DNA of 61,277 bases, counting the filler. It is 10 parts of 10 records of this genome, joined end to end, with 100 filler letters (N's around TTAATTAATTAA, not from the genome) between each part and the next. Parts side by side here need not be neighbours in the genome. Positions count along the whole stretch, not along the records: positions 1 to 13,585 come from SRR7504441_5976; 9 more parts are not named here. One strand, written 5' to 3'. The notes beneath the pieces are model-generated. The model was not told where the DNA came from, did not search any database, and worked only from the letters and a program-made list of their open reading frames with translations. Numbering within the stretch: the first letter of the stretch is position 1; each line of letters starts with the position of its first letter. Made by a program: the position numbers and the translations under genes. Below, in pieces: positions 1 through 61,277 of this stretch.

Positions 1-271
1 AGGGGCAGCATCTAGATCACCACTGGTGGGTTCGCTGCCAGTTAGAGCGCATACTGTACGCATGCAAAATTAAGTCTGAATTGCTTGGTACAAGTTTTAC
101 ATACTTACTATACAAGTAATTCCGGTAGTGCTGGTATTGATAGTGCTGGTGTCAAAATATTAATTTAACTAGTACCACAATGTTCATGCATGATCACACA
201 ATTGATCGGTTCATGATAATCATTGTCACCGCCTGACTTAATTCTCACTTAGGTCACTTAGTTAGTCTCTG

Positions 272-3043
272 CTATGAGCCTAAACTGAACCCACCCCCTG
301 TGAACCTTTGTGCCGATTGTTGCACCGTTCCGGTCCGCATCGGCTTACCCTCAAGCGAGCCACCTGCACACCCGCCAAGTCACACACACGCGCTTATTGC
401 TCGAATCACCGTTCTGGCCCTGCTGATCGCGCCGCTTTTGCTCAAAGTACTTCTTCTTTACGTCTTGCAGCTCGCGAGTGAGCCGCTCGATCTCAAATTT
501 GTACTCGTTTACCTGCGCTTGGTACATGTTGAGCTCCGCCGCCATCGCCTTCATCTGCTTGGTCTTCTCGCGCAGATTAGTCTGGTACACAGACAGCTGT
601 TCGGCCACCTCTGGGCCGGGCTGCCGGGCCAGGATATTCTTGAGCTCGACGTACAGCTTCTCCTTCTCCTGTATAAGCAAGTCCTTCTCGACAACCTCTT
701 CGGTCTTGGCGATGAGCCGCTTCTGCAGCGTCTGAATCTTCTGAATCATCTCATAAGTGTCGGGATCCGAGCCCTCCAGCTTGCGCCAGCGGTGCACATT
801 CATTGGGTTCTCGAGCTCCTCGCTCAGGGCCTTGACCTTGGTGCGCTCCTGGAGCAACTCCTTCTGAAGGTGGTACACCTCGTTCCTTAATCCGTCAATG
901 TTGGACACTGAAGACGAGAGCAGTTGCAGCTCGCGCTTCATGTCGTTGATCTTGAGCTTGAGCACTCGGATGTCCTCTATTCGCTCGCGGTACTGCACCT
1001 CGCCCTTCTTGAGTGTGCTCTGCTGGATCTTAATCTTCTCATACAGGAGTGCCAACTCATCGTTCCGCCGAATCAGCTGGGTGCCTAGAATGTCCCGCTC
1101 AGACACAACTTCATCCAGCTCCTTCTGCTGCCGCTGCATTTCGCGCTGGCCCTTCTCGATGATGGCCTCGAGCTTCTTGATCTCCTGGCGCAGACTCTTG
1201 CACGTGTTGTCTGATTCGCCCAGCTGGGTCCGAAGCTTCTGAATGTCTCCCTTCTGCAGCTCCCTCTCCTTTTCGAGCCTGGCATGCTCAAGGTGGACTG
1301 CCATCAGCGCTGAGTCCTTGGCCTGGATCTCCTCCTTGAGCTGAGAGATCTGGTGGTTCATAATTTTGAACTTTCGACGCATCTCCTGGATCTCATCCTG
1401 CGCCTCTATCAAGTTCTTTGAGTACAAATTCCGGTCTGAACGGACAGCCTCGTACAAGTTCTGCTGCTGCTTGAGTCGAGTCTCGGCCTCGTGGATCTTC
1501 TTGCGCAGGTTCACAATGGTCAGATCACGCAGCTTCACCTCCTCCTGGGCCTGCATGTACTTGGACATAGCCTCGGAGGCCTCGGCGCCGTACTTTTCTC
1601 GCTCTTTCTCAAGCTGGAAAATCATCTTGCGCTGCTTTTGGTTCTCGCCCTTGTACGACTGCATCTCCATCTCCATTGTCTTCTTACCCGACTCTTGCAT
1701 TTTGACTAGGTCCTGCTGGGTTCGGGTGTCGATCTTCTCCTTTTGCAGCTGCTTCGAAAGAATATCCCGCTGCCTCTTCAACTCCTCTATCTCCTTCTTG
1801 TCCTCGTCGTGCAGCCTCTTCTGCGTCTCCAGCTGCTTGGCCAGCCGGTCCAGGTCCTGCTTGAGCTGCTCCTTGTCCCTATTTGCATTAAACACTTGCT
1901 GCTCCACTTTAGCAACCTGTCGCCCGACCTCAGCCTCGCCAGCCACCCCACGCTCACCTTATGCTGCATCCGCTCGGCTGTCTTTTTGACTGCCTCAGCC
2001 TCCTGCCGGAGCTTCTCGATCTCGAACTCCTTTGTCTTAATCCCCTGCTGCCGAAGGTCGAGCTCCGCCTTCAGGTGCGTGCTCCCGTTGAGTGCGTCGT
2101 CCAAAAGCCCCTGCCCACCGATCACTTGGCCGCCTATGTGCTGATCGCGCCTTGGTACGCTGGTGGTCCTGGTTAAGCTTATCGAAGTCCTTGACCTGCT
2201 TCGAGATGAACAAATGCTGGTCCTTGACTCGAGTGTTAAGCTTTGTGATGTTCTCCTCAGCCTGCTGGAGCTGGCCTGTCTTTGATTTAATCTCCATCGT
2301 GTGGTCGTCCAGCATCCGCTTGAGCTCCTTCAGGTCCTTCTCGTGCCGCTCCTTCCGCCGGTGTTCCCGCTCCATCTCTAGCCGCCTGTTCAACTGCTGG
2401 TCCCTCAGCTCCTTAATCTCGTTGTCGATGTCCTCCTTCGACTTCTCCAGATTTCCAAGCTTATCCCGCAGGTACCGGGTCTCCTTGGTGAGCTCCTCCA
2501 CCTCGATCGCCTTCTGATCCCGCTCGAGCGCCAGTGCGTCCCTTTGCTCCTCCAGCTCGTGCACAGTCGACTCCTGGCCCAGCGACAGCCCAGCCCCCTG
2601 CTCGACCAGCTTGGACAAGTTGGAGATCTCCATCTTCAGCTGGTGGATGGTCTCCTTAGCCCGGACCTCCTTCTCGTGCGCCGCGTCCACCATCTTCCAC
2701 GCCTTCTCTATCTCCTTCTTAAGCGACGAAATCGTGTTCTGATCCTCCTGTGACAGCTTCAGCGCCGTCTGCACCTTGGCCGCATTGGCCACGATCTCGG
2801 CGTTGAGCTCGCGGCACTTCTTGATCAGCCGCTTCTCGCTCTCGTGCGACTTTTTGAGCGCCCGGTGCAGCTTCTCGTACTCGATCCGGAACCGCTCGAG
2901 GCTCTTGTCGCCCACCAGCTCTGTGAGCACCTGCCCAGCAGGGGTGGGCCAGGGCCTGGGCCAGGGCGCACCTCCTGGAAATCCTTCTCGAGCGCCTCGA
3001 AGGTGCTCGACTCGATCCCCAGGTCCGGCTTCTTGCCCTCCAT
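272..3043 (-). CDS. CFAP58: Cilia- and flagella-associated protein 58 (coiled-coil), 4 introns
   Basis: Three ORF pieces plus a short terminal exon splice into one frame: MEGKKPDLGIESSTFEALEKDFQE|VLTELVGDKSLERFRIEYEKLHRALKKSHESEKRL...ERDILGTQLIRRNDELALLYEKIKIQ...NPMNVHRWRKLEGSDP...QRFTGGGFSLGS*. These are characteristic CFAP58 motifs. Introns: 2931-2971 (41 nt, GT-AG), 2111-2150 (40 nt, GC-AG), 1917-1957 (41 nt), 364-409 (46 nt). Confidence 0.93.
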
Positions 3044-3182
3044 GGGCTGCGCCTGGCTGCTCACTCACGCCCCGCGCTGCAGTGCTGCCCGTGTAGGTAG
3101 GGCTAAATATAGGAGATTTCGACAAGAGAGAGAGTCTAGGACGAGCTGTTGGCGCTGCTCTGTCGGCGGCTCCCGGAGCGAA

Positions 3183-4481
3183 ATGCGGGGCTGCGTGCTG
3201 GCGCTGCTCCTGGCGGCGGCGGCCGGCTGGGAGGTGCACCGGGAGGCCCCGGCGGCGCTGGCCGCGTTCAACCGCCGGTACAAGAACGACAACGTCCGGC
3301 TCGACTGGCGGCCGGATCGGGGGTGGGTGCCCCGGGCTGTCCGCAAGATCCGGCCAGGCGGGTCCATCGTCGGGCTCCAGCCGGACGACGCCATCTCGGC
3401 GGCCGATGCCGAGCGGCAGCACCCAGCGTTCCGAGGGGGCAGCATGCGCCGGTATATCGGGGCGGGGGCCCCAGGCAGGGAGGAGTTCAGCTAGCTCGTG
3501 ATGGTGGCGGGGCTGATGGTGGCCGAGCGGCGGAAGGGGGCTAGCTCGGCGTGGTCGGCGTACATCGGGGTGCTGCCGGCGGTGGGGACTGACATGGGCA
3601 CGGCGGCCTACTACAGCCGAGGGGAGGCTAGCTGCCTGGGGCCGTGGGCGAGCCGGTATGCAGAGATAATGCAGGAGGACGAACAGCTGGCGCTGAGCGC
3701 CTGCCGCGTGATGCGCCGGGTGACCGAGCTGTGGCGCGGGCCGGAGCCGGTTTTGTTCAGCACGCTGCCCAGCCTGGCTGAGATGCGCTGGGCGCTGAGT
3801 ATCTTTCGGACGAGGTCGTTTCATATCCCAGAGGTAGGATTCTCGTTGGTGCCCTGGCTGGACATGCTGAATCACAACCCTCGTCGAGGGCTGCCGGCCG
3901 TCTGGCAGGCTGCAGGTAGGTTCATCTTCGCTTTGAGCCCGGTGGCTGTGGAGCCTGGGGGTGAAGTGTTTGACAGCTATGGAACCGCAATCTCAATAGA
4001 ACGACTGCTGGCCATGTACGGATTCGTCGATGACAGCCTGCCGCTGTATGCTGACGGCGGGCACCGGGCGGCGTTTGAGCGGGCTCATCTCGGGGGCAAG
4101 TGCGAGAGCGAGGCGGATGGCCCGCTTATATGTGGGGTTGACCTGCAGATCGTGGGCGTAGACAAGGAGTTGGTCGTTGACTGCACCAAGGGCAAGCCGA
4201 ATGGGTTGCTCGAGGCGTGTGCCGCCCAATTATTGCTCAATCAGAGCACAGGGGTTCACGCAAGCGCGCAGGTCGCCGAGTGGATTCGCAACCGCACCAT
4301 TGAGGCTGTCAAGCGGTTCGAGCGCCTCACAACTAGGGAGGATTGTCAAGCAACCTCGGGGCACTTTCCACTGATTCATCGAGCAAACGTTGCTACGCTA
4401 GCAGCTCTTCGATATTCGTTGAAAAAAGTGGCGAGTCCGCGGTCCGGCATGAAAAAAGTGCAAGCGGTGAATGTTCCTTGA
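3183..4481 (+). CDS. SET-domain (Rubisco-LSMT/SETD3-like) methyltransferase with N-terminal signal peptide; one in-frame TAG at 3492-3494
   Basis: Motifs: DRGWVPRAVRKIRPGG (SET-N), LMVAERRKGASSAWSAYIGVLP, WALSIFRTRSF, LVPWLDMLNH, GGEVFDSYG, LLAMYGFV. The 2844-3494 and 3498-4481 ORFs are in the same frame and separated only by TAG. Confidence 0.75.
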
Positions 4482-4793
4482 CCTGATGTTACGGTTCCCG
4501 TTTGAACACGAGTGACTTATAAGTAAAAACGAAATCGCAAGCCGGATCCAGACTTAAGTAGGCTAACCAGTAATATTGCATAACCGGCTGATTGAAAACT
4601 TATTACTTATCAGACGTAATCAGTGCTCACTTGCAAGCGTAAATCAGGGCACGTACCACACTCGTTGTAACTCGTGAATTCCAATCAAATTCCAATCATG
4701 TAACGCATCACATGTAACATAGTGATTGTACGTGGATCCAACATGTCCACGTAAACACACTTGAAACGATTTGCCAACACCGGTCACCGACTT

Positions 4794-6023
4794 CTAAGCA
4801 TTCAAACCACCGCCCCACTCAATCGTTGCCGTGCGCTGCCCTACCGTCCAACTGACCTTGGTACCGCTTTCAAACCGGCGAGTCATCACTCCCTTGACAG
4901 TACTTGCCGGGCCCAAGGGGTTGCCCAACGGCTTTTCGAAGGCCGTGTCCCAGCCTTGGCAGATCAGGAAGCACCCAGGCTCCATCCCAAGCATAAAGCT
5001 TGCGAGCTGAAACGTGGTGCAAATGCTCGCAACGTCAGTTGCATTTCGTCGAAGGTTTGAGTACCCGCCCCCCACGAGCACATACTTGTACCCATTCTTC
5101 TTCATCACCGTGTTGACCATCTGGATCATATCGCTCGGGTCTCGCACGCTCTGTATCGCAGTGTTGGCTCCATACGGGTCGTGACTCTGCTTCACATTCC
5201 ACGTCTTAGCAGTGAACATCCCGCCGCTTTTCCTCGCCACGAGCGCAGTCGCGGCTGACAGCCCGCGCTTCTTGCCCTTGACGTAATTCTCAACCGTCTG
5301 GCGGGTCACAACCGACGCGTTGTTTCCATTTCTGTTCCGAATGGCACGACACTGGTTGCCTTTGCACGACAGCGGCATCTGGTCAAAGCAGTCCAAGTAC
5401 ACCCCGTCGGCCGAATCGCCTCCCGCAACGTACTTTTCAAATATCCGTTGGAACGCCGCCTGCCCGGCCGGCCGGCCGTGGTCCAGAAAGTAGCTCGGGA
5501 AGATCCCCGGGTCGCACTGCTCCACGTGCGGCCGACCGTCAACGTCCAGCACATCGATCGCCTCGGGGCCGGCCGCGTGCGCAGCATCGAACGGCCAGTC
5601 GTAGACACTGTTCATGTAGAGCATCGTGTGCGGGGCCGGCCGGCCTGCGGCCCGTGCGGTCCGCTTGATGATTTCGAACTCACGGACCTGCTTGCCGTGC
5701 TGGTCGCAGCTCGGGTCGCAGCCCGGGTTGAGGCTGGCGTTCAGCGGCACAGACCGTGAGGTGCCGCCGCCGCCCTGACAGCGGCCGATCGGGTCCCAGT
5801 GGGCCTTCGGGCAGCAGCGGAGCCAGCAGTGCCCGGCAGGGAGGTCGCCGTCCTGCTGCATCAGCACCACCACCCGCTGCTTCGAGAGCATCTGGTATAC
5901 TTCAGCGGTCTTGGTCAGGTAGGAGGAGCCGTAGTAGGCTACGGGCAGGCTCGACAGCGAGCAGTTCGGCCGGGCCGCCTCCGCCAGCCCCAGCAACAGC
6001 GCTGCGATGATCCTCCGAGCCAT
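4794..6023 (-). CDS. Secreted putative glycoside hydrolase-like protein (GHL15-like), intronless
   Basis: 409-aa ORF with signal peptide (MARRIIAALLLGLAEA), ADGVYLD motif and C-terminal ASFMLG...PLGNPLGPA...GVMTRRFESGT segment typical of this family. Confidence 0.55.
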   Translation of the reverse strand: MARRIIAALLLGLAEAARPNCSLSSLPVAYYGSSYLTKTAEVYQMLSKQRVVVLMQQDGDLPAGHCWLRCCPKAHWDPIGRCQGGGGTSRSVPLNASLNPGCDPSCDQHGKQVREFEIIKRTARAAGRPAPHTMLYMNSVYDWPFDAAHAAGPEAIDVLDVDGRPHVEQCDPGIFPSYFLDHGRPAGQAAFQRIFEKYVAGGDSADGVYLDCFDQMPLSCKGNQCRAIRNRNGNNASVVTRQTVENYVKGKKRGLSAATALVARKSGGMFTAKTWNVKQSHDPYGANTAIQSVRDPSDMIQMVNTVMKKNGYKYVLVGGGYSNLRRNATDVASICTTFQLASFMLGMEPGCFLICQGWDTAFEKPLGNPLGPASTVKGVMTRRFESGTKVSWTVGQRTATIEWGGGLNA

Positions 6024-6194
6024 CGCCAGCTTCAGCTGCTTCCGTTGAGCTTGTTAATTACCGGCAGCTGACCGGGGCGCTTCGGGCGTTCGGGCAGACG
6101 GGCACAATAAGAGATCACGAGGATTGATTGAATATGCATGCATATTATATACAACACGTAACATACATGTACTCGTACATGAGATGACTGATAA

Positions 6195-8308
6195 TCATGC
6201 TGCGATGCTGGGTTCTACATGAGATTGATCACCGTCCGGAATCGAACTTTCTTGCTTTTGTTGAGACTGTGACTCGAGCTCTGCGACGCGCTGGTGGTGC
6301 ATGTTCGTAAGTGCCCACCTTTCTCTCTCTCTGACTAACTGCCGTCTGTTGAACAACGTAAATGCAAACTCCCCATAGTCGCACCCTCTACCATCGCGAT
6401 CAAAGTGCATGAACACTAGCTGAAGCTCCTCCTTAGTCAATTCCATCCCAAGGCTTCGGAGTCCCTCAGCGAGCTCGTCAATTGTTACAACACCGTTCTT
6501 ATCAGTGTCCATCGATTCAAACACAGACTTCAGATCCAAATCCATGTCCTTTCTAGGGCCCTTTTTATGTTTTGAATATGCTGCTTCTTTGATCCTGTGA
6601 AGCACCTTGTAGGTTGCTGCCTGCCGCTCGCCAGCAGTCATTTTGAACTTGATTGGCGCCTGCTTGCAAACTCGCTCCCAACCACCCTCTGCATATCGCT
6701 GGATTGCTCTGACCAGCTCAGTGTAGTCGATTTCTCCGCTCTTGTCTTCATCAATCACGTCAAACACCAATTGCCATTGCTCCATATCCATATCGACGCC
6801 GAGCCGCTTGAAACCTGCACTGACCTCGTGGATATTCAAAGTGCCACTACAATTCTTATCCATCTCTCGAAAGGCGCTTATCATATTTGAATGGTACTTG
6901 GCAAGATACTGCTGAAGCTGCCGGAAAACAGCGTTGGGGGTTATCTCGCCTTTGTAGGTGGCTAGTGCCAGCTGCTCCTCATGCTTTATCTCTCGGGCAA
7001 GTCCTGGATGGATGTCATAATACTGCTGGACTGCCGTATGCTTAGCCCACGGACACCAAAGCGCATACTCTACCACTTTGTTGGCACCCTTGCCTTCAAC
7101 TACAGCCCAACGTCGGAGCACCTTCTGCAGGGACCACTTGTGCACCACTTCGTGGTGCTTTACAAACAAGTCCATGTAAGCTGTCATGCCAACATCGCTC
7201 TGTGTCCCGATTCCGAACCGGATCAAAACTGTCGAGTTGCCCATTTCATCTTGCGCTTCCACCTCCAGCTGACAGTTGGGCCAATCCTTGGACAAGCAAG
7301 TGCGAACTTCCATAACGATGTTTGGAAGAGACGTCCGTGGCACTTTTTCATACTGAGTCCGATTGCCCTTTGATTTGCCACACTTGCACCAGCTCGGTCG
7401 GTCGATTGGTTTATCTGGTGGCACCAGAGAAAGATCCCTCGGACACCATTTCTGCCCCTGCAGCCGATCAACCGACCAACTAGCCATAAAGGAATCGAAC
7501 CTGCTGTCTGGAGAAGGCCTCCCATTGCTCCCATTGGTAGTGAGTCTTGGCCCGATCGAACGGATTAGTCGGTTGCCGCACCCATCCACCTGACCAGGCC
7601 TCTCGGCCAGCAGATCCCAAGGGCACATACATGCCCCCACAGAAGCGCTCTGTGAAGCTGGCTGCTTGCTCGGGACATAGTCGAGCTTTGTAGGATGATA
7701 CTCCCCTGTCACAATCCACGGCTTTTGGCCAGCCAGCAGCCCCTGCCCCGACAAACGCTCGCCACAGGCCCATGCCGTCGCCACACCGCAGACGGCCTCT
7801 TGGTAGGGTCCCCGCCAGGTCCCAGCGCATACTCGGCCGGCCAGAAGCAACCCATGTTCTTGAACAGTGGCTCGGGCCTGGCCACTGACATGGGCTGCTT
7901 GCCAACTTTGCGCGCAGGCCCGTCAGCCCATGACGAAAACATGCCTTCTCCGAGGAGCGCCTTCATCTGGTGCACTGCCAGGTTAGAGCCGTGATACTCG
8001 TGCCGCCACAGACTGGACGGCCGGCACGGTCGGGGCAGGTGCAACGGCTGAGGAGGCCGCGGGGCGGCCAACACGGTGCTCTCTCGCCGGCGCTTGGGCG
8101 GCGCGGGCCGGAGCCGGTCGGCCAATACATTGCCGGGGCCCAGCACGTTCTTGCGCCGGCGGGGCGGGCGGGAGGCGGCTGCTGGCGGGAAGGTGGCCGT
8201 CGGGCGGGGTGAGCCGGCCTTCAGCAGCCAGTGGCAAGGGTCGCTCTCGCGGAGGAAGTAACGGAAGGCCAGGTCGGCGCCCCCGCTCACCGACGCGCTC
8301 AGGCTCAT
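6195..8308 (-). CDS. EF-hand calcium-binding protein (4 C-terminal EF-hands), 1 intron
   Basis: EF loops DKNCSGTLNIHE, DEDKSGEIDYTE, DTDKNGVVTIDE, DRDGRGCDYGE. A 44-nt GT-AG intron at 7743-7786 joins the 7709-8350 and 6195-7850 ORFs in frame. Confidence 0.75.
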
Positions 8309-8478
8309 GCTCTGCTGGACCGGTGGCTGCTGCCTCACGCCAAGACCCAAGGCGGGCTCGAGTGCCCCCTGTGACCCATTTAGCGCTGTAACGGAAGAAA
8401 CTGTAAGCTCGGACGATCACTGGATTGTCTGTCGCCCTGTGAAGGGCCGGTGGCTGTCGAGACGGGCGCGCGCGCCTG

Positions 8479-10011
8479 ATGGAGCCACCGCCGCCGCCTG
8501 TCGACACAGAGCCCTCAGCCAAGCGGCCTCGCATCGACGCTGAGCCGGCCGCGACGCCGGCCGAGACAGCGCCGAGCGCGGCTAGTCGGCCAGGTGACCG
8601 CTGCCGGCCGACGGTGCCCGACGGACGATTAGGCGAAGAGGCTGGGCCGTCGGCGGGCGGGCAGGCCGCTAATGAATACACGGGCCAACGTAGCAAGTGG
8701 CGAAAGTACGGGGAGAAACAGCCGGCCGGTGCGGCGCAGACGCAGGCCGGCCGGCCGACTGGGCGCAGGCAAGGAGGGCTGGCTTAAGACGTACTTAAAA
8801 TGCCAGTACCCGGGCTGCCCAGCCAAACGGACGATCACCCGGCTGCCGGGGCAGGCGCGGCCGGCTGGCCGAGCCGGGGGCCGAGCCGAGTGGGCAGGCG
8901 TTGGGAGAGGGCTCCGTGACGGACCTTGCGGAGCACAACCACACCGAGGAGCAGTACCAGCGGGCACTAGAAGATGGCACGATTAAGGAGGCGCTGCTAG
9001 CCACCCGACGACCGGCGGCCCGGTTGGACCGGGGTGCGAACGACACGCCTGACGCTGGAGGGATGGTGACACAGTGACTGCGCGGCGGGCTGACAGGGCT
9101 CGGCAGCAAGCGGCGGCGGCCACGGGGCTGTTGTCGGGCGGGGCGGCTGCGGCGCACGACGCGAGCAGGATGGGCGATGTAGTGCTGGTGGTGAAGGCGT
9201 GCGATAATGAGTGCAAAATATTCAAAGGTGCCGCCGCCTGCGATCGAGGCTGACAATGATGATGGGGACAGGGAAGGAGCAGATAGCCGCCATCGCTCAG
9301 GCGGCCGGGGCGCGGGTGATGAAGAACCTGTCGAAGAGCGTTACGCATGTGCTGGTGGCGGGGTGGCTAGGGACAGGGTTGAGTTGCTTCAGGTGACTTC
9401 GAATCATTTTAAGGATTCGACGCACCAGAATCCGTACGCGGGGTACACTATGGTAAACGAGGCATGGTTACGGTGCGCCCACTGGCGGCTGGACGGGGCC
9501 GAGCCCGGGCGTGCAGGGACATGGTTGGCGGTGTCGGGCAGGCCATGGCTGAGCAGGGGGTGATGGGGGGAAATGAGCAGATAGTGGCGTGGTGCCCGCT
9601 ATGCCACAAAGGCTTCACCACTTCTCAGGGCATGGGAGGTCCGCGCCCGCCCCGGCTGCCCGGCTGATTGCGCGTGCAGGGCATTATGGTCGGTGCAAGG
9701 CGTCGAGGGATGCGGAAGCTGCCCAGCCTGTAGCTCAGGCTGGCAGCAAGCCTGCCTCCTCCCGCTATGTGTGTCCGCATGGCTGGCTGGCCGAGGACTG
9801 CAACGAGTGCAAGATGAGCCGGGAAGACCTTGGCTTCCATCAGATCAACGTCGCAGTCGGTGTGTGTTCGCCGATGTCGTCCGGGCAGCCGGCGGCGGGG
9901 CCGGCTCCGGAGCCAACGGACTTGGGGAGCATGTTCACTGCCGACTTTTGCGCCCAGCTCAGTACTATGCTCGGGGAGGCGCCTATTGTCGTCGAGTCCG
10001 CTGGAACTTGA
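8479..10011 (+). CDS. WRKY-domain + BRCT-domain + C2HC zinc-finger protein, 7-8 introns
   Basis: Spliced product: SKWRKYGEKQPAGKEGWLKTYLKCQYPGCPAKRTITRLPGQALGEGSVTDLAEHNH (WRKY, C-X4-C-X24-H-X-H); KEQIAAIAQAAGARVMKNLSKSVTHVLVTSN...YTMVNEAWLRDMV (BRCT); CPLCHKGFTTSQGMGGHYGRC; CPHGWLAEDCNEC. Introns: 8729-8768, 8855-8897 (GC-AG), 9066-9106, 9228-9271, 9355-9392, 9473-9516, 9639-9679, and optionally 8594-8632. Confidence 0.8.
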
Positions 10012-10322
10012 CCTTGCACTGTTTGTTCCGTCCAACGATACAATCATGACGATAGGCGGCGTGTAGGTACCGTAAATGTACGTGGCAGGTACGTGGCAGG
10101 TATCATCCTTCACGATAAAGTTCGCATTGCTCGGGCACACATTGACATCGCGCAGTTAATAAAGTGGAGCTCTTCAAAATCGGCAGCCGTAGAAAGCGGA
10201 GCGATGGCGTAGAAAGCGTCAATCGGCAGCCTTCTCAGGCTTCGCATTCCCGAAGCAAGGTCGGTGAGGCGTCAGTTTCGCCAAGGCGATGTGCTGAGGG
10301 GCACCGAGTTGGCGTCTAGCGG

Positions 10323-13300
10323 ATGGCGAGGCGGCCGTCGGTGGGGGCGCTCGCCCGAGCCCTCGCCACCACAGTGACCGCCCGGAGGCTGGTCCGTCGC
10401 TGGCGCGCCGACTCCCTGGGCACAGGCAGCGGTAGCAGCGATGCGCTGCCAGTTAACGCCGGCGCGTCGGAGCTCCCCACTGCCGGGTCGCCCGGGTACT
10501 CGGGCCCGGACGAGCAAGTGCGCGCGGCGCTGGGGCACCGGACGGCTATATTGACGACCGCGGCACCGTCGAACGAGCTGGGTGAGCCTCCGAGCAGCCC
10601 CCACCTGGACCGGTGGCGCCGGCAGCCACTGGTGGCCCGGTCCAAGATGAGCGCCGTGGTGGACACGATGGTGGTGGGCCCCGACATCTGGCACCGGGCC
10701 CTGCTGGCGCTCCTCCGTTGGCGGCTCCGCTGGTGGCTCTCAGAGGCCGCCCAGCGCGGGTCGCCGGCCTCTTCCCCGCTGCCCCGCCGGGCGGTAGACG
10801 CCGGTGGCAGGGACGCGGCGGCCGGCCCGGCCGAGCTGCGGGCGGCGCTGGAGCTGAAATCGAGTGAGTGTGCGCAGCTGGCTGCGCTGAATGCCACGTT
10901 AAGCCGGGAAAACGAGGAGATGTCCGCTCGGCTGGCGGGCGCTGCCGAGCGAGGCTTCCGCGGGATCTGGCGGGCGATGCTCGCGCACTGGATCGAGGCG
11001 CGGTTAAGCACGTGCGTGCGCCGCTGGGCTGTCAGGCGGCGGGAGGGGTTGAGGGCGCGGCTGGACCGTATGGATGAGGTTGAGTCTAGTGTTTGTGGCG
11101 CTCGGGAGGAAGCCGAGATGTTGTTCGAGCAGGCTAGCGAGTTAGAGAGGAAGCTGAAGAAGGCGGAGGCGGCGCGGGCGGAGGCGAAGGAGGAGCTGAC
11201 GGCTGTTGAGCAGGCGGCAGCGGACAAGCTGAAGCAGGCGGCGGCTGAAACGCTGCGGCTCAAGGAACAGTATGAGGAGGCTAGTGAGGCGCTCCAGGCT
11301 GCGCAGGTAGAGCTAGATCAGCTGCGGGCCGACAGCGTCGAGTGGGAACGGAGCGAGAGACTGGCGGCCGAGCAGCAGAAGCAGAGCAGGGGGCAGCAGC
11401 GGGCGCAGGCGCAGGGGATTGCGCAGCTTGAGGCTTCGGTTCGTCGACAGGCTAGGGAACTGGAGGAGAAGGACGAGCGGCTCATGGCTTGCGACGGGCT
11501 GCGGAACGAGGTGGTGATGCTCCGTAAGCAAGTGGCGATGCTCGAGGCCAAGCAGCAGTCGATGCTGGTCAAAGCTTGCGACGAGCGGAAGGCACACATG
11601 GCCGAGCTGCAGGCGCTGCAAGCGCTAGTCCCACCCGACCGCGCCGCTGCTTTGCCGCAGGAGATCGCGGGGCATCTGGCCGATGCTCAGCTGGTGCGGT
11701 CCAAGAGGGACGTGGTGGCGCTCCGCAAGCGCGAGCAGAGTTTAATCAAGCAGACGTCCGATCAGGAGAAGGCAACAGCAGGGCTCAAGGAGGACCTGGC
11801 CTCTCTCAATGCTCAAGTGGCCCGACAGGGCAGGGTCAAACAGCTCTGTGGGATGCGGATGGTCCGTTGGGCGCTCGTCCAGCGGAGCGCCAGCCGGATG
11901 ACAGGGCTAGTGGCTGGATCCGTGGCGGCCTGGCGAGGTTCTGTGGACGCGACGCCTCCTCTCGAGAGGCTGCGGGCGCAGTTGGCGGTAAAAGAGAAGC
12001 TCGTGGAGCAGCTGCGGTCCGAGCAGGCCCGGAGGGACAAGCAGACGCGAACTGAGCTGGGCAAACTGCAAGACCAGGCCAGAAATCACCACGGCCAGCT
12101 CCAGGCGGCCCGGCTGCACAGTGCACTGTCAGAAGCCGAGAGCTTGAGCGATGCTGAGTCGCCTTTGAGCTCGCCAGTGGTCTCTGCAGAGAACGCGCAG
12201 CTGAAGGCAGCGCTCGAGGGGCGAGTCCGTGAACTGAACCGGAGCGAGGGGAACCGGAAGCGTGAACAGCTAGAGTCGGGGCTGCGGCTGCTGCGCGTTG
12301 TGCTGGCCCAACATGGCAAGGACAAGATCGCAAGCTGCGTGGCCGGCTGGCAGGCGGCGCAGCAGTTGTCTGCGAGTACGAGCGCTAATATCTCCCAGAT
12401 CGAGATCATGCTCAAGCAAGCCAGTGCTAGGCAGGAGCGGGAGGCCGAGCAGCTGGAGGAGAAGCACGCGGAGGCTAGGCACAAGGTGACGCGGCTGGAG
12501 GCCAGAGTGAGCCAGCTTGAGGAGAGTGAGAAGGGCATGCTCGATCAGCTGCTCGAGGCGCACGTCACTGTGGCCGAGCTGCAGAAGGACTTGGACTTGA
12601 CTGCCAGTCAGCGAGTGCAGGTGCAGAGCCAGCTGGAGTCGTCCCAGTTTCTCGAGCAGATGCACGCCGAAGAGGTTATTAATAATAGCGAGCGTTGCTC
12701 TATTAGCAATTGATCGGGTCGTTAGGTGGCTTCGCTTGAAGCGGAGATAGCGAGGCTCCAGGCAAGGGAGGCTTGGCACATTGAGACTGCACGGGCCGAC
12801 GAGGAGATGCAGCAGAGCATGATGGAGCAGTTGGGGCCGGAGCAGACTTACAGCGCGCAGAGCGCTCACCTGGCGTCAATGATGGATGCAGTTGCAAAGC
12901 TAAGTCAATTCGAGTCTGAATTGCTGCTTGAGCACGCGCACTGCCTCGCGGCCGATCAGGGCTGCCCGGATAGGAGAGAGGCGGTGCTGCATGACTTGAT
13001 AGCCGGTGGTAAGCACAGCAGTGTGGACAGCTTGAGGGCAGAACTGGACGGGCGGGTGAGCGAGAAGACTCTGGAGGGGGTTAAGACAGGGCTGGTCCGG
13101 GCACAGCTCGAGGGGGCAGTCAGCACAGAGACCCAGGATAACATCAAGGCGGGCCTGGTTCGGACTCAGCTGGAGGGCAACGAAGGTACAGAAGTCCTGG
13201 CTGACATCAAGGCTGGGCTGGTACGTTCTGAGCTGGATGGTGTGGTTGGTGTCGAGACCCAGGATAACATCAAGGCTGGGCTGGTGAGAGCCCAGCTAGA

Positions 13301-13460
13301 GAGCACAGTGAGCGACCTATTGCTGATGAATATAAGAGAGAGCGTAACAGACAGGCTCGGGCAATCACCGAAGGGAGAGCGTGAAGTCACGAAGCAAGAC
13401 GAACAAACTTCGATCGCGGATGTAAATAATTGGCTGCAGCGCCCGCCGCCGTCTTTTTGA
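10323..13460 (+). CDS. Large coiled-coil protein with Trp-ending helical motifs and C-terminal 20-aa repeats
   Basis: 796-aa and 244-aa ORFs joined in frame by a 51-nt GT-AG intron at 12675-12725; heptad-rich E/Q/K/A sequence. Confidence 0.7.
13030..13330 (+). repeat. Coding tandem repeat, about 60 nt / 20 aa, 4-5 copies (K[AT]GLVR[AST][QE]L[ED]G)
   Basis: VKTGLVRAQLEGAVSTETQDN / IKAGLVRTQLEGNEGTEVLAD / IKAGLVRSELDGVVGVETQDN / IKAGLVRAQLESTVS; the DNA string GAGACCCAGGATAACATCAAGGC is repeated. Confidence 0.85.
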
Positions 13461-13585
13461 ATGTTGCTCGGTCTAATCTATGATTTAATTACACAATCTC
13501 ATGTAATTTCGGGCGCATTCGCCCACGTGCACAGCATTGTTACGGGTCCGCTCATGTCAATAATATAATATTATTATATAATAAG

Positions 13586-13685
13586 NNNNNNNNNNNNNNN
13601 NNNNNNNNNNNNNNNNNNNNNNNNNNNNNTTAATTAATTAANNNNNNNNNNNNNNNNNNNNNNNNNNNNNNNNNNNNNNNNNNNN
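13586..13685. other. Artificial contig spacer
   Basis: N44-TTAATTAATTAA-N44 (stops in all six frames). Identical spacers at 20200-20299, 25304-25403, 28981-29080, 35746-35845, 44203-44302, 49794-49893, 52912-53011 and 57379-57478. Confidence 0.99.
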
Positions 13686-15229
13686 GCAGTTTGCTCGGTG
13701 GCGCCGCGACGGGGGGCGGCATAGTGTTCACAGCTGAGCCAGCTGCTGCACCCATGGGCAGCAAGCAGGAGCCGACCTCGCACTATCTCGTTATTGCGCC
13801 GCTGCCACGATCGATGGAACAGGATGGCGTGCCGCGGTACGCGCTGTATGAGGCGAAGATCGAATGCGAGGGCAAGCAGGATGTGCCTGGCCTCAAGCAC
13901 TATGTGGCAGCGGTGGTGCCCGCCACACAGCTCATGAATCTCACTATCCTTCACCGCTTTGTGCGAGTGGCGACGCAGCTTATTGGAGACGATGACGCGG
14001 TCCCGGCAGGATGGCGCAGCACCCCGGCGGTGCATGGGTGTGGGCATTGGGGCAAGGCACCTGACACGTTTGCAATCGACGTGGTGAGGGCATCAGAGAA
14101 GTTGGATGTGCTCACAAAGCTCGCCGCAGAGCATGGGTTTGCGCATCGAAGTGAGGAAGAAAGTGACTGGCACTACGCACGGCGTGCACAGCAATATCTC
14201 TGCTCAAGGGTCCGCTACGATGCAGCTGCGGCCGGCAGTGCGAATGCAGGCAAATCCCCCGCCCATTGCCTGAGCACAAGAGTTGCACATTGCGGCAACT
14301 TCTCGTCCGCCTATCGCGAGCTCCTGTCCTTTGGCGGCGTGCTGTGCCAAAGCGCGATCGGCGAGTGGATCTGCGAACGCGGCAAGTGCCACTGCGTGAA
14401 CGATGTCTTCCTTGAAGACTGCGGATGGATCCCTGTAGAACCTGCCGGCAATGGCGCCATCTACGACAAAAACCCGAGCGAGTGGGGGCCGCCCTCCTTT
14501 ATATCGCCATCCTTTGGAGTGGCTGACGACATGCTCATCTGTGACCAAGGATGGCGTGAATATCACACCGGCGCAGTGCACGCCAACGACTCGCGCATCC
14601 TGTTTGGTTCGAGCGCCGGCGAAAAGGCGGAGCCAGCGAGCGTGGCTGAAGCCATTTTCAAGCGTTTTGACGCGGACAATAGTGGCACGTTGGACAAATC
14701 GGAGGCCCGGCAGATGCTTGCGACGATGCTCGGAATTCACGAGCACTGGCCGGGCGCATCCGATGCTCTCAACGCCGCTGCAGCTGCCTTAGATCTCGAC
14801 CAGGATGGCACGATCTCTCGCGAGGAGCTACTTGCGGGCATCGAGAAAGGCGACAACGCCGCAGCGCACCTCCTCGCGTCTGCCTCGCAGCAGGTGAACA
14901 TGGGGCAGAATGTTGTCCAGCTGCGCCCACTCACACTGGAGGCGGGGTTGGGCGAGGGCGCGTGGATTCGGGATGGCGTGGTGTGTGGGACGGCTGGCAT
15001 GCCGATCCCTTGCGTGGGCCATGGCCTAATGGCCCAGTATGAGAGTTCCAATTTCACGGCGGGAAAGATGTGGCTAGAGGAGCTGCGCGCACGCCCTCAC
15101 GTGGTCGTCAATGAGAGCGACGCAAAGGGAGGATGTTGTGCAGCGCGTCAACCCATCGATGACGAGGAAGCAAGTGAATTGTTCGCCAAGATTGAGGCAC
15201 GCTGCAAGGAGCTGTACGCACGCCAGTGA
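13686..15229 (+). CDS. Transglutaminase-like domain + EF-hand pair protein (5'-truncated by contig edge, intronless)
   Basis: YLCSRVRYD...SPAHCLSTRVAHCGNFSSAYRELL (catalytic Cys region), HCVNDVFLEDCGWIPVEP (His / acidic residue); EF loops DADNSGTLDKSE and DLDQDGTISREE. Confidence 0.7.
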
Positions 15230-15292
15230 CGCAAGCAACAAATACAGTTAAAAATTATAAACATTTGTATTCAAGTCAGTGTCAAGTCAGTA

Positions 15293-17092
15293 TCAATTGA
15301 GATTGACTGATGGAAGCATGATTTCGAAGGGCGCTGCAGGCAGTGCATCCCCGATGTAGACGCAGTCAGGGGGCACACCCGTCCAGCTCTCGTTAGGTCT
15401 GGGCTTGCGCTGGCAGCCTGGCGCGATCCCTCCGTATACACTCGCGCCGCCTGGCACAGGCCCGCCAGCTTGCCCACTGTAGACCCCACAGTTGGGGTAG
15501 GCTTCCCACGAATACCTCACCCCTAGCACACTCTGATCCGCGGTGTGCAGACTGACCATGCTGCCGGAGACTGTGGTCGCGTTAGCCCGATGGCGCACCC
15601 AGCTGTTAGGGGCGCCATTTGCTGCGACTAGGAGTGCGAAAGGGCTAGTGTCGCAGCAGCGGAAGCCCACGATCGGCTCCCCAGTGCTGCCGTCGCCACC
15701 CACGCACCCGGCCGTGCCATGCAGGTGGACCGCTGCCTCGAATACGAGCCCCACAGTGCTGCCGGAGGCGCTCGCATTGAGCAGCCGAGGTCCGACCGGC
15801 GTGCCTGCCCTGCCCCACACCAGCCGCTCCAACTGGAGCCCAAACCTGCGGGCGAGCACAGCCTTCCGGGGCGAGTGTATCCTCGCGGCAGGGCTGTTCA
15901 GGGTGCCCAGGTCAAAGTTGAGCACCAGCGTCGCTTTGGCGGCCGCGGCAGCTGTTGCCTGAGCCGCACGCAGCGTGGCGAAGTTGGAGCTTGGTCGGCA
16001 GCTCTCACAGACCGGGAGGGCCGGGGGTACGCACCGGCCCTTGCATGCGGCATACCCATCCAACTCGGCAAACACAAACGGCAGCGGAGGCTCAGCTGAC
16101 GCGAACTGGGCAGGCTGGAACTGGGAGCGCCAGTCCGTGATGAGGGCAGTCATGGCGCACGAGTAGAAACTGGCGCCCAGCGGCGCGACACAGCTAGAGC
16201 TGGTGCTCCCGTCCCACTCGGCAGCGCACACGTTGTTCTCGCCTTGATACCAGAGGATGCTGCTCAGGGCCATCGGGGCCAGCGGCGCAATCATCTGCCG
16301 CCAGAGCGTGCTGCACCAGGGCCCCTTCTTCTCGAAGCTTGGTATGTCGGCTGGGTTGTTGAGGCAGTTGGTCAGGTTGCCGGGGCTGGCTGCAGCTCCG
16401 GTCGGCCAGTGTGCGGCGCACTTGTGCAAGGTAGTGGGTGCACTCCACTGCTCGATCCCTGTACCGCCCACGCAAGAGGACACGAGCCCCACGGCGATGG
16501 CGCCGCCCAGGGCACGGTGAATGTCACGTCCAACAAGCCAGCACAGGCTGGAGAAAGCGCCGGTTGTGCTTGCATTGGCGTGCGTCCAGGTCTGGTTAGG
16601 CGGGGTTCCGATTGGCGGCCACATCACCCCGTTGTTCATCAGCCGGATGTCGTACAGGTGGGCCGCAGCCAGCTCGGCCGATTGATTCATCATCAGCCGG
16701 TTGGCTAATTGGACTGCCATGTTGGACTGGCCGGCACAGAGGAACACGTCACCGAACGCCAGGTCATTGAGTTTGGCACCAGGAGACGAGCCAGCCTCGC
16801 CGATCGTGAGGGTGTTGCCCTTGCTCGCAGGCTGGGGCGGCAGGGCCACGAGCCACCTGCCATCAGCCCCAGCCGTAGTCTGTACGCGGATTGCCTGTGG
16901 TGCCAGCAGCACCGACACCGTGGCGCCGGGGGAGGCAGTGCCAAAGATGCGCGCTGCGCGCGGCTGCCGCTGTAGAACCATGCCAGATGAGAACACCGAG
17001 TTGAGGCGCACAGGCATCGAGACCACGGCAGCGGTAGCAACTGCTGGAGACAGCATCAGCAACAGCAGCCCGATGAACACCAGCAACTGCAT
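15293..17092 (-). CDS. Secreted sialate O-acetylesterase-family (SASA/SGNH) carbohydrate esterase, intronless
   Basis: Signal peptide; motifs FSSGMVLQR, FGDVFLCAGQSNM, GLVSSCVGGTGIEQW, MIAPLAPMALSSILWYQGENN, IHSPRK, GVRYSW. Confidence 0.88.
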   Translation of the reverse strand: MQLLVFIGLLLLMLSPAVATAAVVSMPVRLNSVFSSGMVLQRQPRAARIFGTASPGATVSVLLAPQAIRVQTTAGADGRWLVALPPQPASKGNTLTIGEAGSSPGAKLNDLAFGDVFLCAGQSNMAVQLANRLMMNQSAELAAAHLYDIRLMNNGVMWPPIGTPPNQTWTHANASTTGAFSSLCWLVGRDIHRALGGAIAVGLVSSCVGGTGIEQWSAPTTLHKCAAHWPTGAAASPGNLTNCLNNPADIPSFEKKGPWCSTLWRQMIAPLAPMALSSILWYQGENNVCAAEWDGSTSSSCVAPLGASFYSCAMTALITDWRSQFQPAQFASAEPPLPFVFAELDGYAACKGRCVPPALPVCESCRPSSNFATLRAAQATAAAAAKATLVLNFDLGTLNSPAARIHSPRKAVLARRFGLQLERLVWGRAGTPVGPRLLNASASGSTVGLVFEAAVHLHGTAGCVGGDGSTGEPIVGFRCCDTSPFALLVAANGAPNSWVRHRANATTVSGSMVSLHTADQSVLGVRYSWEAYPNCGVYSGQAGGPVPGGASVYGGIAPGCQRKPRPNESWTGVPPDCVYIGDALPAAPFEIMLPSVNLN

Positions 17093-17251
17093 CAAATCAG
17101 CAACCCTCACCGAAACACCTGGCCATGCACACTGCAGCTCGTGGCCGGTAACGGTTTTTTCACCTACAGGTCGCGTGCAGTTCGCAAACGATAAGTAGAG
17201 ACTGAGTACTCGTACTTTTCGAATTAATATTTAGGTACATTTATATGGAAC

Positions 17252-20097
17252 TTATAGTGAACTAGCAAGCTTCAACAGCTTCACTGTGTAAGCTTGCACT
17301 TCACACACATATGAGACATTGCCCTTGAATGTCCCGAGAGTCGTGCCCGTCAAAAGATCACTGAGAACCACCTTTGAAGTCGATGGGACAGCCAGCCCGT
17401 ACAAGGCGGGTTCCATCTGAAGATGATAAGAAACTGCACTCATATTGGCGGGGAGTGCAATCGCGCATATCACAGAAGCCGGCTCGTGCTGTCTGTCGCG
17501 CAAGAAGCATGCCGCCTGGAGCTCGGCGCTGCCGGTACTGGCTGGAGCTTTCAACGAACGTGTCGCCCGCCCATGTACCTATGCATCCAGCCACAATCAG
17601 CCCAGCTACATGTGAGAAGTAGTGCGCACCATCCAGTGCTTGGCAGCAATCCGTGCCTCGGAAAGCTTCCGGATGTAGGCGACCTTCATGGAGTTTGCGG
17701 GGTCATAGAACTGGGCACCCTGGTCTTGATACGTAAACCAGCCCATTGTGCCTCCCACCATGAATTGGCTTGTGAGCATCTGCACTAGCCCTCCATCTAG
17801 GGGAGGCCCTGTCGTAGCATGTCCTGTCGCATAACCATAACCACCTGAACACAGGCTCACAACTCCGAGCCAGTTCCTTGGATTTGACATATAATCAACG
17901 CTCATAAGTAATTCATACCCACCGTAGATGGCGGACCAATACGGCAGTTCGGTCCATTGGAGCCCAAGCAAGATGTCGAAGCGGGCGCCGCTCACCTCCT
18001 CGACGATCCCCTCGGTCATGAACATGCTCGGCGAGTGCACCTTGGACCGCACCTCACTCATGATCGCATCAAACGCATCCGCCCAAAAACTGCCCCCATT
18101 GATTGAGTGGCCATGCGATGGGTCTGCACAGTTGCGCTGCTCGCCGTTGCCTACTTGGTCCACATATACACCATCGAACCCGAGCTCGTTCACAGCCCGG
18201 ATGATGGTATCACTCATCACCTTGCTCCAATACGCAGTTGCTGGGCACATCACTGCACTCGTGATACCGTCGAAATGCTCAAGGTGAGGGCTCAAGGCCG
18301 GCTGGCTGGTTCCAGTCTTCATTGTCTGCTCCGCATACTTCTGTGTCGCGAGTGATGCGTTCTCCTGATTCCATCGAGGGGTCAGAGTGTCGAAGAGTTG
18401 CCCATTGATGTACGGAATCACCTAGCCAGAGCTCTGAGCAGCCGTACGAGCACGGCTGCCGCCTCACCCGCATCCCAGCGCGCCGCATCGCCTCGATCGC
18501 CTCCTTGCACCCCACCCGGGCTGGGAAGTAGTCCGGGTAATGGGTGTCAAAGCCACACGGCGCCGGATGCCGGTCGCAATTGGTGTGGTTCGACCCAAGC
18601 GCGTAGCCCAGAGTGTCCCACTCATACCAATGCAGTGCAAGGATCCCGCCATGAGCCTGGAGCTCGAGCACCTGCCTCGACCACCCTCAGTAGGCTGAGC
18701 TCGGCCAGGGGAGGCAAGCCACACCTATCTTAATGATCCAAGATCATTAGTGTTCCGGAATACGGGGATTTACGACTCGCCATTAGAGTTCGGGTCAGGG
18801 TTAGGGTTAGGGTTAGGGCTAGGACCTGGCTGAACGGGATCATCTCGAGCTGCACGTGCTCAGGGTTGCCGCCGTAATTAGGCAGCAGAGGGTCCCCGCC
18901 CCAGTTATTGTTGACCCAGAGTGTGATGTTTTCAAGCCACTCGGGCAGATCACTCCTTCGGTCGAGAGGCCCGAGACGGGTCCACTGAGCGCTCTCAACC
19001 ACCCAGCTGCGGTACATGCTCGCAATGTCCCACCAGTCACCGTCGAGCACAGTGAGTGCTATTGGAAAGTCTGGGTGGTAGTGTTCAAGAGGCAGGGTTG
19101 CATTCGTCCCAAGCACTGTGCAGCTGAGCAATCCAGACTGGCCGACCGTTGCCTGGCAGGTTTTGACATTCATCACTGGGTCGTGCGCTGCAAAGTAGAC
19201 TGCGGGCACGTGCGGATCGGAGGTATCGTACAGCCCCAGCATCTGCTTTGCGGCGCTTGTTTTGGCCACTTGAGTGTCGGGGCCGACCACCAGGTTGGGC
19301 ACCGAGATAGTATACTCCCAGAGCGAGAGCCGGCCGTCGCCCGAGAAGCTGATCTCGTACTCGAGCAGGCCGCCGCGCAGCGTGACGAGCATGCTCACAT
19401 CGACTGTTGCGGCAGGCGGCGGCGGTGGGCCGTAGGTATAGCAGTCGAGCGGGTAAGCTGTGAAGGGCTCGGCACTGTTCCCTGCGTATAGGTAGCCGTT
19501 CGTATTGAATGCAGTGCAGCCCAGGTTCGAAGCATTGCGGCAGCGTGCCTTCATCGCCACCGGATCGCAGTAGGGCAGCCCGGCATCATGGCCACAGCCG
19601 GGCATCCGATCGCAGTGCCCGCCTCTGGGGCCTCCTGAATCCTTTGCGAGGCACCTGCCGCCACAGTTGGAGTCTTTGTGCTGAGTCCAGCTCAGCCCGG
19701 GGACTGTGCCGCCGATGGCCCTCCCACCGGCCAGTGGCACCACGCAACCAGTCCAGTCGAGGCGCAGTGCGTTCGGTGAAGAGCCGTGCTGACTTGCGAT
19801 GGCTGATCCAGTGGTGTTGCAAACCGCCGATTCGGAGAAGACGGTGCTGATCCCGCTGCCTGTCCCAACGAAACCAGCACTCCAAAGAGAGCCGTTAGCG
19901 TCGCTCTCGACCACAGATCTGGCGCCAGCGCCGGCCTGCCGCAGCTCGGTGAGCAGCCCGAGCTTGCCTGGGTCCGTGGAGATGGTGGCGCTCAGCTTCG
20001 AGTCGCTCATCGTGTAAGACCCGGCTTGAGCGGGCGGGGTCAGCTGCACGATGAGTAGGGCCGTGAGAGGTGTGCCCCAGAACATGCCTCTCCGCAT
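17252..20097 (-). CDS. Secreted DUF6259-like putative glycoside hydrolase with inserted Cys-rich module, 3-4 introns
   Basis: Motifs GDWWDIASMYRSW, ALHWYEW, FDTHYPDYFPA, PYINGQLFD, VMCPAT.YW, FDGVYVDQV, C.DPSHGH..NGGSFW, MTEG. Introns: 18672-18825, 18422-18467, a 51-nt intron near 17578-17628, and a probable in-frame intron at 17845-17922. Confidence 0.7.
18783..18824 (+). repeat. Interstitial telomeric-type repeat (TTAGGG)n inside an intron
   Basis: TTAGAG TTCGGG TCAGGG TTAGGG TTAGGG TTAGGG CTAGGA: three perfect units and four degenerate ones. Confidence 0.85.
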
Positions 20098-20299
20098 CAG
20101 CAGTCCGACTGGCGAGGAGTCGGGAGATGATGATTGCGGCAACGGACTTTTACCGCCGGCGGCCAGTAACCTGTGTCTCCAGTGGACGTCTTATGTGTTN
20201 NNNNNNNNNNNNNNNNNNNNNNNNNNNNNNNNNNNNNNNNNNNTTAATTAATTAANNNNNNNNNNNNNNNNNNNNNNNNNNNNNNNNNNNNNNNNNNNN

Positions 20300-20988
20300 C
20301 CTCCTCCTGACGCCTCGCCTCTGCTGCTGCTTCCTCCTGGCTGGCCAGTTGCTTCCGCTCGGCCGCTGCCTCCTGCTCCGCCCATCGTTTGGCCTCCCGC
20401 TGCCACTGGCCCTCCTCCCGGCCCGGCGTCTGGTCGGCCTGCTGCTGCTGCCGCCTCATCTTGCGCCGGGCTGATCCAGTTCGCATCGCCTGCCCGACCG
20501 TCGGCCGGCGGGGCACGCACACGCACCATCGGGGGGCTGGGCGCCCTTGGCCTCTCTTGGGCCTCGCGCCAGGCCTTCTCGGCCTGCGCCCCGTCAGACA
20601 ATCCGCCGCCCGGCCCACCTCCCCGAGCTGCAGCGCCGTGGCTAGATCCGGCAGGTTCTCCTTGGCCTCCGAGCCGAGCCGCCAGCCCACCGGTGAGGCT
20701 TCCTCCCACCGCGGGCGCAGGCTCGGCTTGCGGCCCGAATCGACCGGCGTGGCCCGCAGCAGCTGCGAGGCGGTCATGGTGGGCGAAGCCGCCTCTGGGG
20801 CCGGGCTCAGCCGCCGGGTGCTGGGCCCGCCGTGTGGGCTCTCCAGCGGCGGGGCGGCGCGACCGGCCTTGGCGGCCTGGCCAGCGGCTCGGGCCGGCCG
20901 GCGGGGTGGGGGAGACCCGCTCGAAGATGGTGCCGAACTTGGGCGGGCGCTGCCCTAGGCGCTGCCCGTTGAGCGGTGCGAGCACCAT
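20300..20988 (-). CDS. Hypothetical protein, 3'-truncated, probably intron-containing, coiled-coil start
   Basis: ATG at 20988; a frame change, probably via short introns, leads to an E/Q/A/R-rich coiled-coil segment (EAKRWAEQEAAAERKQLASQEE) at the contig edge. Confidence 0.45.
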
Positions 20989-21049
20989 CCCCCCAGGCGC
21001 CTCCTAGCCCTCCTTGCAGATCAAATCGTAATTTGCAACGGACCTGCTG

Positions 21050-21557
21050 ATGGCTGCGGTGGGGGTGGACGACTTTCGGCCGGAGCACCCGCCAAACCTG
21101 GTGGTGCCCGCCCCGTCCGAGCGGTACAGGCGAGCAGCCAGCGCCCGCTCCCGAAGCTGACGCCGGCACAGGCACGCCGCGGACCCCAAGCGCGAGATTC
21201 TTAATCAGATCCGGATGAGCTGCCTGCAGGCCGGCGGCAGGCGCCCCGCCCTGCCCGGCGGCCGGCCGAGCGGGGGGCAGTCCGAGCACGCTGTGGCGCC
21301 GGTCGATCTCGCGGGACCCCCGGCTGCGGCTGTCTTACGCCGAGTTCTGCGCCAAGGCGGCGGGCGGGAGGGGCCGGCCGAGCTGGCGGGCAGGTGAAGA
21401 ATATAGGAAGCGGGATCCAGCTAGAGCCATGTGGCCGGACCGGCCGGGCGGGGCTGACCGTTGGGCAGGCGACGTGGCGGTGGTGGCGCAGTGGCTTGAG
21501 CCGGCCGGAGAGGGGGTGGTCACGTTTGAGCTATTTGTGAAGATTGTGGACAGCTAG
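21050..21557 (+). CDS. Small degenerate EF-hand-pair protein, 4 introns (not seen as one ORF)
   Basis: Spliced: MAAVGVDDFRPEHPPNLVVPAPSERYRHAADPKREILNQIRMSCLQAGGSPSTLWRRSISRDPRLRLSYAEFCAKVKNIGSGIQLEPCDVAVVAQWLEPAGEGVVTFELFVKIVDS*. Introns: 21130(or 21124)-21171, 21241-21280 (GC-AG), 21357-21393 (GC-AG), 21431-21468. Confidence 0.65.
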
Positions 21558-21856
21558 GCCTCGGCCAGTCGAGCCGCGCGGGCCTGGCTAGTTGAGCCGG
21601 TCGCCCGATGTGAAGCGGGCTCGGACCACTCATGTGAATAACACTCGTGTGGCCATATCGATTCAAATTGTGCATACGAGTACGAGTACGAGTACAACGA
21701 TTACACCCATTAATTAATCCCCGCATAGACAATCAGTATTTAAGTGTCATATCCAGCTGTGTAAACTAGTTCCGGGCCGATCATGAGCTCGAACCCAGCT
21801 CCGGCCTCTCGGATCCCGCCCTCGCCCCGCGCATCGCCCCGACTCCGCCCGCGGGC

Positions 21857-22325
21857 TCAGCCGAGCGTGATCGAGCTCTGCCCCCCACTCGGCCCGAGCC
21901 CGGCCCCGGCTCGCCTGCAGGTGGCTCGCCCGCTGCGGCACCGCGGCCTCGGTCTCCTGGGCCGGGGCCGGAGCTGGGCCTCTCAGTCAGGGGCCTCGGC
22001 CGGCCGCCCACCTGAGCGCGGAGGCGCCGAGCTGCAGTCGTCGCCAAAGTGGATGCCCTCGTGCTTTCGGACCACACCTGCCGCCCGGGCTCCCCCTCCG
22101 CCCGCCCAGCGCGGCCCACCGGCCGCTACGCTGTCCTCGGCGACCGGAGCTGGCGCGATCTGCCGGAAGGTGGGCGGGTGGCGGGCCGGGGGGCACCGGG
22201 GCCGGGGAGTCGACGCCGCCGTCTTCAAAGGCCCAGCTGGCCACGAGGTTGGTCTGCTTGGCAAGCCCGGCCTGCCCCCCGCTTAAGCCCCGAGTTGAGC
22301 TCGCCCGCCCCACTCGTGCTGACAT
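21857..22325 (-). CDS. Small low-complexity protein ending SSITLG (Jupiter/HN1/SPIRAL1-like motif), up to 5 introns
   Basis: Spliced: MSARAGLAKQTNLVASWAFEDGGVDSPAPIAPAPVAEDSVAAGVVRKHEGIHFGDDCSSAPPRSAPAPAQETEAAVPQRASHLQSSITLG*. Introns are 42, 37, 42, 38 and 37 nt; the last is GC-AG and the two 42-nt ones are in frame, so optional. Confidence 0.55.
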
Positions 22326-22332
22326 GCGTGTT

Positions 22333-22364
22333 GAAATCAGAGGTGGCAGAAATCAGAGGTGGCA
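22333..22364 (+). repeat. Perfect 16-nt tandem duplication in a bidirectional promoter
   Basis: GAAATCAGAGGTGGCA x2, lying between ATGs at 22325 (-) and 22439 (+). Confidence 0.9.
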
Positions 22365-22438
22365 TTCCGTTGTCGGCAACGGCAAGCACTTCATCGCCAA
22401 GCACCGGCCAACCGCCCTGCGCGCTCCCCGACCCCGCG

Positions 22439-23246
22439 ATGAATTCCCAAGAGGCCCGGACCCAGATCGAGCACATGAAGCAGTTCATTCTGCACGAAGC
22501 AGAGGAGCAGGTCCCCCACCCCCCTCCCCCGGCCGAGGCCCCCGGCAGCGCAAGGAGATCGAGAATAAGGCCAAGGAGGAGTGCCAACTCGAGCTCCAGC
22601 GGATTGTAGGCCGGGAGCGGCAGAAGCTCAACGACCAATACGATAAGTTGAAGGACCTGGTCAAAGTCCAAGCCAAGATGTAAGCCCGCCCCGGGATCGG
22701 GCCCTGAGCTTGGGTCTAGCGAGGACTCCAAGATCAGCAACACCCAAAAGCTTCGCGTCCTCGAGGCCAAGAACAGCTTGGTCCAAGCCGCCTTCCAAGC
22801 GGCAAGCGAGGCGCTCCGCAGCAAAGCGGGCGACCAGGCCATGATTCAAGGCCTGATCAGACAGGTGCGGCCGCCGAGGGGGCAACCTGAGCCAGGTCCA
22901 GGGGGTCCTGTCCTTCGCTTCGGGCACTCAGATCAAGGTCAAGTGCCGCAAGCAAGACCAGGCGGCGGTGTCGGCTGCCTGTTCAGCCGTGGGTGGGAGT
23001 GTCTCGATGGATTCTCAGTTCATTGAAAAGTCTATGGCGTGCAACCTCACATCTGAGTGGTGACTGCCCTGCTGAGGGACAGCGTAATTGGGGGACAGCC
23101 TGGGGGGCGTGATCCTAACCAACCAAGCTGGCTCGGTGATCGTGGACCAGACATTTAACGCGCGCCTCAACGTGTGCATGGAGCGCGCCGTGCCAATAGT
23201 GAAGCCTATACTGTTCAATGAGGGTGGGTCCAAGCACTTGAAATAA
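22439..23246 (+). CDS. ATP6V1E: V-type proton ATPase subunit E, 4 introns
   Basis: MNSQEARTQIEHMKQFILHEAEEQ|RKEIENKAKEEC...QAKI|EDSKISNTQKLRVLEAK...LIRQ|GVL...IKVKCRKQD...SEC|LGGVILTNQAGSVIVDQTFNARL...KPILF. Introns: 22511-22548, 22680-22719, 22865-22901, 23060-23098 (37-40 nt, all GT-AG). Confidence 0.92.
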
Positions 23247-23635
23247 CCTCGATGACACAATCAAAAGAGACACTTGGAGTGTGGAAGTCTCACCCGTATC
23301 AATCCCATTTTCATTAAATCCTAATTGAACTAGCAGGAAAGTGCAAAAGCATCGACGAGTGTGAACTACGTACATGTACGTAATCGTGCGAGTGCGAGAT
23401 CTCGTGCACCATTACTACGATTGATCAGACACGTACATTAAGTTCTAATCAGCCTCTGTTTCACCGGTTGCGTTATTGTAACAAACCGTGAATCGGTCTT
23501 CTACTGCGTTTGACCTTTATATCGACCAGGCTTTATGTCACACGTGTTGAACAACGTACAAGTAATTGCGCTTAGCACACTCAATCTGAGCACAATGTCA
23601 TGTACGAGTTCGTACTGACAAATCTTGAACATTAA

Positions 23636-25037
23636 TCAGCAATCGTCCTTCTTCTTGCTGTGCTTGTAGATGTCTTTGATTTCAAAATGGAGCCAAAACA
23701 TAGTGACGAGCTGCGGGTTCTCGACTAGCCCGCAAAACTCCTCAAATATCAGCTCGCCATCATTATCAGCATCCAAGACCTCAAACATTAGGTTGATGCA
23801 CGCAATGATCTTCTGTGAGGATGACCTCAAGTTCCACGCAAAGGAACTGTTATTCTGATTGAGCCCCTGGAAAAGATCCATTCGCGAAATCGAGTTGTCT
23901 TCGTTGTAATCGTATAACCGGAAGTAGAGCTTCAACTGGTCTTCTGTTGGAGGCTCGTTATCATTATCAAACCCCATCCCACGACCAGAGAACATCACCG
24001 AGAATCCTTGCATCCAGTCAGCAAATGAGAGTGTCCCAGAGCTCGGCGCCAACTCCTGCGTGAAACTATAGAAGACCCGATCAATCGTCGAGACTCGTCC
24101 ACCACAGATATTATGTTCTACGGCTATTGTTCTAAAATGTCTCAGTGGGATGCGTGCGAGAGGATGATTGACCATGTCACTCACATTCACCCCACTCTGC
24201 TGTGACATCTTCAGCAATACCTTGATCAGCATGTGCTGCGAGAAAGGGGTTTTGAGGGCCACTCTGCACATGTCTTTCATGTAGGTCGGCTTGTGGCGCT
24301 CCATGCGATGGCTTGGCCCTGCTCTGCCGGATGCTTTCTCCGGACATCTCCAAACACAGTGCATCCAATCCGTGGTGATCAGCCGCTCTGCCTGCGGCTG
24401 TGCGGGCAGCTTCGATGCTCTTATCCAGCTGCTTAGCCCTACCGAGGCCACGCAGGCACCATGCGATCTGAATATGGGCAATCGCCACAACAGCGCCCGT
24501 GTCCAATTTCTCGCCGGGCAACAAGGGCTCCTGGAACATGATCAACAGTCGCTGGGCCTCCGGCAGCGCTGCCAGCCACTTGTCTTGAGAGGCTAGCCGG
24601 ACATACTGCTGCATCACCGGCACTCCTGGGTGGTCCTCCCGCCTGACCACCTCAGCGGACGCCAGAAGCCGCCGAAGCCGGTAAGACAGCCCGTGGATGT
24701 TGCGGCCCAGACTGGCGTGGGCTTGCTCCAGGCTGCTAAACACGCGCTCTCGGATGGCCAGCGCGTCCGGGTGGTAGCAGCGGGGGCTGGTCCCCGCCAG
24801 CAGCTGCTCGGCCCGCTCGAGTAGCGTCATGACCAGCTTGGACTCGCGGGCGGTGCTCAGGTACTCGAGCCCTATCTCGATGCAGCAGCTGGCCATCTTC
24901 CGTTTGCACTCCCAGACAGGCTCGCAGCCCGGCCCGAGCCCGGCCAGACTGGCCAGCTGCGCCTCAAACAGCCCGAGCATGTCCACGCTCTTGCGCATCT
25001 CCTCCGAGCCCGGGGCGGCCTCCGAGCCCGACGCCAT
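23636..25037 (-). CDS. Helical (TPR-like) N-terminus + neuronal calcium sensor/calaxin-like EF-hand domain
   Basis: C-terminal IDRVFYSF...LSFADWMQGFSVMF...QLKLYFRLYDYNEDNSISRMD...FEVLDADNDGELIFEEF. The frame change near 24320-24400 needs an intron whose exact boundaries are unresolved. Confidence 0.6.
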
Positions 25038-25875
25038 CCCAGACAAGATTAGACCAACTGACGGACTCGCTGGCGGCCTCAAGCGCTGGCTCAGCCTGGT
25101 TGCGGAGGGGGCTGCCGCCTAGCTGGAGAAGGTGCGGGAGATCGTCGATGACCTGCCGTCCCTCGAGGAGTTCAGGAAGCTCGTGGCAAACGAGCCGGCG
25201 GAGGTGCTCAGGATGCTCCGAACCGAACTTACCGATTCACTGACAGCGGAGCACAGCCATCTGCCCCGGTTTAGTCTTGTCGGTCAGGCTCCCGCGCCAG
25301 TGANNNNNNNNNNNNNNNNNNNNNNNNNNNNNNNNNNNNNNNNNNNNTTAATTAATTAANNNNNNNNNNNNNNNNNNNNNNNNNNNNNNNNNNNNNNNNN
25401 NNNGGACCAACTGCATTTAATGCAGAAGTTGTCGAGCGCGCAGAAGTGTCTGGGAGCCATGCTACCGTCGAAGAGTTGCGTGCACTTCCAAAGCAATAAT
25501 GTGCATGCCCTCGATGCCCTTTGCCACATGCATGAAATCTTGTCACTTGTGCTTTTAGAAAAGCTACGTGTACGGGCTGCATGCATGCATCGTTATTACA
25601 AAGTTGAATGATTACGTAACATTATACGAGTATCCGTTATATCGTTCAAAAGATAACGCTATTGACCGAGCGTTGCGATGTCATTGCCGTTTTCCGCTTC
25701 GCGAATTCATGAGTGAGCTAATCAAAACAAAGGCCGTCGTCAATAACTCATCTTCTAGCCTCACTCAAGTCATGTATTCTAACTAAAGTCATGATTGTGT
25801 AGAGTACCGGTACATGATTGTACAAGTACATGTAACTAGAGTTAGGAATCCATCATGATGGGGATCTCGGGAAGC

Positions 25876-27048
25876 TCACTCGGGCCCCTTGAGCAGTTTG
25901 ATCCCCGCCTGAATGGCCCCATCGCTGAGCCGCCACTGCTCGGCCGGGCCGTTCAGGTAAGACCCGTGCCACACATGAGCCAGAGTTAAAAGCCGCTCCG
26001 CAGGGCAGCTGGCCTGCTCGATGATCCGAAAGCACACCTGCGGCCCCAGCTCCAGCAGCCGGCGGTTCCGGGCTCCACCGGTTGGTTGTGGACTAGTTCG
26101 TGCAGCGCAGCTTCGTCGCGGACCCGGCTGGCTGCCTGGATCCAGCGTCCCCTGCACCGCCGTTTGCACCGTGTGTCGTCTAGCTCTACTCACATGGCCG
26201 CAGACCGGCGCTCGCCAGCCGGCACGTCGCTCACTAGACCGGCGAGGGTTGCCTGGACGCCCCGGCCAGCAGAGGGCTCGTGCTCCGGTCGCTCCGGTTT
26301 GGCTCCTGATTGTCTGGACATCAGCTCGCGAATGGCTGCCCCCACCCAGCTCGGGAACGAACACAGGCCACTCGGCACCGGCATATCCAGACACATCCCC
26401 CGCCTCGGCGGCCGCGGCCAGCCCCCACGCTCTGGCTCGCTGCCCCGTGTTCGAGCGGCCCGGCCGGCCGTCGTGCCGTCCGTTCTGCCGAGCTCCACTT
26501 GTAGTCGGGCCGCGGGTCCACGAGCATCTCGAGCATCTGCACTCGGCTCGCCCCGGCCCTCCTGCCCGGCCCACCGTCGGCCGCATCCGCTCGTACTCGG
26601 GCCGGTCCGCGCACCGCCAGAGCTGGCACCACCCGGCGACCGACCAGTCGCGCTCCAGTCGCTCGTCGGCCTCCAGCACCGTCCGCAGCCGCTCCGCTGC
26701 GTCGCCCGGCTGCCCAGCCACGCTGTCGGCCACCGCTACGGGCCCGAGCGCTTCTGGTCGGTCATCGAGCGCCGCCGCCCGGAGTGGGCCGTACTCGAGC
26801 AACCCGTCCCAGTTGCCGGGGCCGATCAGCGCCGCAGCCAGCACCGCGTCCGCCGCCCCGCCCGGAGCCGCCAGCGCGGAGGCCACGGCCTGGGCCAGAG
26901 CGGCCGGCGCCTTGCTGCCAAACGCTCCCGCCGGCAGGTGCCGCAGCATCTCTCTCCAAGCGTGGCCTTCGACGATTGCCTGTTGACCTCGCGCTGTCTG
27001 TCCGAATGAATGACGGACCCTGCAGCTGTGCGTCGGTTGCGGTTTCAT
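25876..27048 (-). CDS. Hypothetical protein, probably several short introns
   Basis: Protein-like segments switch frames at GT..AG-bounded GC-rich stretches; no recognisable family; start and stop uncertain. Confidence 0.4.
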   Translation of the reverse strand: MKPQPTHSCRVRHSFGQTARGQQAIVEGHAWREMLRHLPAGAFGSKAPAALAQAVASALAAPGGAADAVLAAALIGPGNWDGLLEYGPLRAAALDDRPEALGPVAVADSVAGQPGDAAERLRTVLEADERLERDWSVAGWCQLWRCADRPEYERMRPTVGRAGGPGRAECRCSRCSWTRGPTTSGARQNGRHDGRPGRSNTGQRARAWGLAAAAEAGDVSGYAGAEWPVFVPELGGGSHSRADVQTIRSQTGATGARALCWPGRPGNPRRSSERRAGWRAPVCGHVSRARRHTVQTAVQGTLDPGSQPGPRRSCAARTSPQPTGGARNRRLLELGPQVCFRIIEQASCPAERLLTLAHVWHGSYLNGPAEQWRLSDGAIQAGIKLLKGPE

Positions 27049-27128
27049 TCATTTGTGTATTGATGGATTTGACATGCATGCAAGCGCTACATAGGCGTGG
27101 TGCCTGCACTTCTCGGTGAGGCCCGGGG

Positions 27129-28980
27129 ATGCAGCCTGGGTCGGACCCGGGGACGCTCGAGCTGCGGACTTTGCTCGCGGCGGCCGGGCGGCAGCGGGTG
27201 CTGACGGAATTCCGGCGGCTGCAGCGAGTGCTGGGCCGAGCCGCCGCCCACCGGATCCGACTGCTGGTCGCCAGCTGGCGCCAGGGCACTGCCAGGGCCC
27301 GGGCGGATGATGCCAGGGTGGCTGCCGAGCTGGCGGCTCGGGCCGCAAGCGGGCAGGCGGCTCGATCCAGGGCGGAGGCCAGGGCGGCGAGATGGCGGCT
27401 CGCGCAAGTCCATGGGGGCGCCGAAGAGCAGGAGGCCGGGAGGGCCAGGCAGGAGGCGCAGGAGGCGGCCGATGCGGCGATGTCCGGGGCGGAGAGCTCG
27501 GCGGTCCAAGCGGTGGGCGACGTCCAGGGGGTCAGGCGGGCCGCGGAGACGGAGGCCACTGGCGAGCCGGAACTGGAGCGACAGCTGGCGGCGGTGAGGT
27601 CGGCGGCCGCGCTGCTCGCACTGGAGTCGTCCGCCGCCAGAGCGGATGCCAAACAGGCCAGGCAGGAGGCCGCTTGGCAGAGAGGCGAGGTGGCCGATAG
27701 CTCAGAAAGCGGAGCTGCAGGGAGGGCCCCAGCGGCCGTGCTGCAGGAGGAGGTTGTTCTACTGCTCGATCAGCTGCAGGAGCAGGAAGGGCAGCACCAG
27801 CGGGCCAGCAGGCGGGCCGGACTCAAGCTGCTGATGTACGTGACCGCGCGCTGGGCCCGGAGTCAAGCCGTGGGCTGCCTAACCCGCTGGAGACTCCAGA
27901 CCGCCGGGCGGCAGGCGGTGGTTCAGGGGGAATCAGCGAGCCCCGGTGCTCGGCTGGCTGTGCAGCAGGGCTCTGAAGGCCCGCTCTCGATCTCGGTATT
28001 CTCCACAGCAGTAGAAGAGTCACTGGCCAAGGCTGTCCGATCTGCCACCACACAGCTGCGAGCCCACTCTGGAAGTCCGAGTGTCAAGTCCGTTGCAATA
28101 GAGGCAGTGAGCACGTTCAAGTCAGAGGCTGCAGCAGTGATCGAAGATGTGAGGCTCGCCGCGGCTGTAGAAGTCGCAGAGGCCAGGGCGGAGACTGCAG
28201 CAGCTCTGTCTGAGATGGAGGGCAAGTTGGCCGACGCGGAGCTCGAGAAGGCAGACCTTCGAGCGAGATACTTCGCAGCCAGGATGGCAGCTGCGGACGC
28301 TGAGGACGGTGTAGCACAGGCGCACGGCAGCAGCACGCGCAGGAAGAAGAGTCTGCGCCAGGCCGAGGAGGAGCTAGCCTGGACCCAGAATCGGTCGCCT
28401 GGCGGCTCGGGGGCTGGGCTGAATATCTGGGCAGGTGCGAGGCCTGGCAGCGAGGGGCCGAAGAGCTCGGAGACGAGCTGAGTGCTTTGACTGACGAGCT
28501 TGAAACGAGCAGGCAGCAGGCGAGCACTCAGGTGTGAGACCCCTGGCAGCTGCCGATCTGACCCCTGGCTCAGGCGCGTATCCAATTTGATTGTGAGAGG
28601 CGGCTCGGCCATCTGGAAGTGGACAGCGAGCGCGGAAGAGATAAGCAGGATCGTGTGATTGCCCGACTGCAGCAGAGCGTCAAGCATGCCTGGGTCTACA
28701 CGCTGTGCGCTAACACCCGGCGGCGGGTGGGCCAGGCTGTGCTGCACTGGCGGTGCGGCGCGCTGCAGACGTTGCGGCGGGTCTCAGAGTTCAGCTTGGA
28801 GCGGAACCTCAGAACGTTGCAGGGCAGAGCAATCACAGGAGCCGACAGAGTAGTGGAGCTGGAGAGAGAGAGAGATGACGCGCTCAGCCGCTGCTCGGCT
28901 GCTGAGAAGGCCATTGCAGACGCGTCGGAGGCGCTGGAAGGGTGCGATTCGGTGGCGAATCCCATCGTTGCGGCCGAGAC
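27129..28980 (+). CDS. Coiled-coil protein with Trp-ending helical motifs (3'-truncated)
   Basis: The 450-aa ORF continues through GT-AG introns near 28395-28434 and 28532-28573 into the 28619 ORF up to the contig edge. Confidence 0.6.
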
Positions 28981-29210
28981 NNNNNNNNNNNNNNNNNNNN
29001 NNNNNNNNNNNNNNNNNNNNNNNNTTAATTAATTAANNNNNNNNNNNNNNNNNNNNNNNNNNNNNNNNNNNNNNNNNNNNCAAACACGAGGTCGAATCAA
29101 AATTTCTTTTTAATTCTACCAGCGAGACAGCCTTCCTATGCCATCGGATAAGAACATTTATGAATGGTAGAATAAGTACTGATGAGCTCGCGGGCGGACA
29201 TTGTCCGACT

Positions 29211-30796
29211 CTATTTCGACAAGTCCAGGCTCGCAGTTGGCGACTCCAGCAGCGTCGACAACGGTTTGGGCAACGGCAGCTCAACCAGCCCACTAGCCAC
29301 CAGCTGCTTGACCCCATCCAGCACGTTTGGCCCCTCCAGCCGGACCCTCATCGGGAACTGGCCGACCCCGAGGTCCGGCCCGCCTTCGAACCGCCCGGCC
29401 ACCTGCCGGCCGGATTAATTAATTTATTAAGATTAATTCGCAAACTCACCTTGAACTCGACCCGCTGAAGCGCTGCAGGCAGCTCATCCGGGCCACACAG
29501 CAGGTCGGCTTGCTCGCTGCACCCAACAATAACAACAACAACAACAATAGACACTAGCACCGGCGCGCGCCCTGGGCCGCAGCCTCCTCGCTCGTCACAC
29601 CCTTCTTACTCGCGCCCGTGCCCGCGAGCCGCTTCTTTCGCTTCTGCCCAGGCTGCTCCTTGACCAATGGGTTGTCTCCGCTGCCTGCCCGGACATCGCC
29701 GCCCACCGGCCGGCCGCCCACCGGCCCGAGCCGAGAGCGCCCCGGCCCGCCACTTGCCAGACGGCCCGAGTAGAACACTGGTGAGGGCGCCTGCCAATCC
29801 GCTCGCTCTGGCTCAGCTCTCGGTGGCGGCACCGAGATCGCGCCCAGACAGATCCTCGGGCTGAATCTGGGCGCAGCCAAACAAGTTCCGGAGCGCGTTG
29901 AGCAGGTAGCTGCCGCCGGGCTCAGAGGGTGGGGGGTGGGGGGAGGACGTGCGCCATGTGTGTGAGGTCTGCGAGTGAAGAATGTAGTCACTCCGAGGAT
30001 GGTAGACCACAAACAAATTCTGGCCGGCGGTAACCTACCAAAAGCCGCTGTCGGCCCACCTGCGGCTTCTTTGACTGCCAGCCTTCGGCTACCACCCCTG
30101 CGCGCCCGCTCAGCCGGCAGCCGGGCCCGGCTGGTTCACCGATGCGGATCCAGGTGACACCGGCCACGTTGCGGACTGTCGTGTGCTGCGCCCACAAGCT
30201 CAGCCGGCAGCCGGCCAGGCCGTGTCCACTTGCTCGAAATACAGTGAAAGCTCCTGCGACACACAACGGGTTCGACACACCCCAGCGCACCCAGCACCTG
30301 AGACAGCCCCGACTCCAACGCCTCCGGTCGTACCGCCTGCCGGCCCTGTCGGCCGGGGTGAGCCGCCCGCCCCGGCGCCCCGCCGATGCCTGCCCGCGCA
30401 GGCTGCACACGTGCCAGGTCTTGCTCTCGGGCCTGCTGACGGCGAGCAAAAGCTCCAGCTCGCCCCACTGCCGGTGGCTGAGCCCTGCCCCTTCCCGCTC
30501 GGGCCCGCCCGGCCAGCGGGGCCGTGCCGTTGCTCAGCGGCCCGGCCAGCAGCCCCCGGACGATTCGCGTCTTCCCGGCCTGGCTGTCCACCGGCATCCG
30601 CCACCTGCCCCGACCCTCCCCGCCGGTTCGAAGATGCCAGACCGGCCGCAGAGCTTTACGAGCTCCGGCTCGGGCAGCTTGGACAGCAGCCCCCGGATCT
30701 GCTCCCCCCCCCCGGGCTCCACCCCGGCTCCGAGCCGGGAAAGCTCGCCTGTGCCGGCTCGGCCAGCCCGAGAGCCTCGGGCCGCAGCGCGTCCAT
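29211..30796 (-). CDS. CENPN: CENP-N/Chl4/Mis15-like inner kinetochore protein, multiple short introns
   Basis: Exon fragments in the expected order: ELELLLAVSRPESKTWHVCSL; FVVYHPRSDYILHS; YLLNALRNLFGCAQIQPEDLSGRDL; PAALQRVEFK; FPMRVRLEGPNVLDGVKQLVASGLVELPLPKPLSTL. These match the CENP-N layout. Introns include 29403-29449 and 29517-29560. Confidence 0.68.
29525..29548 (+). repeat. (AAC)n microsatellite filling a 44-nt intron
   Basis: AACAATAACAACAACAACAACAAT inside intron 29517-29560. Confidence 0.8.
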
Positions 30797-30857
30797 GCTT
30801 CAGATATTGTATTGTAAATGAAACAACGGACATCTTTTATTTTAGCACCGGGGCGAG

Positions 30858-33800
30858 ATGTCGCTGCTCCCGTCCGGACGCGGGGGCTCCGGGAGCATGA
30901 GCGGGAGCGGCGGGTCGGTCCGGCGGTCCAGGACCAACTCCAAAGACCGGCACGGCAACGTCTCCCCCCCGCCGCCCGCCGCCCCGCCGCGACCGCCCGG
31001 ACAGGTGCAGGGCAGCTCCATCGAGGGAGCCTCCCAGTCAGTGCTCCCGCCCAGGGACGCCTCCATCATGGGGCTCACGCTCAGGCAGAAGCAGGAACGG
31101 CTCCAGGTCCCGCCGCTGGCCTCCAACGGCAGCTCACCAGACCCCGCAGCAATACCTCAAAGAACGCACCGTCAAGAGGAAGCAGAGGCTCTCCGCCCTG
31201 GCCCCGGCCCCTCCCGAGCCGCCGCCGCCGCCCCCGCCCAAGAAGACCGCGATGGACTACGCGCTCGAGAGCAAAGACTACGGGCAGGTGGCCCGTTCGG
31301 ATTTGCCGGCGCGCACGGTGGGCAGGTGCGCAAGTGCACTTGGACTGGCAGTGCGCCGGTGCCGGAGACGGACGAGGATGACTGCTTCCCATACCTGCGC
31401 GGGGTCCGGATGTGTGCTCTGGGGACAAACCACACGGTGGTGCTAGACGAGGAAGGCCTGATGTGCGTGCATATGGGCCTGGCTGGCGTGAGAGTGCTGT
31501 CAGGTACTCATGGGGGTCAAGTTCGTTCGGAGCTCTCGGGCTGGGCGACAGAGAGGACACCGATTTCGACCGGCCGACCCCGACGCTGATCATTGGGAGC
31601 AACTTCGAGACCCGGCGGGTGGTGCAGATATCAGCTGGCGACGATCACTCGCTCGCGCTGACGGATAATTACGTCATGTATGCGTGGGGCTGCGGGACGT
31701 TTGGTCGGCTAGGCTCGGGCGTCGACCGGAACGAGTGCGGCCCATGGCAGTGACGGCCGTGCCTGAGGCTTTGGGCAGGTATGTGCCCCGTAGGGTGGTG
31801 ATGGACCAAAAGGTGGCACGTCCGCTGCGTGCAAACAGACTGACGGATCTGCGCAGTTTGTGTTTATTGCGGCCGGTCAAAACTTTTCGGCGGTTCTGGA
31901 CACCGACGGGCAGCTGTTCACCTGTGGGGCTGGGTATGGCGGGCGGCTCGGGCACGGAGACGAGCTCGTGCGGCGGAACATGACAAAAGTCGAGTTGCCT
32001 GGTGGGGAACTCAGCAGCGATGGCGTTTGATTGGGTCTGGCAGACGGAGCGTATGAGGAAATCGGGGACAATGGGGCGGTTTGGACAGGCGAGAAGGCTG
32101 TTTGGGTGGCGTGTGGTGCCCCGTGCAGAGAGCGTGGCAGGACTGATTATGCTCAGGCGCAAACCACATGGGCGTGGTGATGGAGACGGGGAAAGTATTC
32201 ATGTGGGGCCGTAACGAGCACGGCCAGCTGGGGGTCCCCGACTACCCGGAGGGCAGTCTCAGCCCGATTGGAGTCAATCCTACGTTTGCTTCTGGCAGCT
32301 CCGAGGTGATCCAGGTGGCCTGTGGCAGGTACGAGCCGTCTTGCGTCGGGCCGTTGACCATGATCTGGTAGGTTTCAGACTGGTGTGATCTCAAAAGTGG
32401 GCGAGGTTTCGGTTTGGGGCTGCCAAGTGGTGGATGGCTGGCATAGGAACGGTCAACCCCTCATTAAGGCTGCACCGTTTAATTAGCAAGGGGCAGCTTC
32501 TCAGCTCGAGCCGTTCCAGCCGGAAATCCTGCGTGGGCTGTGTGCAGTGCAGCTTGGGTTCAGCGATGCTGCCTCCGTGGTTTTGACTGATACAGGCGAT
32601 GTGGTGGCATGGAAGGTAGTGCACAGCCTAGTAGTGGATTGGTGAGGTGTGGCGGCCTGGCAGACTCACGAGGTGCCATTCCGAGGTAAGGGCGCGAAGG
32701 AGGTGAAGCCTCCCATGGTGATCAAGCAATGGAAGGGGCTTGGGGTGGTGGAGGTGTGCCTTCTTCTATGATGGATTGTGCTTAGCTGTGATGCGCAGGT
32801 GTTTGCTGGCGAGTCTGAGGGCGACACTGCAGACGAGGCACGGATCATGTGTGTCTGCAATAAACAGATCTGGGCGGAGCGCATCCTTGGCAAACCGAGC
32901 GCTGAACCGCCAGCAGAAGATGACCAAGAGCCTGTGGATCTGCAGGGCGATAGGGCGGACCGCGCCATGGAGAAGATGAAGGGCAAGACTAGCAAAGAGC
33001 TACCGCCCCAGATAGCTGAGGTGGTCACCAGCACGACGGGCGTGGCTGCTAAGACGCTCTCGGGCGACGGGCTCTCGGTGGCCCATCGAGCTTGCATGCT
33101 GGACTCGCCCTCAACTGTCGAACTGCTTGGAACGAGCAATGAGCACAGGAACATCCTGCTCCGCGGGGATAATCAGGGCTCCACTCCGATGCACATGTGC
33201 GTCAATAAGGATGCCCGCGAGGCTCTCTACGGCTTGCTGTGCGCTGGTGTGGAGTACACGGCTGCCGACGATGCGATGTGGCTGCCGATTGAGGACGCGT
33301 TCAGGGCTGGATTGGATGGAGCTTTCGGAGTATTTGTGCGGCACATAGAAGAGCGCTCGACAAAACTGATCGGGGCTGCAATGCGAAACGACGAAGAGGC
33401 TGTGATTGCTAGGCTCCAGGCTGGGGACGACCCTGACGCGGCGACTGGGGACGCCAAGCGAACCGCGTTGATGTGGGCGGCCTCCCTTGGCCCATTTATT
33501 CATCGAAAATCTTGATGGCGACACACCTTTTGATGTGTGTCGAAAGCTCCAGAAGGGGAACGTCGATTCACCGATGATGAAACTACTTGTGGGTGCAGCT
33601 GAGAGGTTGAAGCAGACCTCCGAGATCAATATTGCAGCAATGCGCGGGTCAGATACGCTCAAGGAGCTACTGGAGTCACAAAAGTGCAATGACATTAATC
33701 AATGGGGGGAGTTTGATGAGCGGTACCCGCTAATGTGGGCTTGCTGCTTCCGGCGGCTCAAGTCAGTAGAGCTGCTGATTGATCACGGTGCGCTCGTGAA

Positions 33801-35133
33801 CGGGGTGGAAGGGGATCAAGGCCGCAACTGCCTACATTTTGCGTGCGACAACCACGACGCTGATGTCGCAATGGTGCAGCTGCTACTCGACCACGGTGCA
33901 GATCTTGGTCAGGTTGATTGGAAAGGCAGGCGACCAGTCGAGATGGAAGCTATCCCGGAAGAAGTGAAAGCGCTTCTGCTGAACAAAGCAACACTGTACG
34001 CTGCTCTGCGCTACCGGATGGACACGCTCGTCATCCCTGTTGATGCGGGCTATGACGTCGTACAGTCCAGAATGCGGAAGAACCTGGGCTGTGTGCCGAC
34101 GCTTTGGATCGATCTGCCCGCCCTGCCTGAACTCCAAATCAAGAACGAAAACTTTATGGAAGTGCTCAAAAAGAAGAAAGAAGAGACCGAAATCAATGAG
34201 CTGATATTCTATATCGAATCTGCTCGGCTATCTCGCGAACGGCGCGACCTCGCGAATTCGACAGACCCAGAAGAGAAGCGGTCGCTGCGTGAGAGCACTG
34301 GGTTCAAACGGCTGTGTCGGTTGTGCCACGACGATAACCTGAACACAAAGAGAGAAGCTCGACGCAACTTGGCAAATCTGATCGGAGATGCTGAAGCCAA
34401 TGCCATCGCCAGGATTGACGCCCCAAAGTGGACTGAGGCGTCTATACAGGCGCCAAGGCCGCCACCAGGGAGGGGATACAAGCTTGAAAAGCTACTGGAA
34501 GCGGCCGAGATCGCTGTGGTGAAGAACAAGGAATCGGAACAGGAGTGGCATGATCACATGGCCAAGCAGATCGGACACAAAGTCGATTTGATGAATCTGA
34601 TGCTAGATTTCCAGCAACAGTTTGATCGGATTCAGACCGAAGTCGAGCACTATACAGAGAAAAATGCTAAGATCAAGCGCCGACTAGATATTAAAAAGAA
34701 AACGCTCGCTGAGAAGGAGGCGCAGCTGAAGCAACGAAAGGAGCGGCTGCAGCAGCTGCACGCCGAGACTGCGGAAGATCCAGATATGACACGGCTGTCA
34801 GTTGGTTCATATGACCCGGGTTCCTTTGGAGGTGAACCACTCACCTCCGCTAATAACCTGATTGACCGTCTTGTGTTGTGGACAGGGTCCTTTAGGCAAC
34901 GGCCATCCTTTGGAGCTTTCGAAGGAGAGAGGGTTGGATCTCAAGGCGGCTCTATCGCACAGCGGGCCTCATTCAGGGCCTCCGTAGAGGGGCTTCGAGC
35001 GTCGCTGGCCGCCGAAAAGAGCGCGATGGCTGACCGACAAAGCATGCGTGCATCTATTCAGAGCAACGGAAGTAACGAAAGGGTAGCATCCATTCAGAGG
35101 GACAATAAGAGTAATGCCGCTCGCCGGGGATAA
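30858..35133 (+). CDS. RCC1-repeat + ankyrin-repeat + coiled-coil protein; about a dozen 5' introns; frameshift near 33490
   Basis: RCC1 blades (VVQISAGDDHSLALTD..MYAWGCGTFGRLG; IAAGQNFSAVLDTDGQLFTCG...GRLGHGD; VFMWGRNEHGQLG), ankyrin repeats (RTALMWAA, YPLMWACC, NCLHFACD...LLLDHGAD) and a C-terminal coiled coil. Confidence 0.8.
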
Positions 35134-35669
35134 AATTATGTATAATAAACTAAAAGTTAATTCATTGACTAGGATCAAGTTAGCATCAGCTGACGCTGAA
35201 AATGCGGCAGCGCCCTACTTACAACAACTTAAGGTACGTAGAGCACCGGTTCGGCCGGTGGGTCTGGACGTTTCCTTTGGCTTTTGGTTGCCTTGAACGG
35301 TCGCGCTTTGCCTTTTGAGCCAACGGCCGGCATGTGCATTGCAGGTCTCAGCAATGCCTGCTTAGGCCCTCGGCCTGTCCCTAGCTTGAATAGACTCGGG
35401 CGCCCTTTGCCCCTTCTCCCAGTCTCAGGGGCTGCAAACGGATGGATCGGCACAGGCGTTTTGGCTCGCCCTCCACGGCCCGATGATGCCGTGGGACTCG
35501 ATCTGCTAACCTCGATTGGCACTGCTGCCGCCGCTTTCGAGTGGTCGCAGGCTAGATGTCCGTTGTTGTTTCCGACTAGGTCGCACTCGTCGAGCTGGCC
35601 GAGCTCGGAGTGAATCCATTGCCCACCGGGGCCCTCGCACTCACCTGCCCACCTGCTCACTCGGGCGGC

Positions 35670-35745
35670 CACAGCTATAGCCACAGCACAGTACACAGTA
35701 CAGTATACTATAGCTACAGCTACAGCTACAGCCACAGCTACAGTA
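35670..35745 (+). repeat. Degenerate (ACAGCT/ACAGT)n simple repeat at contig end
   Basis: CACAGCTATAGCCACAGCACAGTACACAGTACAGTATACTATAGCTACAGCTACAGCTACAGCCACAGCTACAGTA. Confidence 0.8.
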
Positions 35746-35845
35746 NNNNNNNNNNNNNNNNNNNNNNNNNNNNNNNNNNNNNNNNNNNNTTAATTAATTA
35801 ANNNNNNNNNNNNNNNNNNNNNNNNNNNNNNNNNNNNNNNNNNNN

Positions 35846-38800
35846 CCGAGATTGCCAGCCAAGGCCACAGCATCATGGAGCAGATCGACGTGGGGTGGAG
35901 TATCGCATGCAGTCAACAGAGCATGTTGCACAGTTGAGCCTCCTCGCTGTATGAGTCGCTCAAGGAAGCGCAAGCAGTTAGATGCACAGGAAAGCGCATC
36001 TTTGGTTAGGACATACCGCGCGCTGGCCGACAATCTAGTCAGGTCTGGCTCCAATTTCGGTTCGAGAGCTTCGTGAAGCGCACGCAACACCTGGGACCGT
36101 AAGACCTCAGATACAAGTGTTACATGCAACATTGCTAACACACACCTGGGACCGTAAGACATATTGCGATGACGGGACACTGCCGGTGCACGTCAGAACT
36201 TCCACAAAGGCGAGAGCACACGACTTTGGGACCTGGTCTAAGAGCTCCGAGGCTAGAGACAATGGGGTCAGGCCTTCAGGTATCGAGGAAGCTGGGCTAC
36301 TGCTAAGGACGGATGACCAGAGTGGTGGCACTTGAATCCTGTTCGATTGGATTCGCTCGCAGAAAGCTACACGAGCGAGGATGAGATGGGCCAACTTGCA
36401 CAAAGTCGGTTCGTGGCAAGACTGAAGCTCACCTCTGCGGCACAAGATGGCAAGAATAGTCAGAACTGAATCAATGAAAGATCTCAACTCTTTTTTCGAG
36501 GTCGGGCCACTGAGTGTCATTAGGGTTTCATGCGCACGGCGTTGGAAGGCTTGAAGTGCTCCACTAAATGCCACCGCCTGGCGACTGCAGAGGACGACCT
36601 TGGATATCAACGCCCTGCGTGCAGCCCGGACATGGCGCTTATGGTCTGCAAAGGCACTTTGTGCATCGGGCAATCGGGTCATCTCGACGGACGCGACATG
36701 GCAGGCGTCACCTATTGCGCTGTGTTGGGTAACTGCAGTGACTGCAGCAGGGTTCGGGGTGGTGTTGACCAATGCTAAAGATATGACAGCTTCTACATGC
36801 GATGCCACGCGTGGCTCATGCTGTGCGTAACCCCGTAGCAAGAGGTTGAACAGCAATTCAGGATCATCACAAAGACTCGATAAAACTTTGTCGTCGAACT
36901 GATCATCGACTCCATCTTTGTGCTTATAATCAATGATTTGAGTAATTGCCTTCGCGGTGCTTGATCGATAGTTTGGTGGTATGTGATCAGTAAGCCAGCG
37001 GACCGAAAAGCCTTCAGCTGGGTGCCATGAATGTGAAATGAAAGCACGGATGGCAGGATCTCGGCGCATGAGTGTCGGTATCACATGGATAGCGCACCCA
37101 ATGAGCATTTTGCTCCCACGGCTGGCCCATCGATCACCAGCACTGCGCTGACGAGTCGCAACCCATTGCAACAGGGAACCGGGCTGAGCAAGAGAGCCTC
37201 CAAATTCCATGAGCAACGAAGTGGCCCGTTTAGCCAACTCACCTTGCTTCGAGAGGGCTGCAACGCGGTGAACTAGATCAAGAGTTGCGACAAAACCAGG
37301 AACGTTGCACAACCGTGCCTCGACATGCCCAATCTCAGAGACTTTGCACAGCATCGCAGTTCCATTCAGCATTCTGACAGAGTTTACAATGTCACCTATA
37401 GGAGTGTGCACAGCATCTTTTACATTCTGGTTTTCGTCCAGCCATTCCTTGACAGCACTAATGAAAATGTGCCCGAATTGCACATGCTCAATGGACAACT
37501 CCACCATCTGAGAAAGGAAATCAAGCCACAGGATTTCTGCATCTGCGCTTTCTCGTGGCAGTTGAATCTGCGCGGACAGCAGCACATCAACAAAGCAGGA
37601 AACTATGCTCACACACGCAGGTACTGCTAGTGACTCTGGGCCACTGCCGTGCACGAGAGGCCTGCGAAGCATAGCTATTAGCCGTACCTCGACCCGCTGC
37701 AGCTGACTGAAGATGGTCCCTCTGTAGAAGTTGTCCGAGCTGAACCTCGGCCGCGACACAGGCGAGCGGAAGGGGGAGGCCATCCTGAGTGGCGACAGAT
37801 ACAAGCTCGGGTCCAAGATCAATGGCACTTCCGGTCTAGATTGGCTAGTTTGCATCTGGACATTTGCTGCCTTGGCGGACAAGCGTTGCCATCTGCTGCA
37901 CACCATTGCTCCTCTCCATTGTTTTGCGACCGGATCTATTGGCTTTGGCTCCAGCATCCGCAAGGTGGATACTGAAAATTCACGTGAGAGCGATGTTCCA
38001 GGCCGAAGGGAGCTAGTAGTCCGGGTGATGGCGTTGAGTGGGGACCTTGGCGTCGATATGACTTGAACGCGCTTGGCATTAAATTGGATCCTGAGAGACC
38101 GCTGGATATATTCCAGTATCTTCAAAGCCGCAAAAAAAACGCATTGCGGCTCCTCCGAGAACAACAGCGTTTCAAGCAAACGTAGGCAGTGCGGAGCGAC
38201 ATCTTCGTCCGGTGCAACTCCTGGACCACCCAGCGGGTGAAGCGCAAGCTTCTGGAGCTCCTCGTTGGTCAATAAATGGTGCTGCGTCTCCGGTAAACTA
38301 GCCAAAACTGTCAACGCACCCAGAGCAGCAACACTCCTTTTGTACTGCAGATGCGCAGGCTCGTTGAACAAAATACCAGACTCAGTGGTTCGTAGATAGC
38401 TAAGCGCCGCATTTTGCCGGAGCCATACCTCCCATCGAGCCATGAAGGCAAGCGCCGCAGGCGTCTGCAGCTGGCCAATCCAAATGACAGCACAGGCAGT
38501 GAAATGAAGGACGTACCTGCCATCACGATAAAAAAGGACAGGATAGGCTAGAAGGCTAGAAGGCTAACATGACTCACTCCCAGCTTGCGCGTGCATCTTC
38601 CTCGTGTTTATTACGGATCACCGCATCTACATCGCCAGCCATCTCTGTCGCCAGCTGCTCCCCGTTGAGAATCTCAAATATCAACTCGAGCAGCTCAAGA
38701 AGATCCTGGTTCTGATCTGGACCCTGTGCGCCTGGCTCTTCATCAAACATCCCGTCGCTGCTGTCTTCCAGGGGCATCTCGTCGCTCAGTGGCAGTATGC

Positions 38801-40715
38801 GATGTAGCTGCATCCTCTGCAGTCTCTCCCCGAAACGATCGTGGCCCATGCAAGAACCTGACGAGCCCAGTACCTTCTGCAAGATCTTTGTAGACAGCAC
38901 CTTGCTGATACAGTTTGAGTGCAATGTCGCTTCGTCCTCGTTGCCTCCAAGAATTACTTCCAACAACCGGAGCGCGGCACTACGTTGCTCATCTGGGGAG
39001 TCGACAAAAATATCGACAATCCGGCAGCTTGCATGGTCTTGACTCTGAAGAAGCACATTGCGCATCTGAGCAAGGAAGCGAGGCTCATCTGCAAAATCAC
39101 ACTCTTCATCATACAGCAATTGTAAAGCGAGCTGCGCTGTTATGGCTCCAGGGCTCTTGCTGAAGCACGTGCCGTCATTGACAGTGCACCAGGCTGAATA
39201 GTGCGCCCCGCAGAATTCGGTACCGATAGGGGGAGGATCGCTCTTGCCATCCAACTGTAGAGGCCTTGCTGCAACCGCCGTTGAGTGAGTCAATAGAACT
39301 GAGTCGAACGAGGCCCGCACTGCCGGCCAGAAAGACTTACACCGCACCAAGGCGTCACCAAGTTGAGATGAAATCTCACAGCACAGGCGGATGGCGATAG
39401 TGAGTGCGGCTGGCAGCACCAAGTGTGCGGGCGAGACTTCGTGAGGCGATGGAGATCGGAAAGCCGACCGTGGCGATGCAGAAGAGCCATTCAACGAGCG
39501 GCGATGGCTGAAGGCAGGGTCGCCTTCAAATGACGAGAAGGACGGAGGCAAATAAGACAATGTCTGGGAAATGAAATTGAGGAGAGCTTCTCCCCAGGTC
39601 TCACGCAAATGACCGACAAGCTTCTCTGCGACCGGCTTGAGCTCCTTGTCATGGGTCTGAACAACTGCATAGAAGGCCCAGATCAGCTCAATTGTCTGCT
39701 GCTGACAAAAGTGCTCCTCTTGGAGCAGAAAGTGTTCAATATGCGGCTCACAGATGCCAAATAGCTCGACCAACATGGCTGCAGGCAGCTGGGGATCGGC
39801 CTGAACGAGGTCGATCACGATGTGCGCAAACCTCGTCTGCATGAAGGCGATATCTTCGAAATGGAGCGAGTCGGCATCCTGCAGCGTGAGCACCGTCTGA
39901 CAGTGGGCCAAGGCCTCGATTATGTCCTGATGGCTCGGGTGATCGTACGCAAGGTAGCAAGCGGCCCGCCAGGCCTCGCACCGCACATGCACATCGCACC
40001 ATATCAGCTCCTTCTCGACCGGGCCTGTGAGTGCCGGACTCGGCCGAACTCCGAGCAACAGCTCCAGCCTGGTCGGAGCCCCGGACTGCCGCCCCAACAG
40101 CCAGCCCCGCACCGCCTCACGCAGTGCACCGCAGCTCAGATCGGCCCGGCAGAACTCGGCGGCGATCGAGATCAGTGCGGCCCGGAAGGAATGGATTGAG
40201 AGCTGCAGGCTGCCCGGAACACCCCGTCCCCCCGCGCGGGGCGAGACGTGCTGGATGCAGCGGACCGCCACGGCCTCGAGCAGCAGGCTGTGGAAACCAG
40301 CCGCAAGGAACACGGCCGGCGCACCCGGCTTGGTGACAAGCTCGAGCACCGCCTGACCGGAGGCAGTGAGGCTGGCGCTGGCGGCCGGCCCGGCCGGCTG
40401 GAGCACCCCACGCTCCTGCCACCAGCCGGCCACCGCCCCGAGCAGCCCCCGGCCGATCTCAGGGCAGCGCTCCAGGTCCACCAACGGCAGCAGCTCGAAC
40501 GCTGCCGGCCCAGCGCTCTCGATCAGCGGCAGCAGCAGACGGGTGGCCCGTTCACCGTCGTCCACCGCCCCTGACAAGGCTTCCTCCAGCTCGGCCAGGC
40601 GCGGGTCCTGCCCAGCCGGTCGCTCCGGACCCAGCGAGCCGCTCCGGCCTCGGCGGTGCCGCCGGCGCATCGTGGGCAACGGCGCCGGAGGAGACAGCAG
40701 CCCGAGCTTGGACAT
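35846..40715 (-). CDS. Very large alpha-helical (ARM/HEAT-like) hypothetical protein, 3'-truncated, 2 introns
   Basis: The 713-aa, 778-aa and terminal ORFs join in frame via GT-AG introns at 38517-38577 (61 nt, containing TAGCCTTC repeats) and 36091-36145 (55 nt). Sequence is Leu-rich and helical. Confidence 0.7.
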
Positions 40716-40719
40716 TTCC

Positions 40720-40890
40720 TACACGGCCACCGGGGGGACCGGTTGGACGGTCAGCGACGGCTGGTGCACCGGCGACCCGTGTGCGGGCTGGACGGGGGTG
40801 ACCTGCGCCAGCAGCCGGGTGCAGCGCCTGCTCCTCAAACTGCAGCTGCAGCCGTTGAAAACATTGGGCCACGTCATCCTGGGCTGTTGA
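40720..40890 (+). pseudogene. Orphan fragment of an LRR N-terminal cap (LRRNT_2-type)
   Basis: YTATGGTGWTVSDGWCTGDPCAGWTGVTCASSRVQRLLL followed by a stop; no dedicated start, signal peptide or LRR array. Confidence 0.6.
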
Positions 40891-40913
40891 CCGGGTGCAT
40901 CACTCGACGTACA

Positions 40914-42395
40914 ATGGGCTGCGACGCCTCCGACGCGTCTGCACCCGAGGAATCGCGCATGCCCCGCGGGCTCCGGGAGATGGCGGCCCGTTGCTCCACA
41001 CGCCAGTTCGACCCGGAGCGGCCGGTGCCAGAGCCGATGGTCCGGGGCATCCTGGAAGCCGCCCGGAGCATCCCGAGCTCGGCCAACACTCAGCCCTGGA
41101 CCGTCCTGGTTGTCCAGGGCGCCGCGCGCGACCAGCTCTCCGCCGGGCTGCTCGCGTCCTTCGACGCCGGCAACGACGGCCAAGCTCAGTATGACCTCCT
41201 GCCCACAGAAATGACCCAGCGCATGCAGCAGGCAGTGGAAGAAGCCGGCCACAAGTACCGAGAGCACCTAAGCCTAGCCCCAGACGATGCCGCCGGTCGT
41301 CGTGCCGCGGACCGGCCGGAGCTCGAATTCGGAGGCGCCCCAGTCCACTTGATCCTGGCAGCGCCGCGTGAGCAGTGCGTGGTGGAGAAGGTGGACGGCG
41401 TCTTCCTCGACATGGGCTCGCTGCTAACTGCGATCCTGCTGGCCGCGCACTCGGATGGGCTTGGCGGCGCGCCTCTGTTCGCCCTGGCGCGGTACCACGC
41501 AGTCTGCCGCGAAGTGCTCGGCCAGCAGCTGCCAGACGATCTGTTGGTCATCTGCGGGGTGAGCCTAGGGTGGCCTGCCAGTGCCGCCCCGCCGGCCTTC
41601 CAGCCCAGCCGGCTTGCAGTGGACGCGACCACGCGCTGGATGAACTGCGACCAGGCCTGGCTCGGGCAATCTGCAGCCTGGAACGGCCCGTCTAGGGAAC
41701 ACAGCCTGATAGAGCTTATTCAGTCGAGACACTGCTCCCACCAGCTGGACACAAGCACGCCTGTCCCCAAGCAGCTGATTGATTCAATACTCGACGCGGC
41801 TCGGAGCGTCCCGTCGATCGGCGATGCCCAGCCTTGGAATGTGACTGTTATTCAGGGCGAGGCGAGAGATGCGCTGTCCACCAGAATGCTCGCAGAGTTT
41901 GATGCTGGGGTTGACGGGAAACAGACGTATAAGAAGTACTCCGCGGCCAACACCGCGCAGATGCAGAAGAGCAAAGACACCTACGGGTATGAACTTTACG
42001 AAGTGAAGCACGGCTTGGAGCGGGACGATAAGGCTGGCAGAAGGCTCAAATACCGCCCGAATTACGAATTCTGGGGAGCTCCCGTGTTGCTGCTGCTGAC
42101 TGTCCCGAAGAGTGCAGCTGGCGGTACATTCGTCGACATCGGCTCTTATATGTATGCGATTCTACTCGGAATGCACTCATTGGGCCTCGGCGGCAAACCG
42201 TTGGGCAGTGTGGCCAAATACACACACATTTGCAAGGAAGTGCTCGGGGAGGAGGCGATGCCTGAGGACGAGCACTTGGTCTGCGGGCTGTGCATCGGTT
42301 GGCCCGTCGAAGGCCGGGATCCATGTGAAACGCCGGACTTCTTTCCCAGTCGATTGACGTTGGAAGAGACCACCCGGTGGGCCACAGTGGTATGA
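40914..42395 (+). CDS. Tandem two-domain nitroreductase-family (FMN) protein, intronless
   Basis: Two homologous halves: RCSTRQF...PVP...ILEAARSIPSSANTQPW...FGGAPV...DMGS...LAAHSDGLG...CGVSLGWP...PSRL, and RHCSHQL...PVP...ILDAARSVPSIGDAQPW...FWGAPV...DIGS...LGMHSLGLG...CGLCIGWP...PSRL. Confidence 0.9.
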   Translation: MGCDASDASAPEESRMPRGLREMAARCSTRQFDPERPVPEPMVRGILEAARSIPSSANTQPWTVLVVQGAARDQLSAGLLASFDAGNDGQAQYDLLPTEMTQRMQQAVEEAGHKYREHLSLAPDDAAGRRAADRPELEFGGAPVHLILAAPREQCVVEKVDGVFLDMGSLLTAILLAAHSDGLGGAPLFALARYHAVCREVLGQQLPDDLLVICGVSLGWPASAAPPAFQPSRLAVDATTRWMNCDQAWLGQSAAWNGPSREHSLIELIQSRHCSHQLDTSTPVPKQLIDSILDAARSVPSIGDAQPWNVTVIQGEARDALSTRMLAEFDAGVDGKQTYKKYSAANTAQMQKSKDTYGYELYEVKHGLERDDKAGRRLKYRPNYEFWGAPVLLLLTVPKSAAGGTFVDIGSYMYAILLGMHSLGLGGKPLGSVAKYTHICKEVLGEEAMPEDEHLVCGLCIGWPVEGRDPCETPDFFPSRLTLEETTRWATVV

Positions 42396-42717
42396 TTCGA
42401 GACCACTTTGTACGACAAAGTCCTTTTCAAAAGCATTGTGAGTATCGTTATGAATAAGCGAATAACATACAAGAATAATTAATTCCAGTATAAAGGAAAG
42501 AACTTAATAATCATCGCATATCGTTAGCTGTTCCGCAGACCATCCTGGCCCCATTCAGCCGCAGAGCAACGCAACAACCGCGGAGATGAACTGCCCGAGA
42601 GATCCACTCGCTGCAAGCTGTTCGGCAGCGCAACCAGCGACCCGGTTTCGGTTCCGCACTCGCGCCGCCATGAGGTTGCACCGAGCCGACATCTCGCAAA
42701 CTTTGGCGTATCAAAAG

Positions 42718-43314
42718 TCACGTCGAAATCAAAAACAGCACGAAGTACCGGTAGTTCCGCCGGGCGATGCAGTTGCCCACCCACGGGCAGTGATGGTCAA
42801 ACACCTCGACACAGTTGTCGCAGTCGCTGCAGTGGTGGCAGCGCGGCGGTCGGTAGATGTGACACGTCTCGCAGTACCGCCACCGCTCTGTGGTGCCGTC
42901 CTCTAGTTTGTTGGTGATAATCCGGGGGCGTCGGGTGGCGCTCGGGGCCTCCCGCGGGATCACCCCCGGGTCGCACGCGTGGCAGACTGTCAACGTGCCT
43001 AGCATCGACACCAGGCCGACCAGCGCTACGAGCACGCACCACCAATACCCGGCGCCGCGGGACACTAGCCCGGGGCATACGAAGCCCAGGAAGAGCAGGG
43101 TTGGGACCGCTATCAGGCTGCAGGTCACCAGGAACGGCACCGTCTCCGGGCCGGCCATCAGGCTGCCTTTGCAGTAGAACTTATTCTTCCCGGGCCATAG
43201 CAGCCAGCGGGCGACTGCCCCGGTGAGCTGGACCTCGTCCCCGCCGTCCGGGTCGTCCGGGTCCGACGGCGACAGCGAGCTGTGCATCACATGCGGGGCC
43301 GGGTCCGACGACAT
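42718..43314 (-). CDS. DHHC palmitoyltransferase (ERF2/ZDHHC9-like), C-terminus apparently short
   Basis: [11 protein letters not shown], two TM helices, [52 protein letters not shown]. Confidence 0.85.
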
Positions 43315-43474
43315 GCCAATGCCGGTTGCCTACACGTAGACTGCCATCGGCCTTCAATCGGCCTTGCCGTTGGCCAACCAACGGAAACAACTCCAGCGCC
43401 AGAGGACAGCACGCCAGCTCGCAGGCTGTCCCAGCTCAAGCCCGGGGCATACGAGCTCCAGCCTGCTGCTTCGC

Positions 43475-44202
43475 ATGTGCTTTGAGTCCGCCAGGTGGCT
43501 GCTGGTGCTGCTCGCGGTCCGGTGGGGCGACGGCGGAGCTCCTCCGGGCAGCTGCGGACAGCAGCTCCCAGTCCCGGCCTGTCCCGACGCCCAGCCGAGC
43601 TGCCGCCAGCCCGACCGCCCGGCGAGCGCCGCCGTGTGCCTCGGGCGGTGGTCTGACGTGCTCTCGGCCGAGTTGCTGGCGGACGTGACCGACCTGGCCC
43701 TGCGCAGCGAGCTGCGGGACACCTACAGGTGGGACCTCCGGGGCAGCCCACGCAACACGTTCGAGAGGGCGGTGGCGGTGGTGGCTGGCCGGCTGGGTCT
43801 GGCAAGGCCGGGGCTTTTCTTTGTGGAGTATTGGCACAAGCAGGGGCTGCCGGCGGATAACTGGCACTTTGACAGCGACGAGCACCAGGAGGATTGCGCC
43901 TCGATGCCCTGGCTGAGCACCATCCTGTATCTGGACGGGCGCGGACCGCCCACGCTGCTGCTCAGCAAAACGCTCAGTGACATCCCATTTGCCTCGCCCA
44001 GCTCAGGGCCGGCCAACCGGACCAGCTTCATCTCGTGGCCGGCCGCCAACCACCTGCTCGTGTTCAGCGGTGACCTCGCCCACGGGGTGCTGCTTGATGG
44101 CTCCTTGCCGCCCGCCCCGGGGCTCCGGCCTATCCTGCTGATCAACTTCTTTGCCAACCGACCGGTCGACGGACTCGAACTCCCTGCGAGCCAGATCCGG
44201 GC
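43475..44202 (+). CDS. 2-oxoglutarate/Fe(II)-dependent oxygenase-like protein (3'-truncated)
   Basis: VEYW, WHFDSDE (HxD), LSTILYL, LLVFSGDLAHGV (distal His), RPILLINF. Confidence 0.75.
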
Positions 44203-44302
44203 NNNNNNNNNNNNNNNNNNNNNNNNNNNNNNNNNNNNNNNNNNNNTTAATTAATTAANNNNNNNNNNNNNNNNNNNNNNNNNNNNNNNNNNNNNNNNNN
44301 NN

Positions 44303-47300
44303 CTTGGCTTGAGCCCGGGACAGTTCCAAGTTGTCTGTCTTCTGAGCCTTGTAAGACTCACCAACCTCCATGGCCTTCACCCGATCCTTCTGCTCGGCGT
44401 CCTGGCTAGCTTTAATTGCCGCGGTTTTGGCGGTGATTTTGCTCTCGGCCTCCTTCAGCTCTTCACTGACCAGCGCCAGCTTTGCCTTTGTTCGCTTGGT
44501 GTCATCAAGTGCTTGAAGTTGGGTCGCCTGGGCATTGCTGGCAAGGTCATTCGCGCCGTCAATTTTGGACTTGGCAGCCTGCAGCGCAGACTCCTTATCC
44601 TCAATCTCTTTGGTGAGCGCGCTGCTATCGTTCTCGGCCTTCTCGATTCCCTGTTGCTTCATCTTTTGTTCACTCTCGGCGCCAGCGGTGGCAGCCTTCG
44701 CCTGGGCCAGCGCCTTCTTCGCTGCCGCATCTCGGGTCTGGTCATTCTTGCTAGCCTTCACAGTTGACTTCAGCTTCGCTTTAAGCCGCTTCTGCTCCCT
44801 GGTGGCAGACTCAACCTTTCCTTTCTTGGCGCTCGCATCTGCCTTCAGCCGATCGGCCTCAGCAGTCAGGGCTCCAAGCCGGCTGGCTTGCTCCCGGACC
44901 TTGCCCTGGATCGCACCAGCCAGCACTGCCCGCTTCTCGGCCTTGGCAGTCGCCTGGGCCAGCGGTGTCGCCTGCGCCTCGAGAGCCGCCTCCTCGGCCT
45001 CCAGCTTCGCAGCCTGTGCCTTCTCGTCCTCAGTCAGCTTCTGCTTCTCTGCCCGCTTCCGCTCAAGTGCCTTCTTTGCAGCCTTGATCTCCGCCAACCG
45101 CCGATCAATCTGTGCCTTGAGTTGGCTCTTCTGCTCACCAGACTTTCCGAGCGCATCGTTGGAGCTCTTGAGCCTGGACTCGAGTTGCTGAAGCTTGTCC
45201 TGGAGCACCTTGATGATCCTCATTCGCTTGACCGACTTGAGCTTGAGCAGAGTGAGCTGGGCCTGCTTCTCCTTGACCACTTGTTTGGCCGCCTGCATCT
45301 TCCACTTGAGGGTCTCTGCTGCTTTATCCTCAACCGCCTGCAGCTCCTGTTGGAGTGCAGTCTTCTGCTGAGTGAGCTTGGCCAGCTCGGCCTCCACGCG
45401 AGACTCTTCGTCCCGCATGTCCCGGATCTGCTGAGTCAGCTTGGCCAGCTCAGCCTTCCGTTGATCGAGAGTCTTGCCCTCCTGGTCTGCCATTTTCTGT
45501 ATCTCGCCCTTCTTTGCAGTCAAGTGCTTGGCGAGCGCAGCCTCCTGGTTCTCGAGCTCAGTCTGTTTGGCCTTGCCCATCTCGATCGCCCGCTTGTTCT
45601 TCTCGGCTGACACTTGCATCATCAGCCCAGCCGCTTTGGCGGCATCGAGCGACTTGGTTTCAGCAAGCTTGATCTCCTTCTTGAGATCGTCGATCTTCTT
45701 CTTGGCAGCCTCCTCCCTGGCCTGGCCAGTCTCCTCGCTCGAGGCAGTCAGCCGCTTGAGCTCGGCAGTGCTGGCCGCCGCTTGGTCCTTGAGCGACTTG
45801 ATCTTATCGTTTGAGGTCTGCATCTCGTTTTTAAGCCGACCGGAGTCTTGTGCAAACTTGCTGGCCGCCCCCTCCTTGGCCTGGGCCTGGGCCTGCTGCA
45901 GCGACTGGAGGAAGCCAAACTTCTTCTTGACTTCCGCCAGCTTCTTGGACGCGGCCTCGTGAGCCGAGTTCAATACAGTCATCTGCTCGCTCAAATGAGA
46001 GACTTTGCCTTTTAGCGCATCGAGGGCCCCTGTGTCGATCTCCGTGCGCATGGCCTCCCTGAGCTCGCCCATCTTGGCCTCCTTACTAACGAGCTCCTTC
46101 TTGGCCTCCTCGCGCTGCTTCTTCAAGTCTGTGAGCTTCTCAGCCAATCTGGCAATGTCGCCTTCCTCGGCCTCACGCTTGCTCTCAGTCTCCTCGGCCA
46201 TGTTCTCCAGCTTGTCTGTGGCCTCGGCCACCATCGTCCCGACCTTCTTCCACTTGGCCCCGGCCACTTTGGCTTTGCTCAGCTTGGTCTCTGCTGTCCC
46301 GAGTTGATCCGCAAGCTGCTTCACCTGCTCCGACATCACTGTCACTTTGCCCTTGGCCTGCGCGACTTCCAGAGCCTGCCTCGCGCTCAGCCCCAGCCGG
46401 CACCCGGCACCGCACCTTGCCGGCGCTCCGCTTCCGAAGCTCCTCGAGCTTTTTGGTCTTCATAGCCACCATCCCCTTGGTCTTGGTTGTCTCAGCCTCA
46501 GTCTGCGCCGCCTCAGCGGCCAGCGTTTTCGTCTTGAGCTTCGCGTGCTCCATCCGAACCCGGGCGCTGTCGCTGGCGCCACGGGCTTTTGCGATGGCTT
46601 TGTCGGCCTCGTGAAATTTCTCCTCTTCAGCCACAACCTGAGAGCGCGGGTCGGCCAGGCACACGCTTTGGTTCACCTCAGCTCGTAGCTTCTTGGTCTT
46701 CTCGCGCATCGGGCCCTGCTTGTTGAACACGTCCTCCGAAGCCTTCTGCAGCTCGGGGATGCTCTTTGCAAGGTCTCTGGCCTGCTTCTCCTTGGCCTCT
46801 GCCTGCTTTGTCACTCGCGCGATCTGCGAAGCGAACTTGGAGTGCAGCGTGTCGGCCACCTCGGTCGTCTCGGTGCCCACGCTCTCCAGCTTGGCCATCT
46901 GCGCATCCATGTCTTGGAGCTTAGCGTTGTGCGACCCTGGACGCAGCTCGGCAACCGGCGCCACCAGCGGCTTACCAATCCGCTTGAGGGCGGCCTCCAT
47001 CTTGAGATCCACGGCCTTCGAGGCCTTGGTCATCTCGGCGATCCGCTCCCGCATCACGGCCTGCTTGGAATCTAGCTGCTTCTTGTGTCGCTGCCCGCCG
47101 GCTCGCCCCAGTCGCCGCCCGGCCACGCACCCTGAGCATCGCCTTCCGCTTGTCGATCTCACCGTTGATTGCCTTCTGCACCTTCTTCTGCCGGGCCATC
47201 GCCGCCTGCGCCCGGTGAGCCCCCCCCCCGCGCCGCCTGCCCACCTGCTGCTGGTTGGACAACTCCCGCCGGATATCTTCGAGGTGCGCCTGCCGCAAGC

Positions 47301-47758
47301 TAAGCCCGACCCCGGCCTTAAGTTCCACCTCCACTTTGGTCCGCCGGGCGGCCGCCTGCTCGGCCTCCTTCTGCCAGCCCTTGATCCCGCCTTCGAACGC
47401 GGCCCGTTGCTTAGCGATCGAATGGCCCTTGCGCTCCAGCCCGTCCACCGCATGCTGGGCAGCCACAACCTGCCACCGGCCGGTCAGCCGGCTGGCTCGC
47501 CGGCAGGGCGGGCACCTTGTCTTGGAGGCTCTTGAGCGACGGGGTCGGGTCTGTGCGACGGGGGGTGAGCGCCGGCCGGCTGGGCCGGGGCCCACCTTGC
47601 TGCAGCAGCTCCAGGCTGTCCAGGGCCACCACCTCGCCCTCTGCGGCACCAACCGGCTCAGTCTGGGCCTCCCCCGGGCGGCACGCACCCACGCTCGCCT
47701 CCGCGGTCTGCCCGGCGAGGAGCGTGAGGCCAACTAGGCCAGCAAGAATCGCAGAATG
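44303..47758 (-). CDS. Long K/A/E-rich coiled-coil protein with signal peptide, several short introns (3'-truncated)
   Basis: MHSAILAGLVGLTLLAGQTAEA signal peptide; consecutive ORFs in shifting frames; 696-aa coiled-coil terminal exon. Confidence 0.65.
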
Positions 47759-48189
47759 CATTGCGATTTTGTCGATTTATGTCCAACGGGTTCCAATATT
47801 ATTTCAGAATTCGCTTTTGCTGCGCTGGGGCGGCGGCTCAGGCGGTCCGGCCGTCGGACATTCTGCCCGGCATCCGCAGCCCGGCTTCGAGCGAGCATCA
47901 CATGTACTCCCCGGGCCGGCTCGGGCACACACACCCCAGTCGGCCAAACCAGCCGCCCCCCCCGCCTCTGGCACCCTTCGACCCTTGCCCGATTATTAGC
48001 CGCGCCACTGCGCTGGCACGGCTCGGCCACGCTCGGCCGGTGGCTCCGGTTGCGGAAGGTGTTCACAGAGCTCGCTCGAGCGAGCTCTGCTGCATACGAT
48101 GAGAACCAAGCTCGGAACAACCTTATACCACTGGCGAGCTAAACGCATTTGGGATCAGTACTAGTATTTGCAATATGATTAATTACGAA

Positions 48190-48961
48190 TCAACTATTGG
48201 CCATCCGCTCATAAAGGGAGGACAAAGACTCTGGAGAGGCCTTGCTCCTTGACCGCGAGTACATTGCGGCTAGAGCTGCCAGCAAGCACACCGTAGCGGC
48301 CACCATGCACCAAAAGCCACTGCTAGGGATAGTGAGCAATCCCAAATCCACACCCTCAAACTGGGTCAAGGAAGCCATGTCGTCTACCGCGTTGCTGATC
48401 GAAACGTGCGGCTTGATCCAGCATGCCCACGATGCCACGCTACAGACCGCTGCCGCCCCTGTGGTGATCGTGCCGACCGTAGAAGACGTGAATAGGGAGA
48501 CCAGCCCCAGCACAGCGCAGCCCAGAGTGACGGCGGTGAACGCCAGCGAGGCGGTGCCGAAGTGGTCGCAGTCCGCCAGGGCGTCCTTGAGGTCGGACAG
48601 GAGCCCCTGCGGCGGGTGCGACCCGTCGATCTGGTCGAGCAGATGCTTGTACGAGGTCCAGTTGCCGCTCTGATCGATCTTGGGCCCGTGCGGGTCATGG
48701 CTGAGCTCGAGCTGCTCCTTCGCCCTCAGAAGCCCGAAGTGCGCCCGCCCGCTCCCTACAGAGACTGTCCTTCCTAGTACCTGCACACTGGCCGTCAGCC
48801 GCCGCGCCAGCCGCCTGGCTCGCCGAAGCTGTGGGGGAGGCCGAGACGTAGCTCCATTCGATCATCGTCCCGTAGACCCCGCAGAGGGCCACCACGCTCA
48901 GCACCGTCGCCAGCCCGTTCCCAGCTAGCAGCACGCGCGTCTCCGTCTTGTCGAACGCCAT
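48190..48961 (-). CDS. Four-transmembrane protein (claudin/amastin-like topology), 1 intron
   Basis: TM1 (LATVLSVVALCG), W...HFGL loop, Cys before TM2, and three further hydrophobic helices. A 43-nt GC-AG intron joins the 48695-48961 and 48190-48786 frames. Confidence 0.55.
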
Positions 48962-49012
48962 CGCAGCGCACTGGACGGGCGAGTAACGGAATTCTCGAGC
49001 CTCTCAGCCACC

Positions 49013-49793
49013 ATGATGCGAGCGTTAGCGGGTGGGCCTCGGAGGCTGGGCCGGATGGTCGTCGTACCGACGCGCAGCTGCGCCACGGCGAGCCCCCCGC
49101 GGGTGGGCGTGTTGGGCTGGATCGGTCGGGGGGTCCGGGTCGGGCTGCTCGGGACGGGTGGGCTCTGGTGGCTCAGCACGCTCGGATCGCTGCTGCTCAC
49201 GCTTCGAGACCCGGATCGGCTGCTCCACGAGCTGCACGTGCCGTCCCGCCTCGGGGCCCGCCGAGCCCGGGGCGCAGGAGGAGGAGCAGGAGGATCTGTT
49301 GCTCGAGCGGTATTACAACACCGCGCCGCACGCGCTCTCCTCCGAAGGGTGGCCGGCCAAGTTGGGGCGAGGCTGACGCGGTGATAGGTGCGCAGCGTGC
49401 AACGAGATGGAGGCCAAGGAGGTCACAGTCGCCCGGCTGTACCAGTACCTCTGCCGCAGCCCGCTGGTCCGGAGGGAGCTCGGTGACCTGTCCAGGTCAC
49501 GGCCGGGCGAGTGCCGGCTGCAGGCGAGATGCCGATCATGAGGCTGGTTCACGCCCCGCTGCGCCCGGACGGCCCGGACGAGGACCCGCACGGTGCTGTG
49601 CTGCCCACGGTTCCGGCTGATTGGAGGGGGCAGGCGGGTACGGGTGGCGTGCTGCTGTCGGACTCGAGTCGAGACAGAAGGACGCGCACTGGCTTGTTGA
49701 CTTCTGGGCGGCGCAGGACCAGGCCTCGGGCGCGTGGGTGCCTACAAGCGTCTCGCTCTGGCGGCTGGAGAGGAAGGGGCAGTGCATTGCGGC
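49013..49793 (+). CDS. Hypothetical single-TM protein with mitochondrial-like presequence (3'-truncated, introns)
   Basis: Arg-rich acid-free N-terminus and one hydrophobic segment; downstream exon pieces are separated by about 40-nt GT..AG stretches. Confidence 0.45.
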
Positions 49794-49893
49794 NNNNNNN
49801 NNNNNNNNNNNNNNNNNNNNNNNNNNNNNNNNNNNNNTTAATTAATTAANNNNNNNNNNNNNNNNNNNNNNNNNNNNNNNNNNNNNNNNNNNN

Positions 49894-50623
49894 CTTCAAC
49901 TGCACAGCCTCCTCCTCCTCTGCTCTCCGCTGTGTAGCCTCCTCCTCCTGCGCTGCCTCGTCGTCCGACATGCCCTGGATCACCCGTTCGATGTCATTCT
50001 TCTCCACCCCCTCGAATGCGTCCTTGTCGGTGACCATCTCGACCTGCTTGGCAAACTCCCGGTCCTGCTGCCGCCTGTCCAGTGGCTCCTGCAGCGCCGC
50101 GTGCGCATTCAGCGCCTGCCCACATATCGGCCAGCCCAGCCCGCAGGCCCCACCTCCACCCACGCCTGCATCTCCTGAGTGCTGTAAGCCCGCAGCGTGA
50201 CGGCCTCGAGCTCCTGCCCAGCAGTTTGGCCACTGGCACGGCTGGGCGCACCTGGCGTGAATCGTCGGTGACCATGACGCTGAACGTGAGGCTCTTAGGA
50301 TCGTCCGCCGGCGCGCCAGCCCTCTTGAAGCTGGAGTACTTTTTCTTGAGTGAGGACTTGTCTTCGCCGAAGTAGGATAGGGCACCCGAGTTGGAGAGTC
50401 GAAACCAGCGCCGCTGGAACTTGCCGCCGGTTGTCATCCCCAGCACAGTCTTCTCGCGGCTGCGCTTCTCGAGAAAGCCGACCTTGCCCCACACTCGGCG
50501 GGCGGCCTCTTCCTGCTCCTTCTGGGCGGCCTCTTCCTGCTCCTTCTGGATCTGGCTCAGCTGGTCGATCGTGACCTCGCCGCCTGTGTCCAGGTTGCGG
50601 ATCACAAGCTCCGGCTCTTCCAT
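49894..50623 (-). CDS. PH-domain protein (3'-truncated)
   Basis: KVGFLEKRS...KFQRRWFRLSNSGALSYFGEDK...SLTFSV, then after an intron VTLRAYSTQEMQAWVE (PH C-terminal helix). Confidence 0.75.
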
Positions 50624-50827
50624 CGCACGCTTCTTAGCTAGCTCTTGCTGCACTCCCGGTGGGCTGCGCCAGCAGGATGAGCTGGCAACGGAACTTTGAC
50701 CGCGTCCTCACCACTGCCACGGGCTGCCAGGTCTGGTTTTGGAGCTCTGGGCCTCGGGCGAGCCGCGTTGTGCCGCATCTCAGGACGGCCCAGCGTGCCC
50801 GCTGTGCCCGAACCAACGCGGGACGAG

Positions 50828-52099
50828 ATGGACGCACCAGCTGGGGGCACCAGCACCAGCCAGGCCGATCCGGGAGGCCGAGACGGGGACGCTCCAGAGC
50901 AGATGTCTCAGCTGCATGAGGTTTGCGGACAGGGCACGCTGACTGTACTAAGCGGGGCGCGCAGCTTCACAATGCCATGCGTCGCCGGATCGTCGCGTTC
51001 GCCGAGGAATCGGCCCGCGATATCATGACGGCAGACGGACTGTTTACGTCGGTCCCCGAGGAGATCGCCAGGCTGCAGAGCCTCCTCAAGCAGCAGACCA
51101 AGCAGCTCGAGGCCGAGTCCAACGACCGTACCGAGCTAGCGCGCCAGCTGCAGGCAGCCGAGAAGAAGCTGGGCGCGTCGCAGGACATGAAGGCAGCCCT
51201 GGAGACTGAGCTGGCAGAAATCGCCTCTGAAATGGAGGAATCGCGACAGAGCCAGCTGAAGCAGCTGGCACTGCTGAAACAGCAACAGGGAGCTTCGAGC
51301 CTTCAGCATGCTTCAGCGCTGCGAGAGTCGATTGAAAAGCACCAGCGCGAAACCGAAACGCTCAAAGCCAGTCACGCCTCTATCATGGTCGGTAAGTGGA
51401 GCGGCCGATTTCGATTTGTGTGCAGGCCGACCTCAAGCAGCATGCCGCCCAGTCCGAGGCAAGAGCTACAAATCTCGACCAATCGCTAGCCACAGCTCAG
51501 AGTAAGCTAGCCAAGCCTTACCTATCAACCGCTGGAGCAGCTGAGCAGCCTACTCATGCCCGGCTCAGGTGAAGCCAGAGCAGCGAATGTGCTTCAAAAG
51601 AAAGCCGACGACCTCGAGGTTTGCCTCCTGGTGCCCCCGAGATCATCGCATGTGCCGGTCAGTCGAGGCTCATCCAGTCGGAAGCGAAGATTTCTCAGCT
51701 GGCGAATGAGCTTGTGAGCGAGAAACTCAAAGCCCAGTTTGAAAGCTCTCGTATGCAGCGCATGCCGCGCTCAGTCCATTGATTATCGTGCAGGAGGCCA
51801 TGCTGACATCTCCTCCCTTCAGCAGGAGCTAACCCAGGCGAAACAAAAAATGTCGCAGGATCGTAAAACATTTGAAGCACGCATCCTTGCCATCACGGTC
51901 TAGTCACAGAGCACCTGATCTGATCGACCTTTCACAGGCAACGCCAGTGCAAACCAGCAACGATGGTGAGATAGCCCTCCTGAAGCGAAAGATCAAAGCC
52001 CAAAAGGTAAAGATATCACGCCTGGCTGGAGTCGCAGGCCTGGCGGCAGTTTTCGCTCGAGACCCTCAAGTTGCAGCTAGACACCCATCAACAGGGTAA
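50828..52099 (+). CDS. Hypothetical coiled-coil protein, several introns; 3' end approximate
   Basis: EIARLQSLLKQQTKQLEAE...ELAEIASEMEESRQ heptads, continued by short exon pieces. Confidence 0.45.
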
Positions 52100-52486
52100 G
52101 AAAAAGAAACCTAAGCGGTAGATCGCGCTCTCTTTTCTCTGCCCAGCGCTACACGCTACTTAGAGCGTTTGCTACATTTGCCAGCCAATATGCAACAACA
52201 CTGGACCGTACGTACAATCAATATCATGCCTTTAGCCGGAAGATTTGCTCTTTACACATCTAGACTTTATACTATTCGTTGTCGCTGCAAATGAGGGGGC
52301 TTAAATCTATAAGCCGTTTGAATCATAGATGGCTCTAGTTGCGTTTCAAATTCATGGCGAATTGATAAGAGGCCTTAATTACGCGTACTTGTACATGATT
52401 GTCGCTCTCGAGTAGATCGTGACATTGTCGCGGCTTGATTGTAGCTCGACTGCAGCTTGACCGCAGCTTTAGACCACTAGCTGATA

Positions 52487-52911
52487 TCAACGGTCCTGTG
52501 GAAAGTTTAGTCCCGGCTGTAGTCCCGGCTGCTTGCTGCCTTGATCAATGCCATCAAGTCGCACTCGCGTGGCTGGCTTCTCCTCCGTAGCTGGCTGAGT
52601 TCGTTTGCGCGTGGCCAGTGGCGGGGTCGCAGGTAGATGTCTGGGTTGCAACTGCTTGCACAGCTCGCATGTCACCACATGCTCACGAACGTCGTCTTGA
52701 TGAGACTCTTGTGCATCTTGAGCAACCTGTGCATCATTGATACCGACGCCTGGACCACCGAGCTGAGATCCGTATCGAGCGCAGCTGTAATTGTACTCTG
52801 CGTGATGCTTAGCGATGGCCTGCTCCTTGCGCTGCATCTGTTTCTGGTTCTCAAGCACTTCGTCTCTCAGATCGGGCGGGAGCGCCTCCAGGAAACTCGG
52901 GTCCACTCCCG
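52487..52911 (-). CDS. C-terminal fragment with a ubiquitin-binding motif (UBM/DUF4414-like), 5'-truncated
   Basis: GVDPSFLEALPPDLRDEVL motif at the contig edge. Confidence 0.6.
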
Positions 52912-53072
52912 NNNNNNNNNNNNNNNNNNNNNNNNNNNNNNNNNNNNNNNNNNNNTTAATTAATTAANNNNNNNNNNNNNNNNNNNNNNNNNNNNNNNNN
53001 NNNNNNNNNNNACCACCCCCAACACTTCCACACTGCTGCCGCCCATCCCCAGCTCCAGAGCACGCAGCCGAC

Positions 53073-53687
53073 ATGAACACGAGCAGCTGCGCAGACCGGC
53101 TGACGATCCCAGAGGAAGCAGACCTCCCCGCGCTGGCCCTGGTCAAGGCACTGGCGTTCGCGGAAAAGTCCTGGAAATCGCCGGAGGACACAGCGCGCGA
53201 CTCCGTGGCGGTGCTAACCGAGTACCTCCGGAGCGGCAAGCTGGCGCACTGTCGGGCGTACAAGGACGAGCAGGGGCGAGTGCTCGGGGCAGTGCAGATC
53301 CAGCTCGAGGGGCACGGTGGCGACCTCGAGCTCCCTGGATGGATGCGCCACCAGCCCCATCCGGGCGAGGCGTACGTCGAATGGATCGGCTGCCACCCCG
53401 AGGCGAGCGGCAGGGGCATCGGCACCCTGCTGCTGGACTGGGCGGACCGGCACGCGCGCAGGCATGGGGCCCGGTCGATCAGCTTGGATGTAATGGGTCA
53501 GAACGCGGGCGCTGTGCGGCTTTACGAGCGGCGAGGCTACAGCGTGATCGAGGAGGAAGCTAGCGGTATCAACCGGCTGGTCGACCGGGTCGTGACCGGG
53601 ATCGCTCTCTGGTCACTGCTAGGATGTCGGTACTGGTCGGTGGTGCGCATGAGCAAGCGACTGCATCCTGTGGCATCACCCGCTTGA
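53073..53687 (+). CDS. GNAT-family acetyltransferase, intronless
   Basis: AYVEWIGCHPEASGRGIGTLLL (motif A) and SLDVMGQNAGAVRLYERRGY (motif B). Confidence 0.88.
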   Translation: MNTSSCADRLTIPEEADLPALALVKALAFAEKSWKSPEDTARDSVAVLTEYLRSGKLAHCRAYKDEQGRVLGAVQIQLEGHGGDLELPGWMRHQPHPGEAYVEWIGCHPEASGRGIGTLLLDWADRHARRHGARSISLDVMGQNAGAVRLYERRGYSVIEEEASGINRLVDRVVTGIALWSLLGCRYWSVVRMSKRLHPVASPA

Positions 53688-53832
53688 GCGACAGACCCTC
53701 GTTGCAAAACCCTCCGAGCCCACACATTAGAGCGTTTGCCGTGTTAAAATAAAACAGTATATTCTTCAACATCTGGCGAGTTTGAATAAGTGGCGTAACT
53801 ATGGCATAGTAATCAATGGACAGTTTGTGTAC

Positions 53833-55006
53833 TCAGAGAGCCGGCCCGCCTATTGCTGCAATCATCTGTCTGACGCCATGCATTTGCGCCCCACTCTTGA
53901 GCGCATAGTCGGTACCGCTCTGAGCATATCCGTCCCAGCAGCCCGACAGAGTCTCGGTCGTGCCACCGTGCGGCTGGATACGTGGAAACACAATCGCGAT
54001 GTTGTTTGCCTCCCCCCAGCGCTGGAATCCGAGGTGGTGCACCGCCTGGTCATAGTACCCGTCCACTCCACAGCCATGCAGCGAGAAATGCAGCTTGCAC
54101 GCCCGCGTGCCATCGCGGCATCCGCTGGGCACGTAAACCTGGCCTTACGTAAGCAGCATGCAAGACAGGAGTAAAAACCTGGCCTTCTGGAGCAAAACCA
54201 GTCACATGTGGCATGCTCCGGTTGTAAACATCAGTCCCATTGTTGTCTCGTGTCATGAACGGTCTCTGGTCAAACCCGCTCAGCAGCTCGGGCCGGGCAT
54301 CTACTGGGTCGGCCAGCGTCCCGTATATGTGGCTCAGTGCAGCGCCCGGTCCGTCGTACCCACAGGCCTCGATCACACCGCTCCCACAGGGCTGGCCATA
54401 ACTCTCGGTAGGCCAGGCGTGCGCGCTGGGCGTGGTGGCGTTGAAGAGCACCCGGCTGCCCAGTGCCCCGAAGAAGGTGACAGAGTTTTCCACAGACCCC
54501 TTCAAGTAGCAGCTGTCCTTGGTCCCGCGATACAAGTACACCGGCGTGCCTCGCAAGTGGTCCAGTGGGTCAATTGTACCGGCCGCGCTCTGCCGCCTGG
54601 CGTACTCGAGCAGCTCAGTCACGTTCACCCGCTCGGGGTGCCGCTTGCAGTGATCGTAGGTCACCACCTGTCCGGCTGGGCAGTTCTCGCAATACGGCAC
54701 GTCTGGGGAAGGGGCCCGAGCGGTGCAGCCGGGTCGATGCCCGTCATCGTCGGTGCCGTGGCACGGGCTGACCAGCGGGTCCCCGACGAACCTGTGCACC
54801 GCGCAGTGGTAGGGTTGTCCGGCGAACACGCCCACCCCGGAGAGAACCGAGGAGAACGCCACCTGGAACTGGACTGCGAAGTCGGCCCCACTGCTGATTC
54901 CCGAGAGTGAGACCCCGCCCGGGTCGATCCTTAGCCTGGGCAGCGGCCGGGCCAGCGCCACGGCCCCCAGTACCTCGAGCAGCAGCACAGCGCTCAGCCT
55001 CCCCAT
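53833..55006 (-). CDS. Secreted poly(3-hydroxybutyrate) depolymerase-like esterase, 1 intron
   Basis: Signal peptide; SLSGISSGADFAVQFQVAFS..L.GVGVFAGQPYHCA; YLYRGTKD; SAHAWPT; CGYDGPG; then VYVPSGC...CKLHFSLHGC...WGEANNIAIVFP...GCWD. The 40-nt intron at 54139-54178 restores the frame. Confidence 0.85.
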
Positions 55007-55044
55007 TGTTTTTTTTCCGGCGCAGCTTCAGTCCGGATTCAGTG

Positions 55045-56763
55045 ATGCTGAGCAATACTGTAGTGAATACGGCCGGTGGCCGTACGAGATCGATGTCCGG
55101 ATGCAGCGGCTCCGCCCAGCACGACTCGGCTCTCTCTGAACTCGAAATCCGGTGCGCCCAATGGCAGGGTGACACAGTTCAATCCATACAGCTGTTCGGT
55201 GACTGCCTCCGCCAGCATGTGGCAGCAGGGAACCCGCTGAGCACCCTAGATTGGTGGATGGCCCCGGCGGAGGCTGTGGAGCTGGTGAAGGCGATGTCGT
55301 ACAAGCTGTGCGGCCTGGCACGCTCGGGTGAGCGGATGGATCCCGAGGAGCTGGCTACAGCCCGTGCGCTGGTCGCGTTCGTGCTGCAGCGGGATGCTGA
55401 GCCAGCGGGAGAGCCGACAGCCAGCGCGGACAGCGCAACCGCCGCGCGCGAATATTTGGTTCATCCGCGGAACATCAGCGCGGTGACTGCGCGAGTATGC
55501 GACCTGACGGAGGGGCTTCTCGACCTATTCGACATTTACCTCAGCGCCGCCCTCGAATCAGGCATCGACTGCAGCGACTGGAGGGCAGTGCGGGAGCTTG
55601 AGGCTGAGTTCGCTCAGATCAGCAGGCAGCTGTCTGATATGTTCGGCCGGCTGAATGAACTGCTTCCATCCGACGGCTGCCTATGTGCAGACTACCAGCA
55701 CAGAACGAGGTGGTGGAGCCTGATGGATAACATCATGGAGGGTAGAAAGATCTGCAAAGGCGCGGAATGGGCCAATGGGATTCCCCAGAGCCTGGTTTGT
55801 GTCAATCATGCGGCGTACATGCGATTCTACCGGCGGCTGCTCTGCCATGAAATCCCGAGCTGTGTACCGCTATTCATGCAGCCCTTGCTGCACAGTTTGA
55901 ATACTTATCGGGACCAGCTGTACACCCAACCAGAGTGCCACCCGGATCTGGCTGACCTGCAGTCCGTGACGGAGTGTGCGCTCTGGCTGGCACCGGGTTC
56001 AGAGAGGCTCGGGCAATGGGGCCTCGACACCCAGTGGTGTGGGCTGCTCTGGGAGCAATGGGACCTGTTGGTGCTCCAGCCTTACGGCACCTACCTCGGC
56101 AGCTTCATTGCTGAATATGGCTCGTGCTGGAGACAGCAGACGCCGAGCTTTGATCACTACTGTAGCAATGTCCGATCAGCACACGCCGCAGAATCCAGTC
56201 TAATCGAGATAGCTTTGCTACCCTCCTTTGATTGGTTCGAGGCTGCCGAGGCGGCCGTGGCAGCCCAAATGGCGCAAGAAGGCTTCCGCGACGATTGCGG
56301 GCACTTCCATAAATGTACATTTAGTTGGTTAGCACTGTGCGGGCGCCATCCGAGGTTCAGTTCAGAGAGCGAGGCGTGCTTGGCTGCGGCTGCCGATGCA
56401 CGAGCAGAACGCAGGGCCTACTTGACTCGGACTGTGAGAGATATTCTGGATAACAAGTTGCTGCAGAATGGCAACGAACTCTTAGAGGTTGGCTCCAAGT
56501 GGCCAATGGAGCCTGGTTATCAGGCCATTCGGGTTGGGCAGGCGATTGTAGCCAGCTGCCCTGCAGAGACAGCACTCTCGTCTTCTCGATTCGGGCAACT
56601 GGGGAGTTTCAGGGCTCGACTGATCGAGGATATCGCTTTCGTGCAGCTTAGCAAACAGGACCTGCAACGCCTGGCATGTGTGTGCCGCCAGTTGTGCTTG
56701 ATGTGCCACACCTACAACGACGAAGAGGAGTTTGCCGGACTAAGCATGTTTGATGATTACTGA
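55045..56763 (+). CDS. Hypothetical helical protein with C-terminal F-box-like motif, intronless
   Basis: Long ORF (ATG at 55045 or 55093) ending ...RLIEDIAFVQLSKQDLQRLACVCRQLCLMC. Confidence 0.6.
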   Translation: MLSNTVVNTAGGRTRSMSGCSGSAQHDSALSELEIRCAQWQGDTVQSIQLFGDCLRQHVAAGNPLSTLDWWMAPAEAVELVKAMSYKLCGLARSGERMDPEELATARALVAFVLQRDAEPAGEPTASADSATAAREYLVHPRNISAVTARVCDLTEGLLDLFDIYLSAALESGIDCSDWRAVRELEAEFAQISRQLSDMFGRLNELLPSDGCLCADYQHRTRWWSLMDNIMEGRKICKGAEWANGIPQSLVCVNHAAYMRFYRRLLCHEIPSCVPLFMQPLLHSLNTYRDQLYTQPECHPDLADLQSVTECALWLAPGSERLGQWGLDTQWCGLLWEQWDLLVLQPYGTYLGSFIAEYGSCWRQQTPSFDHYCSNVRSAHAAESSLIEIALLPSFDWFEAAEAAVAAQMAQEGFRDDCGHFHKCTFSWLALCGRHPRFSSESEACLAAAADARAERRAYLTRTVRDILDNKLLQNGNELLEVGSKWPMEPGYQAIRVGQAIVASCPAETALSSSRFGQLGSFRARLIEDIAFVQLSKQDLQRLACVCRQLCLMCHTYNDEEEFAGLSMFDDY

Positions 56764-57478
56764 TGACAACTATAGTGCATGTTTTCAGTTACACGGATCA
56801 CTGATCATGATCAGTAAATAAAAGCACGTCAGTAGGTAGGGGTACATGTAGTGTTATCACTTGTTGGGAATCGGCCCATTTCTCCACTAAGACCTCATCA
56901 ATTGCTACTCAATTGCTATTAAATTGTTGCTGCAATTTTTTCTTCTTCTGCAGTGCATTTTCTATTGTTGCCGTCCTTTTTGTGGCATCCGAGAATCTGC
57001 CTTCGACTCGCGCACTTGATTTGCTCATACTCTTTACCATCATCACTGTGGGTCTTGCAAACTTTGATCTGTTCCCAATCAAAATAAGTTAGTGGATCAG
57101 CTGTTATGATACCGTTGCAAAGGCAACTTGCAATTTGTCTTTACATGCGTGGACAACATCAGAGTGTCTGCAAGTGGCGCGGCCAAAGCTTGTGGCGACC
57201 CAGCATTTGCAAGATCCGGGCTTGGGATATTTGACATCTCCAGCAGTTGTACTCATTTTGATAAGTGCTGGTGTCCTCTTGTCATCTTTAGAACCCTTCC
57301 CGCCCCGAATGAGGGATTTGAAATCACCTGTAAGGTGGGGGTGGCGGCTGGTTCGGACCACCTGCTGGCCTGGACTGGNNNNNNNNNNNNNNNNNNNNNN
57401 NNNNNNNNNNNNNNNNNNNNNNTTAATTAATTAANNNNNNNNNNNNNNNNNNNNNNNNNNNNNNNNNNNNNNNNNNNN

Positions 57479-58449
57479 AACCTCAAGCAGCGACGAGCCC
57501 ACGAACGCTTGGAAATAAAACCAGCCCACGATCCGGGCGAGCTGGCCCAGATTTCTGCTGTGGCGCGCGATGAGCAACGCCCAGGCTAACGGCAGCCCGA
57601 GGCTGGTGAGCGCGAACAGCGGCAGGTTGTGCTGAGCTTTGTGCAGCCGCCAGGAGGAGAGCCACGTCCCAGGCACCACCCGCAGCAGGAACCGATACAA
57701 GCCCTCGCCCAGCCTGGCGGTGGCCGGGTCGTGCCGGGTGGCCACCGTCCTGTGGTGCCCGTGGGTGTGCTCCAGCGCCCAGTGGCAGTACGAGCTGTTG
57801 GCCAGCAGCGCGTAACCGAGCGATTTCTCGAGCCGAGGAGCGGTCTTCGTATGGATCAACTCATGCGCGGTGGTGATCCCGATCGCCCCGTTCTTAAAGC
57901 CGAGCATGGCCATTAGCAGCACCCGATCCAGCACGCTAAGCCCCGATGCAGCGCTGCTACCGGCACGGCAACCGCTGTGTTGACTAGTGAGACCATAGCG
58001 AAGGCATACAGCACCAGCCGGTGCTTCAAGTCGTGCTGGTGGTGGCCCATTTGCTCCGCAGTCGGGTTGGTCCAGTCGTCCCCGAGCAGAAGATCCAGGC
58101 CGGGGAACAGACCGAATATAATCCAAAAGAAGATCGCGGTCTGCTTTGCTGCTGACTCGCCGCTCATCGCCCTGCGGAGCCCGAACCGGAGCAGGGCCCA
58201 CGTCTCTATCAGCCGGGCCAGAGTGGGCAGGCTGAACGAGGCGAAGGACACCCAGCCGAGCTCCGTCCGGTTCTCGCGAGCGGTCAGGGTGAACTGTTTG
58301 TTGTTTCGGCGCTGCCCGGCGGCCTCGCTGCTGTCAGCGTGCCGCTTGCGCTTGGTTGAGACCTGGAGCAGCACGGTGGCCAGCAGCATCGGGAGCCCGT
58401 ACTTGAGCACCGGCGTGTTCATGCCCGCCAGTTTGAGCAGCCGCTCCAT
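57479..58449 (-). CDS. alkB: AlkB-type alkane 1-monooxygenase (membrane di-iron), 3'-truncated, frameshift near 57960
   Basis: IFGLFPGLDLLLGDDWTNP; GITTAHELIH (His box 1); EHTHGHHRTVATRHDPATARLGEGLYRF (His box 2 plus AlkB signature); QAFVGSSLLEV immediately before the expected NYxEHYG motif, which is cut off by the contig edge. Confidence 0.82.
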
Positions 58450-58539
58450 CCCCAAAGCTGGCCGCAGGCGCGCAGCCTGGAGGGGCAGAAGCTAACGGCC
58501 AATCCGTCCGGGCCCAACTTCTTTGGCTCATCAAAGAGG

Positions 58540-60347
58540 ATGGAACTGTCCCGTGTGACGGGTAACCGGGGCATGGCTGTCGAGTACCTGGGCAGCGGCT
58601 TCATGGCCGAGTGCGCGGCGGCTGGCTTCGCGGGCACAGCCACTGTGCACGAGGTGGAGCCGCTGGTGGTCAGAGAACGCACCCGGACTGTCCGCTGCCC
58701 AGTCGACGGCCAGCCCGGCTGCGCGTATGTGAGTCTGCCGGAGGTCCCGAGCGGCGACGCTTGTTTTATGCTCAGCTATTCCTGGGTGCGTGCACCGGTT
58801 GCCCCGCTGGAGTGCGCGGGCAGGGGTACAGTGTGGCGGACATCGCGGCCAGCCTGCTCGCCTACTGTAGCGAGCGTGGGCTGGACCCTAGCGAGAGCTT
58901 TTGTTGGATGTGCTTCGCGTGCATCAACCAGCACAGGGTGGCTGCCGAGTTGGAGTTTGAGCAGTTTCGGGCCACGTTCCACTCGCGGCTGACCGCGATC
59001 GGCGCGGTCGTGGCGCTCACCACGCCCTGGGCCAAGCCCGGTAACCTCAAGCGGTGCTGGTGCCTGTTCGAGCTCTACACCGCCTTCAGCTCGGGGCTGC
59101 CAGTCGATATAGTGATGCCGCCGAAGGAGAGCCAGAGCCTGCACCAGATGCTCGCGGATCATGGCGGCCTCGACCGGTTCTTCGAGGCTGTGGCTGAGGT
59201 GCACGCCGAGAGTGCCAGCGCCAGCGTGGCAGCGGACCGAGAAGCCATAATGCAGCTGATTCGGACAGGGCCCGGTTTTGGCAAATTTGACAGTGTTGTG
59301 AAGGAGCATCTGCAGCGATGGGTGGGCGCCTGTTGTTCTGGCCTGGCAGTGAGAGCGTGGTGAGGTGTGTGATACCAGTGAGCTCTTGACCAAGCGCCAA
59401 GTCGCCTCCGGGCAGCTGGACTGCCAGGCTGCCTCAAAGGTTTCTGTAGCGGCAGCAGGCTTTTGGATTTCAACGGTTAGGTGTTTGTTCAAGTGGTCCA
59501 AATGCTTCGGTATGTGGGTCACGCAGAGCGAGCGATGGAGGCACTGCGCAAGCCTAGGTCAAAGCTCAGATCGGACAGGTGTGCGTGCAGGCCTCGGAGT
59601 TCCACCGGAAGCACGGCATGCTCACATCGCTGGAGCATGCAGCCCTTGCACGCGAGAAAGGGCTCCTCAGGAGGAGGCAAGGCGATCTTCCAGGCGCAGC
59701 GGAGGCCTATGCGACCGCTTTCCGTGCGTATGAGGGGCACAACCAAATAGAGACTACCGGCGGCGTGAGCTTGCTCGAAGCAATAGCCTCGCTCAAGGTA
59801 TGACGTCATGTGAACTGCTCGGCAAGCTGGTGCAGGTGCAAGAAGAAGAGTACCATGCAGCGCTGGAGGCCTGCTCCAGGGCCAACGCTGCGCTAGGCCA
59901 GGCAAATATAGACGCAGATGTGAAATTGGAGGTGCTCACGACTTTGGGGATCATACACGGCAAACTTGGATCTCTCGATGCCTCAATGAGCGCATTTGAA
60001 GAGGGGCTGGAACTGCTGCAAAAGGTTCAATTTTAAACCAAATCGAACCTTGAGACCGCTGGCAGGAGGAATTGTTGCGGTGCAACCCTCTATCCGCACG
60101 GCTGTGGACCATGGTTGCTGTCACAAGGATGGATCAGAATGAGCTGCAGCTTGCACAGGTGAGCTGTGCATGCCTCATTTTCATCTTTGAATCGTTGCAT
60201 GCTTACTCGCAGGAAGCTCTCGACAAAGCAAAGCACATCCGAACAGAGACTTGCACATGGGACACTCGCAATGGCGCGATCCTGATGGAAGCTATTCGGC
60301 GACTAGAAGAGATAAGAGGTCGTGTGCATTGCGACATTCTAAAATAG
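58540..60347 (+). CDS. TPR-repeat protein with N-terminal TIR/HET-like domain, several introns
   Basis: FMLSYSW|GYSVADI (38-nt intron), CWMCFACINQH, LKRCWCLFELY, AESASASVAADRE, followed by TPR-like helices (QGDLPGAAEAY, LGIIHGKLGSLDASMSAFEEGL). Confidence 0.72.
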
Positions 60348-60558
60348 TTAGCCTAACTAACACTTGAATACTTACAGTCGCCATATGCAATAGTGCGATC
60401 TAGTGCGTAGTGCGATCGAAACGACCAAAGATTAACTAATTTCAATCATATTAACTTTCATCCACACTCGTGAAAATACTTGTAGCATTCCGTCTGTACA
60501 GAAGTCCCCGCCACACCGAGTCCGCTCCCAGATCCGTTGGTTGAACCTGAACGTGGAG

Positions 60559-61277
60559 ATGGCACGAGCTGCAGGCCTCCTGGGCGGATCGGCCCTCCTC
60601 CTGTTGGTGGGGCTGGTGTCCGGGAGCAAAGGCGATGCGGCGGCGTGTTGGGATTGCTGCGATACTTGGGCTGAGGCCTCCAAGACGGCCGCCTGCCTCA
60701 AATCTTACCGAGCCTGCTACCAGGCCTCCGACAAGAAGGAAGAGTTCCTCAAGTGCCTCGAGCAGGACGCTGCCAACACGGTGGCGCTCAATCTCACAGC
60801 CGCTGAGAAGAAAGTTCTGAATAACGCCACCCAAACCAAGATGGCCGAGATGTTCAAGGATGCACTCGTCGAGATGAACGGACATTTTGTATGCCGCCCG
60901 GCCGCACCACAGGACTGATTGAGTGCTTTGTGCAGACCAAGGAACACATCATCAAATACACAGATGGTTCGAGTGAGGACGGCTGCGCACTGCCAGCTTT
61001 CGCCAACTCCCTGGCATGGGAGGCTGGCAAGAACGGCGTGGTGACAAAGACTGGTTTTGCATCGCAAGTGAGTAAGTCTCAGCAGCGGGCAACAGTGGTT
61101 GCATACTATAAAATCGCAGCAACCAGCACTGGGCTAAGCTACGTCTCACGCAAAAACATGTTCTTATGTCTCGCTAGTAAGTGCAGGGAGAGCCTCGCTG
61201 ATGAGTTGTACTGCCGCCTTGGTGCTTTCATATACGTCTTGCCACTTCTCCCACGCCATCGAGACATTGCGCTGCAG
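60559..61277 (+). CDS. Secreted Cys-rich hypothetical protein, introns, runs off window end
   Basis: Signal peptide MARAAGLLGGSALLLLVGLVSG; CWDCC...C...C; a GT-AG intron at about 60889-60935 continues the frame (TKEHIIKYTDG). Confidence 0.55.

What the first reader, a model, noticed from the sequence alone, without database searches (positions are those of the whole stretch)
8479..10011. WRKY-BRCT-zinc-finger fusion protein in a flagellated protist
Seen: removing seven 38-44 nt introns gives one continuous frame. It contains a WRKYGEK heptapeptide with a C-X4-C-X24-H-X-H finger, a BRCT domain (GA.V...lSKSVTHVLV...VNEAWL), a C2HC finger (CPLC..H...C) and a CPHG-C-C knuckle. Established: WRKY factors are mainly plant proteins with scattered occurrences elsewhere (Giardia, dictyostelids, some fungi); BRCT domains are typical of DNA-damage signalling. 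I know of no described WRKY+BRCT architecture. Inference: a DNA-damage or checkpoint-coupled sequence-specific regulator, or a domesticated transposase-derived WRKY fold. The ORF track splits it into several meaningless pieces.
Basis: partly seen in the sequence, partly recalled or inferred. Interest (0 to 1): 0.82.

Follow-up and report, generated by a model that had tools for sequence, protein, structure and literature searches.

The report
WRKY-BRCT-zinc-finger protein of marine flagellates
A real, spliced and expressed gene of a marine flagellate joins a plant-type WRKY DNA-binding finger to a BRCT domain and a C2H2-like finger, a combination conserved in a few relatives including Telonema and not found described in print.

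Summary
On the + strand, 8479-10011 encodes one protein. It carries WRKYGEK with C-X4-C-X24-H-X-H, a BRCT-like domain, a C-X2-C-X12-H-X3-C finger and a C-X-H-X6-C-X2-C knuckle.

Two corrections. Marine RNA contigs show an eighth, in-frame 39-nt intron (8594-8632), giving 400 aa rather than 413. One intron (8855-8897) is GC-AG.

Support for the model:
- Codon usage favours the model frame in 9 of 9 exons.
- RNA contigs confirm two junctions.
- The spliced protein aligns as one stretch with contiguous proteins of relatives (320 bits to P0008).

The relatives form a tiny family of five clusters, 43-52% identical to the window. One is labelled Telonema subtile. They carry the same architecture: Pfam WRKY reaches 42.5 bits, and BRCT matches at E <= 0.01 in 5 of 6 aligned sequences.

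No paper found joins WRKY with BRCT or with telonemids.

Best reading: a lineage-restricted nuclear DNA-binding regulator. The DNA-damage link is untested, and a transposase origin is unsupported. This is a new variant of a known kind, of moderate interest.

The parts
8479..10011 (+). Whole coding region: 9 exons (8479-8593, 8633-8728, 8769-8854, 8898-9033, 9075-9227, 9272-9354, 9393-9472, 9517-9638, 9680-10011), 400 aa
   Evidence: Frame logic. Codon log-odds best in the model frame in 9 of 9 exons. Colinear alignment with relatives.
8594..8632 (+).
   Evidence: One RNA contig of run X4 skips it (table 5).
8729..8768 (+). 40-nt intron that splits the WRKYGEK strand from the zinc-finger part
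   Evidence: The junction lies in a gap-free block, 8 of 10 columns identical with four relatives.
8855..8897 (+). 43-nt GC-AG intron inside the WRKY domain
   Evidence: There is no GT in the required place. The GCGCGG donor resembles the GTGCGG of neighbouring introns. The junction is gap-free against relatives.
9034..9074 (+). 41-nt intron in the variable linker; the least supported junction
   Evidence: Frame and codon log-odds only. No RNA cover, and the alignment has gaps here.
9228..9271 (+). 44-nt intron inside the BRCT region
   Evidence: Frame logic. The alignment with relatives has a one-residue gap at the junction.
9355..9392 (+). 38-nt intron inside the BRCT region
   Evidence: The junction is gap-free against relatives.
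9473..9516 (+). 44-nt intron after the BRCT
   Evidence: One RNA contig of run X2 skips it. The junction is gap-free against relatives.
9639..9679 (+). 41-nt intron inside the C2HC finger
   Evidence: 10 of 10 columns around the junction are identical in relatives. An X2 RNA contig begins at 9680.
8521..8532 (+). KRPR basic patch, a possible nuclear localisation signal (inference)
   Evidence: Position. Two relatives have KRQR near the N-terminus.
8698..8942 (+). Classical WRKY domain (aa 61-114): WRKYGEK, C-X4-C-X24-H-X-H, spread over three exons
   Evidence: Motif spacing. The exon 8771-8854 alone scores 17.9 bits against Pfam WRKY, E 0.0036, and its top 4 of 8 PDB hits are WRKY domains. The ortholog P0002 scores 42.5 bits.
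9176..9470 (+). BRCT-like domain (aa ~179-249), spread over three exons
   Evidence: The exon 9274-9354 alone scores 22.1 bits against PTCB-BRCT (cut-off 22) and 19.5 against BRCT (cut-off 21.3). Relatives match BRCT in 5 of 6. The Atlas part search puts a BRCT cluster first, score 0.86, a lead only.
9593..9696 (+). C2HC finger (aa 276-296), C-X2-C-X12-H-X3-C, C2H2-like
   Evidence: Spacing. Weak Pfam C2H2 hits below cut-off. The same stretch of P0002 finds only weak PDB hits, mostly classical C2H2 fingers and none labelled as a ubiquitin-binding finger.
9772..9810 (+). C-X-H-X6-C-X2-C knuckle (aa 322-334), matching no Pfam family in this search
   Evidence: Invariant in all relatives that cover it. 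No Pfam or PDB match.
9919..9972 (+). Conserved acidic-hydrophobic C-terminal motif with one conserved Cys; a possible activation or docking motif (inference)
   Evidence: Conserved columns.

Best explanation
This is a single-copy host gene of a marine flagellate encoding a nuclear, sequence-specific DNA-binding regulator of about 400 aa.

An N-terminal classical WRKY zinc finger, probably helped by a downstream C2H2-like C2HC finger, reads DNA. A single, divergent BRCT between them serves as a protein-docking or self-association module. A conserved zinc knuckle and an acidic-hydrophobic tail form the effector end.

Shown: the gene, its splicing at two junctions, its expression in the sea, the domain order, and its conservation in a small family that includes Telonema subtile.

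Inferred: nuclear location, DNA binding, the target motif, the role of the BRCT and the role of the tail.
For: Gene model:
- 9 of 9 exons in the model frame; two joints in RNA contigs from polyA or oligo-dT marine libraries, >=99% identity; 5 of 8 junctions gap-free against relatives.
- single-stretch alignment to P0008 (320.5 bits) and to P0007 (309.6 bits).

WRKY:
- Heptad and ligand spacing.
- 17.9 bits from one 28-aa exon.
- 42.5 bits in P0002.
- With the family profile, 13 of 14 PDB hits are plant WRKY domains, best E 2.3e-7.

BRCT:
- (5 of 6 sequences). The sixth is an 85-aa C-terminal fragment.
- (lead only).

C2HC finger: nearest to C2H2 DNA-binding fingers.

Conservation: the BRCT core, the C2HC finger and the knuckle are nearly invariant at 43-52% overall identity.
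Against: - No DNA binding, localisation or partner was tested.
- The heptad has E where most plant domains have Q (recalled), so a W-box target cannot be assumed.
- BRCT scores sit at the Pfam cut-offs: 19.5-22.1 bits in the window exon, and 21.3 against 21.3 in P0002.
- BRCT matches cover only the middle of the profile. The exon found nothing in the PDB.
- The only BRCT structure hit with the family profile has E 0.34.
- Both structure models are poor there. Mean pLDDT is 34 and 43, with the BRCT part at 40-59.
- Foldseek gave no match at E <= 0.001.
- No RNA of this organism bridges WRKY and BRCT.
Confidence: 0.6

Rival explanations
1. It is a DNA-damage or checkpoint-coupled regulator. The BRCT docks phosphorylated checkpoint or repair proteins and so couples damage signalling to WRKY-directed transcription or recruitment.
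For: A BRCT is present and strongly conserved. BRCT domains are typical of DNA-damage proteins (established knowledge). The weak best BRCT structure hit is the BRCT of terminal deoxynucleotidyltransferase, E 0.34.
Against: - It is a single BRCT, not a tandem pair.
- By my reading against recalled BRCA1 pocket positions, the Ser/Thr-Gly after strand 1 and the Lys of helix 2 are replaced. This is by eye, not a tool result.
- No repair genes adjoin it. Its neighbours are an EF-hand protein and a coiled-coil protein.
- The C2HC finger resembles C2H2 fingers, and none of its 16 weak hits is a ubiquitin-binding finger of repair proteins.
Confidence: 0.15
2. It is a domesticated transposase-derived DNA-binding protein of the wider WRKY-GCM1 superfamily, not a classical WRKY factor.
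For: WRKY-GCM1 domains are the DNA-binding heads of MULE transposases and have given rise to host factors repeatedly (Babu et al. 2006, PMC1702500, passages read). One such fungal protein is fused to a zinc knuckle (same passages).
Against: [quoted passage not shown]
- Pfam WRKY, not a transposase family, is the match.
- There is no transposase domain in 400 aa.
- There are no terminal inverted repeats, only short GC-rich chance matches.
- There is one WRKY motif in 61 kb.
- The relatives look like single orthologs.
Confidence: 0.05
3. It is a gene-model artefact: WRKY and BRCT belong to two adjacent genes, or the locus is a pseudogene.
For: No RNA cover over 8748-9387 in the 4 runs laid. Many alternative intron sets keep a frame open. 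Junction 9033/9075 is unsupported.
Against: - Four relatives carry WRKY and BRCT in one contiguous ORF on 1.5-2.0 kb contigs.
- The window's spliced protein aligns with them in one stretch.
- All exons show coding bias in the model frame.
- Conserved residues are intact.
Confidence: 0.03

Closest known systems
Classical WRKY transcription factors of plants and green algae (Pfam PF03106; solved domains of AtWRKY1, 2, 4, 33)
   Same: WRKYGxK strand, C-X4-C...H-X-H zinc site and domain length. With the family profile, 13 of 14 PDB hits are these domains. The top six Foldseek hits are these domains too, though weak.
   Different: - The heptad has E for the usual Q (recalled).
- The His dyad follows 24 residues after the second Cys.
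- The domain is followed by a BRCT, a C2HC finger and a knuckle. Most classical members have WRKY as the only globular domain (PMC1702500).
- The host is a marine heterotrophic-flagellate lineage.
- The window's two WRKY-domain introns do not sit where I recall the plant PR and VQR introns (PMC4350883, names them but I did not see exact positions).
[quoted passage not shown] 2015, PMC4350883)
   Same: A classical WRKY domain outside land plants, adding to a patchy distribution that those authors explain by lateral transfer (passages read).
   Different: The lineage is not on their list. No paper in the library joins WRKY with 'Telonem'. The niche is marine plankton, not soil or gut. The architecture includes a BRCT.
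R protein-WRKY chimeras such as RRS1 (plants)
   Same: A WRKY domain fused to signalling or interaction domains in one polypeptide (PMC4350883 abstract). The RRS1 WRKY domain appears among the hits.
   Different: The partner domains there are NLR-type, not BRCT or C2HC. There the WRKY is thought to act as a decoy (recalled). There is no sign of that here.
Rap1-type factors: BRCT plus a sequence-specific DNA-binding domain (recalled, not tested here)
   Same: A single BRCT joined to a DNA-reading domain in a non-enzymatic nuclear protein. The BRCT acts as an interaction module rather than a phosphopeptide reader.
   Different: The DNA-binding domain there is Myb-type and the BRCT is N-terminal. 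There is no sequence relationship beyond the BRCT fold class.
WRKY-GCM1 heads of MULE transposases and FAR1/FLYWCH-type derivatives (Babu et al. 2006, PMC1702500)
   Same: The same fold superfamily, with a history of fusion to zinc knuckles.
   Different: This protein has the classical WRKY signature, no insert between the Cys pair and no transposase domain.

Membership tests
Classical WRKY family (sensu Babu et al. 2006; Pfam PF03106) | [quoted passage not shown] | tested here: met
   WRKYGEK at aa 61-67, window 8698-8718. It is invariant in the four relatives that cover it. The definition is from PMC1702500.
Classical WRKY family (sensu Babu et al. 2006; Pfam PF03106) | [quoted passage not shown] | tested here: met
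   C-X4-C-X24-H-X-H.
Classical WRKY family (sensu Babu et al. 2006; Pfam PF03106) | Pfam WRKY score at or above the gathering cut-off (21 bits) | tested here: inconclusive
   Only single exons of the window could be scanned. The 28-aa exon gives 17.9 bits over 20 of 59 profile positions. The ortholog P0002 gives 42.5 bits, and 4 of 6 family sequences match, the other two lacking the region. The whole spliced window domain was not scanned.
Classical WRKY family (sensu Babu et al. 2006; Pfam PF03106) | Four/five-stranded WRKY fold | tested here: inconclusive
   The model of relative P0008 has three strands at pLDDT 59-74. The top six Foldseek hits are WRKY domains, but at E 0.014-0.23, none <= 0.001.
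Classical WRKY family (sensu Babu et al. 2006; Pfam PF03106) | Binding to W-box-type DNA | not testable with these tools
   Needs EMSA, DAP-seq or SELEX.
BRCT domain (Pfam PF00533 / PF12738) | Profile score at or above the gathering cut-off | tested here: met
   The result is marginal.
- Window exon 9274-9354: PTCB-BRCT 22.1 against 22, BRCT 19.5 against 21.3.
- P0004: 26.1 and 22.1, both above cut-off.
- P0002: 21.3 against 21.3 (BRCT) and 21.3 against 22 (PTCB-BRCT).
- 5 of 6 family sequences match at E <= 0.01.
BRCT domain (Pfam PF00533 / PF12738) | Beta-alpha-beta-beta-alpha-beta-alpha fold with a conserved Trp in the last helix | tested here: inconclusive
   A Trp is present and invariant. 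The predicted element order is compatible, but at pLDDT 40-59. The only BRCT structures found are TdT at E 0.34 and RFC1 at Foldseek rank 38, E 2.
BRCT domain (Pfam PF00533 / PF12738) | Phosphopeptide pocket (Ser/Thr-Gly after strand 1, Lys in helix 2), a feature of the phospho-reader subclass only | tested here: not met
   By eye against recalled BRCA1 positions, the residues at these places are Lys-Ala and Ser. This is not a tool result and carries low weight.
C2H2 zinc finger | C-X2-4-C-X12-H-X3-5-H with a beta-beta-alpha fold | tested here: not met
   The spacing is C-X2-C-X12-H-X3-C, so the last ligand is Cys, not His. Pfam C2H2 families score 14-16 bits, below cut-offs of 25-27. The model shows beta-beta-alpha at pLDDT 51-59. 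The nearest PDB hits are C2H2 fingers, E 0.009-7. It works like one, but membership is not shown.
Rad18-type ubiquitin-binding CCHC finger (UBZ4), considered | Sequence similarity to solved UBZ4 fingers | tested here: not met
   None of the 16 PDB hits of the finger is named as a UBZ-containing repair protein. The pattern itself is recalled.

The most novel reading that the evidence does not exclude
This is a BRCT-gated WRKY factor. In a deep-branching marine flagellate lineage (Telonemia-like), a plant-type WRKY finger was captured, perhaps from green-algal prey or their viruses, and wired through a BRCT to phospho-signalling. The protein would then couple checkpoint or stress kinases directly to transcription, an independently invented analogue of the damage-responsive master regulators of plants and animals.
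Probability: 0.12. Interest if true: 0.8.

Novelty: new variant of a known kind. Interest (0 to 1): 0.55.

Why it matters
WRKY factors are treated as essentially plant proteins. Their few non-plant occurrences have been used to argue for ancient lateral transfers (PMC4350883). A conserved WRKY family in marine flagellates related to Telonema adds a lineage and a habitat that those accounts do not include.

It also shows the domain embedded in an architecture (BRCT, C2H2-like finger, knuckle) that I could not find described. That gives a concrete protein on which to test two things: how a WRKY finger works outside plants, and what a lone divergent BRCT does in a DNA-binding factor.

On the practical side, the locus shows that this genome has 38-44-nt introns, including GC-AG ones, which ORF-based annotation breaks into pieces.

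Tried and rejected
- Whole genome: none is held.
- Word-index protein searches with single exons for longer proteins: none found with the last exon or with exon 9077-9226.
- First metagenome scan with the last exon: 598 pattern matches, none confirmed.
- Second metagenome scan with the family alignment: only two loci, both close to P0006. The alignment could therefore not be deepened.
- P0001 and P0005 were dropped as repeat-driven false hits. They match in 23 and 8 stretches and carry RESP18 and SprB repeats.
- Structure prediction failed for everything but the WRKY part: mean pLDDT 34 and 43. Foldseek found nothing at E <= 0.001.
- The whole-protein Atlas search gave only a 0.76 hit to an insect ZAD family. 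I disregard it.
- The BRCT exon found nothing in the PDB.
- RNA runs: all ten listed held only 5-11% of the sampled words. The four laid left 8748-9387 uncovered, which says nothing about expression there.
- A ubiquitin-binding (UBZ4) reading of the CCHC finger was considered and dropped.
- Terminal repeats around the gene: only short GC-rich matches.
- Earlier notes of this scan: none for this genome or this protein.
- The spliced window protein was not submitted to Pfam, structure prediction or database searches. It was compared with relatives only in scripts.

Full report
**The locus.** Window 8479-10011 (+) lies in a 68% G+C stretch. It sits between an EF-hand gene on the minus strand and a long coiled-coil ORF on the plus strand. 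Read stop to stop, it falls into many short ORFs in three frames.

Removing seven short introns gives a 413-aa frame from the ATG at 8479 to the TGA at 10009-10011. Six start with GT and all end in CAG. The second has no GT available and must use a GC donor, whose first six bases resemble the donors of its neighbours.

**Is the model more than chance?** An open frame alone proves little. An exhaustive walk found over 5,000 other sets of 30-60-nt GT-AG introns that also reach the stop (stopped at its limit). Four independent results support this particular model.

1. Codon usage. A codon-usage log-odds was trained on 12 long ORFs elsewhere in the window. It is highest, and the only positive value, in the model frame for 9 of 9 exons.
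2. RNA. Ten public RNA runs, all marine metatranscriptomes, held 5-11% of the sampled words. I laid four of them, from four studies. Six contigs matched at >=99% identity.
   - One contig skips 9473-9516 exactly.
It is in frame, so the protein is 400 aa with eight introns.
   - One contig begins at 9680, the start of the last exon.
   - The GT..AG polarity puts the transcript on the + strand.
   - None of the four runs covers 8748-9387, so RNA from this organism does not itself bridge WRKY to BRCT.
3. Relatives. See the family section below.
4. Motif spacing. The spliced protein has motifs whose spacing makes sense only after splicing.

**Domains in the window.** Only single exons could be given to the family scan. 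Results:

| Exon | Length | Pfam family | Bits | Cut-off | E-value |
|---|---|---|---|---|---|
| 8771-8854 | 28 aa | WRKY (profile positions 21-40 of 59) | 17.9 | 21 | 0.0036 |
| 9274-9354 | 27 aa | PTCB-BRCT | 22.1 | 22 | 1.5e-4 |
| 9274-9354 | 27 aa | BRCT | 19.5 | 21.3 | 0.0011 |

- The finger exon gave only weak C2H2-type hits.
- The other five pieces gave nothing.
- Against PDB sequences, the WRKY exon's best four of eight hits are AtWRKY33 and AtWRKY1 domains, E 0.035-0.17.
- The BRCT exon found none.

The spliced protein has the following features:
- WRKYGEK, then C-X4-C-X24-H-X-H (aa 61-114)
- a BRCT-like block (aa ~179-249)
- C-X2-C-X12-H-X3-C (aa 276-296)
- C-X-H-X6-C-X2-C (aa 322-334)

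There is one WRKY motif in the 61 kb.

**The family.** Word-index searches with two exons for longer proteins found nothing, and so did a first metagenome scan.

A full HMMER search of 1.84 billion representatives with the last exon gave five hits at E <= 0.001. Two are repeat proteins that I discard. The other three are P0002 (544 aa), P0004 (335 aa, truncated at its N-terminus) and P0003 (85 aa).

P0002 has Pfam WRKY at 42.5 bits (E 7.8e-11) and BRCT at 21.3 bits. It also carries the same finger, knuckle and tail.

Searching with P0002 found five clusters in 5.8 billion proteins. Their sources are Logan, EukProt, JGI/IMG and ENA, and none carries a functional name. One carries the EukProt label of Telonema subtile.

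In the six-sequence alignment, BRCT families match 5 of 6 and WRKY 4 of 6. The misses are fragments that lack the region.

The window's spliced protein is 43-52% identical to these proteins, while they are 47-77% identical to each other. It aligns in a single stretch with P0008 (residues 44-389, 320.5 bits) and with the Telonema protein (36-390, 309.6 bits).

Five of eight splice junctions lie in gap-free conserved blocks and one has a one-residue gap. The other two lie in variable linkers, and one of those is the RNA-confirmed one.

The relatives sit as uninterrupted ORFs on 1.5-2.0-kb contigs. So WRKY and BRCT lie in one reading frame there. Their coding G+C is 57%, against 65% here.

**What the domains are.** With the family profile, 13 of 14 PDB hits are plant WRKY domains, best E 2.3e-7. 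The fourteenth is the BRCT of terminal deoxynucleotidyltransferase at E 0.34.

By the definition in Babu et al. [quoted passage not shown]

The BRCT call rests on Pfam scores at the cut-offs and on the invariance of its core. A language-model look-alike search put BRCT clusters first at 0.86, which is a lead only.

Two AlphaFold models from 6- and 9-row alignments were poor, with mean pLDDT 34 and 43. Only the WRKY part reached about 60-75. Foldseek ranked six WRKY structures first, but at E 0.014-0.23. The BRCT fold is therefore not shown structurally.

The CCHC finger of P0002 finds only weak PDB hits. They are mostly classical C2H2 DNA-binding fingers, including SUPERMAN, and none is named as a ubiquitin-binding repair finger. 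Its model is beta-beta-alpha. I read it as a C2H2-like finger whose last ligand is Cys.

**Mechanism.** I commit to a nuclear DNA-binding regulator.
- WRKY reads DNA, possibly together with the C2HC finger.
- The lone BRCT docks a partner or mediates self-association.
- The knuckle and the acidic-hydrophobic tail form the output end.

Only the architecture and its conservation are shown here. Everything else in this reading is inferred.

By eye, against recalled BRCA1 positions, the phosphate-binding residues are not kept.

The transposase-derived idea is unsupported:
- The WRKY signature is of the classical type.
- There is no transposase domain.
- There are no terminal repeats.
- The gene is single-copy with orthologs in relatives.

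**Comparison with what is known.** Rinerson et al. [quoted passage not shown] Telonemids are not among them.

Literature searches:
- No paper in the library holds both 'WRKY' and 'Telonem'.
- Nineteen papers hold both 'WRKY' and 'BRCT'. None is about a fusion, judging by title and abstract only.
- Babu et al. 2006 does not contain 'BRCT'.
- A further search for WRKY in other protist genomes gave nothing relevant among the 12 papers listed. One of them was checked.

Supplementary files were not seen. InterPro architectures could not be queried, so 'undescribed' means not found in these searches.

Earlier notes of this scan record WRKY fused to GATA in Ostreococcus and a WRKY gene in a prasinovirus-like virus (unchecked AI notes). 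These show that WRKY modules circulate among marine picoalgae and their viruses, which are plausible prey or donors.

**Verdict.** The architecture is real and conserved in a tiny, unnamed family of marine flagellates. Function is inferred. This is a new variant of a known kind. Interest 0.55.

Noticed in passing
window 8855-8897: A GC-AG intron of 43 nt inside the WRKY domain. All eight introns of this gene are 38-44 nt. Seven of the eight donors begin G[T/C]G (the eighth is GTCCGC), and seven of eight acceptors are CAG (the eighth is TAG). Tiny introns of this kind would defeat ORF-based annotation across this genome.
   Followed up: partly
window 8594-8632: A 39-nt in-frame intron is removed in one RNA contig. 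Retaining it keeps the frame open (13 extra residues), so it may be alternatively spliced.
   Followed up: partly
window 351-3992 (-): A CFAP58 (cilia and flagella associated protein 58) homolog: CFAP58 central coiled coil at E 1.8e-95 on ORF 354-1958, continued in ORF 2037-3992. It shows that the organism builds flagella.
   Followed up: partly
window 40575-42395 (+): One ORF with two nitroreductase-family stretches (Pfam E 5.9e-41, 2 stretches), that is, a tandem-duplicated nitroreductase.
   Followed up: no
window ~13640-13690, ~20250-20300, ~44255-44300, ~52968-53010, ~57431-57475: Runs of N (read as X in the ORF list) show that the window is a gapped scaffold. Several ORFs end at these gaps.
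   Followed up: no
window 7983-8783 (-) and 8795-9340 (-): Long antisense ORFs (266 and 181 aa) overlap the gene. They are Ala/Pro/Arg-rich, as expected from G+C-rich DNA. The codon log-odds and the GT..AG polarity of the RNA joints favour the + strand.
   Followed up: partly
L001 54-1751, L002 78-1757: The relatives' genes are uninterrupted ORFs on ~1.9-kb contigs with 57% coding G+C, against 65% and eight introns in the window. The contigs may be transcripts. No poly(A) was seen at their ends.
   Followed up: partly
window 10003-10011: A TTGACC hexamer (the W-box core, recalled) overlaps the stop codon of the gene. It is probably chance.
   Followed up: no

Follow-up and report, generated by a model that had tools for sequence, protein, structure and literature searches.

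How does a 55-nt unit bounded by GT and AG, and overlapped at both of its ends by copies of one exact direct repeat, come to interrupt a long coding frame in a marine protist: was it born as an intron through a single insertion that duplicated its target, or did it reach its present form by another route? The window, that is, the whole stretch of DNA that was analysed, consists of 10 contigs separated by linkers (44 N, TTAATTAATTAA and a further 44 N), with a total length of ~61 kb. The host contig occupies positions 35846-44202 (8357 nt, 59.6% GC) and the element is located 241 nt from its low-coordinate end. The parts of the host gene, in the order in which they are read, are collected in table 1, together with the introns of a second gene of the window.

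Table 1. Coordinates of the element and of the host gene around it, with the introns of the CFAP58 gene for comparison
Feature	Position	Strand	Description
Further upstream exon(s), same gene	38578..40718	(-)	714-codon open frame (38574..40718)
Second short intron, same gene	38517..38577	(-)	61 nt, GTGAGT...GGCAG, phase 2; boundary repeat of at most 2 nt
Upstream exon	36146..38516	(-)	~790 codons; open frame; relatives at 50-66% identity; strain differences mostly synonymous
Upstream repeat copy	36142..36160	(-)	Last 15 nt of the upstream exon and first 4 nt of the proposed intron
Proposed intron	36091..36145	(-)	55 nt, GT..AG, phase 0; 5' end GTGTGT, 3' end CCCAG
Unique filler	36106..36141	(-)	36 nt; starts with GT, ends with CTGAG
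Downstream repeat copy	36087..36105	(-)	Last 15 nt of the proposed intron, acceptor AG included, and first 4 nt of the downstream exon
Downstream exon	35846..36090	(-)	81 codons; incomplete at the contig end; no open frame other than the splice-consistent one
CFAP58 introns			40 nt, GC-AG; 41 nt, GTGAGC..ACAG; 46 nt, placed equally well in two ways, of which one gives a GTGTGT donor

The repeat is the 19-mer ACACCTGGGACCGTAAGAC, found exactly at 36087-36105 and 36142-36160 with a start-to-start spacing of 55 nt. No third copy is present in the window, both strands of which were searched. Read along the minus strand, an upstream exon ending in GTCTTACGGTCCCAG|GTGT is followed by the 36-nt filler, then by the second copy of the repeat and finally by the downstream exon, and the upstream copy contains the AG|GT that would be used as donor. 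By chance, exact repeats of at least 19 nt at spacings of 25-400 are expected ~6e-5 times in 61 kb. At the same spacings, 36 exact repeats of at least 11 nt exist in the window and four of them reach 17 nt. The spacings of the other three (63, 126 and 90) are all multiples of 3, and thus these are read as coding repeats.

These observations agree with the first-pass annotation of this DNA, which had described an exact 19-nt repeat with a spacing equal to the intron length and had claimed that it supplies both donor and acceptor: the two copies were located and are unique in the window, AG|GT lies within the 19-mer, and GT..AG is in register. The boundary-repeat null that it had proposed was computed at the scale of the window, by collecting every GT..AG segment of 35-90 nt that joins two long same-strand ORFs in frame. 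This gave 191 candidates, the majority of which must be spurious, and their in-register boundary repeats reach 4 nt at most, against 15+4 = 19 nt at 36091..36145.

Several lines of evidence point to an intron. An 818-codon frame of the minus strand (36107..38563) runs 12 codons into the element and there meets a stop codon, and removal of the 55 nt from 36145 to 36091 continues this frame into the sole open downstream frame, which reaches the contig end at 35846. The two large frames of the gene were used to train a codon model. Under this model the splice-consistent frame of the downstream 81 codons obtains +10.2 and the two alternative frames -12.8 and -26.5; for true coding chunks of equal length the score is 13.9 +/- 6.1. 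The proposal that splicing would restore the reading frame is therefore supported both by the open frames and by the codon score of the downstream one. A second GT..AG register, 36160..36106 (GTCTTA...CTGAG), leads to an identical predicted mRNA. The existence of two such equivalent registers is a direct consequence of the 19-nt repeat, and of the two, 36145..36091 has the better donor.

The signals and the length are also those of a short intron. Read as a motif, the CTGAG that closes the filler is branch-point-like and lies 16 nt from the acceptor, and the 41-nt intron of CFAP58 carries a like TGA-containing motif, CTGAGGTC, 13 nt before its own acceptor. The introns of the CFAP58 gene (275-2375) were placed by alignment to homologues of 91% identity, and a 51-nt candidate intron at 12675-12725 joins two long ORFs. 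The other introns found in the window, a small comparison set, fall in the range of 40-61 nt (40, 41, 46, 51 and 61), and the 55-nt length is ordinary for an intron of this genome. The RNA contig of the locus (run X17, record 9) covers 35846-35949, ending 142 nt short of the intron, and comes from a library which may hold DNA. From the frames, the coding signal and the splice motifs we infer splicing itself, and the 55-nt element would be a genuine U2-type spliceosomal intron.

Small parts of the stretch are shared by 18 public runs from 13 studies, all of them aquatic or marine metagenomes. The three DNA runs with the largest share (X1, X2 and X3) and the sole RNA run (X17; 4% of sampled words) were compared with the window. 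Record 2 of X1, 269 nt in length, aligns to 35971-36239 without a gap and preserves both repeat copies unchanged. It differs from the window by five substitutions, all placed in the 36-nt filler (36125, 36126, 36127, 36134 and 36136), against 0 differences in the 233 positions outside it (Fisher p 3.3e-5). On the downstream side, the 241 nt covered by X1 show 0 differences. Record 1 of X1 (121 nt, 0 differences) adjoins the element and was counted with its flanks, and across the five other scored contigs of this run (records 3-7) there are 29 mismatches to the window in 1304 nt, or ~2%, which indicates that X1 is another strain and not the source assembly. Constrained flanks around a free middle are what an exon-intron-exon arrangement predicts, and they argue against a recent disabling insertion as well as against an assembly artefact.

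The 24 exonic differences listed (23 from X1 and one from X3) are synonymous in 18 cases and fall at codon position 3 in 20, and the host gene is under purifying selection in the frames used. Record 10 of X2 ends at 36117, 12 nt into the filler, and record 11 of X3 starts at 36137, 5 nt into it; both are compatible with the element and too short to bridge it. The joined, intron-less form was not found in the four runs compared, whose contigs drop rare variants. Searches with the exact 19-mer gave 0 matches in metagenome_contigs and 0 in viral_contigs, and protein-guided searches for the locus returned 259 pattern matches in metagenome_contigs and 43 in genome_contigs, with 0 confirmed in each.

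The distribution of the strain differences is itself uneven. The exons adjoining the intron show 0 differences from X1 in 335 nt, where ~7 are expected from the rest of the gene (P ~6e-4), and the filler of the same contig differs at five positions, three of them adjacent. The local history of the X1 contig may differ from that of the rest of the gene, this end being more conserved or more recently shared. Alternatively, the filler may change faster than neutral sequence, perhaps through multi-base events.

The host gene gave no Pfam match at E up to 0.1, and no homologue of near its length was found for the 806-residue ORF. The only relatives found, in an all-length profile-free protein search, are eight metagenomic fragments of 129-225 aa and 50-66% identity, which derive from ENA and Logan DNA assemblies with contigs of up to 8376 nt. 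None of the eight reaches residues 727-806, and the 81-residue downstream exon had no match among proteins of 44-142 aa. The Atlas offered weak leads to large helical-repeat proteins (DUF3689, Nup192-like) with scores of 0.90-0.92, at which recognition is below threshold. The host gene is large and, by these comparisons, restricted to its lineage. That the organism is flagellated is shown by a CFAP58 gene located on a neighbouring contig. The best named relatives of this CFAP58 are only 66-71% identical and belong to unrelated groups, and an Atlas search was no more diagnostic of the lineage. The host is an uncultured marine flagellated eukaryote.

The same relatives of 50-66% identity appear to carry at least four short introns, which were read through by prokaryote-style gene calling, and these apparent introns sit where the exon of the window is unbroken for 790 codons. 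A rapid intron turnover in the host gene is hinted at by this comparison.

The filler has a GC content of 39%, against 54-56% in the flanks. No other copy of it was found in the 61-kb window, where the best exact match is 9-10 nt, and the description of the filler as unique and AT-richer is thus correct for the window. When it was compared with the flanking exons on both strands (319 nt upstream and 260 nt downstream), no significant similarity was obtained (best 111/2000 shuffles). A templated or snap-back origin from these exons was accordingly set aside, as nothing rises above the shuffles. An A-rich tail is absent from the filler on either strand, and no known RNA family was matched in 35846-36700 at E up to 1.

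A hairpin within the filler had been regarded as the core of the element. The fold as it had been drawn is indeed the predicted minimum-energy one, at -6.6 kcal/mol. However, it is average in comparison with shuffled sequences (z -0.19; 75 of 200 shuffles reach an equal or lower energy), the fold of the whole intron is equally unexceptional (z +0.16), and the five substitutions of X1 remove the inner stem and bring the fold from -6.6 to -2.6 kcal/mol. The inverted repeat of 6+4 nt is internal, occupying positions 1-25 of the filler and leaving 11 nt outside. A functional role of the hairpin as a core was rejected, being no better than shuffles and broken in the X1 strain.

The origin that we favour involves one event. 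The coding sequence would have been broken at a site containing CAG|GT, and a stretch of 19 nt would have been copied on both strands, either at a staggered break or between two nicks 19 nt apart that were then filled in. Between the two copies, 36 nt of unrelated, AT-richer DNA, foreign or untemplated, would have been trapped. The upstream copy would give the donor CAG|GTGTGT and the downstream copy the acceptor CCCAG|GT, with the end of the filler offering the branch-like CTGAG at its distance of 16 nt. Splicing would then remove exactly one repeat unit plus the filler and restore the ancestral frame with no codon changed. Because the target contains AG|GT, one event would have supplied both splice sites.

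The identity over 15 nt between the end of the exon and the far end of the intron is not a coincidence, and it follows that a duplication happened. Since the boundary repeat is far beyond chance and has AG|GT inside it, an insertion with target duplication is the natural reading. A simple tandem duplication of the exon was discarded, because 36 of the 55 nt of the intron show no similarity to the neighbouring exons. Taken as a joint statement, that this is a real intron and that it was born by insertion with a 19-nt target duplication, we give the reading a probability of about 0.7 on what can be read in the DNA. As for the claim of the first-pass annotation that the direct repeat marks an intron gain, either by break repair or by introner insertion, the in-register repeat far beyond chance sustains the gain, and the introner variant is left without support.

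That variant belongs to a wider explanation, by which the 19-nt duplication arose when a miniature mobile element inserted as the filler: an introner, a MITE, or else a truncated retroelement placed by target-primed reverse transcription. Target-primed reverse transcription typically produces long target duplications, and the filler does hold a 6+4-nt inverted repeat. Introners are frequent among aquatic protists, and in some of these elements one splice site is provided by the target duplication (PMC11282704). On the contrary, the filler is present only once in the 61-kb window, the sole span searched, where a low-copy family may have gone unnoticed, and the A-rich tail is missing from both strands. 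The inverted repeat is not found at both termini, has only the stability of shuffled sequence and is broken in X1. Moreover, the duplications of introners reported in PMC11282704 are of 3 nt in Micromonas and 3-5 nt in Amoebophrya, against 19 nt here. An introner insertion is not upheld, as a family of copies in 61 kb and terminal inverted repeats are both lacking and the duplication far exceeds those of introners, and a mobile element of any of these kinds is considered unlikely. Quite unlikely is a second explanation, by which the 55 nt are never spliced and form a frameshifting insertion that truncates the protein 12 codons on, the downstream frame being a decaying remnant. It would agree with the lack of RNA evidence of splicing (the RNA contig ends at 35949) and with the donor GTGTGT, which departs from the GTGAGT and GTGAGC of two other introns. 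But the element is common to two strains whose exons have diverged by ~2%, X1 shows five differences within the 36-nt filler and 0 in the 241 nt that it covers downstream, and the codon score of the downstream frame is still that of true coding sequence. The upstream exons are under purifying selection, and on this explanation chance alone would have put GT..AG exactly in register with the frame.

Two further explanations concern the repeat rather than the intron. An older intron may have stood at the site, with a later local duplication or conversion placing the end of the exon into its 3' end, in which case the repeat would date a rearrangement within an existing intron and not its birth. 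Internal staggered breaks within young introns are described for Daphnia in the cases of PMC4202315, and no orthologue that could date the position was found in the searches above. Nevertheless, we regard this course of events as very unlikely: the repeat is in register with both splice sites and has AG|GT in both copies, as a single insertion gives, while a secondary event must recreate the register of the splice sites by chance, and an original intron of 55 nt minus one repeat, that is 36 nt, would be shorter than any intron in the window (40-61 nt). An assembly or scaffolding artefact near the contig end is scarcely credible. The suspicion arises from the short contig, part of a concatenated draft assembly, which ends 241 nt beyond the element, and is answered by the contig of another study which spans the element at equal length, with both copies and as a distinct haplotype (five substitutions), and by contigs of two further studies which carry its edges. 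The assembly duplication against which the first-pass annotation had cautioned is excluded by the same gap-free X1 contig, which comes from another metagenome.

The age of the gain, as an insertion with target duplication, can be bracketed from the two strains. It had been called very recent, and this is overstated, because the strain ~2% diverged has the same intron with both repeat copies, and its filler has already accumulated five differences. The exons of the two strains differ by ~2%, which corresponds to roughly 3.5% at third positions. In neither strain has any change occurred in the 19 intronic repeat positions or in the ~6 synonymous positions of the exonic copy. In the absence of constraint on these positions, ~0.12 substitutions per neutral site would be an upper bound for the age of the gain (with 0.05 or more as the probability of no change), and any constraint on the splice signals loosens this bound. 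The gain would thus be young enough for the 19-nt copies to be identical and older than the split of at least two marine strains, and we infer that it is not a new polymorphism. In this respect the locus provides a rough clock, the footprint being perfect though the intron predates a strain split of ~2% exon divergence.

As a known class, the gain of introns by break repair was represented by only about five unambiguous cases in the 2012 review of the subject (PMC3443670, Table 1). The birth of new spliceosomal introns is still argued. The best later series of such gains comes from one crustacean. The neointrons of Daphnia pulex are ascribed to the repair of staggered double-strand breaks (PMC4202315; reviewed in PMC3443670), and in 33 cases given in PMC4202315 a direct repeat of the exon end, 4-12 bp long, is found at the far end of the new intron. 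As in the Daphnia cases described there, an unrelated sequence was apparently inserted into an exon and its source is not identifiable. The present case differs in its repeat of 19 nt, in its occurrence in a marine protist with introns of 40-61 nt, and in having been seen only with the intron, whereas the Daphnia introns described are polymorphic. The repeat had also been said to exceed typical target-site duplications, which is confirmed with 19 nt against 4-12 bp in Daphnia and 3-5 nt in introners.

Duplication of AGGT as the source of both splice sites, and insertion of DNA into a protosplice site, are among the routes treated in PMC3443670. Similarly to the transposon insertions into protosplice sites and the introners presented in PMC3443670 and PMC11282704, a duplicated AG|GT target would here give donor and acceptor, and the coding sequence would be restored exactly. 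In contrast to the introners of the latter source, with duplications of 3-5 nt, the duplication is longer, the insert is of 36 nt, terminal inverted repeats are absent and no family exists in 61 kb. There is also a likeness to the tandem duplication of an AGGT-bearing exon segment, as outlined in PMC3443670, in that two copies of AGGT would act as donor and acceptor in a precise gain. In that model, however, the whole intron is duplicated exon, and here 36 of the 55 nt are unlike the flanking exons.

A comparable scar is known from transformants of Ostreococcus tauri, where the integrations described in PMC8002553 are NHEJ-like and include a direct target duplication of 518 bp and insertions of 55-83 bp of unknown origin. 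Both are marine unicells, and in both the target is duplicated directly and a short insert of unknown origin lies at the breaks (PMC8002553). The O. tauri cases reported there are laboratory vector integrations and not natural intron-making, and kinship to the present organism is not implied. They nevertheless provide an experimental precedent, in a marine unicell, for a long target duplication accompanied by filler.

Among these systems the element fits the break-repair class best, with the route reconstructed from its footprint. It adds one clean case, from a little-known marine protist, to a mechanism already described, and introduces no new one. A duplicated AG|GT target with 36 nt of filler would have been sufficient for a unit competent in splicing, as predicted, in a genome whose introns are of 40-61 nt. 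It is a doubtful conjecture that break repair in this lineage, by leaving duplications of ~20 nt around short filler, makes introns routinely and with no part played by transposons. Were the complete genome to hold further boundary duplications of this kind, Daphnia would have a counterpart among protists, and the birth of introns could be read directly from sequence.

The host-gene exon on the minus strand is uninterrupted at the points where its relatives show insertions or frame breaks. The relatives compared are metagenomic protein fragments (P0002, P0004-P0008 and P0140-P0142) with 50-66% identity, which are encoded on metagenomic DNA contigs, and the comparison was made at the protein level. 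Judged from these sequences, the insertions and breaks look like short introns left in by prokaryote-style gene calling, and such read-through introns would correspond to intron positions missing from the host gene of the window. Among these insertions and breaks, the protein sequences compared include no case of an in-frame boundary duplication.

Features in the window and in the relatives of the host-gene product
Feature	Position (strand)	Details
Host-gene exon	36146-38515 (-)	
17-aa insertion	after CNIAGY	P0006, P0007, P0142; absent from P0002
~20-aa insertion	after LLEG	P0004; first residues back-translate to a GTGAGT-like donor
18-aa insertion	after TLAKL	P0005, P0140, P0141; starts VSV
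Frame break	after TLAKL	P0008; same point as the 18-aa insertion
Divergence	after FGGSL	P0002; point where P0004 resumes
End of sequences	at IQVRT	P0005 group
Host-gene open frame	38574-40718 (-)	
Nitroreductase ORF	40575-42392 (+)	606 codons
CFAP58 intron	2111-2150 (-)	40 nt
Exact direct repeats	13128-13330 (+)	23 nt, spacing 126; 19 nt, spacing 63
Linker	13586-13685	eight more sites in the window

The nitroreductase ORF, named after its C-terminal domain (Pfam E 1e-40), overlaps the 5′ end of the host-gene open frame head to head.

N44-TTAATTAATTAA-N44 linkers string together the 10 short contigs, of 3.0-13.6 kb each, that make up the window; therefore, genes flanking a linker are not shown to be adjacent in the genome. 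The direct repeats are found where the first contig ends, and probably reflect tandem repetition of coding sequence, with a period of 63 nt, within the ORF following a 51-nt intron candidate. In the CFAP58 gene, the placement of the 40-nt intron is supported by homology. From its sequence, this intron appears to begin with GC instead of GT (GCGCGA...GGGCAG), and the best GT alternative scores clearly poorer against the homologue (184 against 159).

Around the candidate 55-nt intron, the window was compared with contigs of X1, a public metagenome run containing a different strain; one of them, of 269 nt, spans the intron. Five positions differ between the two strains within 36125-36136 of the filler (the unique stretch between the two repeat copies of the intron), three of them adjacent. 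The surrounding exon is identical over 335 nt, and the rest of the host gene differs by ~2%. The local rate or history around this intron is uneven.
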